The notes below the pieces were generated by a model. It searched no databases, had not been told where the DNA came from, and was given only the letters and a program-made list of their open reading frames with translations. Both the position numbers and the translations under genes were made by a program. A DNA stretch of 50,377 nucleotides. It comes from an uncultured Planctomycetaceae bacterium. GTDB lineage: Bacteria > Planctomycetota > Planctomycetia > Pirellulales > UBA1268. Below are positions 1 through 50,377 of this stretch, in pieces. Where the stretch lies: contig CAIRDU010000254.1 in assembly GCA_903877395.1 (NCBI GenBank), positions 1 through 50,377 of the forward strand, given 5' to 3'. Each line of letters opens with the position of its first letter. Positions within the stretch are counted from its first letter, which is position 1.

Positions 1-162
1 CACGGCCACCTCCATCGCCGCTATCACCGCAGGCGTCGGATGGGGATCGATTGCGCGAGCAACCATCTGATCCAACCGTGCACCGAATGCTAGGAATGGC
101 ACCAACGGGACGGCCGCTGCTGCGAGCGTTAGAAGGGCGAGCAGGCGAGCGGTACGACGCAT
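1..162 (-). CDS. Hypothetical membrane/secreted protein, N-terminal fragment running off the left edge
   Basis: Hand translation of the reverse strand from ATG at 162..160 gives MRRTARLLALLTLAAAAVPLVPFLAFGARLDQMVARAIDPHPTPAVIAAMEVAV. That is 54 codons with no stop down to position 1. It has a basic N-terminus followed by a hydrophobic stretch, and lies on the same strand 40 nt downstream of the blh stop. It is too short to appear in the ORF track. Confidence 0.35.
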   Translation of the reverse strand, partial: MRRTARLLALLTLAAAAVPLVPFLAFGARLDQMVARAIDPHPTPAVIAAMEVAV

Positions 163-202
163 GAGGTGTAGGCTGATGGGGAGCGAGAGGGAGTTGAGAC
201 TT

Positions 203-1354
203 TCAAAGGACTTTCAAAGAGAATACATCAGGATGGCGATTCCCTCCCGGAATGCTTTCCGACCGGCTCCTCACGCGGAACAGATCCACAAGCAGGTCGT
301 GCGAAGGTGTTACAACGAGGTAGACAGCCAGCGACAGGATGGCTAAGTCGCGAGCAGTATGGTGAGGCGAGAGCAGCCACCAGCCACTCAGCAGGGCGAT
401 CCACGTGGGAATCAAGAGCGGCAATGCAGCCCTATGCAGTCGCAGCAGCGCGCGGCCAAGCGACGTCGGATCAGAGGTGCCAATCCGGGCCACGGGAAAT
501 GCTAGGAGTCGCATGTGTCGCCATGCGTGCCAAAAAAGAAAGTAAAATCCAATTGAAAACAAAGGGTCTGCCACAACGCCGACCAGTCCAATGATCGAGA
601 GATCAACAAGAGTATCCCACGAGCGTCGCATCGCCCCGGGCACATGCCGCGAGGCGATCGCCTCGGCAGCCAACGCACAGGCGGCCACCACCACCATCGC
701 GATCCCCACGTGACCAATGCCCGTCGGTGCAAACCACCCGGCCATATCGAGCGTTGCCGTTGTGCCCACTAGAGAGAGGAGTTCCAGCACAACTTGAGAC
801 GTGGCCAAAGGCCAACAGGCCATGGGAACGCCCAGCACACTAGCCCCTCGCGCCACCGCCGCCCGCACCTGCGGCCACACCTCAGCAGGAATCGGGGGCC
901 TTTGTCCATCGGCGTGCCCGAGGCCGAAATGCCAGACGCTCAAGGCCGTGAAGAGCACAACCAACGGTCCAGGCAGAATGATAAAGAGTGCAAGCACTGC
1001 CCCTATGGCAACCAGATACAATCCAAACACTCGCCGCGACAAAGGCCCGACGCATAATCGCTGTGCAAGCGCCAAGTCTGCTGCACCGTGAGGCAACCCC
1101 ACAACCGCCAGCGATATAATCCAGGGCAGCGGAGCCAGGAGCGTTGAAACTTGCGGCCCGCCTAGGCTCGCCGCGAGCGTTGCTAAGAGCAGGCCCGCCA
1201 ACGGAAGTCCACGAAAGATGCGATCTTCAAAGGCAGGCGGATGGATATGGCAAGCCGACATGGCTGAAAGGGACTGTTGGAAGGCATAGAAAAAAGAGAA
1301 GCCTGGGGTGGCCGAAATACTGCGACTGATAGAGCGAGGCCCGTCGCGGTGCAT
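203..1354 (-). CDS. blh: Brp/Blh-family beta-carotene 15,15'-dioxygenase (retinal synthase), polytopic membrane protein
   Basis: The 383-aa ORF is hydrophobic throughout. It shows the four-His pattern typical of Brp/Blh enzymes: GLPHGAADL, SVWHFGLGH and FLFWHAWRHMRLL. It lies directly downstream of a rhodopsin gene on the same strand. The start is uncertain: ATG at 1354, or ATG at 1261 (MSACHIH...). Confidence 0.8.
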   Translation of the reverse strand: MHRDGPRSISRSISATPGFSFFYAFQQSLSAMSACHIHPPAFEDRIFRGLPLAGLLLATLAASLGGPQVSTLLAPLPWIISLAVVGLPHGAADLALAQRLCVGPLSRRVFGLYLVAIGAVLALFIILPGPLVVLFTALSVWHFGLGHADGQRPPIPAEVWPQVRAAVARGASVLGVPMACWPLATSQVVLELLSLVGTTATLDMAGWFAPTGIGHVGIAMVVVAACALAAEAIASRHVPGAMRRSWDTLVDLSIIGLVGVVADPLFSIGFYFLFWHAWRHMRLLAFPVARIGTSDPTSLGRALLRLHRAALPLLIPTWIALLSGWWLLSPHHTARDLAILSLAVYLVVTPSHDLLVDLFRVRSRSESIPGGNRHPDVFSLKVL

Positions 1355-1409
1355 TCACAGACGCTTAGGAGACCGTGGAGCAAGTCTGCCGCCACACGCA
1401 ACGGCCACC

Positions 1410-1448
1410 GTCGACCGCTGGAAACCCTCGGCGTTTCCAGCGGTCGAC
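1410..1448 (-). terminator. Perfect 16-bp-stem, 7-nt-loop hairpin between rhodopsin and blh; intercistronic stem-loop or partial terminator
   Basis: The left arm gtcgaccgctggaaac (1410-1425) and right arm gtttccagcggtcgac (1433-1448) are exact reverse complements, with loop cctcggc between them. It sits 49 nt downstream of the rhodopsin stop codon and upstream of either blh start. No U-tract follows on the minus strand, so it is not a canonical intrinsic terminator. Confidence 0.5.
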
Positions 1449-1496
1449 CAAGTGGACAAAGGTCATGGATGATTTGATCCACAGACAGTTAGGAAG

Positions 1497-2276
1497 TTAG
1501 CCTTGGTTGTGAGACTCGTTGGAGTGGCTCATGGCTTGGATGCCATGATAGGCGACCAAACCGAAGCCCACTTTGTTGATGACGTCTGCGATATTGTAGA
1601 CGATTTCTCGGTACTCACCATTTCCGGAACGGGCCATTAAAAACCCGATCGGATAGATCGCCCAGCCAAACAGCACGAACAAACGCATCGTCTCAAGAGA
1701 CTTTGCAAGCGGGGCCGGAGCCTCGGCGATGGCATGCCCCAGCGACATGAAGAGCACTCCGACAATCATCAATTCACACACGCAGGAGACGAGGAAAAAC
1801 GTCCACCAACGCTCCGAGTTGACGGGCGATGTTTCGGCAATGAACGCGGTGACGATCATTGCCACGTCGAGGAGTACGAGTTGGAAAAAGAACTTCGTGC
1901 CCCGATCTCCCATCCGCAAGAGGAGCGGAAATTTCACGAGGAGCAGCGGCGTGGTAAACAACCAGTCGATATACCGCAGCGCCGTCGGAAACTGTCCGCC
2001 CGACTCTTGATACACGTGCGTCATCTTGAAGTAATGAAAGCAGGCAATCGCGCAGATCAGACCCGCCACCACCATCGTGCTTCGATACGCTGGTTCGACA
2101 TTGTTGCGCATCAAGAAAAAGTAGAGCGCCCCAGCCCCCATGGCCACGGTACCTGCAAAGAAAAGGTAGAGTGTGATCGACTGCAGGGGGGTGTTCTTCG
2201 TGAAGTCGGAAGACAGGGCCGTAACCCCGCCAGCAGTTACAATGGCATCAGCAGCCACAGCCAGAAGAGCATGCAT
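1497..2276 (-). CDS. Microbial (type 1) rhodopsin, proteorhodopsin/xanthorhodopsin superclade, D-T-K motif (ESR-like, predicted outward H+ pump)
   Basis: Helix C reads RYIDWLFTTPLLLVKF, giving D, T and K at BR positions 85/89/96. Helix G reads DVINKVGFGL, which carries the Schiff-base Lys and the D212 equivalent. Helix B carries a His (CFHYFKM). There are seven hydrophobic segments. The ORF track starts at 2297, which is a GTG. I prefer ATG at 2276 (MHALLAV...), which follows ctGGAGaatttt. Confidence 0.92.
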   Translation of the reverse strand: MHALLAVAADAIVTAGGVTALSSDFTKNTPLQSITLYLFFAGTVAMGAGALYFFLMRNNVEPAYRSTMVVAGLICAIACFHYFKMTHVYQESGGQFPTALRYIDWLFTTPLLLVKFPLLLRMGDRGTKFFFQLVLLDVAMIVTAFIAETSPVNSERWWTFFLVSCVCELMIVGVLFMSLGHAIAEAPAPLAKSLETMRLFVLFGWAIYPIGFLMARSGNGEYREIVYNIADVINKVGFGLVAYHGIQAMSHSNESHNQG

Positions 2277-2730
2277 AAAATTCTCCAGTTCTGTCACATT
2301 CGCCCAAAGGCGACATGACGGTTCGTGTAAGAGAGCAAAGAATCTCTAGGAATAAAAGCTGCAACAACGGTTGTTCCAGCCTACTTTCAACCGATCAGCA
2401 CGACTCAGGAACACACAGACAAGAAACAGAGCCCAAACCGGCGGATTGGCAAAAGTTGAACAGGCACAGCGAAAGTTCTCCGTGGAATCCCGGCAGCCGA
2501 TCTGCGACCACACGGGATCCAACAGACCACACTATAGAGGGGGTGCAGAACGGTTTGCAACCAGAGCCATGCGAGTCATTCCAGCCGAAGCGTTTGGAGA
2601 GCGGGGCCACTAGGGGGGTCAGTCCTTGAGGCCTCTTGGACTGCATTCTGCCAAAAACAGAGCGAATTCAGCCATTTTGGCCCTGCTTGGTGACGTGTAC
2701 AGCCACATTCGTGATGCAGTGCCCACCTCT

Positions 2731-3717
2731 TCATGCGAGTCGTGCCGTGGGTACGGGAGATACCGACGGCACAGTTGGTTGAGCGGCCTCGAAGGCCTGT
2801 CGCACAATATCCACGCCCACGCTGCTGCTCCACGCGGCGAGCAACTGTTCTGCAATCGGTCCTGGCTGGCCGAGGCCGATGGGACGGCCATCCAGGCGGG
2901 TGGCTGGCAACAGGCAACTGGGCGTGCTGGTGAGCAGGATCTCGTCGGCACTCGCCAGATCCTCCGATCGCAGCGAATGCTCCTGCCACGAAATCCCTAA
3001 CGAGGCGGAGAGTTGCTTGAGATAGCGAAGGCTGACGCCTGCAAGGGCATCGGTTGATGGAGGCGTGATAATCGTACCCCTTCGCACGATGGCGATATTA
3101 GCCGTCGAGGTTTCGCTCACCCTTCCGTCGGCGTGGCAGAGCACAGCACGGGCGGCTGGTTCGAGCGATCTCGCCATGGTGTCGGCTAGAACGTAGTGCA
3201 TGCGACTGCGGCACTTCATCTGGAGTGGCCAGCAGGTATCGGGCACCTGGCAGATCGACACGCTGCGAAGCGCAGCGCCGTTGCGATAGGCGTTGGCCCA
3301 TGTGGAAAATGCTAGCGGGAACGAGTGGATCGCCACCCGAGGTTGGCTGGCCCGCCCCTGGTGTTGTGATGGCAGATTGCCTGGAGTGGCAAATACGATC
3401 ACGCCCAAATCGTCTTGGAGGACACCGAGTGCATGATTATGACTTGCAACCGTTGCAGCCGCTGCAAAGATCGTTTCCAACGATAGCCCTGGATCGATGC
3501 CCGCACACGCCAACGAATCGCGAAAGCGGGCCGCATGCAGGTTGGCTAAAAAAACGCGGCCACCAAACGTCCTGAGCTGTTCGGTGACCGTGGCTCCCAG
3601 CACAAAGCCAGCATCCCCAACAGGGATCGAGAGATCGCCGCTGGAAATCCATGCGCCATTCAGCCACGCAATCTCTGTCGCCACCGCATATGCGTCGGCT
3701 TCATTCGAGAGGCTCAC
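2731..3717 (-). CDS. Class IV (fold type IV) PLP aminotransferase family protein; could be BCAT, D-amino-acid aminotransferase or ADC-lyase, not resolved
   Basis: 328 aa. Three motifs match the class IV pattern: MKCRSRMHYVLADTMA (Lys...Tyr motif), ETSTANIAIVRRGTIITPP and LAGVSLRYL. The subfamily cannot be assigned by eye. Confidence 0.72.
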   Translation of the reverse strand: MSLSNEADAYAVATEIAWLNGAWISSGDLSIPVGDAGFVLGATVTEQLRTFGGRVFLANLHAARFRDSLACAGIDPGLSLETIFAAAATVASHNHALGVLQDDLGVIVFATPGNLPSQHQGRASQPRVAIHSFPLAFSTWANAYRNGAALRSVSICQVPDTCWPLQMKCRSRMHYVLADTMARSLEPAARAVLCHADGRVSETSTANIAIVRRGTIITPPSTDALAGVSLRYLKQLSASLGISWQEHSLRSEDLASADEILLTSTPSCLLPATRLDGRPIGLGQPGPIAEQLLAAWSSSVGVDIVRQAFEAAQPTVPSVSPVPTARLA

Positions 3718-3813
3718 AGGGGATAGGGCTCACAGGAAAGGGCTTGTTGGAGATGCTCAAGTGGGCGTGGCCTGCGATCACCCTCAAACCGACACAACCG
3801 CGCACCAATAAAG

Positions 3814-3886
3814 TGGAGGATAGGGGATTTGAACCCCTGACCTTCTGGCTGCCAGCCAGACGCTCTCCCAATTGAGCTAATCCCCC
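3814..3886 (-). tRNA. tRNA-Ala (anticodon GGC)
   Basis: The reverse complement GGGGGATTAGCTCAATTGGGAGAGCGTCTGGCTGGCAGCCAGAAGGTCAGGGGTTCAAATCCCCTATCCTCCA folds as a 73-nt cloverleaf. It has a 7-bp acceptor stem with the G3:U70 alanine identity pair, anticodon loop CTGGCAG and T-loop TTCAAAT. CCA is not encoded. Confidence 0.93.
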
Positions 3887-4003
3887 AAAACAGATTTCCA
3901 GAAGAGATTCGGTTGAAAATACGTTGTGGGCGTGGCGGTCGTGTCGAATTGGCAACGAAAGTCGCCAATTCAGACCCCTGAAAAGTATCGCCCGCTTGCG
4001 AGA

Positions 4004-4825
4004 ATGTCAACGCGGAGCAACTCTCAAAGAAGAAAAATGCTGTTCAAAAAGGTTTTAAAAGATAGAAAGGCCCTACGGAGACGAAATTCAATGGCCACCA
4101 AAGATGCCCCAACGCAGCCCCCCCACGCACGGCCTGTCGCGTCTGCTGCATCGGCCAGAGCGCCCTCAGAGACGATGCGAGGCGTGGCCACAGCATTGAT
4201 CTGTCTGTATCTCGTCGGCCTCATGCTGTGTATCGTGGGCAACTCGGCAAGCGGATCATCGGCACTTGTGCGAACCGTCAAGTCAAAGCTTTTCTCTCCG
4301 TGGATGGTGCCGGTGTGGCTGGATCTGGGGTACGACTCCAAGCTCACCTACGGCCAACCCGAAGACGCCGATCACCTCGTGGAAGTCACTTTGGCAGAAG
4401 GCACACAGGACAAACGCGATCAGAACACGAATGACTCTGTTGGTGAGCGGATGCGATTCCCCTCGGCGAAGATGCGTGGCGAGCGTGCGGCGCGATGGCG
4501 ACGAATGGCGTGGTGGATAGCGCGTGCAGAGGAAGACCCAGACAGAGAGGGGCTCCTACCGGCTGCAATGGCCGCGGGGCTCTTCGATGACGTGGGCGGG
4601 GAGGATCTCACGATCCGCGTACTGCGACACCTACCGCTGGAACGGGCCAGCCATACCTCCGGCGATCCCTCACTCGATTCAGCCCTGTCCGATGAGCAGG
4701 CCACAGGCCGATTCGAACAGGCGTATGCGGCTAGGGTACGACGCGTGGGAGGCGAGGTGCAGCTCCTGAAGGCAGAGCCAAAGGCAGAAGTGGCTCCATT
4801 GAGAACCGCACCGGCAACGCGGTGA
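4004..4825 (+). CDS. Hypothetical membrane-anchored protein
   Basis: Part of the 299-aa ORF 3926..4825. It has one clear TM segment (GVATALICLYLVGLMLCIVG) after a basic N-terminus. The ORF start at 3926 lies only 40 nt from the tRNA, so I placed the start at ATG 4004; 4037 or 4091 are also possible. I recognise no family. Confidence 0.5.
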   Translation: MSTRSNSQRRKMLFKKVLKDRKALRRRNSMATKDAPTQPPHARPVASAASARAPSETMRGVATALICLYLVGLMLCIVGNSASGSSALVRTVKSKLFSPWMVPVWLDLGYDSKLTYGQPEDADHLVEVTLAEGTQDKRDQNTNDSVGERMRFPSAKMRGERAARWRRMAWWIARAEEDPDREGLLPAAMAAGLFDDVGGEDLTIRVLRHLPLERASHTSGDPSLDSALSDEQATGRFEQAYAARVRRVGGEVQLLKAEPKAEVAPLRTAPATR

Positions 4826-5074
4826 CCCGAGCCGTTGCGATCCCCCTCTCTCCAAAGGGCCATCGCAGGCTCCATTCCCCGTCGAAGTCGATAGCGTAAC
4901 GTTGGATCGCGGGCTTGGGGCGGGCGATGCATTCCAGCATGGCTAGGAGTTGCTCTGAATAGTTTTCAACCGGGCTGATCCGCTGCCCGTCCGACGCACC
5001 ATGCTCGACTCGGCCGCCTTCTGCCGTTCGGTAGGATCGCCGCTTCACGTGTGGCGATACAGTTGACGTTCGGC

Positions 5075-6592
5075 TTACGCTTCAGGCGCGGCCAGCTTGT
5101 GGGCCAGCAAGGAATCGAGCATCGCGCTCATGGCCGCGGTGCGAATCGGCGCCTCGATCACTTTCCTGTACTCATCCAGCGTTGCCCTCCGTGCCAGCGA
5201 TTTCTGACTAGGGCTCGTGAGCAGAATGGCGGGCAGCTTGGCCAGGAACGGGTCCTTGGATAGCGCGTTAAACGCCTCCACCGCGCCATCGCCGAGCGAC
5301 TGCGTACTCATCACCAAGCAGTCGGCAGGCGGCGGCGTTGCCGAAAAACGCAACAGCGCCCGCTGGGGGTTCTCCGTCATCAAAACGCGATAGCCTAGCT
5401 TTGTGAAAAAATGCCGCAGCGATTCTTGCGCCTTTGCGGAAGTTTCGACCACCATGAGCGTGCCTTTGGTGGCCGCACGCACGGCACTCATTGCCGAGGG
5501 CAGGGGGAATTCAGCCGACTCCCCGACTGGAACCGCCGGAACGCCACTGGCGGCCGCTCCTGAAGCGGACGTATCGTACTTGCCCATCAATGGCTCGAGT
5601 GCTCGCCGCACATCTGCCGCTGTTTGCCAGCGATCGAGTGGATCCAGACGCATCATGCGACTGATGACATCGACTACGTCTCGCGGCAGGTGCGGCGCGC
5701 AGGAGGCCAGCGGCTCAACCGATGTGAAGCGACGCGGATCCGACCGCACGGCGCGATCTCTGGATTCGGCCAATGCCGACTTGCCCGTGAGCGTGAGATA
5801 CGCCACGGTGCCCAAAAAATAAATATCACTGCGCAGGCTGTCATCTTTCATTCCAGAAATCTTCTCGATAGCTGCGTAGTCAACCGTGCGGGGATGCTCC
5901 ATCTTGCCGAGCGACTTGTCGCCGATATCGGCGTCGATGCCGGCCAAACCAAAATCGACGATTTTCGCCTGCCCGACGGAAGACACCAGCACGTTGGACG
6001 CCTTTAAATCCCGATGAGTGACACCCCGGCGATGGGCATATTCGAGCCCAGCTACCATCTGCGCGATCAGGTCGATTGCTCTCGCCAAATCGACGGCACC
6101 TCGAATCCGCACCAACTCTCGCAGCGTCTGCCCCTCCAAAAACTCCATCGTGATGTAGCTGACGTTATGTTCTTGCCCCACATCTGCAATGGCCACGATG
6201 TTTGGGTGGCGAAGCAAGCGACCCATTTCTCCTTCTCGCCGAAACGACTTGCACTTTTCCGGATCGGCGCTAAACCGATGGCGCAACACCTTCACCGCCA
6301 GGATGCTGCCGTCGGACGTGTCGATGGCACGGAAGACGCGGGCGAACGAGCCGGCACCAATCTGATAGAGCAGCTTGGCATTGCCGTAAAAGAAACCTGT
6401 TTTTTCTCCCCGCAGAAGCCGCTCGATCTGGAAGGCTGTGAGCAACTCTCGCCGCGTCAACGCATTGCTGATTTCCTCGATCGACACGTTGTGTCCGCCG
6501 AGTTCGGCCCAGACATCCTCGAACTGTGATGCCCCGACCAACCCCAGTTCTTGAGCCTGGTCCGCAAGCTCATTGGCCGTCTTTGGTTTCAT
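5075..6592 (-). CDS. Ser/Thr protein kinase with C-terminal receiver-like (pseudo-receiver) domain
   Basis: Hanks-type kinase motifs are present: GAGSFARVFRA, AVKVL, HRDLKASNVLV and DFGLAG. The C-terminal ~120 aa (TLMVVETSAKAQESL...ADCLVMSTQSLGDG...AILLTSPS) has CheY-like beta-alpha periodicity. Confidence 0.88.
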   Translation of the reverse strand: MKPKTANELADQAQELGLVGASQFEDVWAELGGHNVSIEEISNALTRRELLTAFQIERLLRGEKTGFFYGNAKLLYQIGAGSFARVFRAIDTSDGSILAVKVLRHRFSADPEKCKSFRREGEMGRLLRHPNIVAIADVGQEHNVSYITMEFLEGQTLRELVRIRGAVDLARAIDLIAQMVAGLEYAHRRGVTHRDLKASNVLVSSVGQAKIVDFGLAGIDADIGDKSLGKMEHPRTVDYAAIEKISGMKDDSLRSDIYFLGTVAYLTLTGKSALAESRDRAVRSDPRRFTSVEPLASCAPHLPRDVVDVISRMMRLDPLDRWQTAADVRRALEPLMGKYDTSASGAAASGVPAVPVGESAEFPLPSAMSAVRAATKGTLMVVETSAKAQESLRHFFTKLGYRVLMTENPQRALLRFSATPPPADCLVMSTQSLGDGAVEAFNALSKDPFLAKLPAILLTSPSQKSLARRATLDEYRKVIEAPIRTAAMSAMLDSLLAHKLAAPEA

Positions 6593-6983
6593 GCGTGGGC
6601 ACCGAAGGACAGGGGAAGCGCGGACTCATTCAGGACGGGCAAGGCCAATGCCTCGTTGAACATGGCTGATATGCCTAGTCTGACATGCCTCATTTTCTTG
6701 GCTTTATTTTCTTCGCTCGGCTGCACGGTTCAAGGCGAGCCTTGCCAGCCGCCAAAACTAGCTGTAACTCCAAGCACACCAAACGCTTAAGGCGATTGCG
6801 CCTTCGTGCGATCGGGGCTGTCTTACGCCGCCCATTCTGGGGGAACTGTGAGCATGATGATCTGGAGCCGGCGATGCAAGGGCTGCTAGAAGGATTTTAT
6901 TCGCGGCCCTTTTTGGTAGTTCGCAACCTCATGGCCCACATGAGGACTCGAAACGCAATGACGTGGGTGAGCGGATCTTTGGC

Positions 6984-9900
6984 ATGAACGAATTTCGTCT
7001 TCCTCCATTTTCGAGCCACGTTCCGCAGCTGGTACCGCCTGCCTGCCATCGGCCTGCCGCATCGCTACTGCTGTTGATTCTGTGGCGATTGTTGGCCTCG
7101 CTAGCAGCAGGCGAGGCATTGCTTGCCGCTACGGTTGAGGAGTCTTTTGAGGGCGAACAAATATCTTGGGCGGTTGCAGAGTCGGACGTACGGCCTCGAG
7201 TAGTCAGCCATGCCCGCAGTCGGGACAAGCCGCACAGGGGCATCGCTTGCGAACGGATCGTGCTGAATGTTTCTTCCGGCACAACGCTGCGACTGCAAAC
7301 TCCCATCGGAAGAACGCGAGTGATTGATGAGTGGCGGGCCTCGCTGTGGGTGCGGGCCGACCGTCCAGACATCCGGCTCTCTGTGCGAGTGATGCTGCCG
7401 AACTTTATTGCCCCAAAGACTGGCCGGCCGATTGAAGTGCTTGTACCAGGCAGCATCTCGCAGGATGCCGATCGCTGGGAACAACTCGAGGTGGGCACAA
7501 TCGCAACGGGACTCCAGCAACAGCTCTTGGCCCTCCGTGCGGAGCACGGCCCCACGGGTGATCTGACTGGTGCTCTGGCAACGCATCTGGTGCTGGAAAT
7601 CTACTCCTCTCCTGGCCACTACGATGTGGCGATTGATGATATTTTACTCAATGGCGTGGTCCAGGACGCTGTTGCTGCAACGCCCACAAGGGGACGCGAG
7701 ACGGCCACCGGAATACGAGACCCAAACGTGCGTCCGGTGCAACTCACGGTTTCGGCCAACGCAGAGCCCACGGTAACGCCTGCGGCAACGCCCCCCGTGG
7801 AATCTCTGGCTGACCCATCCACTGGCCTAGCACGCGGTGTACTCGAGGTCGGTGGGCTTCCTTTTTTTCCCCGCGCTCTGGATCACAGTGGAGAACCGCT
7901 GGAAGCAATCGCAGCGATGGGCTTCAATTGCGTGCGTCTGGCCACTCCCGCTTCGGGTGAATTGCTGGCCGAAGCCCGCCGCGCAGGAATCTGGATTATC
8001 TGCCCGCCCCCACAACTTCCAGACGTAGACATACGCGATCCTGAATCGCTGCCCGTTTTCTCGGCCAACTGGGATCGCGTGCTGCTGTGGGACATGGGCA
8101 GCGGGTTGTCGGAAGCGGACGTCGAATCGCTGGCCGAACGGGCCAGACGCGTGCGGGCCTGCGACATGCGCGGCGGCCGAGCGATCATCGCCTCAGCTGA
8201 CTCTGGCCTGCGTTCAATCTCACGGCACGTTGATCTGCTCGTCGCACGACGAACCGTGCTGGGCACGAGCGTGGAATTAGCCGACTATCTGACGTGGTTG
8301 CGAGACCGGCCCCGGCTTATGCGGCCGGGCACGCCACTCTTAGCCACGCTCTCCACAGAACTCGACCCGCGAACGGCACAGCAAGCCGCCAGCCTGTCGG
8401 GCATCGGTGGACGCGGCCTGGCGGTCGATCCCGAAAGTCTTTCTCTAGCCGCCATGACCGCAGTGGCTGCCGGCACACGAGGCATTCTCTTTGCATCGTC
8501 GCGTCGCATCGACAGCGACGATCATGAATCGCGGGCACGAGGGTCGGCGGCCTTGGCAATGAACCTCAAGCTCAAACTCCTCGAACCGTGGGCAGCCGCC
8601 GGTCGATTCGCCGCTTCGGCACAATCCAGCGATCCGGAGGTGAAGGCCGTGGTGCTGGAGGCAGCCCGCGCACGCATGGTGGTGGCGTGGCGGTGCGTGC
8701 AAGGCTCGCAGATTGTGGCCCGCCACTACCACGGTGATATTCCAAAGGAGAGTTCGCCGCTGACTCTTCTTGTGCCTGGCGTACCCGAGGCACATCAGGC
8801 GTGGGAAGTGGGGCCTGGTGGCTTGCGGCCACTGCGACAAAAAAGGGTCACAGGCGGCGTGTCGATCGTACTGGATCCGTTCCGTTCTTCGAGCCTTGTG
8901 CTCTTGAGTGGCGATCCATCTGTGACAGCGCATGTGCAGCAGCGGGTGCGGGAACTCTCGCCGATCGCGTTGGCATCGGCCCGCGCTCAGGCGGCGATCG
9001 TGCTGGCAGATGGGGCGGAACTGTTATTAAAACTCCCCCCTGCTGCGCTGGGCAATCTGCCTGCTGCTGCGATGCTCAGCGAAGCTCAGCGGAGTGCTTT
9101 GGCCGCAGAGCAAATCGCCGCAAGCGATCCGGCCACTGCTATTGCTGGGCTGGAGCGTGCCGCTGCCATCGGAGGCCAACTCGAACGCCTGACGTGGGAA
9201 CGCGGCGTTCTGGCCACAGGCTCGATGGTGGCAGGACCACTCTCCACTTCGGACGCATCGCTGGCCGAACACTGGCGGTTTGTTGAAGCGATTGCCTCTA
9301 CAGTGCCTCAGGAAGAATTGCTGCTTGGCGGTGAGATGGAACGCATCGAGGAATTGTCGGGGAACGGCTGGCGCCACTTCGCGATGAACGAACCGACGAT
9401 CCGCACCGCCGTCGAAATCTCCCGCACGCACCCCGCAGGGGGCAAAGGGAGCCTTTTAATGAGGGCCAAGACAGCCAACCCGGCGGAATCTCCGGGCACA
9501 GTCGAAACGCCGCCGGTGTGGATCACCACTCCCCCCATCTCGCCGCCCAGCGGCAAACTTCTCCAGATCGAGGCACGCGTGTGGGTGCCGCAGCCCATCA
9601 AGGGGAGCGTGGACGGCCTACTTGTCTTTGATTCCATCGGCGGAGCGGCGCTGGCCGAACGAGTGGGTGTGACTGCTGGCTGGCGAAGGCTTGTGCTCTA
9701 TCGCATCGTGCCAGCCGATGCTTCCAGCGAACCACTTGTCGTAACGTTTGCACTCACTGGGCTGGGCGAAGCTCACATTGACAACGTCTCGATCCGCGTC
9801 CTGGAAAGTAGCGGGCAAAGCGAAGCCGGCGTGCCAAGCACAATCGTTTCGACAACTCCCAGACCAAGTTCTGCGACTGCGTTTCCGAACCCCAGCGAAG

Positions 9901-10154
9901 TGCTCGGCCCGTCCGCCGTCGCCGTTCCACTGCCTCCGGTTGCAGCGCCAACTAGATCGGCACAAGCCTCTGCACCCAAGGCTGTGGATCCACCCGCCGC
10001 ACCGCAGTGGCCTGGCATGAATCTGGAGTGGCCGAAAATACTCCCATTTGGCCAATCCCCCAACGCCCCTCCGCCCGGCCCCGGTGGAGGAAAAATCGAC
10101 CCGTTCAAACGGGCGCGGCCGGCCGGCAGCCCCGCCGATTCGCCCGCTTCATAA
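6984..10154 (+). CDS. Large secreted hypothetical protein (about 1056 aa) with a Pro-rich C-terminal tail
   Basis: Long uninterrupted ORF. An N-terminal hydrophobic signal-like segment (AASLLLLILWRLLASLAAGEA) follows ATG 6984; the track start at 6963 is GTG. The central segment GLPFFPRALDHSGEPLEAIAAMGFNCVRLA resembles the start of a glycoside-hydrolase TIM barrel, a weak impression by eye. The C-terminus is P/A/S-rich. Confidence 0.7.
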   Translation: MNEFRLPPFSSHVPQLVPPACHRPAASLLLLILWRLLASLAAGEALLAATVEESFEGEQISWAVAESDVRPRVVSHARSRDKPHRGIACERIVLNVSSGTTLRLQTPIGRTRVIDEWRASLWVRADRPDIRLSVRVMLPNFIAPKTGRPIEVLVPGSISQDADRWEQLEVGTIATGLQQQLLALRAEHGPTGDLTGALATHLVLEIYSSPGHYDVAIDDILLNGVVQDAVAATPTRGRETATGIRDPNVRPVQLTVSANAEPTVTPAATPPVESLADPSTGLARGVLEVGGLPFFPRALDHSGEPLEAIAAMGFNCVRLATPASGELLAEARRAGIWIICPPPQLPDVDIRDPESLPVFSANWDRVLLWDMGSGLSEADVESLAERARRVRACDMRGGRAIIASADSGLRSISRHVDLLVARRTVLGTSVELADYLTWLRDRPRLMRPGTPLLATLSTELDPRTAQQAASLSGIGGRGLAVDPESLSLAAMTAVAAGTRGILFASSRRIDSDDHESRARGSAALAMNLKLKLLEPWAAAGRFAASAQSSDPEVKAVVLEAARARMVVAWRCVQGSQIVARHYHGDIPKESSPLTLLVPGVPEAHQAWEVGPGGLRPLRQKRVTGGVSIVLDPFRSSSLVLLSGDPSVTAHVQQRVRELSPIALASARAQAAIVLADGAELLLKLPPAALGNLPAAAMLSEAQRSALAAEQIAASDPATAIAGLERAAAIGGQLERLTWERGVLATGSMVAGPLSTSDASLAEHWRFVEAIASTVPQEELLLGGEMERIEELSGNGWRHFAMNEPTIRTAVEISRTHPAGGKGSLLMRAKTANPAESPGTVETPPVWITTPPISPPSGKLLQIEARVWVPQPIKGSVDGLLVFDSIGGAALAERVGVTAGWRRLVLYRIVPADASSEPLVVTFALTGLGEAHIDNVSIRVLESSGQSEAGVPSTIVSTTPRPSSATAFPNPSEVLGPSAVAVPLPPVAAPTRSAQASAPKAVDPPAAPQWPGMNLEWPKILPFGQSPNAPPPGPGGGKIDPFKRARPAGSPADSPAS

Positions 10155-10207
10155 CGGCGCTTTTTTTCAGTCCAATCGAGCAACCGCACACCCACACTCA
10201 GCGGCGA

Positions 10208-10918
10208 TTACTTCAGTGGACCGGAATCCCGAGCAGCGCGGGCGATGAGGTCGAGATGTTTGAGCTCAGCGGTGCAGATGGACAGAATCTCCCGATCGTT
10301 CATCGATGCAATCTGCTCCGGCTGCAACAACCGTCCAAACTCCAGCCGAATTCGGCCTGGCCTCGGAAACAGACGCGTGCGAGGCCAGCACTCCCACGCG
10401 CCCACAATAGCCACTGGCACGATCGGCACCCCAGCCCGTTTAGCGAGCAGCACAAAGCCACCTTTGAGTTCGCCCAAGTTTCCGTCAGCCGTGCGAGTGC
10501 CTTCTGGAAAGATAACCACAGCAGCCCCATCGCGAAGCCGATTGATCACTCCTTTCATTGCCGCGACAGTCGAGGCCTCGCGATCAATCGGAATCGCATC
10601 GAGCGCCGTGATGATGGCTGCAAAGGGCTTGAATCGATAGAGCGAACTTCGTGCCAAACTCGACAGTCTGCGGTGGCAGGACAACCCCAAGAGGAGCGGG
10701 TCGAGATGGCTCTGGTGGCTCGACAGCATGAGCAGTCCGCCCTGCTTTGGGAGCGACTCGGCAAAACGCACGCGAAATCCAAACACCGACACAGCAAGCA
10801 TCCGGGTCAGCACCCAGAGCGACGCATAGAGAGCGCAACCAAACGCACTGTGCCCGCGCGGCGCGACTGCCGGCAAGGGCGGCTCCGGAGTTGCCATGCC
10901 ATGTCGGGGGGCTTTCAT
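10208..10918 (-). CDS. plsC: 1-acyl-sn-glycerol-3-phosphate acyltransferase
   Basis: The H(X)4D acyltransferase motif HQSHLD and the FPEGTRT motif are both present. The start ATG overlaps the cmk stop in an ATGA arrangement at 10915-10918. Confidence 0.85.
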   Translation of the reverse strand: MKAPRHGMATPEPPLPAVAPRGHSAFGCALYASLWVLTRMLAVSVFGFRVRFAESLPKQGGLLMLSSHQSHLDPLLLGLSCHRRLSSLARSSLYRFKPFAAIITALDAIPIDREASTVAAMKGVINRLRDGAAVVIFPEGTRTADGNLGELKGGFVLLAKRAGVPIVPVAIVGAWECWPRTRLFPRPGRIRLEFGRLLQPEQIASMNDREILSICTAELKHLDLIARAARDSGPLK

Positions 10919-11583
10919 GAGGTTTTCTGAAGCGACTGCTTCTTCGCTTCAATGAGCGCGATCAGACAATCGATCACCTCATCGCACGACAGAGAGTCTG
11001 TTTCCAATAACACCGCATCGTGCGCTGGCCGGAGCGCACCCACAGGGCGCGTGCGGTCGGCCTCGTCGCGGCAGGATTGCGATTCTAAAATCTGCTCAAA
11101 CGTCGTATTGCGGCCCCGACTTATTTCCTCGAGGTGGCGACGACTGGCGCGGGCTTCTGGCGAGGCCGTCAGAAACACCTTCACTGCGGCATGTGGAAAA
11201 ACGACCGACCCTTGATCGCGGCCTTCTGTCACAACGTTTCTTCCCTCCGCCATGCGCCGCTGAACCCGCTTCATCGCATCTCGCACAGGCGGGGCATCGG
11301 CCACCGGCCGCGTGGCCAACGTGATCCGCTCGCTGCGAATCTCGGCTGAAACATCCCGGCCATCGACAAGCACGCTGCCGTCCTGAAAGGCAATCTGAAT
11401 CGACTCGGCAAGGGCGGCCACACGTGAGGAATCCTCGAGAGGTATGCCCTGCTCCAATGCCACCATCGCCACCGCGCGGTACATGGCGCCTGTATCGATG
11501 TAGCACCAACCCAATCGCGTAGCCAGCGCGCGTGCCGCTGAACTCTTTCCCGCGCCTGCTGGTCCATCCAGTGTGATGATCAT
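10915..11583 (-). CDS. cmk: Cytidylate kinase
   Basis: MIITLDGPAGAGKSSAARALATRLGWCYIDTGAMYRA carries the P-loop and the typical Cmk N-terminus. I placed the start at ATG 11583. The ORF-track start at 11679 would overlap the upstream gene and add 32 non-homologous residues. Confidence 0.9.
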   Translation of the reverse strand: MIITLDGPAGAGKSSAARALATRLGWCYIDTGAMYRAVAMVALEQGIPLEDSSRVAALAESIQIAFQDGSVLVDGRDVSAEIRSERITLATRPVADAPPVRDAMKRVQRRMAEGRNVVTEGRDQGSVVFPHAAVKVFLTASPEARASRRHLEEISRGRNTTFEQILESQSCRDEADRTRPVGALRPAHDAVLLETDSLSCDEVIDCLIALIEAKKQSLQKTS

Positions 11584-11641
11584 CGTATTCACCGTGTGCT
11601 CGTTCAAGGCTCCTCCATATCCTGCGTGCGATGGCTGCTGG

Positions 11642-14383
11642 CTACGATACGTGAGGCTCGGCCTGAGGCCCCGGCACACGAAATCTTAGTTCCATTTGCA
11701 ACCAACCATACCGGCGGAGCGATACGGTTGTAGAACGGCCGTCAACGGCGAACGTTGGCCCGCTATCTCCGGCAAGAGGCCGTCCAAGTGCATCGCACGC
11801 CCACGCCGACTCAACGTCGGCTCCCCACTCAATCCGCACGTCTCCAGATTGGCCCACTGATTCGAGTAAACCCACTCGCATCCCGATCATGCGTTGGTGT
11901 GCCGTGTCTGCATAGACAGCACTGCCACCGGTGATTCGCACATTCGACGGACCGTTGTGCTTCAACGAGGCCAGGCTTCCAGCGATGCCGTCGGGCCCAG
12001 CGGCGTGCAGGGCCATCGCCACATCCCACGGACGGTCGAGGCCCAAACCCATCGCCATCGTGAACTCACCTTCGGTGCGATTGCCCACCAAGAGAATTGA
12101 GTCGAGCATGTGCGGACTTGATCGGATGTGCCAAGGCAGGCCGCCTGTAAAAATGGCAATCCGCTCGACTGCTGCACGTGAGGCACCCGCTGATAATTCC
12201 AAAGGCAAAGCTGCCGCAGAGGCATCTCTCAACTCCACGAAATGTGGCGCTGTGAACCGAGTACGTTCGGTTACGATCGACTGCGCGTGCAGGCTGCGGC
12301 AGAAGTCGAGGCTGTCGTTTTCATTCCACGCAAAGCGGCAGGCGGCATGCTCTTCAAAGACCGGGCCGGATAAAGCCTTCGATAATTTCACGCTCATGTC
12401 TAGTCGCGCCAGCGGCATGTCGTTGACGAGTGAGAGTCGCTGCGTAAACGTTCCCACGTTGCGCCCCTGCGAGTCGACCAGTCGGCCCTGGCTGTGAATG
12501 CCGCCTGGCACTCGCTCGATGCGATCGGCAACCATCCCGGAATAGTCTGCTCGCTCTTGGGAGTCTTCCCAGTGGCTGCCAGCAGGCGGCGCAGCGAGAG
12601 TCCTGCGAAGCGAGAGTTGCTGCGAGAGTTGGTTGCCTCGGTCGCCAGGGCGACGCAAGGATAGCACGCCACCAGTGGCTGGGTTCACCCGCACTCGCAC
12701 GGCGTTGTTTTCCAAGACCAACTGTTCGCTGGCGGCACCACTTCCCGCGCCGACAATTCGTCGTACGAGGGCTGGCCATCTAGCGGTTTTCTTGTGCCAT
12801 GTTCGCGGCACACTCTCGCTGTGGGCCTGCGGAAGTGCTGCGCCCCCTCTCATTGGCCGTTCGTGAACTCCGGTCTGAAGAGCGTCCAGCGGCAGCACAC
12901 GATCAAGGGCTCGACTGGCCTCCAAGAGCACTCGCGATTGGGCCTGTTCGGCGGCCACACTCATGCCAATCGAATCTGTGCCGACAGGATCCACAACGCC
13001 TGCACCGATGCCATCCGACCCGGCTGAAAGGAAACCTGAAACAAAGGCCGGCAGCGTAACTGGAAATGTGTCGGGCTCAAAAGTGGCCACCGTGCCGGTG
13101 CCGGCTGTACGGCGAAAGAGTTCGTCGGCCGTTACGAATGTGCCCAGCACGGTGCTCCATCGACCGACGCGTCGCAAGCAATCAAACCAGGGGCTGGCCG
13201 TGCCTGCGTGGTGGGCGCATTGTAGAATCGCTGCATGGTCGTGGTCCATCGCGTCGCCAAGCTTGTCTGCAAACTGAAGAACCGTGGTGGCGAGTCGAGC
13301 GTCGAGCGGCGGACGGGCAACCGCGTCGATGGCTGCATCGCCACTGCCCTCCCAGCGAATCCGGCTGGTGCCTGGATCGGGCAGCGAAGTGCCGTCGAAC
13401 AAATTCCAGATCGCTCCGGCATAGCCAAAGCTAGCCAACACCTGCGGTACGATCGCCGACGAACCACCCGTACACTGCGCATAGGTAGACGGGACGGATC
13501 CCACGCACTCACGCCAGACACGGTGCCCATGCGCAAACGACTCCCATATTGTTTCAGGAGTGCAGGCATCCAGTGGCTTTGAATCGTATCGGCCGCCTGC
13601 GGGCGACAGCGTGCCTGCCGCGATGCGTTGCCGAAGCCGATCCAATAATGCGGAATGTTCTCGTGCGAGCGTTTCCACCACGCGGCCGGTTGCCACAAGC
13701 GTCAGTGGCACGGGTGAATCGAGTTCGCTGGCCAATCGGCGACCGAGCGTGGATTCCGCCAGCAACACAATATCCATGATCCATGCATCGACTGGATAAT
13801 ACTGATGCCGTGTCGCGAGAAGAACGTCGAAGCATTCTTGCAACCGCTCGCGAGCTATCGTCTCATTACCCGCGACTGCGGCATGTGCAGCGGCGATGAC
13901 GCTCTCCTCAAAACTGGTGGAGCCAAGCCCCGTGGACGAACGCATGCGTCGCGCCAGTAATTCACAGAGCAGCCACGCCAATCCCAATGCGAAAAAATCG
14001 TCTGCGAGTAATGGCTCGCAGGCAGCATCCGCTTCGACATCGTGCGTGCCGTCTCGCACCGCTGCCAACGAGGCAGCCACGATGGCCGGCCGACTGCTGA
14101 TCTTCCGCACCCAGCGTGATCCAGCCATGCAGTTTGCGGAAAGCATACTCGCCAGCCGATCTTCACTTGTGCTTGGCACGATGCCTACCATCGCCGCGCC
14201 ATCGGCGGGGGGCACTTCCGCACTCAACCACACGGGCATGCGACCCACCGCTGCAATCAGTTGGGGGTGCCAGGCGGCAGTCCACGCTGCGAGGAGGTCA
14301 TCCGCCTCGCCCTCCTCGAGCCATGTCGGAAAATCATCCAGAGAATAGCAGGGTAAAAAAACAGCAATGCGTTCGAGAGTCAT
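11642..14383 (-). CDS. Large conserved-looking hypothetical protein (913 aa), no signal peptide; possible degenerate GH38-like fold
   Basis: Uninterrupted 913-codon ORF with an ATG start at 14383. It ends 59 nt upstream of cmk on the same strand. The GH38 resemblance (N-terminal VFLPCYSLDDFPTW against the HSHWDREW-type motif) is weak and rests on memory only. Confidence 0.7.
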   Translation of the reverse strand: MTLERIAVFLPCYSLDDFPTWLEEGEADDLLAAWTAAWHPQLIAAVGRMPVWLSAEVPPADGAAMVGIVPSTSEDRLASMLSANCMAGSRWVRKISSRPAIVAASLAAVRDGTHDVEADAACEPLLADDFFALGLAWLLCELLARRMRSSTGLGSTSFEESVIAAAHAAVAGNETIARERLQECFDVLLATRHQYYPVDAWIMDIVLLAESTLGRRLASELDSPVPLTLVATGRVVETLAREHSALLDRLRQRIAAGTLSPAGGRYDSKPLDACTPETIWESFAHGHRVWRECVGSVPSTYAQCTGGSSAIVPQVLASFGYAGAIWNLFDGTSLPDPGTSRIRWEGSGDAAIDAVARPPLDARLATTVLQFADKLGDAMDHDHAAILQCAHHAGTASPWFDCLRRVGRWSTVLGTFVTADELFRRTAGTGTVATFEPDTFPVTLPAFVSGFLSAGSDGIGAGVVDPVGTDSIGMSVAAEQAQSRVLLEASRALDRVLPLDALQTGVHERPMRGGAALPQAHSESVPRTWHKKTARWPALVRRIVGAGSGAASEQLVLENNAVRVRVNPATGGVLSLRRPGDRGNQLSQQLSLRRTLAAPPAGSHWEDSQERADYSGMVADRIERVPGGIHSQGRLVDSQGRNVGTFTQRLSLVNDMPLARLDMSVKLSKALSGPVFEEHAACRFAWNENDSLDFCRSLHAQSIVTERTRFTAPHFVELRDASAAALPLELSAGASRAAVERIAIFTGGLPWHIRSSPHMLDSILLVGNRTEGEFTMAMGLGLDRPWDVAMALHAAGPDGIAGSLASLKHNGPSNVRITGGSAVYADTAHQRMIGMRVGLLESVGQSGDVRIEWGADVESAWACDALGRPLAGDSGPTFAVDGRSTTVSLRRYGWLQMELRFRVPGPQAEPHVS

Positions 14384-14681
14384 GCGGGTGTCATGCTAAG
14401 TGAATGCGGCTTCCGAGACTCTGGAAGTGTAAAGCGAACTCGCATCCGAAACGATACACACCACGTGCTGTGCATTGCATGGCACGGTTTTTGAGAGGCC
14501 CGGGCACGCCGCAGAGGTTGGCAGCGTCACCCCGGCTCCGGAGAGGAGGAGATGCCGGCTATGGGGAGCGTTTGACACCCCAGAGGAATCGTTCGTAAAG
14601 TGTGAGTGTGACTGTTTTTGCGTCTTTGAGAGAAACAGTCGCCTTCCGTTTAATGCTCTTTCTGGAAAAGGCGAAAAGGCC

Positions 14682-16838
14682 ATGGCTCGCAGTCCCTACG
14701 TCTGGGGAATTGATATCGGCAAGTGCGCGCTCAAAGCAATGCGATGCCGGATGTCGACGCAGCCCGGGAAGCTCACTGCCGAGGCGTTTGACTATATCGA
14801 ATATCCGATGATCCTCACGCAGCCCGAAGCCGACCCTGTGGCACTGGTGCAGGCGGCTCTGGAGGAATTCCTCGGACGCAACACGCTCAAAGGAGATCGT
14901 GTGGCCGTTGCAGTGGCAGGTCAATCGGGGCTGACGAAATTCATCAAGCTCCCGCCAATCGAGGCCAAGAAGATTCCCGATATCGTGAAGTACGAGGCTA
15001 GGCAGCAAATTCCTTTTCCACTCGAACAAGTGGTATGGGATTGGCAGCGACTCGCCGGAGGGATGGAGGAGAGCGGCTTTGTGCTGGATGCCGAAGTGGC
15101 CGTATTTGCCATGAAAAAAGAGCAGGTCACAAAGGCTCTCTTGCCATTTATTCAGGCCGGTATTGCAATTGATCTGTTGCAGTTGGCTCCGGTGGCACTG
15201 GCCAATGTGGTGATCTTCGATCAGATGCCGCATCCGACTCCCAGCGACCCCGACACACCGCAACCCTCGATTGTGTTGGTGTCTACAGGTGTCGACTCTA
15301 CCGATCTTGTCATTACCAACGGAATGCGCATCTGGCAGCGCAGCATGCCTCTTGGCGGCAGCAACTTTACCAAGGCTCTCGTGCAAGGGATGAAGCTCAC
15401 GTTTGCCAAGGCAGAGCACTTAAAACGCAATGCCGTGCGTGCAGAAGATCCGAAGCTCGTCTTTAAAGCCATGCGGCCTGTTTTTAACGAGTTTGCCTCA
15501 GAATTGCAGCGATCGCTCAACTATTTTACTGGTGCCGACAGGACGGCAACGATCGGCAAAGTGCTGCTTCTAGGGAATGCCACAAAGCTGCGAGGGCTCT
15601 CCGACTTTGTAGCGAAGCAATTGCAACTCGACGTGCAGAGGCTCGACACATTTCGCAACCTCGAGGGGCCAGCTGTGTTAGCGGCACCGGCGTTCCGGGA
15701 AAATCGCCTCGCGTTCGGTACGGCCTACGGGCTGGCGATTCAAGCCGCGGGCGGGGCAAGCATTCGCACCAATCTACTCCCGCGAGAGATCCTGCAGGAA
15801 CGACTGATCGAGTCGAAAAAACCGTGGGCTGTGGGGGCGCTGATGGGGCTCTTGGCGGCAAGCTTAATCAGCTTCATCGGCATGTTCTTCGCGTGGACCA
15901 CGTATGCCCCGCCGCTCTACGCCAAGGCGTTTAGCCAGGCCGACAGCGTGAAGACCCGCTCGCAGGCAGCCATTGCGGCGCTGGATGAAGTGAAGCAAAA
16001 GCAGGATGCCGCGATTGCGCAGCAGCAGTATCTGTTGCGCGTTCAAGACCGCCGATTTCAAATGCTTGACATGCTGCGGGCCGTTGAATCGCTATTACCG
16101 AGAGATGAGCCGGGCAAGGTGCCGGATGTACTTGGGGATCGGAACGAACTGCATATCGATCGGATTGAATGCGAGTGGTTTCCGGATCTCTCGAGATGGT
16201 TCGCAGGCGTGGAAGAAAAGTGGGCCGAAACGCACCCTGCCGAAGACCCCAGCGAGGAGGCTCCAAGCCCCGATGGCGTTGAGCCGGCGACCCCGGCTAT
16301 CAACGAACTGCCACCAGCACAGCCAGGCGAAGCCGTTGAGTCGGTGGCGGCCGATCGGCCCAGTGGGCCTGGGTGGGTGATTGAAATGAAGGGGCATCAC
16401 TTCCACAACGAAACCCATCACAAGCCAAATCAGAGCGTTGAGTTTGTGCGATCCACGATCGTCAAAAACCTGTTGGGCAAAGACTCGAACGCTAAAACGC
16501 AAGTCGCTCAAGACGAGGCTGGCGAGGACCCGCAGCAGGTGATGGTTTCAACGGGGCCGCTGGCGGGCCAGTTGGTTGACGTGCGCGATCTGGGAATTGC
16601 GTTTCCAGTGATCGTGGAATCCTCGCCTGTTAAAGCCATTCAAATTCTCGACCCACGGCTCGGCGGCCCCACAGTGCAAGGCGGCACCGGCGAACAGCCA
16701 GTCGACAAGACAAAAGAAAAAATGATCGATCTCAAACGGTATGATTTTATTCTGCAGTTTTGCTGGCAGCCCACTGTGCCAGGTAGCCCAAAGCCGCCCC
16801 CTCGCCCGACTGCCCCCGCTCTTTCAGTGTCGGAGTAG
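14682..16838 (+). CDS. pilM: PilM-PilN fusion protein: actin-like ATPase domain, PilN-type NLLP motif plus TM helix, and a long periplasmic extension
   Basis: MARSPYVWGIDIGKCALKAM is a PilM/FtsA-type phosphate-1 motif. At about 15771 comes TNLLPREILQERLIESKK, followed by the TM helix PWAVGALMGLLAASLISFIGMFFAW, which matches the PilN signature. The start was moved to ATG 14682, preceded by gaaaaggcgaaaagg. The 69 upstream codons of the track ORF are Cys/Arg-rich junk. Confidence 0.8.
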   Translation: MARSPYVWGIDIGKCALKAMRCRMSTQPGKLTAEAFDYIEYPMILTQPEADPVALVQAALEEFLGRNTLKGDRVAVAVAGQSGLTKFIKLPPIEAKKIPDIVKYEARQQIPFPLEQVVWDWQRLAGGMEESGFVLDAEVAVFAMKKEQVTKALLPFIQAGIAIDLLQLAPVALANVVIFDQMPHPTPSDPDTPQPSIVLVSTGVDSTDLVITNGMRIWQRSMPLGGSNFTKALVQGMKLTFAKAEHLKRNAVRAEDPKLVFKAMRPVFNEFASELQRSLNYFTGADRTATIGKVLLLGNATKLRGLSDFVAKQLQLDVQRLDTFRNLEGPAVLAAPAFRENRLAFGTAYGLAIQAAGGASIRTNLLPREILQERLIESKKPWAVGALMGLLAASLISFIGMFFAWTTYAPPLYAKAFSQADSVKTRSQAAIAALDEVKQKQDAAIAQQQYLLRVQDRRFQMLDMLRAVESLLPRDEPGKVPDVLGDRNELHIDRIECEWFPDLSRWFAGVEEKWAETHPAEDPSEEAPSPDGVEPATPAINELPPAQPGEAVESVAADRPSGPGWVIEMKGHHFHNETHHKPNQSVEFVRSTIVKNLLGKDSNAKTQVAQDEAGEDPQQVMVSTGPLAGQLVDVRDLGIAFPVIVESSPVKAIQILDPRLGGPTVQGGTGEQPVDKTKEKMIDLKRYDFILQFCWQPTVPGSPKPPPRPTAPALSVSE

Positions 16839-16847
16839 CGAACACAC

Positions 16848-18317
16848 ATGCAACTTCCAGACGCCATTCGCCCGTATGCGATCCTGCTGGCCAAGTACCA
16901 TTTCTGGCTGCTGGCGGCTGTGGTGCCGTTGATTCTTCTGCCGCTGCTCTTGTTGTCCAAGGGCCGCATGTTGGATGACATCGTGAAGGCTCGTAGCCAG
17001 ATCGGAAGCCGTTTGACTTCGCTGAGGAACGTGAACGCTCTTCAGCCGCACCCCAATGAGGCATGGGCCACCGAAATCAAAAAAACAACCGATGGAATCA
17101 AGCGGGAAACACTCCAGGAGTGGAAACTTTTTTGGGAGAGCCAAAAGCCGCTTCGAATCTGGCCCGCGACGCTGGGACCCGATTTTTTGCAACGCACCGC
17201 CACCGGCTTGAAGGCCGACAGCAAGCTGCCCCGAAAACTTTTGGAGCGATACCAAGACAGCGTCCGTACGTTAGTCCAGGATTTGCCCGCCCGAATGGGT
17301 GCCGATGGAGCGATGCTCGAAGCCAATCCGACAGCCCCAGGCCAGTCGCCGCCGGCAGACACTGGAGTAAATCGAGGCGGGCCCGGGGCAATACTTCAGG
17401 AGGGCTCCCAATCGCTTGTGCAATGGAACGCAGAGGATCAAAAAAAACTGTACGCTTCGTTTAACTGGGCAAAACCACCGACGACGGCGCAAGTTGCTCT
17501 GGCTCAAGAGGAACTGTGGGTCTACGGCCTTTTGTGCGATGCCATCAAGCGTGTGAATACCACAGCGACTGGGGCCTACAATGCGCCGATTCCACGCGTC
17601 GAACAATTGATGATTGGATATCCGGCTGCCGAGGATAGCCCTGGGGGCATGGGTCGATCTCGAATTTTTCGTCCGGCTTTCCAGGGATCGGCGCCGCCGT
17701 CTCCCGAAGGCGGTGCAATGCCGCCGGCAGATCAGCCAGCAGTTCGCCCACCCCACCCACGATTTGGCGGTCAAGGAGCGAGTTCTGGGCCGATGCCTCC
17801 ATCTTCCGGCAACCCAAGTGGCCTGCCGGAAGATGGAGGCACTGTGGCTTCCCCAGACGATGCGCTTCGCAACTGGATCTATGTTGATTTTGACGGGAAG
17901 CCGCTGTCGGCCGCGGAACTCTCCTCGTCGCCGGCGTCACTCATGGTGCACCTGATGCCATTTGTCATTCGCGCTGTTGTGGATCAGCGAAAGCTTGACT
18001 CCCTGCTGGTGGAACTGGCCGCGTCGGCAGTGCCCGTGGATGTGCGGCAGGTGCGAGTCAACGTAGGCGAGGGACTTGCCACCACGACGATTTCCAGCCC
18101 AGCAAGTACAGCAGACGGGACTGGCCGGGGCAGCCGGAGCAACGATGTTGTTGTGGAACTGCGCGGCACAGTAGGCCTAGCAACGCTTCCGAATGAAAAG
18201 GTATTTGGGCTTGCGCCAGAAACGCCAACCGAGCCTGAACCACAACCTGAACCACAACCTGAACCACAACCTGAACCACAGCCTGAACCACAGCCTCCTG
18301 GGAGGCCACCGGAATGA
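16848..18317 (+). CDS. Hypothetical bitopic envelope protein (489 aa) with a C-terminal (PEPQ)n repeat
   Basis: The N-terminal TM helix (FWLLAAVVPLILLPLLLL) is followed by a predicted helical segment, giving PilO-like topology but no recognisable PilO motifs. It starts 10 nt after the pilMN stop. Its stop overlaps the next start in an ATGA at 18314-18317. Confidence 0.7.
   Translation: MQLPDAIRPYAILLAKYHFWLLAAVVPLILLPLLLLSKGRMLDDIVKARSQIGSRLTSLRNVNALQPHPNEAWATEIKKTTDGIKRETLQEWKLFWESQKPLRIWPATLGPDFLQRTATGLKADSKLPRKLLERYQDSVRTLVQDLPARMGADGAMLEANPTAPGQSPPADTGVNRGGPGAILQEGSQSLVQWNAEDQKKLYASFNWAKPPTTAQVALAQEELWVYGLLCDAIKRVNTTATGAYNAPIPRVEQLMIGYPAAEDSPGGMGRSRIFRPAFQGSAPPSPEGGAMPPADQPAVRPPHPRFGGQGASSGPMPPSSGNPSGLPEDGGTVASPDDALRNWIYVDFDGKPLSAAELSSSPASLMVHLMPFVIRAVVDQRKLDSLLVELAASAVPVDVRQVRVNVGEGLATTTISSPASTADGTGRGSRSNDVVVELRGTVGLATLPNEKVFGLAPETPTEPEPQPEPQPEPQPEPQPEPQPPGRPPE
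18234..18293 (+). repeat. Five tandem copies of a 12-nt unit (cctgaaccacaa/g) encoding (PEPQ)n
   Basis: Read directly as cctgaaccacaa x3 followed by cctgaaccacag x2. The repeat is in frame at the 3' end of the 16848..18317 CDS. Confidence 0.9.
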
Positions 18318-20095
18318 AACTGCCCGGCATTCGGTTCGACAAAGAAGCGATCATCGGTTTTTTAATCAATCACGGCGAGAAGATCGTCGGGGGAAGCGTT
18401 GGCATGATCGCTTGCTTCCTCGTGTATGGAGGCATCGATGCCATTCGGAGCCAGAGCGTCGCGAAGGAGCAACAACCCGCATCCATTGAGGCAAAGTCCA
18501 CGAGCACAGCGGCGTACATCGAAAGCGTGAAGAAGCCGCCGGCAAACGTGCTAGCCAAGAACGTCAGTCTGAAAAAATCGATCGATTCGTGGCGGGAACC
18601 AAAAATCACCCCGATGCCCGAGGTTTCTCTTCTGAACAAGCCGCTCTTTGAAGAGCGGTCCAAGCGAACGCAGCCTGCGGTGCTGCCAATCGAGAATCTG
18701 CGTGCCGTGGCGGGCGTTGTCGTTCTGGCGGCAAAGGACAAGGACGTTGCCCCGCCACAGCCAGATCGAAACGCCGATCGGGATGTCGAGCCTGACCCCA
18801 CGGGGAAACCTCCACGCCCTCGCAGCGGCCGTGGGCGAGCCGAAAAAGAGGAGGCCTTTCCGCCATTTGGTTTGCCGCCGGGCGGCGATCCCATGGGCCA
18901 AAACAATGCCATGCGGGGCCGCATCGCTGGCTACGTGATCGTGACAGGACTGATTCCGATGGCCAAGCAAAATGGCGAATACAGGCAGCGGTTTGAATCG
19001 GCTGGCTTCCAAGACCCCAAACGAGATGTGCCGCTCTGGAGCGACTATCTCGTGGAGCGTTCGGAGACCGCAGCGGGCGAGCCCGACGCGTGGAAAAAAA
19101 TGGACCTCAAGCAGATTGCCAAGCAGTCGCAGGACGAGTGGGCCGGCACACAGGAGAATCCTCCAACGAGATTTTTGCTTCCAGACTCTACCGCAGCAGC
19201 TCAAACTCCAGCCGCTGGCAGCCCATCGACTCTTGGAAATACTGGGAGCAGCTACTGTGCGCCGCTGCCGCAGTTGATTGCCGGAGAAGCTTGGGGAACC
19301 AAGGCGATGCATCCGTGGTTTATCTCCTATCTCAAGCAAAAAAAGACGGCCTCGCAGGATGCTCTCGGTGCAGCCCCACCTGAACCACCGCAGGGATCTT
19401 CCCCGACAAATGAGAGGATCGAATACAGCCTGTTTCGGTTTGTAGACATGAATGTCGAGCCGGGCAAAAGCTATCGCTACCGGGTGAGGCTGTCTGTTTG
19501 GAATCCCAACTACAACCTGGCAGCACAACATCTTTCAGAGTCAACGCTTGCAAAAGCTGCCAAGCTGGTTTCCGCGCCGAGCAATGTGAGCCTGCCAGTC
19601 GTGGTACCAGAGACCACCTCTATGCTGGTGCGTTCATTACGCAAGGAATCCATGAAGCGGCTCAAACCTGGCATGATCGAACTGCTCGTGCTGGCCCCCA
19701 ATAGGCAAACGGGAAACTACTCGCTGCGGAGCCTCGTAACGGAAGTCGGTGGCTTGGCCAACATCGATCAATCCCTTAACAAACCTGGCGACAGCCGAGT
19801 ACGAGGCGAAGACATCGCTACCAACCGCGTGCTGGTTGACATGCGGGGCCGGCAAGACGATCGCACGGACACCCGAACGAAAGCATCGCCAGCCCCGCCG
19901 GAACCGTTTGAGATGCTTTTCCTCCGGGCAGACGGTTCGTTTGAAAAAGCCACTGCAGCCGATTCACAGGTTCGCATCAACCAATACATCGGCACGCTGC
20001 CTTCCGCCGAAGAAACCACGAAGGGTTCATCTCGGGATCGTTCAGGCCAGCCAGAGATGCCTCAAGAGAACCTTAACCCGTTTCAACCCCGATAA
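18314..20095 (+). CDS. Hypothetical bitopic envelope protein (593 aa)
   Basis: A short cytoplasmic N-terminus is followed by one TM helix (IVGGSVGMIACFLVYGGI), then a charged P/R/D/E-rich linker and a large C-terminal domain. It is translationally coupled to the upstream gene. I recognise no family. Confidence 0.7.
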   Translation: MKLPGIRFDKEAIIGFLINHGEKIVGGSVGMIACFLVYGGIDAIRSQSVAKEQQPASIEAKSTSTAAYIESVKKPPANVLAKNVSLKKSIDSWREPKITPMPEVSLLNKPLFEERSKRTQPAVLPIENLRAVAGVVVLAAKDKDVAPPQPDRNADRDVEPDPTGKPPRPRSGRGRAEKEEAFPPFGLPPGGDPMGQNNAMRGRIAGYVIVTGLIPMAKQNGEYRQRFESAGFQDPKRDVPLWSDYLVERSETAAGEPDAWKKMDLKQIAKQSQDEWAGTQENPPTRFLLPDSTAAAQTPAAGSPSTLGNTGSSYCAPLPQLIAGEAWGTKAMHPWFISYLKQKKTASQDALGAAPPEPPQGSSPTNERIEYSLFRFVDMNVEPGKSYRYRVRLSVWNPNYNLAAQHLSESTLAKAAKLVSAPSNVSLPVVVPETTSMLVRSLRKESMKRLKPGMIELLVLAPNRQTGNYSLRSLVTEVGGLANIDQSLNKPGDSRVRGEDIATNRVLVDMRGRQDDRTDTRTKASPAPPEPFEMLFLRADGSFEKATAADSQVRINQYIGTLPSAEETTKGSSRDRSGQPEMPQENLNPFQPR

Positions 20096-20143
20096 TCCAC
20101 CGAACGCCCGCTCCGTGCGTCCAGCCGTCTGGCCATCACTTCT

Positions 20144-21598
20144 ATGAACACTCCTTCTAGTTTGTCTGTTGGGCCAACCCACGTACGGCGTGGCTTTTGG
20201 GTCCTGCTGCCGAGCCTGTCAGCGATTGCTTACAACACCCGCCTGCTCGTTGGCTGCCTCATGACTGCAGCCTGCGTAGCACTTGGCTCGTTTGGCAACG
20301 CGGCTTTTGCACAAAACGCCGCGGCGAAATACTCGACGTGGTCCAAGGTCGAAGCGGCGCCAGAGACGCGAGCCTACAAAGAACAACTGCGAGAAGGCGG
20401 TGGCCTCGACGCCATCCTGCGGGCATTGCTGGAACAGACAGCCCTGCCGCAACTCGCTCTGACAAGTAACCGTTCGACCATCGAACGCACCCGGCGGCGA
20501 ATGCGGGAACTACTGCTCACAGAGATCGCTGACGAGAAGGCGTTTGAGGATGCCAGTCGTGTCTTTCTTGTGTTTTTTGAAAAACTCTCTCGCGATGAAG
20601 ATGCCGACATGCTCGTGCGTATCAACGCATTGCTCTTGATCGGAGAGCTCAAGGCGAAGGATGGAAAGCCTTGGCCCCCGACTGCCGTCGCACTGGCCGC
20701 GGCCGCACGCGACACAAAGCTTCCGTCAGCGATCCGCGTTGCTGCCACTGCTGGCCTGGCCCGGCACATCGAAGCGGCTCGGGCCGCAGGGGAGGATGCT
20801 CCCGCGGCGCTAGCCGCTGACGCGTTGCCAGCAATTGTTGCCATCCTCCAAGAGCCCATCGAAAAAGACACCGGCGTTGAGTTTGATTGGCTTGTTTCAC
20901 GATCGCTTTCGATGCTGCCCTCGCTCAGCCGTTCCGCCTCGAAAGAAATGGCCGCCACACTTCCAAAGCTGCTGGTGAAGTTGCTTGAAGACCCGTTACG
21001 ATCGCTGGACGTGCGCGTGCGTGCAGCAGCAGCGTTGGGGGCAACGGTCGTGCCGGCCTCCGGAGTGAATGGACCGCAGGTGATTGCCGCGATTGGCTCG
21101 CTGGCACTCAGCGGACTCGAAGGCGACGATGTGGCTGCGGCAAGCCGCCGCCTCGAACAGGAGTACCTCGTTCTGGCTGGGGCAACCCCAGCCAGCGCGG
21201 TGGCCCAGCCCGTTTTGGTACCTGGCCTTGGTCAGGCCGGAACACCGGATGCAGTCGCCATTGCAGAGCAAGTCTGCCGCCGCGCCGCCTGGCGATTGGT
21301 GACGCTGGCCGACGCGATCGCGCCCTTGGATGGAAAGAGCGGGCTGGCATTACTTTCCACCAACACAGGCACCGCAGCGGTTGATCTCGCAAAAACCTTG
21401 CGAGATTTCGGGATGAATCTGGACAAGATTCCCGACGAACAATCGCTCGCCGATGCGATTGCCGCGATTCAAGCACCAGCCACTGGAGCACCGCGGCCCC
21501 AAGCTCCTGAGCGAAAACCCAAGCCAGAAGAACCCGCTGCTGAAGAACCGGCCACTGACCCGGCTGCCTCGCCGTTTGACAGTCCATTTGGATCCTAG
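20144..21598 (+). CDS. Secreted alpha-helical repeat (HEAT/ARM-like) protein, 484 aa
   Basis: A signal-like segment ends in ...GSFGNAAFAQ. Helical repeats rich in A/L/R follow (e.g. SAIRVAATAGLARHIE, LDVRVRAAAALGATVVP), and the C-terminal tail is acidic and Pro-rich. It is the last gene of the co-directional cluster. An alternative start is ATG 20261. Confidence 0.62.
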   Translation: MNTPSSLSVGPTHVRRGFWVLLPSLSAIAYNTRLLVGCLMTAACVALGSFGNAAFAQNAAAKYSTWSKVEAAPETRAYKEQLREGGGLDAILRALLEQTALPQLALTSNRSTIERTRRRMRELLLTEIADEKAFEDASRVFLVFFEKLSRDEDADMLVRINALLLIGELKAKDGKPWPPTAVALAAAARDTKLPSAIRVAATAGLARHIEAARAAGEDAPAALAADALPAIVAILQEPIEKDTGVEFDWLVSRSLSMLPSLSRSASKEMAATLPKLLVKLLEDPLRSLDVRVRAAAALGATVVPASGVNGPQVIAAIGSLALSGLEGDDVAAASRRLEQEYLVLAGATPASAVAQPVLVPGLGQAGTPDAVAIAEQVCRRAAWRLVTLADAIAPLDGKSGLALLSTNTGTAAVDLAKTLRDFGMNLDKIPDEQSLADAIAAIQAPATGAPRPQAPERKPKPEEPAAEEPATDPAASPFDSPFGS

Positions 21599-21641
21599 CG
21601 TTGAATTCGAAGGATCGCTGCATGCGCTCTCACACGAGGCT

Positions 21642-23414
21642 CTATCGCTTGATCAGATCTTTTACGGTGCCACCCGATGGGATCATTGGCAGCACGTGCT
21701 CTTGGTATGGCACCTGCACATCCAAGATGGCCGGACCAGGCGCATCAATCAGGCGTCGCAGCGCCGACTCCAAATCGCTCTTCTTCGCAACGGTTTCGGC
21801 CTGCCAGCCAAAGCCCTTCGCGATTGAGACAAAATCGGGGTAGCGATTGTTGGGCGAGATGCCGTCACCCTGGCCGCGGGCCTCGGGGTGATCCACTGGA
21901 CCCAAGTAGGTATGCGCCCGATTACCCTTAAAGAATCGATCCTCCCACTGCACCACCATGCCAAGGTGCTGGTTATTGAGGAGCAACACTTTGACGGGAA
22001 TATTTTCGCAGTTGCACGTTGCGAATTCCTGGATGTTCATCAGGATGCTCCCGTCACCGTCGATGTCCACCACGAGCGACTCCGGGTGAGCCACCTTTGC
22101 GCCCATGGCCGCTGGCAATCCGAAGCCCATCGTGCCCAACCCGCTTGAGGAAAGCCATGTACGGGGGTGGCGAAACTTGTAAAACTGCGCCGCCCACATC
22201 TGGTGCTGGCCTACGCCCACAGTGATGATCGTGTCGCGGTCGGCAGTGAGGCGAGATAATTCCGCAATCGCCTCTTGCGCCAAAATGCCCTTGTAAGTCG
22301 TATCGAAGGAAAACGGGTCCTCCCGTTTCCATTCGGCAATTTGCGAGTGCCAATCGGCGAGGCTCGACGAGGGTGGTTCGACGATCTTATTGAGTTGGGC
22401 AAGCGCATCTTTCACATCGGCCACAATCGGGACGTGAACAACCTTGTTCTTGTTGATTTCGGACGGGTCGATGTCGATGTGCACGATGAAGCCGTGCTCG
22501 GCAAACTCCGCCACTTTGCCTGTCACTCGATCGTCAAACCGCACGCCAATAGCCAGCAGCAAATCGGCCTGATCCACGGCATAGTTGGCATACACACTGC
22601 CGTGCATGCCGAGCATATCCAGACAGAGTGGCTCGTCGGCCGAAAAAGCGCCCAACCCCATTAACGTCATGGTGACTGGGATGCCTGTGCGTCGGACTAA
22701 TTCTCGTAACTCACCAGATGCCTCTCCTGCGATCACGCCACCGCCGGCATAGATCACTGGCCGCTTGGCCCGTTTGATCGCTGCAGCCACCTGCGCAATC
22801 TGCTCGGGATGCGCCTGGCGAACCTCTGGGTGATAGCCAGGCAGGTTCATCGGGGCATTGAAGTCGGGCACAATTTGGGTCACCTGAATGTTCTTCGGCA
22901 GGTCGACGAGTACGGGGCCAGGACGGCCTGTAGTGGCAATGTGAAACGCCTCTCGCATCACGCGGGCGATGTCGTTGGCATCGGTCACAAGATAGTGGTG
23001 TTTGGTGATGCCACGACAAACTTCAACGATCGGCGTCTCCTGAAACGCATCGGTGCCGATCACGCTGGTGCCGACTTGGCCCGTAATCGCAATCATGGGC
23101 ACGCTGTCCATCCTCGCGTCAGCGATCGCCGTCACGAGGTTGAGTGCGCCAGGGCCGCTGGTAGCCATGCACACGCCCGGCTTCCCTGTTGTGCGGGCGT
23201 AGCCTTGGGCGGCAAAGCCTCCTCCCTGCTCGTGCCGAGGCAGAATCGTGCGAAGCCTATCGGCATAGCGAGTGAGGGCCTGATGCAGCGGCATGCTGGC
23301 CCCGCCTGGATAGGCGAATATCACATCCACTCCGTGCCGAATCAACGACTCAATCACGACATCGGCCCCGTTGAGAGACGTTTCAGAGGTTCGGGGGCGG
23401 GAGACTGTGGCCAT
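21642..23414 (-). CDS. ilvB: Acetolactate synthase (acetohydroxyacid synthase) large subunit, biosynthetic type
   Basis: 590 aa. The N-terminus [32 protein letters not shown] and the ThDP-binding motif [15 protein letters not shown]...IDGDGS are present. Length and motif order are typical of IlvB. Confidence 0.93.
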
Positions 23415-23541
23415 GGGTGGGCTCCTGGGAGGGAGTCGTGAAAGGAAAAACTATCCCTCAAAAATACACGAAAAACGCGACTGTGCGCCAGAGGGTGAAT
23501 TTCCCCGCGAATTCCCCCTGTTATCTCTATACTATCTGCCC

Positions 23542-26500
23542 GTGGCACCACCCTCCGCTGAACGGTCGGCCGGGCGATTGCTCGGACTGGCCAAAACGCT
23601 GCGCACTCACAGCGGGTTCGTCGAGGTCGTAGCCAGTCTCCGCGAGGGGCATGGCGGCACGATCGGCGGAACCTGGGGGTCGAGCTCTGCGCTGACTGCG
23701 GCGGCTCTCTCAGAATCCCTGGTGGCCACGCTGCCCACAGCCCCCGGCATGCTTGTGGTTGTTTTGCCACACGCAGCCGATGCCGATTCGTTTGCCGACG
23801 ATCTCCCGCTCTTCACGTCGAGCCCCATCGCCTTGCTGCCGGCCCTCGAGAGCTTGAACGATGATCGAACGGCCAACGACCCAGCCGCATCCGCCAGACT
23901 CTCGCTTGTCAAGCGTCTAACGATGCCGTCTGGCGACCCTTCAATGCCTGCCGCGCCTGCGATCATCGTCACAAGTATTCAGGCGCTTCTGGCACCGCTG
24001 GCTGATCCCCGAGAGATCGAGGCCAGCACGCGGCGACTAGAGGTGGACGGCCGGCTCGACCCCGCTGAACTTGCGGATTGGCTCGTCGCCAGAGGCTGGC
24101 AGGCCACCGGCGCCATCGACACACCAGGTACGTTCGCACGTCGCGGCGGAATCATCGATCTGTTTGCGATCGACTGGGATCGCCCGGTGCGGGTGGAACT
24201 TATTGGCGACGAGATCGAATCGCTCCGCACTTTCGACACCGTTTCGCAGCGCAGCGTTGCCGAACTCAAGAGCATCGACCTCACGGCCCTAGCCGTCGGA
24301 CCGGCAGCAAGACGCACGCAGTTAGCCGACATTGTGCCCACGGGATCGTGGTGGGTGCTGGTTGAACCGGGAGAACTTGCCGAGGAAGCGAAACGCACGT
24401 TCGAGCGTCTGGGGGCCGCAGCGGAACTGTCGGCTCCAGAGGATATTTTCGCGCGCATCTACCGATTTCCATCGGTGACCCTTGCGGCATTAGCCCAGTC
24501 GAGCCTCGAGGCTACAGCGGCTCTTTCGATTGAAAGTGTCGAACGATTCACCGGCGTGCTCGACCGCGTGCGGGATGAACTGGAGACCGTCGGTCGTGAT
24601 CAGGATGTGTGGGTTGTCGCGCCCACAGACGCCGAAGAAAAACGTTTACGAGAACTGCTCGACCACAGTGCCCCGGCAAGGTCTGGCCGGCTTCACTTCG
24701 CCCGCGGCCATCTCTCCAGCGGCTTTCGGCTCGTGCCTGAAAAGCTCGTGCTGGTAAGCAGTGCTGAACTGTTTCGCCGAGAGGATATCACGGCCCGTGC
24801 GCCGCGGCACCGACTGTCACGAGCGATCGACACGTTTCTCGATCTGCACGAGGGCGACCACGTCGTGCACGTCGCTCACGGAATCGGGCGCTACCGAGGA
24901 CTCAAGCTGCTCGAGAAACAGGATCGCACGGAGGAATTTCTGCAGATTGAGTTTGCCGAATCAACGACGGTGTATGTGCCCGCATCCTGCATCGAACTGG
25001 TCCAGAAATATATCGGTGGCTCAAAGGTGTCGCCGAAACTGGCAAAGATTGGCGGCACGCTCTGGGCAAAGCAGAAGTTAGCCGTACAAAAAGCAGTCGC
25101 CGACATGGCTGCCGAAATGATTCAACTGCAGGCCAAACGCGAAAGCCGACCAGGCATTGCCTTCCCACCCGATACGCCATGGCAACGGACGTTTGAGGAA
25201 TCATTTCCGTTTGATGAGACGCCCGATCAAGTCACGGCAATCGAGGCGATTCGCTGCGACATGCAGCAAGTTCGTCCCATGGATAGGCTCCTGTGCGGCG
25301 ACGTTGGCTTTGGCAAAACAGAACTCGCGATGCGGGCCGCATTCAAGGCCGTGGAGTCGGGACATCAGGTGGCTGTGCTCGTGCCCACCACCGTTCTAGC
25401 CGAGCAACACAGGCGCAGCTTCGCTGCCAGATTTTCCGAGTTTCCTTTCACGATCCGCGCGCTATCGCGATTCTCGAGTGCGCGAGAAGAACGAGAAATT
25501 CTCGAAGGCTTGGCCAGCGGCTCAGTTGATATCGTTATCGGCACGCACAGGCTTGCGCAAGCCGACATTCACTTCGCAAACCTCGGCCTGCTCGTGGTGG
25601 ACGAGGAACAGCGATTTGGAGTTGATGTGAAGGAGCGGCTCAAGTCGCTCCGCACGAGCGTCGACGTGCTTACGATGACAGCCACGCCCATTCCCCGCAC
25701 GCTTCACATGTCGATGCTTGGCATCCGCGACATCTCGAGCCTTGCCACGCCGCCCGCCAATCGACTGGCGGTCGAAACCCGCGTGTCTCGATGGGATGAG
25801 TCACTCATTCGCCACGCAATCGACCGGGAGTTGGCCCGTGGTGGGCAGGTTTTTTTTGTACACAACCGGATTCACGATATCCACACCGTCGCGCACAGAT
25901 TGTCGCAGATCGTTCCCGAAGCAACGATTGCCATCGGCCACGGGCGGCTGTCTGAATCGGAACTCGAGGATGTGATGCTCGCGTTCGTCGCGGGCACAAC
26001 TGACATTCTGCTGGCCACGACAATCATCGAGAGCGGCCTCGACATACCGAATGCCAACACCATCTTCATTGATGAGTCCGATACCTATGGCCTAGCCGAC
26101 CTTCACCAACTCCGAGGCCGCGTGGGCCGGTCGCACCACCGCGCCTATTGCTACATGCTCGTCGACGAGACGGCGCACCTCACGAGTACCGCCGCCCGAA
26201 GGCTCCGCGCAATCCAAGAATTTTCAAGCATGGGGGCTGGGTTTTCCTTGGCGATGCGCGATTTAGAAATTCGCGGCGCGGGAAACCTGCTGGGCACGCA
26301 GCAAAGTGGGCACATTGCCACGGTGGGCTACGAACTTTACTGCCGCTTGCTGGAACAGTCGGTGCGAGGGCTCAAGAGTATGCCGCCAGCAGAGCCACCG
26401 CAGGTGACGATCGATCTGCCAGGCGAGGCATGGCTGCCTCGCGATTTCATTCCCGATTTTCGGACGAAAATCGACATCTACCGACGGCTCTCCCGAGCGA

Positions 26501-26901
26501 TGGACGACACGCAGATCGACGACTTGGCAGCAGAACTTTTGGACCGCTTTGGCCCACTGCCTGCCGAAAGCCAACGCTTACTCGAATTTGCCAGGCTGCG
26601 AGTGGCCGCAGCGGTTCTTGGCATTGATTCTGTCACTCGCGAAGCAGGTATGCTGGCCCTGCGTTATCACGACCGCTCGGCGATGGAGTCGCTCAAGGCC
26701 ACAGGCCCAGCCGCCGCCAAACTGCTTCGGATCGTAGACCATCGGACGGCGTATCTCCCTGTCGAAAACGCTGTTTTGAACGATTCTGAGCGGCTTCTTC
26801 AAGCAGTCAGGACGCTCTTGCGGCCCGCTCGTGCGCGTCCCTATAGTCCTCGCCCTCCCACCGACCGCGCCAGGCGCACAGGCAAGGATGCCCGTCCATG
26901 A
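23542..26901 (+). CDS. mfd: Transcription-repair coupling factor
   Basis: Superfamily-2 helicase motifs are present: [26 protein letters not shown] and QLRGRVGR. The CarD-like segment HGIGRYRGL is also present, and the length is about 1120 aa. The start is uncertain. I chose GTG 23542 to leave room for the divergent ilvB promoter; the track start at 23371 and ATG 23413 both overlap ilvB. Confidence 0.9.
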
Positions 26902-28412
26902 TCGATACCGGCCACCCAAACGGCCCTGCAACCGACCGCCATTGTTGCGCGCTGCTAGTCGCGGCGGAGATCGCTCTGTGCGCCATCGCGATCCTTGTGC
27001 TGTCGATCTGTATTCCAGCCCGCGAGGCAGCAGCCCAAAGAATTGCAAACCAGTTCAACGATGGTGCCGCCGGCGCGACACAGGGCCCGGCCACCGCAAC
27101 TCAGATGGGGCCAGGCGGCACAGCCACGACCAATCTTGTGCCTCACATTCCAAAGACAATCTCGCGGCCCGAAGGCTGGCCTGGCGTCAAAAACTCTGCG
27201 AAACAAAATGACTTCAAGAGTATCGACAACCATGTGCTCTCCAGCATCCGCGCCCAACCTGGCAGCCCATTCACGCCCCTTGCCAAGACACACGACGCCA
27301 GCGGCAAAGCTGAGCCCGTTGCCGATGGCGTCGTTCAGGCGCAGTTCACGGAACCGTTGGCCGCGGCTAGCGGGCCTCATGAAATCCCCGGTGCGCAGTC
27401 GCTTGAGACAGCGATGATCGTGGCCCGCGTTGGATCCGAGGTGGTCCTGGAGGGCGATCTGCTCACGCCCAGCGCCCTAGCGTGGCTGGCAAAGGTTTCT
27501 CCCGGACTCAAGCCCGAACAGGTGCGAGAACTCAAAGTACAGATCTGCAAGCAGGTACTTCCGCAGCACGTCGAATCGCTCATCGTCTACGTCGATGCCT
27601 GCCGCACGATCCCTGTAGATCGGCTACCGGAAATCGAAAAAAAGGTCAACGAAGCTTTCGATCAGCAGCAGTTGCCACGCCTCGTCAAAGATGCCGGCGT
27701 GGCCACTGCCGCAGAGTACGAACAACTCCTGCGGTCGCGAGGCCAGTCGCTCGACCACATTCGCAAGACCTACTTCGAGCGGGCGCTGGCCCAGCAGTGG
27801 ATTCAACAAAAGGTAACCAGCGACGAGGAGATCCCCCATGCCGAGATGATCGCTTCCTATCAGAATCGTCTGGCAGAGTATGACTTTCCGGCAAAAGTGC
27901 GGTTTGAGCAACTCACCATCCGCATCACGCCTACGCGTTCGCGGGAACAGGCCTGGCAGTTCTTGGCCACACTTGGCAACGACGTGCTTGAAGGCAAGCC
28001 CTTTGGGGATATTGCCCGCACGCGATCCGAGGGGCCAACGGCCTCCCTTGGGGGAACCTACGATTGGACAACGCAGGGCAGCCTCGTTTCGAAGGTGATC
28101 GATGAGGCTGTTTTCACGCTGCCGATCGGCGAACTCAGCGCCATTTTAGACGACGGCCAGGCCGTGCATATCGTGCGCGTCAGCGAGCGTACCGCTGCCG
28201 GGCGAACACCTTTTATCGAGGCCCAGGTGGGTATCAAAGAAGCCTTAATACTGGAACGTCGCAAGCGAGAGATGGATGCCTACCTTGCAAAACTGAAGGA
28301 TCGCACGCCAGTCTGGACAATCTTCGATAACGGCCCCGATGCCGACTCCCCTAGCGATGATCGCTCTACCGCGACCGCCCGCAACGACCCCCAAGACCGC
28401 CTGTCTCGCTGA
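26898..28412 (+). CDS. Membrane-anchored/periplasmic peptidyl-prolyl cis-trans isomerase (parvulin, SurA/PpiD-like)
   Basis: The N-terminal hydrophobic anchor is CCALLVAAEIALCAIAILVLSICI. The C-terminal parvulin-like segment is FGDIARTRSEGPTASLGGTYDWTTQGSLVSKVIDEAVFTLPIGELSAILDDGQAVHIVRV. The ATG overlaps the mfd stop in an ATGA arrangement. Confidence 0.78.
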   Translation: MIDTGHPNGPATDRHCCALLVAAEIALCAIAILVLSICIPAREAAAQRIANQFNDGAAGATQGPATATQMGPGGTATTNLVPHIPKTISRPEGWPGVKNSAKQNDFKSIDNHVLSSIRAQPGSPFTPLAKTHDASGKAEPVADGVVQAQFTEPLAAASGPHEIPGAQSLETAMIVARVGSEVVLEGDLLTPSALAWLAKVSPGLKPEQVRELKVQICKQVLPQHVESLIVYVDACRTIPVDRLPEIEKKVNEAFDQQQLPRLVKDAGVATAAEYEQLLRSRGQSLDHIRKTYFERALAQQWIQQKVTSDEEIPHAEMIASYQNRLAEYDFPAKVRFEQLTIRITPTRSREQAWQFLATLGNDVLEGKPFGDIARTRSEGPTASLGGTYDWTTQGSLVSKVIDEAVFTLPIGELSAILDDGQAVHIVRVSERTAAGRTPFIEAQVGIKEALILERRKREMDAYLAKLKDRTPVWTIFDNGPDADSPSDDRSTATARNDPQDRLSR

Positions 28413-28566
28413 GGCGCAGGCGGCGAACGGGCCGGCTAGTGGCGCGCGTTTGCCGACCGCTCTCTTGCGGGATAGACTGCGACCCCGGAATCTTTTTTTC
28501 AGAAGATTCGTTATTCTTGAGACGCGATGTGTGCCGTCTCCAGACAGCACACGAGGAGGACGAACC

Positions 28567-29910
28567 ATGAGCGTCACAACCGAACGAACTGCTGCGGCCA
28601 GCCCTTTCCCTGGCACAACGCAGGCAGGTGTAGCCCGACTGGAAATCGACGGCCGCACGGTCGAACTGCCCATCATCGTGGGTACGGAGCAGGAACGCGC
28701 CATCGACATCTCCAAACTGCGAGCCCAAGCCGGTGCCATCACACTCGACGAGGGCTATGTCAACACAGGCTCAACGACCAGTTCGATCACGTTCCTAGAT
28801 GGCGAGAAGGGGATCCTACGGTACCGCGGCTACCCCATCGAGGTGCTGGCTGAGAAGTGCGATTTTGTGGAGGTGAGCTACCTCTTGATCTATGGCAAGC
28901 TCCCGACCCTCGATGAACTCAACGGCTTTCGCAAATCGCTCTCGCACCACACGATGATCCACGAGGACATGCGCAGCTTCTACGGCGGCTTCCCTCGCGA
29001 TGCCCACCCAATGGCCACGCTGGGCAGTGTTGTCGGTGCACTTTCGACCTTTTATCAAGATTCGCTTGAGGTGCGCGACCCGCGGCAGGTAGAAGTGAGC
29101 GTTCACAGGCTCATGGCAAAGCTGCCCACCATTGCGGCTTATAGCTACAAGAAATCGATCGGCCAGCCGCTCATCTATCCACGAAACGATCTCTCGTATT
29201 GCGAAAACTTCCTGCAAATGATGTTCGCGGTGCCCTGCGAGGAATATCGCATTGATCCCGACTTTGCCGAGGCACTCGACATGCTCCTGATCGTGCACGC
29301 CGACCATGAACAAAACTGTTCGACATCGACGGTACGGATGGTAGGGTCCAGCGATGCCAACCTGTTTGCGAGTATTTCCGCAGGCATCTGCGCACTGTGG
29401 GGGCCGCTGCACGGCGGTGCCAATCAGGCCTGCGTGGAGATGCTCGAAAAAATCGGCGCCGATGGCGGCAATGTGAAAAAGTATGTCGAGCTGGCAAAGA
29501 AAAAAGACTCCGGCCACAGGCTCATGGGCTTTGGTCACCGCGTCTATAAAAACTACGATCCCCGCGCCCGCCTCATTAAAGCAACCTGCGACAAACTGCT
29601 GGCCAAGATTGCCCGGCACGACCCGATTTTCGATATTGCCCAGCAACTAGAGGAAGTAGCGCTCGCCGATGATTACTTTATCGAACGCAAGCTCTATCCC
29701 AACGTCGATTTCTACTCTGGCGTGATCTATCGTGCGATGGGTATTCCGGTGCAGATGTTCACCGTGCTTTTCGCCATGGGTCGCCTGCCCGGCTGGATTG
29801 CCCATTGGATCGAGATGCATCACTCCCAAACCCAGAAAATCTGCCGTCCACGGCAGGTCTACACTGGCGAAACGCTCCGCAACTTTGAGCCGATGAGAGA
29901 TCGCAGCTAG
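28567..29910 (+). CDS. gltA: Citrate synthase (type II, hexameric-type length)
   Basis: Signature segments HADHEQNCSTS and GFGHRVYKNYDPRA are present. The start was set at ATG 28567 (MSVTTERT...), preceded by a strong RBS GAGGAGGA. The 76 upstream codons of the track ORF overlap the PPIase gene. Confidence 0.93.
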   Translation: MSVTTERTAAASPFPGTTQAGVARLEIDGRTVELPIIVGTEQERAIDISKLRAQAGAITLDEGYVNTGSTTSSITFLDGEKGILRYRGYPIEVLAEKCDFVEVSYLLIYGKLPTLDELNGFRKSLSHHTMIHEDMRSFYGGFPRDAHPMATLGSVVGALSTFYQDSLEVRDPRQVEVSVHRLMAKLPTIAAYSYKKSIGQPLIYPRNDLSYCENFLQMMFAVPCEEYRIDPDFAEALDMLLIVHADHEQNCSTSTVRMVGSSDANLFASISAGICALWGPLHGGANQACVEMLEKIGADGGNVKKYVELAKKKDSGHRLMGFGHRVYKNYDPRARLIKATCDKLLAKIARHDPIFDIAQQLEEVALADDYFIERKLYPNVDFYSGVIYRAMGIPVQMFTVLFAMGRLPGWIAHWIEMHHSQTQKICRPRQVYTGETLRNFEPMRDRS

Positions 29911-29915
29911 CTGCC

Positions 29916-29969
29916 CGTGGATAACGTTATCCATGACCTTTATCCACTTAGTCGCCGCTTCGTGCGGCG
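29916..29969. promoter_or_regulatory. 16-bp perfect palindrome TGGATAACGTTATCCA with three DnaA-box-like 9-mers, followed by a GC hairpin, in the convergent gltA/tadA spacer
   Basis: The palindrome spans 29918-29933. The three boxes are TTATCCACG (29916-29924, minus strand), TTATCCATG (29927-29935) and TTATCCACT (29940-29948). The hairpin is cgccgc-ttcgt-gcggcg at 29953-29969. The element could act as a bidirectional terminator, a protein-binding site, or both. Confidence 0.4.
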
Positions 29970-30010
29970 GCAGACTTGCTCCACAGCCTGCTCCGCCAGC
30001 AACTGCTCTT

Positions 30011-30508
30011 CTACTTGCGATTCTCGTTGCGCTTTTCGCGGAAGAACTCGCTCAAGATCCGGCCGCATTCGTCGGCCATGACATGGCCTGTGTGTTCAAC
30101 GCGGTGATTGAGACGAGGGTCATCGAAAAGACGGTAGAGCGTTTCGACGGCGCCTGCCTTGGGATCCGCCGCGCCCCACACGACCACCGGCACGCGAGCC
30201 TGCAGGATCGCCCCGGCGCACATTGGGCAAGGCTCAAGCGTGACGTAGAGCGTACAGCCCTCCAGTCGCCACGAACCCAAAGCAGCAGCGGCCTGCGTAA
30301 TCGCGATCATCTCGGCGTGGGCCGTGGGGTCTGAGAGTTGCTCCCGTTGGTTATGGGCGGTGGCCACAATGCGGCCAGCAGCGACGATGATTGCCCCTAC
30401 AGGCACCTCGTCTTCAGCGGCAGCAGCACGGGCCTCGTCGATTGCCATCCGCATCCAGCGGTCGTGCAACTGCTCGCCTGGCAGTTCAAATAATTCAATT
30501 CCATCCAC
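30011..30508 (-). CDS. tadA: tRNA adenosine(34) deaminase
   Basis: 165 aa carrying the CDA-fold zinc motifs HAEMIAI and [11 protein letters not shown]. The N-terminus [25 protein letters not shown] is typical of TadA. Confidence 0.9.
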
Positions 30509-30717
30509 GATCTATGCTTCCGTTCTTGGAAGCCTCCTTAATTGTCTTGCTAACCAATTGTCTGATACTCCGCAGTCCTACCGCGAGCGAGCCACACCCA
30601 AAGGGCACGTGGCACCGTGAAAACACGCCGTTCAAACGAGCGACTTGGGCCGCTCTCTGGAGTCGGTTAGTATTGTGACTGCCCGACCGCATTTCCACGG
30701 AACGCAAAGGATATTCT

Positions 30718-31332
30718 ATGCCCATGGATTATTACGCACTTGTTCTTCGCTGGGCCCATGTGCTGGCTGCCATCGTCGCCGTCGGCGGGCTGTTCTTCGC
30801 TCGATTTGGCTTACTGCCCGCCCTGCAGACTTTTGACGAAGCCACTCGCAACCGCATCCACGACGCCATCCGAAGCAAGTGGCTGCCGTGGGTGATCGGG
30901 GCAATCTCGATGCTGCTCGTGACTGGTCTCCTGAATTTCTTTCTCTTCAATGCTCGCGTCAAACTCGAGGGCTGGAATGATGGTTTCTGGATGAAAGACA
31001 CCGCCTACCACGCACTGTTTGGCGTGAAATTCCTGCTAGCGATGGCCGTCTTTTACTTTGCAAGCGCGCTGGTTGGTCGCGGTGAAAGCACGCAGTGGAT
31101 TCGAAATAACCGAGCCAAGTGGCTCTCCATAACACTCACCATGGCGGTCACCGCCGTGCTCCTTTCCGGATGGATGCGGCAACTCCACACGGGCCCTAAC
31201 TCCCCGCAAGAACACTCTAGCGGGGTGCAAATCGAGGATATCGAAACAATCGAAAATGACAACCGCTACAAGGGCGACGAGGCTGGGTCTTCATTTCGCG
31301 AAGATGAAAAAGCATCGCCAAAGCCAGAGTGA
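30718..31332 (+). CDS. Hypothetical 4-TM membrane protein (CopD-like/DUF-type) with an acidic C-terminal tail
   Basis: The first helix begins LRWAHVLAAIVAVGGLFFARF and there are four hydrophobic segments in total. The family is not assigned. Confidence 0.6.
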   Translation: MPMDYYALVLRWAHVLAAIVAVGGLFFARFGLLPALQTFDEATRNRIHDAIRSKWLPWVIGAISMLLVTGLLNFFLFNARVKLEGWNDGFWMKDTAYHALFGVKFLLAMAVFYFASALVGRGESTQWIRNNRAKWLSITLTMAVTAVLLSGWMRQLHTGPNSPQEHSSGVQIEDIETIENDNRYKGDEAGSSFREDEKASPKPE

Positions 31333-31522
31333 CAAAGCCTGGAGTTCTGCCGTGGATAAAAAACAGAAGAAGCGAATGGAAGTACTGCACCAAAGGGTCG
31401 CCAAATTGCAGCAGCAATTAGTGGGGGCCAAACAGCAACCCGACGACCCTGCCGACGTGCCGCGGCTGGAGCAAGAACTGGCCGCCACCCATGCAGAGCT
31501 CGTCGCCCTTAAAAATGTCTGA
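31304..31522 (+). CDS. Possible small basic coiled-coil protein
   Basis: The sequence is MKKHRQSQSDKAWSSAVDKKQKKRMEVLHQRVAKLQQQLVGAKQQPDDPADVPRLEQELAATHAELVALKNV. It shows heptad-like periodicity and overlaps the upstream gene by 29 nt. An alternative start is ATG 31376. I recognise no homology. Confidence 0.3.
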   Translation: MKKHRQSQSDKAWSSAVDKKQKKRMEVLHQRVAKLQQQLVGAKQQPDDPADVPRLEQELAATHAELVALKNV

Positions 31523-31664
31523 CCAATGGGGGTTTACCAATCACCGGCCGCGTTGTTGCCTCCGCGTACTGACTGCCAATGACCCAACTCTGATGGCAGC
31601 CTTGTGCATGACGGTGGTGGAAGACATTGATACGCAGCAAGACAATCACAAGGTTTTATGAACA

Positions 31665-32525
31665 ATGGCTTTCGCAGAATTTCTGACCAGATTGCTCGGC
31701 GGCCCTCCGAAGACTGATTTGTGGCATCGCTACGAGCGGCTGCACGAAAGCATCTCGGGCACGATGTCGAATTTCTACAAGGCCAAAGACAAAAAAACTG
31801 GTGCGATCGTCGGCCTCAAAGTACTCGACCCCAAGAAGATTGATCCTATCGAGGGCCGCTACAAGGGACTCGGTAAGCCAGGCGAAGGAGAGATCAGCAC
31901 AAAAATAATCGGCTCCAATACCGTCACGACATTGGAGTGGGGCACAGCCACAGATGGCAGACCGTTCATCGTGCAAGAATTCATCGAAGGCACGCTGCTC
32001 CATGCCCTGCTCTCGGCAAAGAAACCGCTACCCCCACGCCAGCGACTGGATCTGGTGCGGCAGGCAGCCGCTGCAATTGCGACTGTGCATAAGGCCGGCT
32101 TTGTCCACCGCGACATTTGCCCTCGCAACTTTATCCTCACGCCCGATGGCCGGCTTATACTCTTTGACTTCGGCCTCACCGTGCCAGACAAGCCTGTGTT
32201 TTTGCAGCCTGGCAACCGAATCGGCACTCCCAACTACATGGCACCAGAGGTGGTGCGTAGGCGGCAGGCAGACAAGCGAATCGACCTCTTCTCGTTTGGC
32301 ATAACTGCCTACGAAATCTGCACGCTGGATCTTCCGTGGCCCCGAGGCTCAACCGGCAAGGCCGCATTGGCCCACGATACACCGCCGTCGGACATCCGCG
32401 AGCATTGGCCGGAGATTCCAGAGCCGCTCGCCGCAGCTGTGATGGCCTGTCTCAACGCCGAGCCTTCGAAGCGGCCCGCCTCGATAGAAAACTTCCTCGG
32501 ACTGATTGGCAAGGTCGCGATCTAG
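31665..32525 (+). CDS. Stand-alone Ser/Thr protein kinase domain protein (286 aa)
   Basis: Motifs VGLKVL (Lys), HRDICPRNFIL, DFGLTV and GTPNYMAPEV are present. The Gly-rich loop is degenerate (ISGTMSNFYKA). There are no extra domains. Confidence 0.87.
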   Translation: MAFAEFLTRLLGGPPKTDLWHRYERLHESISGTMSNFYKAKDKKTGAIVGLKVLDPKKIDPIEGRYKGLGKPGEGEISTKIIGSNTVTTLEWGTATDGRPFIVQEFIEGTLLHALLSAKKPLPPRQRLDLVRQAAAAIATVHKAGFVHRDICPRNFILTPDGRLILFDFGLTVPDKPVFLQPGNRIGTPNYMAPEVVRRRQADKRIDLFSFGITAYEICTLDLPWPRGSTGKAALAHDTPPSDIREHWPEIPEPLAAAVMACLNAEPSKRPASIENFLGLIGKVAI

Positions 32526-32692
32526 CGAGCCGCACCCCAGAAAACCATTGATTGCAGGCGGGGCTCGGACAGTGCCCTTGAAGCTCCCGCCCGATGCTTT
32601 TAGGCTGTTCTTCGGCCGCTCCCGCACCGTGACGGCGATGGCCAGCCTCGTGACCTTTCTGTGTGACCTTTCTTTTCCAAGGATTCTCTCCG

Positions 32693-32950
32693 ATGACCAT
32701 GGACAAAAGCCTCCGAGTGCGCAAGGGTTCTGCAAGCACCCGTGGAGTGCTCACCCGCGCCGAACGCATCACCAAACTCAAAGAGCAGGAACGCTGGCAA
32801 GATGGCCGCAGCCCACTGGGCCTGCCGAAGGTGCGCGTTTTCAAGATGGCGATGAAGAAAAAGAAAAAGGCCAAGGAAGATGGCGCGGATGCTGCTGCAA
32901 CGCCTGCTGCTTCTGGCAAGGCTGCTGCAACCGCTGCTAAAAAGAAATAG
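32693..32950 (+). CDS. Small basic protein with a Lys/Ala-rich C-terminal tail
   Basis: The sequence is MTMDKSLRVRKGSASTRGVLTRAERITKLKEQERWQDGRSPLGLPKVRVFKMAMKKKKKAKEDGADAAATPAASGKAAATAAKKK. From memory, the first ~50 aa resemble the 'small basic protein' family annotated in Planctomycetota and Verrucomicrobiota. The start was moved from 32663 to ATG 32693. Confidence 0.6.
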   Translation: MTMDKSLRVRKGSASTRGVLTRAERITKLKEQERWQDGRSPLGLPKVRVFKMAMKKKKKAKEDGADAAATPAASGKAAATAAKKK

Positions 32951-33024
32951 GGCGAGTGGGTCACGTTCCCTGCGGGCCTTTTGCTTTTGACAAAAACTCC
33001 TGGGCTATGCCTTCGTAGCGTGGC

Positions 33025-34488
33025 TTAACTGCGGCCGTCGCCACCACATCCAAGGCTCGCCGCAGCTGCTTGACCCGACGCAATCACCTGTGGAATTCCC
33101 ACGCCCTCGTAGGCTGCTCCAGCCAGAGCTAGGCCGCGAACGAACGACAGACGCTCATGAATTTGGGCAATGCGATGCCGATGCCCTATGTGGTATTGGG
33201 GCATCGCATGGCTCCAGCGATCGATCTGCACCAGCCTTGGATCGCCTCGCACACCCAACATGTCTGCAAGCTCCCTGATCACCATCGATGTCAGTTGCGC
33301 ATCGTCGAGTTGTGCTGCCTCTGGGTCTAATGCGCCCCCCACAAACACTCGCAGAAGCACAAAGCCCGGTGGTGCCCGACCCGGAAATTTTTCGCTTAAA
33401 AAACTCACTGCGAGAATCCTGCGGTGCTCTCCACGTGGCACCACCATCCCTGCTGCATCCAGCGGGTGTGCAACATCGCTGCGTGCAAACCCCAGCGAGA
33501 CAATCGCCGATCCGGCATATTCAATGCCTGCCAACGCATCGGCCAGTGGCTTATCCACAGTGGTCAAAAGCGTCGCGGCCGCAGCGGCAGACACAGCCAG
33601 CACCACCCCATCGGCCTGCACTACTGGCCCACCCGATCCGTGCGATGGCGGCAATGCCGACGTCGGCTCAAGAGACACATCCCACCCTCCGTCAATGCGA
33701 CGGGCCAGACGCGTAGCGGAGGCCGTGATCCGACACACGCCAGCCTGATCGAGGTGTTCGCCGAGGCGAAGCGGAAGGGTTTCCATGCCCGAAGCCAACG
33801 TCACAAACTGGCCGTAGCGAGCGCCTGTGGCCTGCTGATCAGCCTTTGTTCCACGCAGTCGCACGCGTTCGCCTGCCCACAGACTGCCACAATGTTGCTC
33901 CATCTCCAGAAACTCTGGGCAGGCTGCCGCCATGCTCAATCGCGCAGGATCGGCAGTCCAGATGCCAGCTACGAGCGGTTGCACAAGCCGCTCAAAAACT
34001 TGGCGTCCAAGGCGGCGCACCGCGAAGTGCTCGAGCGTTTCATCGTCGTACGCATCGCTCACGGCCTGCCTGATCGGCACAAAACGCTCTGCCAGCATGC
34101 GGAGTTTTGCCAGCGGCGAGAGCAGCGATGTCGAAAGGATGCTGCCGATTTGCCCAGGCGCCAGCAGTCGAAAGCCTGCGGGCACGGGGATCGCACGGCC
34201 GGCGTGGTAAATCAGCGCCCGCCGCACTCGTCGATTCACGCCGACCAGTTCGCTTGAGAGGCCCAGTCGCTGGACCATCGCAATCCCTTCGGGCCGCGCC
34301 GCCAGAAAGCTGTCGGCCGATCGCTCCACCAGCCAGCCACCACAACGCACCGTCGCCACCATGCCTCCCAAACGGCCCGATGGCTCGATCAACGTGACTG
34401 ACGCATGGCGAACCAACGATTCCGCAGCAGCCAGCCCGGCTAATCCACCACCAACGACCACAAAGTGCTTCGATCGCGAGGCTTTCAT
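33025..34488 (-). CDS. hemY: HemY-type protoporphyrinogen/coproporphyrinogen III oxidase (FAD-dependent)
   Basis: The N-terminal dinucleotide fold is KHFVVVGGGLAGLAAAE and the length is 487 aa. The C-terminal segment is IDRWSHAMPQYHIGHRHRI...GLALAGAAYEGVGIPQVIASG, which is typical of HemY. Confidence 0.83.
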   Translation of the reverse strand: MKASRSKHFVVVGGGLAGLAAAESLVRHASVTLIEPSGRLGGMVATVRCGGWLVERSADSFLAARPEGIAMVQRLGLSSELVGVNRRVRRALIYHAGRAIPVPAGFRLLAPGQIGSILSTSLLSPLAKLRMLAERFVPIRQAVSDAYDDETLEHFAVRRLGRQVFERLVQPLVAGIWTADPARLSMAAACPEFLEMEQHCGSLWAGERVRLRGTKADQQATGARYGQFVTLASGMETLPLRLGEHLDQAGVCRITASATRLARRIDGGWDVSLEPTSALPPSHGSGGPVVQADGVVLAVSAAAAATLLTTVDKPLADALAGIEYAGSAIVSLGFARSDVAHPLDAAGMVVPRGEHRRILAVSFLSEKFPGRAPPGFVLLRVFVGGALDPEAAQLDDAQLTSMVIRELADMLGVRGDPRLVQIDRWSHAMPQYHIGHRHRIAQIHERLSFVRGLALAGAAYEGVGIPQVIASGQAAAASLGCGGDGRS

Positions 34489-34660
34489 GGAGCTTCTCAG
34501 AAATCAAATGTGGAAAAGGGGCAAGCTAGGAAAGCGACTGCGGGACTTGTCATTCCGCCAATATGGCCTAGACGCGGAAAGGAGGGAAGCCTACGTTCCC
34601 GCCCGGTCCTTGGCCGGTCGACTGACAGGCCAGACCAATTCTATAGAAGGAGAACCTCTC

Positions 34661-37228
34661 GTGGCCATGCTTCGATGCTCGTCTGCTTCTGTTCTGAGAC
34701 CATCTCTCCAATCCGTGTCTTTGCTCACTGCAGGGATCGTGGGGTTTTCGCTCTTGTGCCTCTGTCCGCTCCGTGTAACCGCTGCCGAACAGACCGCCGA
34801 ATCCAAACCAGCAGCGTCGCCTCGCACGCTCATGCGATTGCCTCGCTGGATTGAATCGCTCGGCGAACGAGCCGCCCGCAAGCCTGCACAACAGCCCGCA
34901 GCGTCGGATCACAAATCCTTGCAGCAAGGCCCTCTTGCGATCTCGCCGCAGGCCGTTGCCACAAAATCCCTCGCCCCGAAGGCCCCAGCGACGCAGCCTG
35001 CCGAAGAAACGCTTTCAGAGCAAATCACAACCGAAGAGACTCTGGAAAACGAACAAGCGAATGAGATCGATATTGCATCGACTCCCGCCTCCTCTTCAGA
35101 AGGAAAACCAGGCCGCGCACTCTTGCGTTCTCGAACGGCCGCGGAGCTTGACGCCCACACCACACTTACCAGCGGCTGGGGCGATCTCGTTGGTGAAACT
35201 ACGGGAATCACTTTAGGGGCTGATCCCGACTCGTTTGACTCCATCGATGAACCCACACCCGCGAAGGCCAACCTTGGCCCGGAAACGAGTGTTCTCAAGC
35301 GAGAAGCGCTAGAGCGCATGGCCGCGCAGCCGCAGCCTACCATTGCCTCTACGCCATCTTCTCCTCGTTCATCGGAGTCAACGACCTTTACAAATACCCC
35401 AGAGAAAGCCACTCCAAAACAAATCCCTAAAGGAAAAAAGTCTGCTCCCACACTCACCCAACAAACACGCAACATTCCGGTGCAAGCGGGCCATGGCTCA
35501 GATTCGATTCCACCAGTTGCCGCACCGCCAGAAGAAACGCCCACGCTGGCCATCGATCCAGCGAGCTTCCGCGGCGTCTACCCGGGCAAAACAACTCGCG
35601 AGGAACTCGAATCCGAATGGGGCGTCGGCGAACCATTTACCCGCGAAGATGGAACTGGCGGTTTCTTCTGGGAAATTGAACCCTTTGACCGCGTGGAGGT
35701 CACACTCGATGGCGATACGGTTGGGTCGATTCGAATCAAACTGGCCGGTCCAGTGGCTGTGTCCGAACTGTCCAAGCAGCTCGAGATCGCCGACCTTCGC
35801 ACCGTGTCGATTTTAGACGAGGATGGCGTATCGATCGGCGAGGTATTTCCGGAGCGTGGGGTAATCTTTAGCGTGAACCCAGGCACTCAGTCGGCGACGG
35901 CCGTCATGCTGGAACCACTCGACCCCGAGTCATTCGTGCTGCGGTCGGAAGGTGAGATCGACGAGAGCGTAGCCTATGCCATAGCAGACTTGCACTATGC
36001 GATTGAAATCGATCCACAGCATCTTCGTGCCCATCGGCTTCTCTTGGTGTTGATGTGCGAACAGGGACGATGGAAGCAGGCAAGCCGAATCGCAGCAGCA
36101 GCCGAAGCCCTCGACCCGCTCGACATCTGGACGCGGCTCAAGCATGCCGGTGTGCTCATGGCACTCAACCGAATTGAGGATGCCCGAGAAAAAGTGGCGG
36201 GAGTGAAGGCCCAAGAAAACATCTCCCCGCTCGTGATGGCACAGGCCGATCGCATGCTCGGCCGGATTGCCTTGGCATCCACCTCGCCCGATTATCAAAA
36301 AGCGGTGAGCCACTTCGAAGAGGCGATCCGAAAGGCAACGCCCCTATCGGCTAACCGCTCCACGTCGATCCAGAAGGCCGCCCGCGATGTGCTGCTCGAT
36401 GCCCATCTGGGCACGGCCCTGGCGATCGCCCGAGGAACATGGCAACAAAAAAGTAGAGTGATTCCGAAATGGATCGCACGCAGCGAAGCTATTCTGAGCG
36501 AACTGAAGTCGGACGACACCGACCGAGACATGATGGAATTACAGCTCTGCCGTGGGGCCTTGGCCGCATCAGCCGGTTCGGCCGACTCCATCGACGCATT
36601 GCCGTGGGTGAAGCGCCTCCTTGAAACACGCGATCGACTGGGCGAACACACAAGCGATCCGTGGCGGCAGAGGCAGATCGACTGGGAAATCGGAGAAGGA
36701 CTCAGCGATGCCCTCGTTGCCAGCCAGAAGCGAGGCGACGCATCCGACATGCTCGACAATGCCACGCTCACCGCGGCCTATCTGGAACGCGGCGCGACGC
36801 TACGGGAACTCACCGATGCAGAGCGGCGAAATGTTGGCGATTTACTGTTTCGAGTCGGCATTCTCCACAGCCTACAAAAGGGCGACCATGCAACTGCAGT
36901 CACGTGGTTCGACAAAGCCGTGCCGCTGTGGAACAACAACCCCAGCTTTGCAACCGACGGAGAACTTGGCCGTTTAGGCGAGTCGTTCGTCAGTATGGCC
37001 ATCTCCTACTGGCAGGTTGAACGGCGAGAAGACGCGCTGACAATAAGCCGCAAGGGCGTCGACTTGATGGTTGAAGCCGTCGATCAAAAGCAACTCGACG
37101 AACGTTCGCTTGCCGTCGCCTACGGCAATCTCTCCACGATGTATGCCGAGGAGGGGGACAACGATCAGTCGAAGACGTATGCGGAAATGGCCAGTCGCGC
37201 CGAAGCCACGGGCACCAAATTACAGTAG
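34661..37228 (+). CDS. Secreted/anchored TPR-repeat protein with a long low-complexity linker (about 855 aa)
   Basis: The start is GTG 34661, 8 nt after AAGGAG (VAMLRCSS...). The hydrophobic segment is LLTAGIVGFSLLCLCPL. A P/S/T/A/E-rich region of about 250 aa follows. The C-terminal half has TPR-like helical repeats (e.g. AIADLHYAIEIDPQHLRAH, AYGNLSTMYAEEGDNDQSKTYAEMA). Confidence 0.68.
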   Translation: MAMLRCSSASVLRPSLQSVSLLTAGIVGFSLLCLCPLRVTAAEQTAESKPAASPRTLMRLPRWIESLGERAARKPAQQPAASDHKSLQQGPLAISPQAVATKSLAPKAPATQPAEETLSEQITTEETLENEQANEIDIASTPASSSEGKPGRALLRSRTAAELDAHTTLTSGWGDLVGETTGITLGADPDSFDSIDEPTPAKANLGPETSVLKREALERMAAQPQPTIASTPSSPRSSESTTFTNTPEKATPKQIPKGKKSAPTLTQQTRNIPVQAGHGSDSIPPVAAPPEETPTLAIDPASFRGVYPGKTTREELESEWGVGEPFTREDGTGGFFWEIEPFDRVEVTLDGDTVGSIRIKLAGPVAVSELSKQLEIADLRTVSILDEDGVSIGEVFPERGVIFSVNPGTQSATAVMLEPLDPESFVLRSEGEIDESVAYAIADLHYAIEIDPQHLRAHRLLLVLMCEQGRWKQASRIAAAAEALDPLDIWTRLKHAGVLMALNRIEDAREKVAGVKAQENISPLVMAQADRMLGRIALASTSPDYQKAVSHFEEAIRKATPLSANRSTSIQKAARDVLLDAHLGTALAIARGTWQQKSRVIPKWIARSEAILSELKSDDTDRDMMELQLCRGALAASAGSADSIDALPWVKRLLETRDRLGEHTSDPWRQRQIDWEIGEGLSDALVASQKRGDASDMLDNATLTAAYLERGATLRELTDAERRNVGDLLFRVGILHSLQKGDHATAVTWFDKAVPLWNNNPSFATDGELGRLGESFVSMAISYWQVERREDALTISRKGVDLMVEAVDQKQLDERSLAVAYGNLSTMYAEEGDNDQSKTYAEMASRAEATGTKLQ

Positions 37229-37260
37229 GTTCAACGAGGGCAGGCTCACCACCGGCCCAC

Positions 37261-38007
37261 TTACAGCAAGCTCTCCAAGAGCAGCCGCATCTTTCGCAAC
37301 TCGGCCACTTGATCGACGCCATCCAGCGGCGGCAGGTGCACGCAGAGCGCTCGCTTGTAACCGACTCGCTCGAGTTGGTTGACAAGTTTTCCATACTCGA
37401 TACTGCCCTGCCCCACTCGCACCTGAAAGGCATCGGGCTTCGTGTCTCGCAGGTGTACATGGCAGACATACTTGAGAATGGAGTCCCACGACACAGGCTT
37501 CTTCTGGCCGAAAATAAAATGGCTGGGGTCGAGCGTTACGCCGAGGCCTGGCACGTTGCGGCAAAGGGATGCGGTCGTTTCGGTATCTTGCGTCATCCGC
37601 CCCGCCGTTGTCTTCACCCCCACCAGCACTCCCAAGCTCGACGCAATCGACACCATTTTGCGTAGCCGCTCGATCTCACCGTTAAACGGCGTGCCTAACT
37701 CGGAGGAGTCGACCACAATCGTCACGACTCCGAGCGACTTCGCCAGCTTGCAGCAGGCAGTGAAGCGGTCGTAGAGTTCCGGTGTTTCGGGTGCCGAAAA
37801 AGAAACGGCGACTGGCCGCAGTCGCTGTAAATCGCTGCACTCGGCGATGGCGAGTTCGGGATTGGCTGCGACCTTGCCTGGAGTGAGATGCTCGCCTTGC
37901 TCGTGCACATCGAGTTCAACGGCTGTGAATTCCAGTTCCGCCAACCGCTCCATAGACTTGGACAATGGTAGTTCGGGGAAACATTCTGTGCTAACACATA
38001 CAATCAC
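37261..38007 (-). CDS. Sugar phosphate isomerase/epimerase (xylose isomerase-like TIM barrel) family protein
   Basis: Segments VIVCVSTECFPELPLSKSMERLAELEFTAVELDV and CHVHLRDTKPD match the AP-endonuclease-2/xylose-isomerase-like pattern. The start is GTG 38007, preceded by GAGGAG. The longer track ORF (to 38538) runs antisense into sppA. Confidence 0.68.
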   Translation of the reverse strand: MIVCVSTECFPELPLSKSMERLAELEFTAVELDVHEQGEHLTPGKVAANPELAIAECSDLQRLRPVAVSFSAPETPELYDRFTACCKLAKSLGVVTIVVDSSELGTPFNGEIERLRKMVSIASSLGVLVGVKTTAGRMTQDTETTASLCRNVPGLGVTLDPSHFIFGQKKPVSWDSILKYVCHVHLRDTKPDAFQVRVGQGSIEYGKLVNQLERVGYKRALCVHLPPLDGVDQVAELRKMRLLLESLL

Positions 38008-38145
38008 GTCGCCACACTCCTCGTTCAGTGAATCATTCGCAAACAAACGGACACGTAGGCTAAAGGTAGCCGCCGGCGTGGAAAACTGCCAACATGTTGG
38101 CGCAGCGATTCGCTGAGGGCCAACGCACATTTGGAGAAAGCACCC

Positions 38146-39216
38146 ATGGATATCGATCGCACGCAGCCACCAACAAATCTTCCCATAACAGCCATTCCGA
38201 TCACGAGGGTCATCCTTGAGCAGGGTGGTCTCTGGGGCCGCTGGGGCACACGGATCGCGTGGTCGATTGCGGGAATGTCGCTGCTGGCCGCACTGGCCAG
38301 CGCCGGAGCAAATGCGCAGTACTTCCAGCGCGAAGCCAAGGTCGTTGAAAAATACCATTCTCTCTCCCGCATGGCTGTCGGGAAAGTGGCAATCGTGGAT
38401 GTTTCCGGCGCGATCATGGGGGGGCAGGGCTTTACTCGCTCGCAACTGGACAGGATCGAGGAAGACGAAAGCGTGAAGGCCATCGTACTGCGAGTCGATT
38501 CTCCTGGCGGCACCGTCAGCGGCAGTGATGAGATTCACTATCGACTGACGACCCTGGCAAAAAAACGTGGCCTGCCGGTGGTGGTCAGCATGGGGGGCAT
38601 TGCGGCCAGCGGCGGCTACTACATCGCAATGGCCAACGGTGGTCGCGAGAATGTGATCTTTGCCGAACCGGCCACGCTGACTGGATCAATCGGCGTGATC
38701 ATTCCCCACTTTGACCTCTCGAAGTTGATGAAGAAACTCGATGTGGATGACGATTCGATTGCCAGCGGCCCACTCAAGGAAATGCTCAGCCCTACGAAGC
38801 AGCGCACTCCCGAACTCGCCGCACGCGAACGAAAGATCCTCCAGAGTCTGGTCGACGAGATGTTTGGACGTTTTAAGGAAATCGTAAAGCAAGGGCGGCC
38901 CAAGCTCGACGACACCGAACTTGCAGCGGTCGCCACTGGCCAAATCTTCACCGCCAAGCAGGCGATCGCAGCCGGTCTTGTTGACACGATCGGCTTCCTG
39001 GAAGACGCCATCTTGCGTGCTGTTGAATTGGCCGACCTCACTGAATCGACTGCGCGTGTTGTCAAGTATTCCAGACCGAGAGGCATCCTTGACGAGGTGC
39101 TCGGCAACAGTTCCCCCGGGGCTCGTCTCACGCTTGAATCCTTTGCCGAGTGGACCACACCTCGGGCCTGGTATCTGTGCAGTTGGTGGCCGGCCCTCTT
39201 GGCAAACAACCCATAG
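38146..39216 (+). CDS. sppA: Signal peptide peptidase SppA (36K type)
   Basis: The N-terminal TM helix is AWSIAGMSLLAALASAG. ClpP-fold motifs SPGGTVSGSDEI and GGIAASGGYYIAMA (catalytic Ser region) are present. The start is ATG 38146, following GGAGA; the track start at 38131 is TTG. Confidence 0.87.
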   Translation: MDIDRTQPPTNLPITAIPITRVILEQGGLWGRWGTRIAWSIAGMSLLAALASAGANAQYFQREAKVVEKYHSLSRMAVGKVAIVDVSGAIMGGQGFTRSQLDRIEEDESVKAIVLRVDSPGGTVSGSDEIHYRLTTLAKKRGLPVVVSMGGIAASGGYYIAMANGGRENVIFAEPATLTGSIGVIIPHFDLSKLMKKLDVDDDSIASGPLKEMLSPTKQRTPELAARERKILQSLVDEMFGRFKEIVKQGRPKLDDTELAAVATGQIFTAKQAIAAGLVDTIGFLEDAILRAVELADLTESTARVVKYSRPRGILDEVLGNSSPGARLTLESFAEWTTPRAWYLCSWWPALLANNP

Positions 39217-39276
39217 CAACCAGTCGGCAAATGCCACCAACTGAACTCCGTGTGGCTCGTGCGGTTTTCCTTCGGC

Positions 39277-42200
39277 TCACACCTCGGGCTTTTGGAGCAG
39301 AGGATTTGCAGGCCCGCCTCGGGCTTCTGGAGCAGAAGAACGGCCGAGCACAATCGACTCGCCCAGCCTCCCAATGGCCGCATGATCTGCCGCAGTAAGC
39401 TTCGTGCCACTTGCACGGGATAAGGCTAGGCGACACCAACAGTCGGCGATGGGAATCGCCGAGTCGTCCCCGCGGGCATCTGCATGGTGAGCCACGGCCA
39501 GCACGCTGAGTAAATCTCGCATTTCGGCAGAGAGCGCACCGATTTCCAGTTGTCTAGCAGCCAGCCCCCTGCCATGCCGTCGAATGACACCATCCATCCG
39601 AATCGCAAGCCGTGCCAACAAACGCCTAGCCTCACGGGCGAACGCCCTGAGGGACTGATCCAAAATTGCATTGTCTTGCCCGACGCCACTCGAGCCCAAC
39701 CGTCCTGCTCGCCACACAAGCCATCCAACGGCGCGGCTCAAAGCCGACGCGTTAGAGTGTGCAGCCGACAGCGGATGGTGTTTGCAGAGCCCCTTGAACA
39801 AGGCAAGCCCTAAGAGGTCGCTCTCTCCCTCGTAAACCGTCACTGCGAGATGATCGTGCAGCGAATCACCCAGCGGATGACCGACGAGAAATGCGCGGCC
39901 GCCGTGCACGCCCAGCGCGTCGATGGCCGCTTCGCGAACGCACTGGCTGGCCACGATCTTCGCCGTGATCGCTTCCCACTCGCCAGTCTGACCTAAATCA
40001 ATACTTCGGGCGGCCCAAGCAGCCAGGCTGTCACAGGCCAGAGCGCTTGCGGCAATCCTAGCCAGCCTGCCCTGTACCAATTGCCGAGAACCGATCGGCG
40101 CAGACCACGTGTGTCGCTTGATCGCGTGATCCCTCGCCCCAGCCAGCAGGATGCGGAGCGTACCGGCGGCTTGGGCGGCGAGCGTCACGCGGCCGCGGTT
40201 GAGACCATGCCACACAATCTGCATGCCATCAGCAGGAATGCCATTGGCCATCGGCACGAGCAGGTCGGAAGCATGCACCTCAAAGCGATCGAACTCAATC
40301 GCTGCATTGTGGGCGTGCTTGAGTGGGTGGAGGGCGTAGCCACGGAGTCGAAACGTGACGGTGTCTTTTTCTGGCAGACGTACAAGCACAACGCTTGGCT
40401 GGCCATCTAGCAGTGCCAAGAGCTTGACCGTTCGGCCATATGTGGCCCCGGTAATAAACATCTTCGTGCCCGAGAGAAACAACCGGCCGTCCCGGCGAGC
40501 GATAGTCGTGCGAATCCTACTCAGATCACACCCCGCATCGGGCTCAGTGGCTCCAAAGATTGAGAGCGGGCTGCCCTGGGCCAACCCCGGCAGATAACGC
40601 AATTGCTGCTCGACCGATCCAAATGCCACCAGAGCAGAGACCGCACCGATTGAGGAGTGCACCGAGAGCATGCCGGCAGCCGTCGGCGCATTGGCTGCCA
40701 TCCGAGTGATCGCGTGGACCAATTCCAAAAGAGTGCCGCCGGAGCCGCCAAACGCCTCCGGAACAGCCAATCCCCAGAAGCCTGTTTCGCCCAGCGATTC
40801 CTCGGCCAAAACCGAGAACATGCCTTGCTGCAACTGAGGGGCATCGTCCAGCGGTGCACGGAATGCGGTCGACTGCTCGGGCAGCGATTCGTAGAGCCGT
40901 CGCGTGGCACGGAGGTGATCGATCTCGCGATCTGCCTGGTCCATCACGCCGAGAATCGCGTCGCGAGGCGTTTCAGCAGCGCGTGCCGCCGCCTCGGCAA
41001 ATCCACCATCACACACACTGCCTACTCGCCACACACTCGTAACAACCCACCCTGGATGGTCTGTGCGAGTACCGCAGCAAGGAGTCGGTTGCAAGCCGCG
41101 TGCGTGTACGTGTTCCGCTGGCAACACTTTCTGCTCGCAAGAGTGCTTGGCACTCGCCGATGCAATCGCCAACTCTGAATCGCTTGGCTTATCCGTACCA
41201 CAGACCACCGGTGGCATGCCGACGATTGCCATCCACGCTGGGTGCTGCAGCGAGGCTGCAGCATCGGTCACCCAGCGAAAGTGTTCGGCAATAGCGCGGC
41301 GTTGGAGCTTCAACGATGGGGTTGCCTCGCCTCGCGAGGTTTCGAAAGGACGCCCAATGAGAACGGCCCGTCGTACACGCCACGCACGAGGAAGATTCTG
41401 CTGGGACCGTGCGATGCGCCGTCCCAACCATGCCAGCACGCGTGGGTGGGTCATCGCCTGCCGACGGCCCAAGACCCGCACGCCCATTCGCCGCATCGCA
41501 GTTCGCAACACGTGAGGATCTGGCACAACGAGTGCCACTGTCCATGGCAATCCGTCTCCCAAAACGCACACCTGCGCCACAGCGGAATCTTCGGCAATCG
41601 CTCGTTCCACTTCGGATGGCGGCAGTTTGACTCCAGAAGCTAACACCAGTGTGTCAACCAACCGGCCGGTGATCCGCACGTGCCCGTGAGTATCGATCTC
41701 TGCAAGATCGCCAGTGGCAAGCCAGTCGGTATGTCCGCCGAAGCCACTCGTGGCAGATGAGCAGTCTGCCACAAACGGATCTTCGGCCGCGTCTAGATTC
41801 CGCTCGGGGTTGATCACGCCGATGGCACGACTGGGGGTGCGCACAAGTAACTGGCCAAGGGTTTGGGGCCGCGAGTCAATCGAGACTTCCACGCCCGCAA
41901 GCGGTGGACCCACGGTGCCTCTTCGCGAGTTCCTCGGGGTCGAAAGCGAGACAACAGGCCCTGCCTCAGCGAGCCCATACCCTTGCACAAGCGGCACGCC
42001 CAGAGATTCAAACACGTCGATCGTTCGCTGCCGCAGCGGCGCGCCTCCCGACACGCACACGCGTACGCGACCGCCAATCGCCGCGGCGAGATCTGGAATC
42101 GCTCCGGATTGCACGCCCCGCTCCAGACGTTCAAAGAATGCTGGCACGCCCAGAATAACGGTGGGTGACAACACAGAGCAGGCTTCTCTTATACGCCGCC

Positions 42201-43053
42201 GGTCTGTCACAACGCTCAAACAAGCGCCTCGCAAGATTGCAGTGGCCAGATCACCGGTATACGAAAGGCTATGGCTCATCGGCAGCCACGACAAACGCAC
42301 ATCGGCAGGGTCGTCCAGAAATAATTCGGCCGCAGCCAAGCTGTTGGCAGCCAAAGCCCGCTGGCAATGCAGCACGCCATGCGGTCGGCCGGTTGTGCCA
42401 GACGAGAGAAAAATGACCGCGCAGGCATCGGGGTCGCAGGCGATTGCACGTTGCTGCACATCCGCTCGTAAAGCCTGCCGATCGGCGAGCAACGTGCGCC
42501 AGTCGTCGGCCCAGAAGCCATGCTTGGCATCTCTCGGGCGCACGAGCCTATCGACTCGCCGATCTATCTGAATCGTCTCGGCAGGCATATCTCGCAACCG
42601 CATGCGTGCACCAACGCCGGTGTACACAATACCCTTGGGCTTGAGCCAAACTAATTGTTCTCGCTGTTCGCCTAGCGTGGCATCTGCGTGCAAGCTCACA
42701 GACACAATACCGGACAGGAGACAGGCCAGATGGGTCACAATCCAATCCACCGAGTGCGCTCCCACATGCGCCATTCGCTGGCCTCGCCGGAGCCCTGCTG
42801 CTTCGAACTGGCGGGCTTGGGCGACTGATGCTGCGATCACCTCGCCCCACGTCCATTCCCGTGTCGCTCCTAGGCTGGACTGGCTCCCCAGGTTCGACTG
42901 GCTCCCCAGGACATCCACCACCGCCCGCTTGCTGAACGAGTCATCCAGCCTCGCTAGCAAAAGATCCACCAACGATCGCACTGCTGGCCGATCATGGTTG
43001 GGCAGGCCATCCAGCCGCGCTGCTGCGCGTGCCGAAGCCGTTGTGAGCGTCAT
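39277..43053 (-). CDS. Fusion protein: AMP-forming acyl-CoA synthetase (N-terminal ~600 aa) plus acyl-CoA dehydrogenase (C-terminal ~550 aa)
   Basis: The adenylate-forming motifs are FLSSGTTGRPHGV, GYGLAEAGP, WLATGDLAEID..GRLVDT and PSLKLQRR. A linker of about 100 aa follows. The ACAD features are GFWGLAVPEAFGGSGG and VYEGESDLL (catalytic Glu position). It is one continuous 1258-codon frame. The ATG overlaps the fadA stop in an ATGA arrangement. Confidence 0.85.
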   Translation of the reverse strand: MTLTTASARAAARLDGLPNHDRPAVRSLVDLLLARLDDSFSKRAVVDVLGSQSNLGSQSSLGATREWTWGEVIAASVAQARQFEAAGLRRGQRMAHVGAHSVDWIVTHLACLLSGIVSVSLHADATLGEQREQLVWLKPKGIVYTGVGARMRLRDMPAETIQIDRRVDRLVRPRDAKHGFWADDWRTLLADRQALRADVQQRAIACDPDACAVIFLSSGTTGRPHGVLHCQRALAANSLAAAELFLDDPADVRLSWLPMSHSLSYTGDLATAILRGACLSVVTDRRRIREACSVLSPTVILGVPAFFERLERGVQSGAIPDLAAAIGGRVRVCVSGGAPLRQRTIDVFESLGVPLVQGYGLAEAGPVVSLSTPRNSRRGTVGPPLAGVEVSIDSRPQTLGQLLVRTPSRAIGVINPERNLDAAEDPFVADCSSATSGFGGHTDWLATGDLAEIDTHGHVRITGRLVDTLVLASGVKLPPSEVERAIAEDSAVAQVCVLGDGLPWTVALVVPDPHVLRTAMRRMGVRVLGRRQAMTHPRVLAWLGRRIARSQQNLPRAWRVRRAVLIGRPFETSRGEATPSLKLQRRAIAEHFRWVTDAAASLQHPAWMAIVGMPPVVCGTDKPSDSELAIASASAKHSCEQKVLPAEHVHARGLQPTPCCGTRTDHPGWVVTSVWRVGSVCDGGFAEAAARAAETPRDAILGVMDQADREIDHLRATRRLYESLPEQSTAFRAPLDDAPQLQQGMFSVLAEESLGETGFWGLAVPEAFGGSGGTLLELVHAITRMAANAPTAAGMLSVHSSIGAVSALVAFGSVEQQLRYLPGLAQGSPLSIFGATEPDAGCDLSRIRTTIARRDGRLFLSGTKMFITGATYGRTVKLLALLDGQPSVVLVRLPEKDTVTFRLRGYALHPLKHAHNAAIEFDRFEVHASDLLVPMANGIPADGMQIVWHGLNRGRVTLAAQAAGTLRILLAGARDHAIKRHTWSAPIGSRQLVQGRLARIAASALACDSLAAWAARSIDLGQTGEWEAITAKIVASQCVREAAIDALGVHGGRAFLVGHPLGDSLHDHLAVTVYEGESDLLGLALFKGLCKHHPLSAAHSNASALSRAVGWLVWRAGRLGSSGVGQDNAILDQSLRAFAREARRLLARLAIRMDGVIRRHGRGLAARQLEIGALSAEMRDLLSVLAVAHHADARGDDSAIPIADCWCRLALSRASGTKLTAADHAAIGRLGESIVLGRSSAPEARGGPANPLLQKPEV
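39282..39351. repeat. Imperfect 35-bp tandem duplication at the 3' end of the synthetase-dehydrogenase fusion gene
   Basis: cctcgggcttttggagcaga (39282-39301) recurs as cctcgggcttctggagcaga (39317-39336), matching at 19 of 20 positions with a 35-nt offset. The two copies are therefore read in different frames: ...LLQKPEV* and ...SAPEARG. Confidence 0.6.
42875..42910. repeat. 18-bp in-frame tandem duplication (LGSQSN/LGSQSS) in the N-terminal region of the fusion gene
   Basis: ctggactggctccccagg and ttcgactggctccccagg are adjacent and match at 16 of 18 positions. Confidence 0.8.
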
Positions 43054-44264
43054 GGTTCCACCCGCTCAAAAAGTACGGCAATCCCCTGGCCCAAGCCGAT
43101 ACACATCGTGGCAAGGCCGAGTCTCGCGTGCATGTCTCCCATGGCATGAATGAGCGTTGTGGCAATCCGTGCGCCGCTGGCCCCCAGCGGATGTCCAATC
43201 GCCAGCGAACCGCCCCGCACGTTCACCTTCGCCGGATCAACGCCCAACTCCTGGATGCAATAGATCGCCTGTGCGGCAAATGCTTCGTTGATTTCAATCA
43301 GATCGATGTCTCCGATCGCAATGCCGGCCCTCTCAAGCAGTTTCCGTGTTGCGGGCACGGGCCCAGTGCCCATCATCGCTGGCGGCACGCCGATCACGGC
43401 AGTGGCCACCACGCGTACTAACGGCACAAGCCCTTGCCGCATCGCCTCCGCCTGCGACATCACAACCAATGCCGCAGCCCCATCGCTCAACGGTGCGCTT
43501 GTGGCTGCTGTGATCGTGCCAAGTTTCGGCAGAAACACAGGCCCCATCGCCGCCATTACCGCCAGGCTTGCGTCTCGCCGAACCGACTGGTCGTCGATTG
43601 CCTCAACGAGGCCGCCCGCCTCATCGTGGCCGATGGTAGAAACGATCTCGTTCTCAAAAAGTCCGTTGTCGGCAGCCTGCGCGGCCTTCCGATGGCTGTC
43701 GACCGCATAGCCCTCCTGCGTCTGCCGCGAGATGCCGTGCGTGGCCGCCAGATGCTCCGCTGTCATCCCCATCGAAAGCATGCCGCGGCTGGATCTGGCA
43801 AATGCCTGGGGATGTATGTCGATCGCAGAATCCATCGGCAGGTGATGCATGTGCTCCACCCCCCCCACCACCTGCACATTTTCCGCGCCTGCGGAAATCG
43901 AATGGCATGCCTGCGCCAGCGATTGAAGTCCTGAACCACAGAGCCTGTTGACAGTCGTGCCAGCCACCGACAGCGGCAAGCCCGCGAGCAACGCTACGAT
44001 TCTGGCCACATTCCCACCCAGTTCGCCTCGCTGCTGAGTCGCCCCAAACACTACGTCCTCGATTGTTTTTGGATCGACTCCACTCCGGTCGACCACGCTT
44101 TTTACAACTGCCGCAGCCAGTGCATCGCCTCGCACCAAGCGAAACAGGCCTCGCTCTGGATGCGAGCGGCCGATAGCCGTGCGACAGCAGGCCACAACAA
44201 CAGGCACTCGCTCGGCAGCCATCTGCAAGGCGGTTTGGACAGACGAGCGACTCGTGGCGTTCAT
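43050..44264 (-). CDS. fadA: Acetyl-CoA C-acyltransferase (3-ketoacyl-CoA thiolase)
   Basis: The active-site Cys region is VNRLCGSGLQS. Motifs NEAFAAQ, GHPLGASGARI and the C-terminal MCIGLGQGIA are present. It is 404 aa, with ATGA overlaps at both ends. Confidence 0.92.
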   Translation of the reverse strand: MNATSRSSVQTALQMAAERVPVVVACCRTAIGRSHPERGLFRLVRGDALAAAVVKSVVDRSGVDPKTIEDVVFGATQQRGELGGNVARIVALLAGLPLSVAGTTVNRLCGSGLQSLAQACHSISAGAENVQVVGGVEHMHHLPMDSAIDIHPQAFARSSRGMLSMGMTAEHLAATHGISRQTQEGYAVDSHRKAAQAADNGLFENEIVSTIGHDEAGGLVEAIDDQSVRRDASLAVMAAMGPVFLPKLGTITAATSAPLSDGAAALVVMSQAEAMRQGLVPLVRVVATAVIGVPPAMMGTGPVPATRKLLERAGIAIGDIDLIEINEAFAAQAIYCIQELGVDPAKVNVRGGSLAIGHPLGASGARIATTLIHAMGDMHARLGLATMCIGLGQGIAVLFERVEP

Positions 44265-46447
44265 TCGGTAAACCTCGTGCCGCAGCGAGCCATTTCCACC
44301 AACTGCGGTGTGGGATGCATCCGTATGCCAAGATCGGCAAGTGGTTCCAGCCGACGCACAATCTCAGCAGCACCGAGCGAATCGGCCCAGGCCAGCACGC
44401 CCCCGCGAAACGCAGGAAACCCCAGCCCATGAATTACTGCCAAATCAATGTCGCGGCCATCTCGCACAATGCCCTCGTCGAGCGCGCGAATGGCCTCCAA
44501 AACAATTGGCAGAAAGAGACGATTGGTCATTGTTGCATCGCTCATCTGACGGGCCGGCAAAGCATACGGCACGATGAGTGCCGCCACGCCGTTGTCTGGC
44601 CGCTCAATCCTTGCCCGCTGGCCTCCTGAGTCGCTGTATTCATAGAAGCCCGCACCGCTCTTGCGGCCAAGCCGGCCAGAACGCACCATCGCCGGAATCA
44701 CTGGCGACGCATCGAACCGGTCGCCGTAGGCATCGTTGAGTACGAGCCCTGCGTAAAAAGCCGTATCGAGACCGATCATGTCGTAGAGTTCCAGCGGCCC
44801 CATCGGCATGCCAAAGGCCCTAGCCACACGATCGATCCGCTTCGCGTCGCCCCCCTCTCGCAACATCTCCACCGACTCGTGGAGATAGGGCATGAGGAGT
44901 CGGTTCACCAAAAACCCAGGGCTGTCGTGCACCACAATTGGACACTTCCCGAGCCGCTTGGCATGAGCCACGGCAATCGCGATCGTGCGGTCGCTCGTGG
45001 CGGGGCCTCGCACCACTTCCACAAGCGTCATGCGCCGTACCGGATTAAAAAAATGGAGGCCGCAGAACCGGGTGGGGTCTTCGAGGGCTTCTGCGAGTTT
45101 CGCGATTGGGTTGGTGGATGTGTTTGTGGCAATTACAGTCTCCGGCCCGACGACTTGCTCGATGCTGGCGAGCACCTGCCGTTTTATGTCTATCCGTTCA
45201 AGCACGCTCTCGATCACCAGATCGGCATCGGCCAGCGCCGCTGTCTGCGTGGAGCAACGGAGCTGACCGGCTAGCAACAAGGCCCTGGCAGGATCAGTGC
45301 ATTTGGTTGCCCGGTTCCAAGCCGCCTCGTCCAGAATCCCCTCCACACTCCGTGTCAGGGATTCAGACTGGACATCCACGAGCGTCACTGCAAACCCCGC
45401 ACGGAGGTGACTAGCCGCAATGCCTGCCCCCATAATCCCCGCACCCACTACCGCAGGCCTTCTGTCGGCAGGGCTATCGGCAGGCCTTCTGTCGACCGAA
45501 CTGCCGGGCGTGCCTACTCCCGTATCACGCCGATTCCGCTCGCCCAATCGAAACACACGCACCAGTTGCTGGGCAATTGTTGATTGTGCCAGCTTCGCAA
45601 ACGCCGCCCCCTCAATCCGCCCTGCCTCATGTGCATTTTTGTCGGCACAAGAAAGAATCGTCTGCAAAATCATTGGCGGCGCTGGGTAATGGCCTCCAGT
45701 ACGTCCGAGGATCACTGCAGCAGAGGTTGCCTCGAAAAAATCGCGTTCGTCCGGGTCGAGGTCAATCTCGCTGGCCTGCCGCTGGCGGCGCTCAAGATAC
45801 CCACGTGTTGCCAACTGCATTGCAATCATTCGCCGTGCCGACTCCATGGCCTGTGGTGCCGCCACGCACGCATCCACGATGCCGATCTTCGCCGCGGCCG
45901 TGCCGTCGATATTTTCGCCCGACGCAATCATCTCCACTGCGGGTCCAATTCCGATCAAACGCGCCAAGCGTACTGTGCCGCCCCATCCGGGCAGCAGCCC
46001 AAGTTTCACTTCTGGAAAGCCCAGCATCGTATGAGCCTCGTTTGTGGCGATCCGAAAATCGCACGCCAATGCCAACTCAAGACCGCCACCGAGGCAGACG
46101 CCGTCGATCACGGCAACGCTGGGCCATGGCCTAGACGAAAGCCGGCCAAAGAGCCCGCGGCCCGCAGCACAAATCCTTTCGATCTCCGGCCCTGTTGTCC
46201 GCTGCAGCATTTCGATCCGGGCCATATCCGCGCCGGCGAAGAATGATCCCTCTCGGGACGATGCCACCACCAACCCCTGCGGTTCCGGACCCGAGTCGAT
46301 CTCGTCGAGGGCTTCGGTGAGATCTTGAACCACTTCCGTAGTGATGCAATTCTGCCGCTGATCACCCACAAAAAACGACACCACCACAATGCCGGCGTCA
46401 AGCCGCTGGATTGAGAGCGTGCGGGGGGTGCGTCCAATGGCGGGCAT
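44261..46447 (-). CDS. fadB: Fatty-acid oxidation complex alpha subunit (enoyl-CoA hydratase / 3-hydroxyacyl-CoA dehydrogenase)
   Basis: The N-terminal crotonase fold is seen in FFAGADM and GGGLELALACD. The central Rossmann motif is VVGAGIMGAGIA, followed by the HADH C-terminal domains. The start was set at ATG 46447 (MPAIGRTP...); the track ORF extends to 46537. Confidence 0.9.
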   Translation of the reverse strand: MPAIGRTPRTLSIQRLDAGIVVVSFFVGDQRQNCITTEVVQDLTEALDEIDSGPEPQGLVVASSREGSFFAGADMARIEMLQRTTGPEIERICAAGRGLFGRLSSRPWPSVAVIDGVCLGGGLELALACDFRIATNEAHTMLGFPEVKLGLLPGWGGTVRLARLIGIGPAVEMIASGENIDGTAAAKIGIVDACVAAPQAMESARRMIAMQLATRGYLERRQRQASEIDLDPDERDFFEATSAAVILGRTGGHYPAPPMILQTILSCADKNAHEAGRIEGAAFAKLAQSTIAQQLVRVFRLGERNRRDTGVGTPGSSVDRRPADSPADRRPAVVGAGIMGAGIAASHLRAGFAVTLVDVQSESLTRSVEGILDEAAWNRATKCTDPARALLLAGQLRCSTQTAALADADLVIESVLERIDIKRQVLASIEQVVGPETVIATNTSTNPIAKLAEALEDPTRFCGLHFFNPVRRMTLVEVVRGPATSDRTIAIAVAHAKRLGKCPIVVHDSPGFLVNRLLMPYLHESVEMLREGGDAKRIDRVARAFGMPMGPLELYDMIGLDTAFYAGLVLNDAYGDRFDASPVIPAMVRSGRLGRKSGAGFYEYSDSGGQRARIERPDNGVAALIVPYALPARQMSDATMTNRLFLPIVLEAIRALDEGIVRDGRDIDLAVIHGLGFPAFRGGVLAWADSLGAAEIVRRLEPLADLGIRMHPTPQLVEMARCGTRFTE

Positions 46448-46558
46448 GGCAGAGTTTCGGTTTGATTCGGCTGCGGTCTGGCTGGCTTGCTCCAACGGCA
46501 AAAACCGGTAGTGTATCGGGAGTCTAGCAAGCTCCATACTCTGAGATCACCACTCGCC

Positions 46559-47155
46559 ATGAAGAATGCCTCAAAGCTGTCCGGATTGCGTTCCTGCAGC
46601 GCCGCATCCCTCTGCGGCCTATGGTGTGTGCTTGTGGCCTTGGCCGTGCTGGGACGCTTGTGGCAACCGGGCTGGAACATCACGCCGATGGCAGGCACAG
46701 CCCTTGCGGCTGGCGTTCTGTTTGCCAATCCGCTGGTGGCAGCCAGCGTGCCGCTGGTGGCACTGGCCGCGAGCAATCTGGCCCTCCCCGGCTATGGCAG
46801 CGTGCTCATGGCCGTTGTTGTCTATGCAGCCACTCTCTGGCCCGTCTTTTTGGGCAGTACCGTAAGAAGCGGTCGTCTGGTAGCCATTATTGGCAGCGCT
46901 CTGGCCTGCTCTCTTGTTTTTTATCTTTCTACGAACCTCGCGCATTGGTGGCTCACAATTGATTATCCGCACACGTTTGCTGGCCTCCTCACCTGCTACA
47001 CTGCGGCATTACCGTTTTATCAATGGATGCCCTTTGGCGATGTGGCGTGGAGCCTCGCCCTTGTTGGCGGCCTCTCAGTAGTTGGCAGAATGGTTCAGTC
47101 TGCGTCGCAACGTACCGGCTCGACTCCATTTGCTTGCGGTTCGGAATGCCGGTGA
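46559..47155 (+). CDS. Hypothetical polytopic membrane protein (DUF6580-like by memory)
   Basis: It has five to six hydrophobic segments. The segment WNITPMAGTALAAGVLF resembles the N(F/I)(S/T)P..A.AL..G motif of that family. The start is ATG 46559. Confidence 0.55.
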   Translation: MKNASKLSGLRSCSAASLCGLWCVLVALAVLGRLWQPGWNITPMAGTALAAGVLFANPLVAASVPLVALAASNLALPGYGSVLMAVVVYAATLWPVFLGSTVRSGRLVAIIGSALACSLVFYLSTNLAHWWLTIDYPHTFAGLLTCYTAALPFYQWMPFGDVAWSLALVGGLSVVGRMVQSASQRTGSTPFACGSECR

Positions 47156-47219
47156 GAACCGCTGGCAAGAGCGCTGGAGTCCTGCAATGGATCGTGTGAC
47201 TTTTATATTTTGGATCGCT

Positions 47220-47303
47220 GCGGGAATGGCGAAATTGGCAGACGCGCCAGGTTGAGGGCCTGGTGGTAGTAATACCGTGCAGGTTCAAGTCCTGTTTCCC
47301 GCA
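47220..47303 (+). tRNA. tRNA-Leu (anticodon GAG), class II with long variable arm
   Basis: The sequence is GCGGGAATGGCGAAATTGGCAGACGCGCCAGGTTGAGGGCCTGGTGGTAGTAATACCGTGCAGGTTCAAGTCCTGTTTCCCGCA. The acceptor stem is GCGGGAA/TTCCCGC. The anticodon stem is CCAGG/CCTGG with loop TTGAGGG. The variable arm is GGTA-GTAA-TACC and the T-loop is TTCAAGT. Confidence 0.92.
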
Positions 47304-47378
47304 TTTTAATTTTCCTGTCCGCCGCAAACGCGACCTTTCCACAATAACCTTTGCGAGCAATCCACCGAGTACGTCACG

Positions 47379-48926
47379 ATGAGTTCCACCGGATCAGACG
47401 ATGCTTCCCGCAAACGAATTCCAATCGGCACGCAGCGACCGGGAGTGAAACCACCCGGCATGCCGGCTCGGCACGAGTATGTTGTGGGGCAAGAGTTGGC
47501 TGCGGAGGCCCTGCCCACGGCCCCAGTGAATCCGGCCCCCAGCCAGAGCAACGCCACGCCTAGCAGCGACCGTCCCCGCGAGCGGAACCGGGAAAAACGC
47601 AGTGGGGGAGGATCAAAATCTTCATTCACCGACGTGCTTCCACAGCAGAAAAGAGTAGCAGTCCCAAGCCTTCGGCAGGCGCTCGAAGAAGATCTTGAAT
47701 CTGATTTTCAAGCGGCGATCGAGGGCATATCGGTCGATGAACTGCTGCGGGGCAGCGAATCGCTCTCGTCTGAACATTCGATCGAACCGGGTGCTCGGAT
47801 TGCGGGCACCGTTATCAGCATTGGGGCTGATACTGCATTTTTGGATCTCGGTGGACGCCAGCAAGGGGCACTCAAACTGGCTGGTCTTGAAACGGTTCCC
47901 GCTGTCGGCGACATACTTCAACTTTCCGTTGGGGGCCGCAACGAGGACGATAGTCTCTATGAATTGTCGCTCGCCAATCGGGCTGTAAGCGTTGAGAATT
48001 GGACACAGCTCGCTGCGGGCATGATCGTAGAAGCTCGCGTAACGGGGGCCAACAAGGGGGGCCTCGAGTGCGAGGTCGCCGGGCTCAGCGGTTTTATGCC
48101 GGCTAGCCTTGTCAGCCCGTACCGCATTGAAAACCTCGCGGAACTCGTCGGACAAACACTCGAAAGCCTCGTGACAGAGATTGTACCGGAGGCCCGGAGG
48201 CTCGTGCTTTCCCGCCGAGCGGTGGTTGAGCGACAGGCCTCCGACGCTCGTACAAAACTTCTCGAAACGCTGGAAGTGGGCGCGACACTCGAGGGCGTCG
48301 TGCGCTCCGTGCGCGACTTCGGTGCGTTTGTGGACATCGGTGAAGGCGTCGATGGCCTTATCCACGTCAGCCAACTTTCGTGGGAACGCGTTGAAAATCC
48401 TGCCGATGTCGTGGCCATTGGTCAGCGTATGCGAGTGGTGGTCAAGAAGGTAGATCGCCAGACGGGGAAGATCGCCCTCTCCGCACGCGATCTCATTGAG
48501 AGTCCGTGGAAGCATGCTGCGGATAAATACCACACCGGCGCAACCGTGCGTGGCACGATCAGTCGCATCGCACAGTTCGGGGCGTTTGTGAGACTCGAGC
48601 CTGGTGTCGAGGGGCTCGTGCATGTCTCGGAGATCGCCGCGAGGCACGTTCGGAGTGTTGCCGATGTCGTAAAAGAAGGTGAAGAAGTCGAGTGCCGCGT
48701 GCTGTCGGTCGATCCCGACGAACAACGCATGTCGCTTTCGATCAAGGCGTTGGCTGCCCGTCCCGGCGAACAGTCGGCGTCTGCCAGCGGCTCCGACAAA
48801 ACCCCAGCGCAAGCCACCCACGAGGCCGAGCCTGCGATTGCTGCGGTGAAGCGATCCTCTCGGATCCTGAAAGGTGGCTTAGGGGGCGGCTCCAGCAATT
48901 CCACAGGCCTGCGATTCGGCCAGTAA
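47379..48926 (+). CDS. S1 RNA-binding domain protein (ribosomal protein S1-like, four S1 repeats, disordered basic N-terminus)
   Basis: Four S1/OB repeats are recognisable: [61 protein letters not shown] and [29 protein letters not shown]. They are preceded by about 125 aa of low-complexity basic sequence. Confidence 0.85.
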
Positions 48927-48960
48927 TTCCGAAGCCATTTCGGCCGCCTAGCTCAAGGCT

Positions 48961-50241
48961 CTACCGCGGCTCGAGCTTCCGCTTGCCAACCCACGGCACG
49001 AGCGCTTCGGGCACCGTGACTGCACCGTCGGAACACTGGTTGTTTTCCAGAATTGCAATGATGGCCCGGCTCATGGCAATGGCTGTGCCGTTGAGCGTAT
49101 GCACGAATGACGTGCCCTTCTCGCCCGGCGTACGATAGCGTATCGACAGTCGCCTCGACTGGTAGTCGGTGCAGTTGGAGGTACTCGTTACCTCCCCCCA
49201 TTCTCCCTTCTCGCCACGCCCAGGCATCCACGCCTCCAGATCAAACTTTCTATAGGCTGGCCCCCCAAGATCACCGCTGGCCGTATCGATCACGCGGTAG
49301 GGAATCCCTAGCCCATCGAACAGTTTGCACTCGAGTTCGAGCAACTCACCATGCATGGCTTCGCTCTGCTCGGGCAGCGTGAACGCAAACATTTCAACTT
49401 TTGTAAATTGATGCACGCGGTAGAGTCCGCGAGTGGCTCGCCCGTGCGCGCCAGCTTCGGTGCGGAAGCAGTGACTGATACCGCATAGCTTCAACGGCAG
49501 TTCGCTGGCCTCAAAGATTCGTTCCTGCATCGCCCCACCGAGCGTGATCTCTGCAGTGGCTACTAGGGAGAGATCGCTGCCGGTAATCGAATAGATCTGT
49601 GTTTCCGGGCCACGAGGCATAAAGCCCGTGCCCTCGAGGATTGTGTCCCTCGCCACATCTGGCGTCGTCATGACGGTGAAATTCTCTCGCATCAAGAGAT
49701 CCACCGCATATTTTTGCAAGGCGAGCTCCAGCAGCACTGCATCGTTGATGAGAAAATAAAACCCATGGCCAGCCACGCGGGCCCCGGCGTCAAAGTCGAT
49801 GAGCTTGAGCCTCGCGCCGATCTCGACGTGATCGACAACTTTGAAATCAAACGTCGGAATCGGTGTGAGACCTCGGCGAATTTCTACCGCAGAGTCTTCG
49901 CCGCCAACGGGTGCCGAAGGATGCGTAAGATTTGGGATAGCTCGCAAAATGTCGTCTGACTCCCGCACGGTCTGAGCCAGCCGAGACTCGATCTCTGAAA
50001 CCTCCTCGCGGAGCCGTCGGCCACTGGCCTTGCTGGCTTCCCGTTCGGCTGGATTGGCAGCCTTGGCGATCGACTTACTGACCAGCCCAGCCTCACAGTT
50101 GAGCCGGTCGATATCGGCCTGCATCTGACGGCGAAGCCGGTCAAGATCTGCAAACTTTGCCACATCGGCCGAAGAACCGCGATTCCGGCAGTTGGCGGTC
50201 ACGAGGTCTACGTTGTCAGCCACAAAACGACGGTCGAGCAC
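48961..50241 (-). CDS. serS: Seryl-tRNA synthetase
   Basis: Class II motif 2 is FRTEAGAHGRATRGLYRVHQFTKVE and motif 3 is GTAIAMSRAIIAILENNQ. An N-terminal coiled-coil arm is present. The start is GTG 50241 (VLDRRFV...), 6 nt after GGAGA; the track start at 50271 is TTG. Confidence 0.93.
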   Translation of the reverse strand: MLDRRFVADNVDLVTANCRNRGSSADVAKFADLDRLRRQMQADIDRLNCEAGLVSKSIAKAANPAEREASKASGRRLREEVSEIESRLAQTVRESDDILRAIPNLTHPSAPVGGEDSAVEIRRGLTPIPTFDFKVVDHVEIGARLKLIDFDAGARVAGHGFYFLINDAVLLELALQKYAVDLLMRENFTVMTTPDVARDTILEGTGFMPRGPETQIYSITGSDLSLVATAEITLGGAMQERIFEASELPLKLCGISHCFRTEAGAHGRATRGLYRVHQFTKVEMFAFTLPEQSEAMHGELLELECKLFDGLGIPYRVIDTASGDLGGPAYRKFDLEAWMPGRGEKGEWGEVTSTSNCTDYQSRRLSIRYRTPGEKGTSFVHTLNGTAIAMSRAIIAILENNQCSDGAVTVPEALVPWVGKRKLEPR

Positions 50242-50377
50242 AAAAGATCTCCAAGAATTCTGTCGCAGCAAGCCCGCGAATATTTTGAGGGCTGGTCCAC
50301 CTTATACTACGGCAGAGGCTCAGGAGCATTGCCGCCCCGGGGCTAGGAGTGTGCCAGAATGATACCTGAGTCTGCCA

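Follow-up and report, generated by a model that had tools for sequence, protein, structure and literature searches.

The nearest characterised relatives of the rhodopsin described here are the outward proton pumps ESR and E17R; both yield normal pigments with retinal (PMC4871484). In three earlier reports, D-T-K (Asp-Thr-Lys) opsins of freshwater Planctomycetes fall in an 'ESR branch' (He et al., bioRxiv 10.1101/2022.08.01.502354), a 'Planctomycetes-Verrucomicrobia' rhodopsin branch exists (PMC5673642), and lake Planctomycetes carry five green-light rhodopsins (PMC6461901). The published freshwater-planctomycete DTK opsins are of the same family as the rhodopsin of the present locus. The passages of these reports on blh, crtY, retinal and carotenoids make no mention of a missing C40 pathway, a separate Blh subfamily, pocket changes or a linkage to crtN. 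The studied Blh 66A03, of an uncultured marine bacterium, does not cleave lycopene and requires at least one beta-ring in its substrate (bioRxiv 10.64898/2026.08.06.743266). As for planctomycete carotenoids, Planctopirus limnophila makes 4,4'-diapolycopene via HpnCDE and CrtN, and C40 carotenoids are absent from it (PMC9907078).

The window analysed in this work, a stretch of 50,377 nucleotides from a lake planctomycete, opens at a contig end 200 nt past a blh gene, which is preceded by the rhodopsin gene on the same (minus) strand. The rhodopsin ORF (1497..2297, minus strand) opens with GTG at 2297 and encodes a seven-helix microbial rhodopsin domain (PF01036, E 2.6e-45) with the Schiff-base Lys in helix G. 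The likely start is the ATG at 2276, which gives a protein of 259 aa (1497-2276, minus strand) of the PVC-clade D-T-K proton-pump type; this start is supported by a 259-aa orthologue in locus L013 and by a GGAG 8 nt upstream. The search returned 764 homologues with a top identity of 93%, and the best match among solved structures was ESR (PDB 4HYJ, E 1e-51). A 94%-identical copy (L023) comes from the MAG of a Lake Zurich planctomycete (isolate ZH-3NOV15-plancto3).

Helix C of the protein, RYIDWLFTTPLLLVKF (1929..1976, minus strand, codons checked), could be aligned without gaps in the HMMER alignment to the corresponding helices of ESR, RYIDWLVTTPLLLVKF, and GPR, RYIDWLLTVPLLICEF. In the alignment to BR, which was likewise gap-free and used a BR sequence verified against the PDB, D111, T115 and K122 fall on D85, T89 and D96, so that the lysine does sit at the donor position, as the first-pass annotation had proposed. 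The other residues singled out there were also where they had been expected. L119 aligns with the PR-105 tuning position and BR L93, and green tuning follows from the sequence. His88 of helix B (CFHY, 2034..2036, minus strand) aligns with GPR H75 and the helix-B His of ESR, the residue that pairs with the counter-ion Asp in these proteins and in XR. The DVINK motif (1572..1586, minus strand), when aligned to ESR, GPR and BR, contributes D238 (BR D212) and the Schiff-base lysine K242 (BR K216), both of them invariant in 240 of 240 sequences of the PVC plus ESR-side alignment. From the sequence it is near certain that this is a rhodopsin of the D-T-K type followed by a Blh-family gene.

In the phylogenetic tree the PVC (Planctomycetota-Verrucomicrobiota) rhodopsins form a clade (100/99) which is sister to the ESR-containing clade (99/96), and the two together are separate from GPR and XR (98/93). 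The window protein belongs to the former and lies outside the ESR subclade. The designation 'ESR-type' given to it earlier is thus correct at the level of the DTK superclade; it does not hold below that level, where the protein is a member of a sister clade and differs from ESR at the positions lining the ring pocket. Ala151 (1845..1847, minus strand) occupies the position of BR Gly122, the residue that holds the C17 methyl of the ring (PMC4479019). This position is Ala in all 120 PVC-clade proteins and Gly in all 120 ESR-side proteins as well as in GPR and XR. Glu175 (1773..1775, minus strand), in helix E at the ring end of the pocket, replaces BR Met145; here the PVC clade has Glu (120/120), the ESR-side proteins (120/120) and GPR have Trp, and XR has Phe. 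By analogy with BR, the Glu175 side chain would contact the ring. The third change, Phe219 for Tyr at BR-189, is also common to the 120 PVC-clade members. An ESR/PR-like ring pocket, with Gly at BR-122 and Trp at BR-145, is therefore lacking in the window protein. At the BR W138 position the alignment shows an aromatic residue in this clade, not the Gly of the antenna-binding xanthorhodopsins.

We think it very probable that the two genes constitute a vertically inherited PVC photosystem module, consisting of an outward light-driven DTK proton pump and a chromophore-making Blh dioxygenase. Pumping, the direction of transport and the substrate of Blh are what we infer from the sequences in this proposal; family membership, motifs, pairing, synteny, purifying selection and the absence of the classical crtB-crtI-crtY route in the carriers examined are supported directly. 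In the proposed mechanism D111, paired with H88, would take the Schiff-base proton, and K122, which stands at the site of the carboxylic donor of BR and PR, would help to reprotonate the K242 Schiff base, as it does in ESR. Leu119 predicts green absorption. The Blh-family iron dioxygenase would, judging from its family, cleave a carotenoid centrally and thereby deliver the polyene aldehyde chromophore.

A rhodopsin that serves as a sensor, pumps inward, transports another ion or belongs to a decaying module would be the true rival of this proposal, and some features could be read that way: Glu175 and Ala151 are clade-specific residues without prior study, in a few members of the clade the donor Lys is lost (swapped for Thr or Gln) or the helix-B His is lost (it is present in 115 of 120), and blh has disappeared from two related loci (L040 and L044), which also means that the opsin-blh pair is not obligatory. 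We nevertheless consider such a role highly improbable. Conservation covers the D/T acceptor pair, H88, D238 and K242. Purifying selection on the opsin is strong (dN/dS 0.10 at dS 0.30), no transducer gene adjoins the rhodopsin either in the window or in the L013 locus, and ESR and E17R, the closest relatives that have been characterised, pump protons outward. A foreign origin of the rhodopsin gene, which its low GC (0.543) might suggest, was not supported: its GC3 (0.689) exceeds that of blh (0.626), thus the low GC is an effect of amino-acid composition, and the conserved synteny of the locus favours vertical descent.

The blh gene (203..1261, minus strand) encodes a Brp/Blh-family carotenoid 15,15'-dioxygenase of 352 aa, a member of what we call the PVC 'blh-only' subfamily. 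The protein scored above the family cut-offs both for PF15461 (E 3.6e-33, 115.8 bits, cut-off 28) and for TIGR03753 (120.8 bits, cut-off 95.25), in agreement with the four-His Brp/Blh gene noticed earlier downstream of the rhodopsin. The ATG at 1261 was taken as the start since the upstream part of the longer, 383-aa frame is interrupted by a stop in the 94%-identical L023. The invariant histidines, in the numbering of the 383-aa frame, are H89 (1088-1090), H142 (929-931), H276 (527-529) and H352 (299-301), all on the minus strand; they are retained in 65-66 of 66 Blh relatives, and H280, the second His of the HxxxH motif (H192 equivalent), in only 29 of 66. The gene is under purifying selection (dN/dS 0.27, dS 0.30). 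In the Blh tree the PVC-type proteins form a clade separate from every CrtY-associated Blh sampled (99/99), and this split follows the presence or absence of CrtY, not the opsin clade (99/99).

The 235-nt spacer between rhodopsin and blh (1262..1496, minus strand), which is about 96 nt longer than in L023, contains no terminator-like site, and the two genes are probably co-transcribed. A class IV aminotransferase gene (2731..3717, minus strand), whose L013 orthologue carries PF01063, lies upstream of the rhodopsin; it is outside the module and serves as a synteny anchor, since in most related loci it is the neighbour of the rhodopsin. The order aminotransferase IV - opsin - blh - DedA - glnE is kept down to 73% opsin identity, and blh directly follows the rhodopsin on its 3' side in 62 of the 64 related loci with enough flank, which come from Planctomycetota and Verrucomicrobiota. 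On the own contig (C393) of the window's genome the locus continues with DedA/VTT and glnE, not with crt genes. As DedA and glnE follow in the relatives, too, we rejected an assembly gap as the explanation for the missing crt genes.

The first-pass annotation had regarded the pair as a self-sufficient module on condition that beta-carotene is available, and had questioned where the beta-carotene would come from. The doubt was well founded; self-sufficiency by the classical route was not supported. A lycopene cyclase of the PF05834 (CrtY) type was found in none of the 52 genomes carrying this rhodopsin clade, one closed genome included, and PF18916 (CrtYcd-type) had no match in the window's own genome, in 27 genomes of its family or in the closed and near-closed genomes. 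The cyclase search was made with these two models. Neither a third SQS_PSY gene (crtB) nor a true crtI was present among the carriers tested, which have only a C30 pathway (HpnCD or Sqs, CrtN, CrtP). The own genome, 81% complete, encodes HpnC and HpnD(+HpnE) on contig C141 and CrtN-like and CrtP-like desaturases with a GT2 on C116; in it we found no match to PF05834 or PF18916, no crtB and no true crtI. The possibility that one of its two SQS_PSY genes is CrtB was rejected: one is identified by its score as HpnC (305.9 bits), the other as HpnD (235.9 bits), and they stand in tandem, followed by HpnE. In the own family the 26 DTK genomes have no CrtY, no third SQS_PSY and no true CrtI, and 22 further carriers and the closed genome of Stratiformator vulcanicus, a cultured strain that carries the opsin-blh module, are likewise negative. 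Most carrier genomes are MAGs, but the same gap between FPP/GGPP and retinal is seen in the closed genome (G403) and in one of five contigs (G162); taken with the 0 of 52 carriers having a cyclase, this makes an assembly artefact unlikely. In our judgement, self-made beta-carotene from a recognisable pathway is not the substrate of Blh.

The same family also contains 22 xanthorhodopsin genomes, each with XR-blh-crtY-crtE-crtI-crtB on one contig. Both opsin types in one genome were not seen among the rhodopsin matches of the sampled genomes. The idea that the entire ESR superclade is tied to C30 hosts had to be given up, because DTK opsins of Acidobacteriota and of L117 are located in crtI-crtB-crtY-blh operons.

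Where the chromophore comes from can be answered in three ways. It is possible, though in our estimation less likely than not, that the PVC-type Blh acts on a C30 carotenoid of the cell itself (4,4'-diapolycopene or an oxidised form of it), splitting it at the 15,15' bond, and that the resulting C15 retinal analogue is bound by K242. The product would be 3,7,11-trimethyldodeca-2,4,6,8,10-pentaenal, an acyclic aldehyde with five C=C plus the C=O like retinal and with ring carbons 1-3, 16 and 17 missing. Cleavage of this kind would agree with the carriers' lack of a cyclase and the C30 route as the only one in those tested, and with the 4,4'-diapolycopene and absent C40 carotenoids of P. limnophila (PMC9907078). 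It would also agree with the division of the Blh tree by CrtY and with indels specific to the subfamily. In the genomes G405-G410 a second CrtN paralogue forms a tightly packed, one-strand operon opsin-blh-crtN; these operon-linked CrtN proteins group in a clade (99/100) distinct from that of the main-cluster CrtN in those genomes (100/100), and appear to be dedicated to the module. Another genome, G414, has an extra crtN after blh and a Sqs-like gene 2 kb upstream. We regarded it as unlikely that the operon-linked CrtI-family gene is a true phytoene desaturase or an antenna ketolase, as its product shares 58-63% identity with CrtN-like proteins, against about 32% with the cassette CrtI; the ketolase role is disfavoured also by the aromatic residue, in place of Gly, at the BR W138 position. 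The linkage to crtN is, however, confined to these two lineages and absent from the family of the window, and the studied Blh 66A03 leaves lycopene uncleaved, since its substrate must carry one beta-ring or more (bioRxiv 10.64898/2026.08.06.743266).

On the side of the opsin, the ring end of the pocket (A151, E175, F219) is remodelled in exactly this clade. A tentative proposal, which we would not put higher than that, is that PVC-clade DTK rhodopsins use the C15 acyclic aldehyde instead of retinal and that the Ala151/Glu175/Phe219 pocket is an adaptation to it. Bacterio-opsin combined with acyclic retinals reportedly still pumps protons, in work ascribed to Crouch et al. in JACS in 1984, which would speak for cleavage of a C30 carotenoid. 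Against it, a chromophore of this kind is not known from any rhodopsin, the Trp to Glu exchange takes bulk away instead of filling the space of the ring, DTK opsins in Acidobacteriota and L117 are accompanied by the classical operon, and the pigments that ESR and E17R give with retinal are normal (PMC4871484).

Alternatively, the cells could scavenge a C40 carotenoid (beta-carotene or zeaxanthin, for instance) from algae, cyanobacteria or detritus, and Blh would convert it to retinal or 3-hydroxyretinal. We see this as about as probable as the use of the C30 carotenoid. Dependence on an exogenous chromophore is documented in other rhodopsin bearers, and purifying selection maintains blh although no crt genes accompany it. 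In its other positions the opsin pocket resembles that of PR, and retinal is the chromophore bound by ESR. A hydroxyl on the ring might find a partner in the invariant Glu175 nearby. In the xanthorhodopsin siblings crtEBIY may be retained to supply an antenna carotenoid, as Gly occupies the BR W138 position of their XR. Scavenging would nevertheless leave unexplained both the crtN paralogue inside the operon and the division of Blh by the absence of CrtY; we came across no earlier case of a whole family relying stably on foreign carotenoids with 'blh only', and small planktonic cells have not been documented to take up such strongly hydrophobic carotenoids.

An endogenous route to true retinal through unrecognised enzymes, for example a GGPP-accepting synthase and a new type of cyclase, appears unlikely to us. 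A bacterium without known retinal genes is reported to make a functional rhodopsin (PMC7734400), the carotenoid clusters contain unannotated ORFs (e.g. a 332-aa ORF, L015:5981-6979, with no family match), and a CruA/CruP-type cyclase may have escaped a search made with PF05834 and PF18916. On the other hand, both models were negative wherever searched, P. limnophila has no C40 carotenoids (PMC9907078), and the xanthorhodopsin siblings bring in crtE, crtB, crtI and crtY as a set, a sign that none of the four is provided by the shared background.

On its own, the gene pair is nothing unusual, a proton pump of a published kind with its usual partner enzyme. What is new is the family-wide conserved locus in which blh is under selection in hosts without a C40 route, together with the distinct Blh subfamily, the pocket changes and the operon-linked crtN. 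A rhodopsin clade abundant in lake and marine PVC bacteria is thus accompanied by a selected carotenoid cleaver in hosts lacking the C40 carotenoid pathway. If the chromophore does derive from a C30 carotenoid, this would be an exception to the rule of retinal in microbial rhodopsins, the first natural microbial rhodopsin with a chromophore of non-retinoid length, and a new role for C30 carotenoids. Environmental retinal as a proxy of phototrophy would then miss these organisms, and a compact crtN-blh-opsin route starting from squalene or dehydrosqualene could be used for engineering. If the carotenoid is scavenged, the module would reveal a new nutritional dependency of planktonic Planctomycetes.

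It is useful to compare the module with the known systems that it resembles. With ESR and E17R the rhodopsin shares the D-T-K triad, the helix-B His, Leu at the tuning position and the DxxNK Schiff-base motif, and 15 of the 16 residues of helix C are identical to those of ESR. Unlike ESR, it has Ala, Glu and Phe for Gly, Trp and Tyr at BR-122, BR-145 and BR-189, and whereas the Bacillales hosts that we examined have no blh, in the PVC clade blh follows the opsin in 62 of 64 loci. With Blh 66A03 and Halobacterium Brp, which are beta-carotene 15,15'-dioxygenases, the window-type enzyme shares family membership, scoring above the Pfam and TIGRFAM cut-offs, and a rhodopsin neighbour, and the plane of His21/78/188/256 in 66A03 corresponds to H89, H142, H276 and H352; the window-type Blh differs by an 11-residue insertion past the helix of the third His, by a longer N-terminus and by a host genome without the beta-carotene pathway. 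The xanthorhodopsin cassette (L103) is likewise an opsin-plus-blh unit from the same family and even the same genera, but its opsin is of the DTE type with Gly at the BR W138 position, and crtY, crtE, crtI and crtB stand beside its blh, whereas in the window module blh stands alone. Finally, the squalene-route C30 pathway of P. limnophila (HpnCDE, CrtN, CrtP, AldH, CrtQ, CrtO; PMC9907078) has its counterpart in the hpnC-hpnD(-hpnE) genes and the CrtN-like/CrtP-like/GT2 cluster of the window's genome. That pathway has never been tied to a rhodopsin, whereas here, in two lineages, an extra crtN is part of the opsin-blh operon.

The rhodopsin and blh genes of the window are securely identified. 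The rhodopsin ORF (1497-2297, minus strand) matches PF01036 with an E value of 2.6e-45; the closest solved structure is that of Exiguobacterium sibiricum rhodopsin (ESR; 4HYJ, E 1e-51), and green proteorhodopsin (GPR) is matched at E 1e-33. HMMER aligned its helix C, RYIDWLFTTPLLLVKF, to RYIDWLVTTPLLLVKF of ESR and RYIDWLLTVPLLICEF of GPR with no gaps; bacteriorhodopsin (BR), whose sequence was first confirmed against the PDB, was aligned as well. D111, T115 and K122 occupy the BR 85/89/96 positions (the DTK triad), H88 aligns with the helix-B His, L119 holds the PR-105 position and the Schiff-base Lys is K242, within DVINK; the codons of all these residues were confirmed on the DNA. The residues named in the first-pass annotation were thus all found by alignment to ESR, GPR and BR, and the Lys which it had put at the donor position does fall on BR 96. 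The likely start is the ATG at 2276, with GGAG 8 nt upstream, which gives a protein of 259 aa matching the orthologue at locus L013. The gene adjoining downstream, previously called Blh-type, is indeed a Brp/Blh dioxygenase gene (PF15461, E 3.6e-33; TIGR03753, 120.8 bits, above the 95.25 cut-off).

Maximum-likelihood analysis grouped the window protein with proteins of Planctomycetota and Verrucomicrobiota (100/99; the PVC clade), whose sister clade (99/96, here the ESR side) comprises ESR along with further Bacillales, Acidobacteriota and other sequences, and the two clades are jointly set apart from GPR and xanthorhodopsin (XR) (98/93). The earlier label "ESR-type" is therefore right for the superclade, but the protein sits in the PVC sister clade and not in the ESR clade. 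Both clades mostly have DTK; DTT, DTQ, DTM, DTI or DTV occur occasionally. In the clade members P0111, P0120 and P0069 the donor Lys is replaced (by DTT combined with Asn in place of the helix-B His, or by DTQ), and judged by these residues they may be functionally shifted variants. Planctomycetota MAGs hold hundreds of relatives, a Lake Zurich planctomycete MAG carries a 94%-identical copy, and one cultured species, Stratiformator vulcanicus, has a relative at 66% identity. As it was first described, the gene pair belongs to an already published family: He et al. (bioRxiv 10.1101/2022.08.01.502354) describe freshwater Planctomycetes of the ESR branch bearing DTK, Cabello-Yeves et al. (PMC5673642) name a PVC rhodopsin branch beside Exiguobacterium, and Andrei et al. 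(PMC6461901) report lake Planctomycetes with green-light rhodopsins. What is new is the coherent association seen in the PVC clade, in which the absence of C40 carotenoid genes goes together with a Blh lineage of its own, a remodelled ring pocket and occasional recruitment of crtN. This four-way association was not found in the literature searched, which was examined for blh, crtY, retinal and carotenoids.

The opsin-blh module is old, vertically inherited and maintained. Rhodopsin is followed by blh in 62 of the 64 related loci having enough flank, and the order aminotransferase IV - opsin - blh - DedA/VTT - glnE is kept over opsin identities of 94% to 73%; in the window's own genome the same order is carried on along contig C393. 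At the two exceptions, L040 (1301-2783) and L044 (183-1703), DedA/VTT directly follows the rhodopsin gene, thus blh was lost from a conserved locus. Measured against the closest relatives, at a dS of 0.30, the opsin has a dN/dS of 0.10 and blh one of 0.27, and Blh diverges much more, with 35-60% identity where the opsin retains 75-89%. We place the blh start at the ATG at 1261 (352 aa); the 94%-identical locus L023 has a stop in the upstream part of the frame. The 235-nt spacer between the two genes (1262-1496), scanned for both, contains no terminator-like site and no RNA family match; it exceeds the spacer of L023 by about 96 nt. A tRNA-Ala(GGC) gene (3813-3886, minus strand) separates the aminotransferase gene from a 299-aa ORF of no assigned family.

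The first-pass annotation regarded the module as self-sufficient if beta-carotene was available, and it is this condition that fails. In the MAG itself (3.2 Mb, 560 contigs, 81% complete, the window spanning the entire contig C254) neither lycopene cyclase type (PF05834 or PF18916) was found by profile search. Contig C141 carries hpnC, hpnD and the start of hpnE, contig C116 two CrtI-family genes and a GT2, which is how a squalene-route C30 pathway is arranged. On C141 (2-1240, minus strand) the HpnD domain and the HpnE N-terminus share one open frame leaving the contig end, which may reflect either a gene fusion or read-through of a short overlap. On C116 the CrtP-like desaturase and the GT2 are separated by a 332-aa ORF (locus L015, 5981-6979, minus strand) that matches nothing in Pfam or NCBIfam and may be the acyltransferase (CrtO) of the pathway.

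The sample from the same GTDB family comprised 57 genomes. The HpnC/HpnD and CrtN-like/CrtP-like pairs (the C30 set) are common to every one with enough assembly. Twenty-six carry a PVC-clade DTK opsin with blh and no carotenoid genes beyond the C30 set: no full PF05834 match, no third SQS_PSY and no 630-bit CrtI was found in them. Another 22 carry a xanthorhodopsin, identified as such from its PDB match to psXR (E 5e-71), in a contiguous cassette XR-blh-crtY-crtE-crtI-crtB, complete for instance at L103 (G245:C6:11000-23500, minus strand, 3305-9785), and the remaining nine have neither a rhodopsin match nor blh. Both rhodopsin types are present inside single genera, and no sampled genome has both among its rhodopsin matches. 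The cyclase was likewise absent from 22 further non-redundant genomes (other Planctomycetota families and Verrucomicrobiota), from a Verrucomicrobiales MAG and from the closed Stratiformator genome, which has blh and only the HpnC/D tandem; the top CrtI-family match in the 22 genomes and in Stratiformator is at most about 550 bits, versus about 630 bits for the cassette CrtI. Counted after merging handles of the same genome, 0 of 52 carriers have a lycopene cyclase (PF05834), so the Blh of the module is without recognisable endogenous beta-carotene. That a hidden pathway supplies the chromophore is in our view improbable.

The Blh tree follows the same division. Every CrtY-associated Blh, whether linked to xanthorhodopsin or from the DTK operons of Acidobacteriota and L117, falls on one side (99/99), and all PVC enzymes of loci with blh only fall on the opposite side (99/99), thus Blh splits by carotenoid context and not by opsin clade; subfamily-specific indels accompany the split. 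At L117 (3548-9864) two tandem rhodopsin genes precede crtI-crtB-crtY-blh; one of the two encodes a DTK protein that has Met in place of the helix-B His.

The ring-end pocket was compared in 120 PVC-clade and 120 ESR-side rhodopsins, plus GPR and XR. At BR G122 all PVC proteins have Ala (A151 in the window), and all ESR-side proteins, GPR and XR have Gly; at BR M145 Glu (E175) is found in all 120, versus Trp in all 120 ESR-side proteins and GPR and Phe in XR; at BR W189 Phe (F219) is found in all 120, versus Tyr in 102 and Phe in 18 on the ESR side and Tyr in GPR and XR. In BR and C1C2 the Gly122 cavity accommodates the C17 methyl of the ring (PMC4479019). From helix periodicity and the mapping on BR, Glu175 would be oriented toward the pocket. 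Such a Glu would fit a polar chromophore end, e.g. a hydroxylated ring from scavenged zeaxanthin, at least as well as a C30-derived chromophore. Derivation of the chromophore from a scavenged carotenoid is conceivable, about as much so as from a C30 carotenoid.

A chromophore derived from a C30 carotenoid is quite conceivable, although we stop short of calling it probable. In six related Planctomycetaceae genomes (G405-G410) crtN was recruited into a close-packed, single-strand opsin-blh-crtN operon. The main cluster of these genomes (Sqs-like, CrtN, AldH, CrtP) holds a second CrtN, and the operon-linked CrtN forms its own clade (99/100), distinct from that of the main cluster (100/100). Loci with opsin-blh-crtN and a dedicated CrtN paralogue are L085 (766-4237), L086 (10001-13962), L088, L090, L091 and L096 (9905-14904), all from genomes having a main CrtN/AldH/CrtP cluster too. 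Genome G414 has another extra crtN after blh, with a Sqs-like gene 2 kb upstream. L096 also bears a 632-aa ORF with a Sqs-like domain (6230-8128, minus strand). P. limnophila makes 4,4'-diapolycopene via HpnCDE and CrtN, without C40 carotenoids, and CrtN unaccompanied by CrtP is reported for Marine Group II archaea (both PMC9907078). By structure, central cleavage of 4,4'-diapolycopene would yield 3,7,11-trimethyldodeca-2,4,6,8,10-pentaenal (C15H20O), which would have the conjugated system of retinal (five C=C and the C=O) and its methyl pattern, and would lack the retinal atoms C1-C3, C16 and C17. Bacterio-opsin reportedly still pumps with acyclic retinals.

Several observations argue against a C30 origin. 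ESR-side DTK opsins sit in classical opsin-crtI-crtB-crtY-blh operons, so the DTK triad by itself is associated with ordinary retinal, and ESR and E17R give normal pigments with retinal (PMC4871484). The change from Trp to Glu takes bulk away rather than occupying ring space. The triad of the sibling xanthorhodopsins is DTE and their residue at BR W138 is Gly, i.e. they are of the antenna-binding type, which could alone explain the retained crtEBIY. In the two Bacillales genomes searched, Marinococcus and Jeotgalibacillus, the only carotenoid pathway is the CrtM/CrtN-type C30 pathway, yet blh is nowhere found. The ESR-type genes of Exiguobacterium (L105), Marinococcus luteus (L106) and Jeotgalibacillus aurantiacus (L107) have no adjacent blh, and each has a small ORF of 53-70 aa just downstream.

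The Blh that has been studied, 66A03, requires a beta-ring and leaves lycopene uncut, which also speaks against a C30 substrate, and a plane of His21/78/188/256 has been proposed for this enzyme (both bioRxiv 10.64898/2026.08.06.743266). In the window enzyme H89, H142, H276 and H352, which are invariant across 66 Blh sequences despite their divergence, match the four His residues of that plane; the equivalent of H192 is not conserved among the 66.
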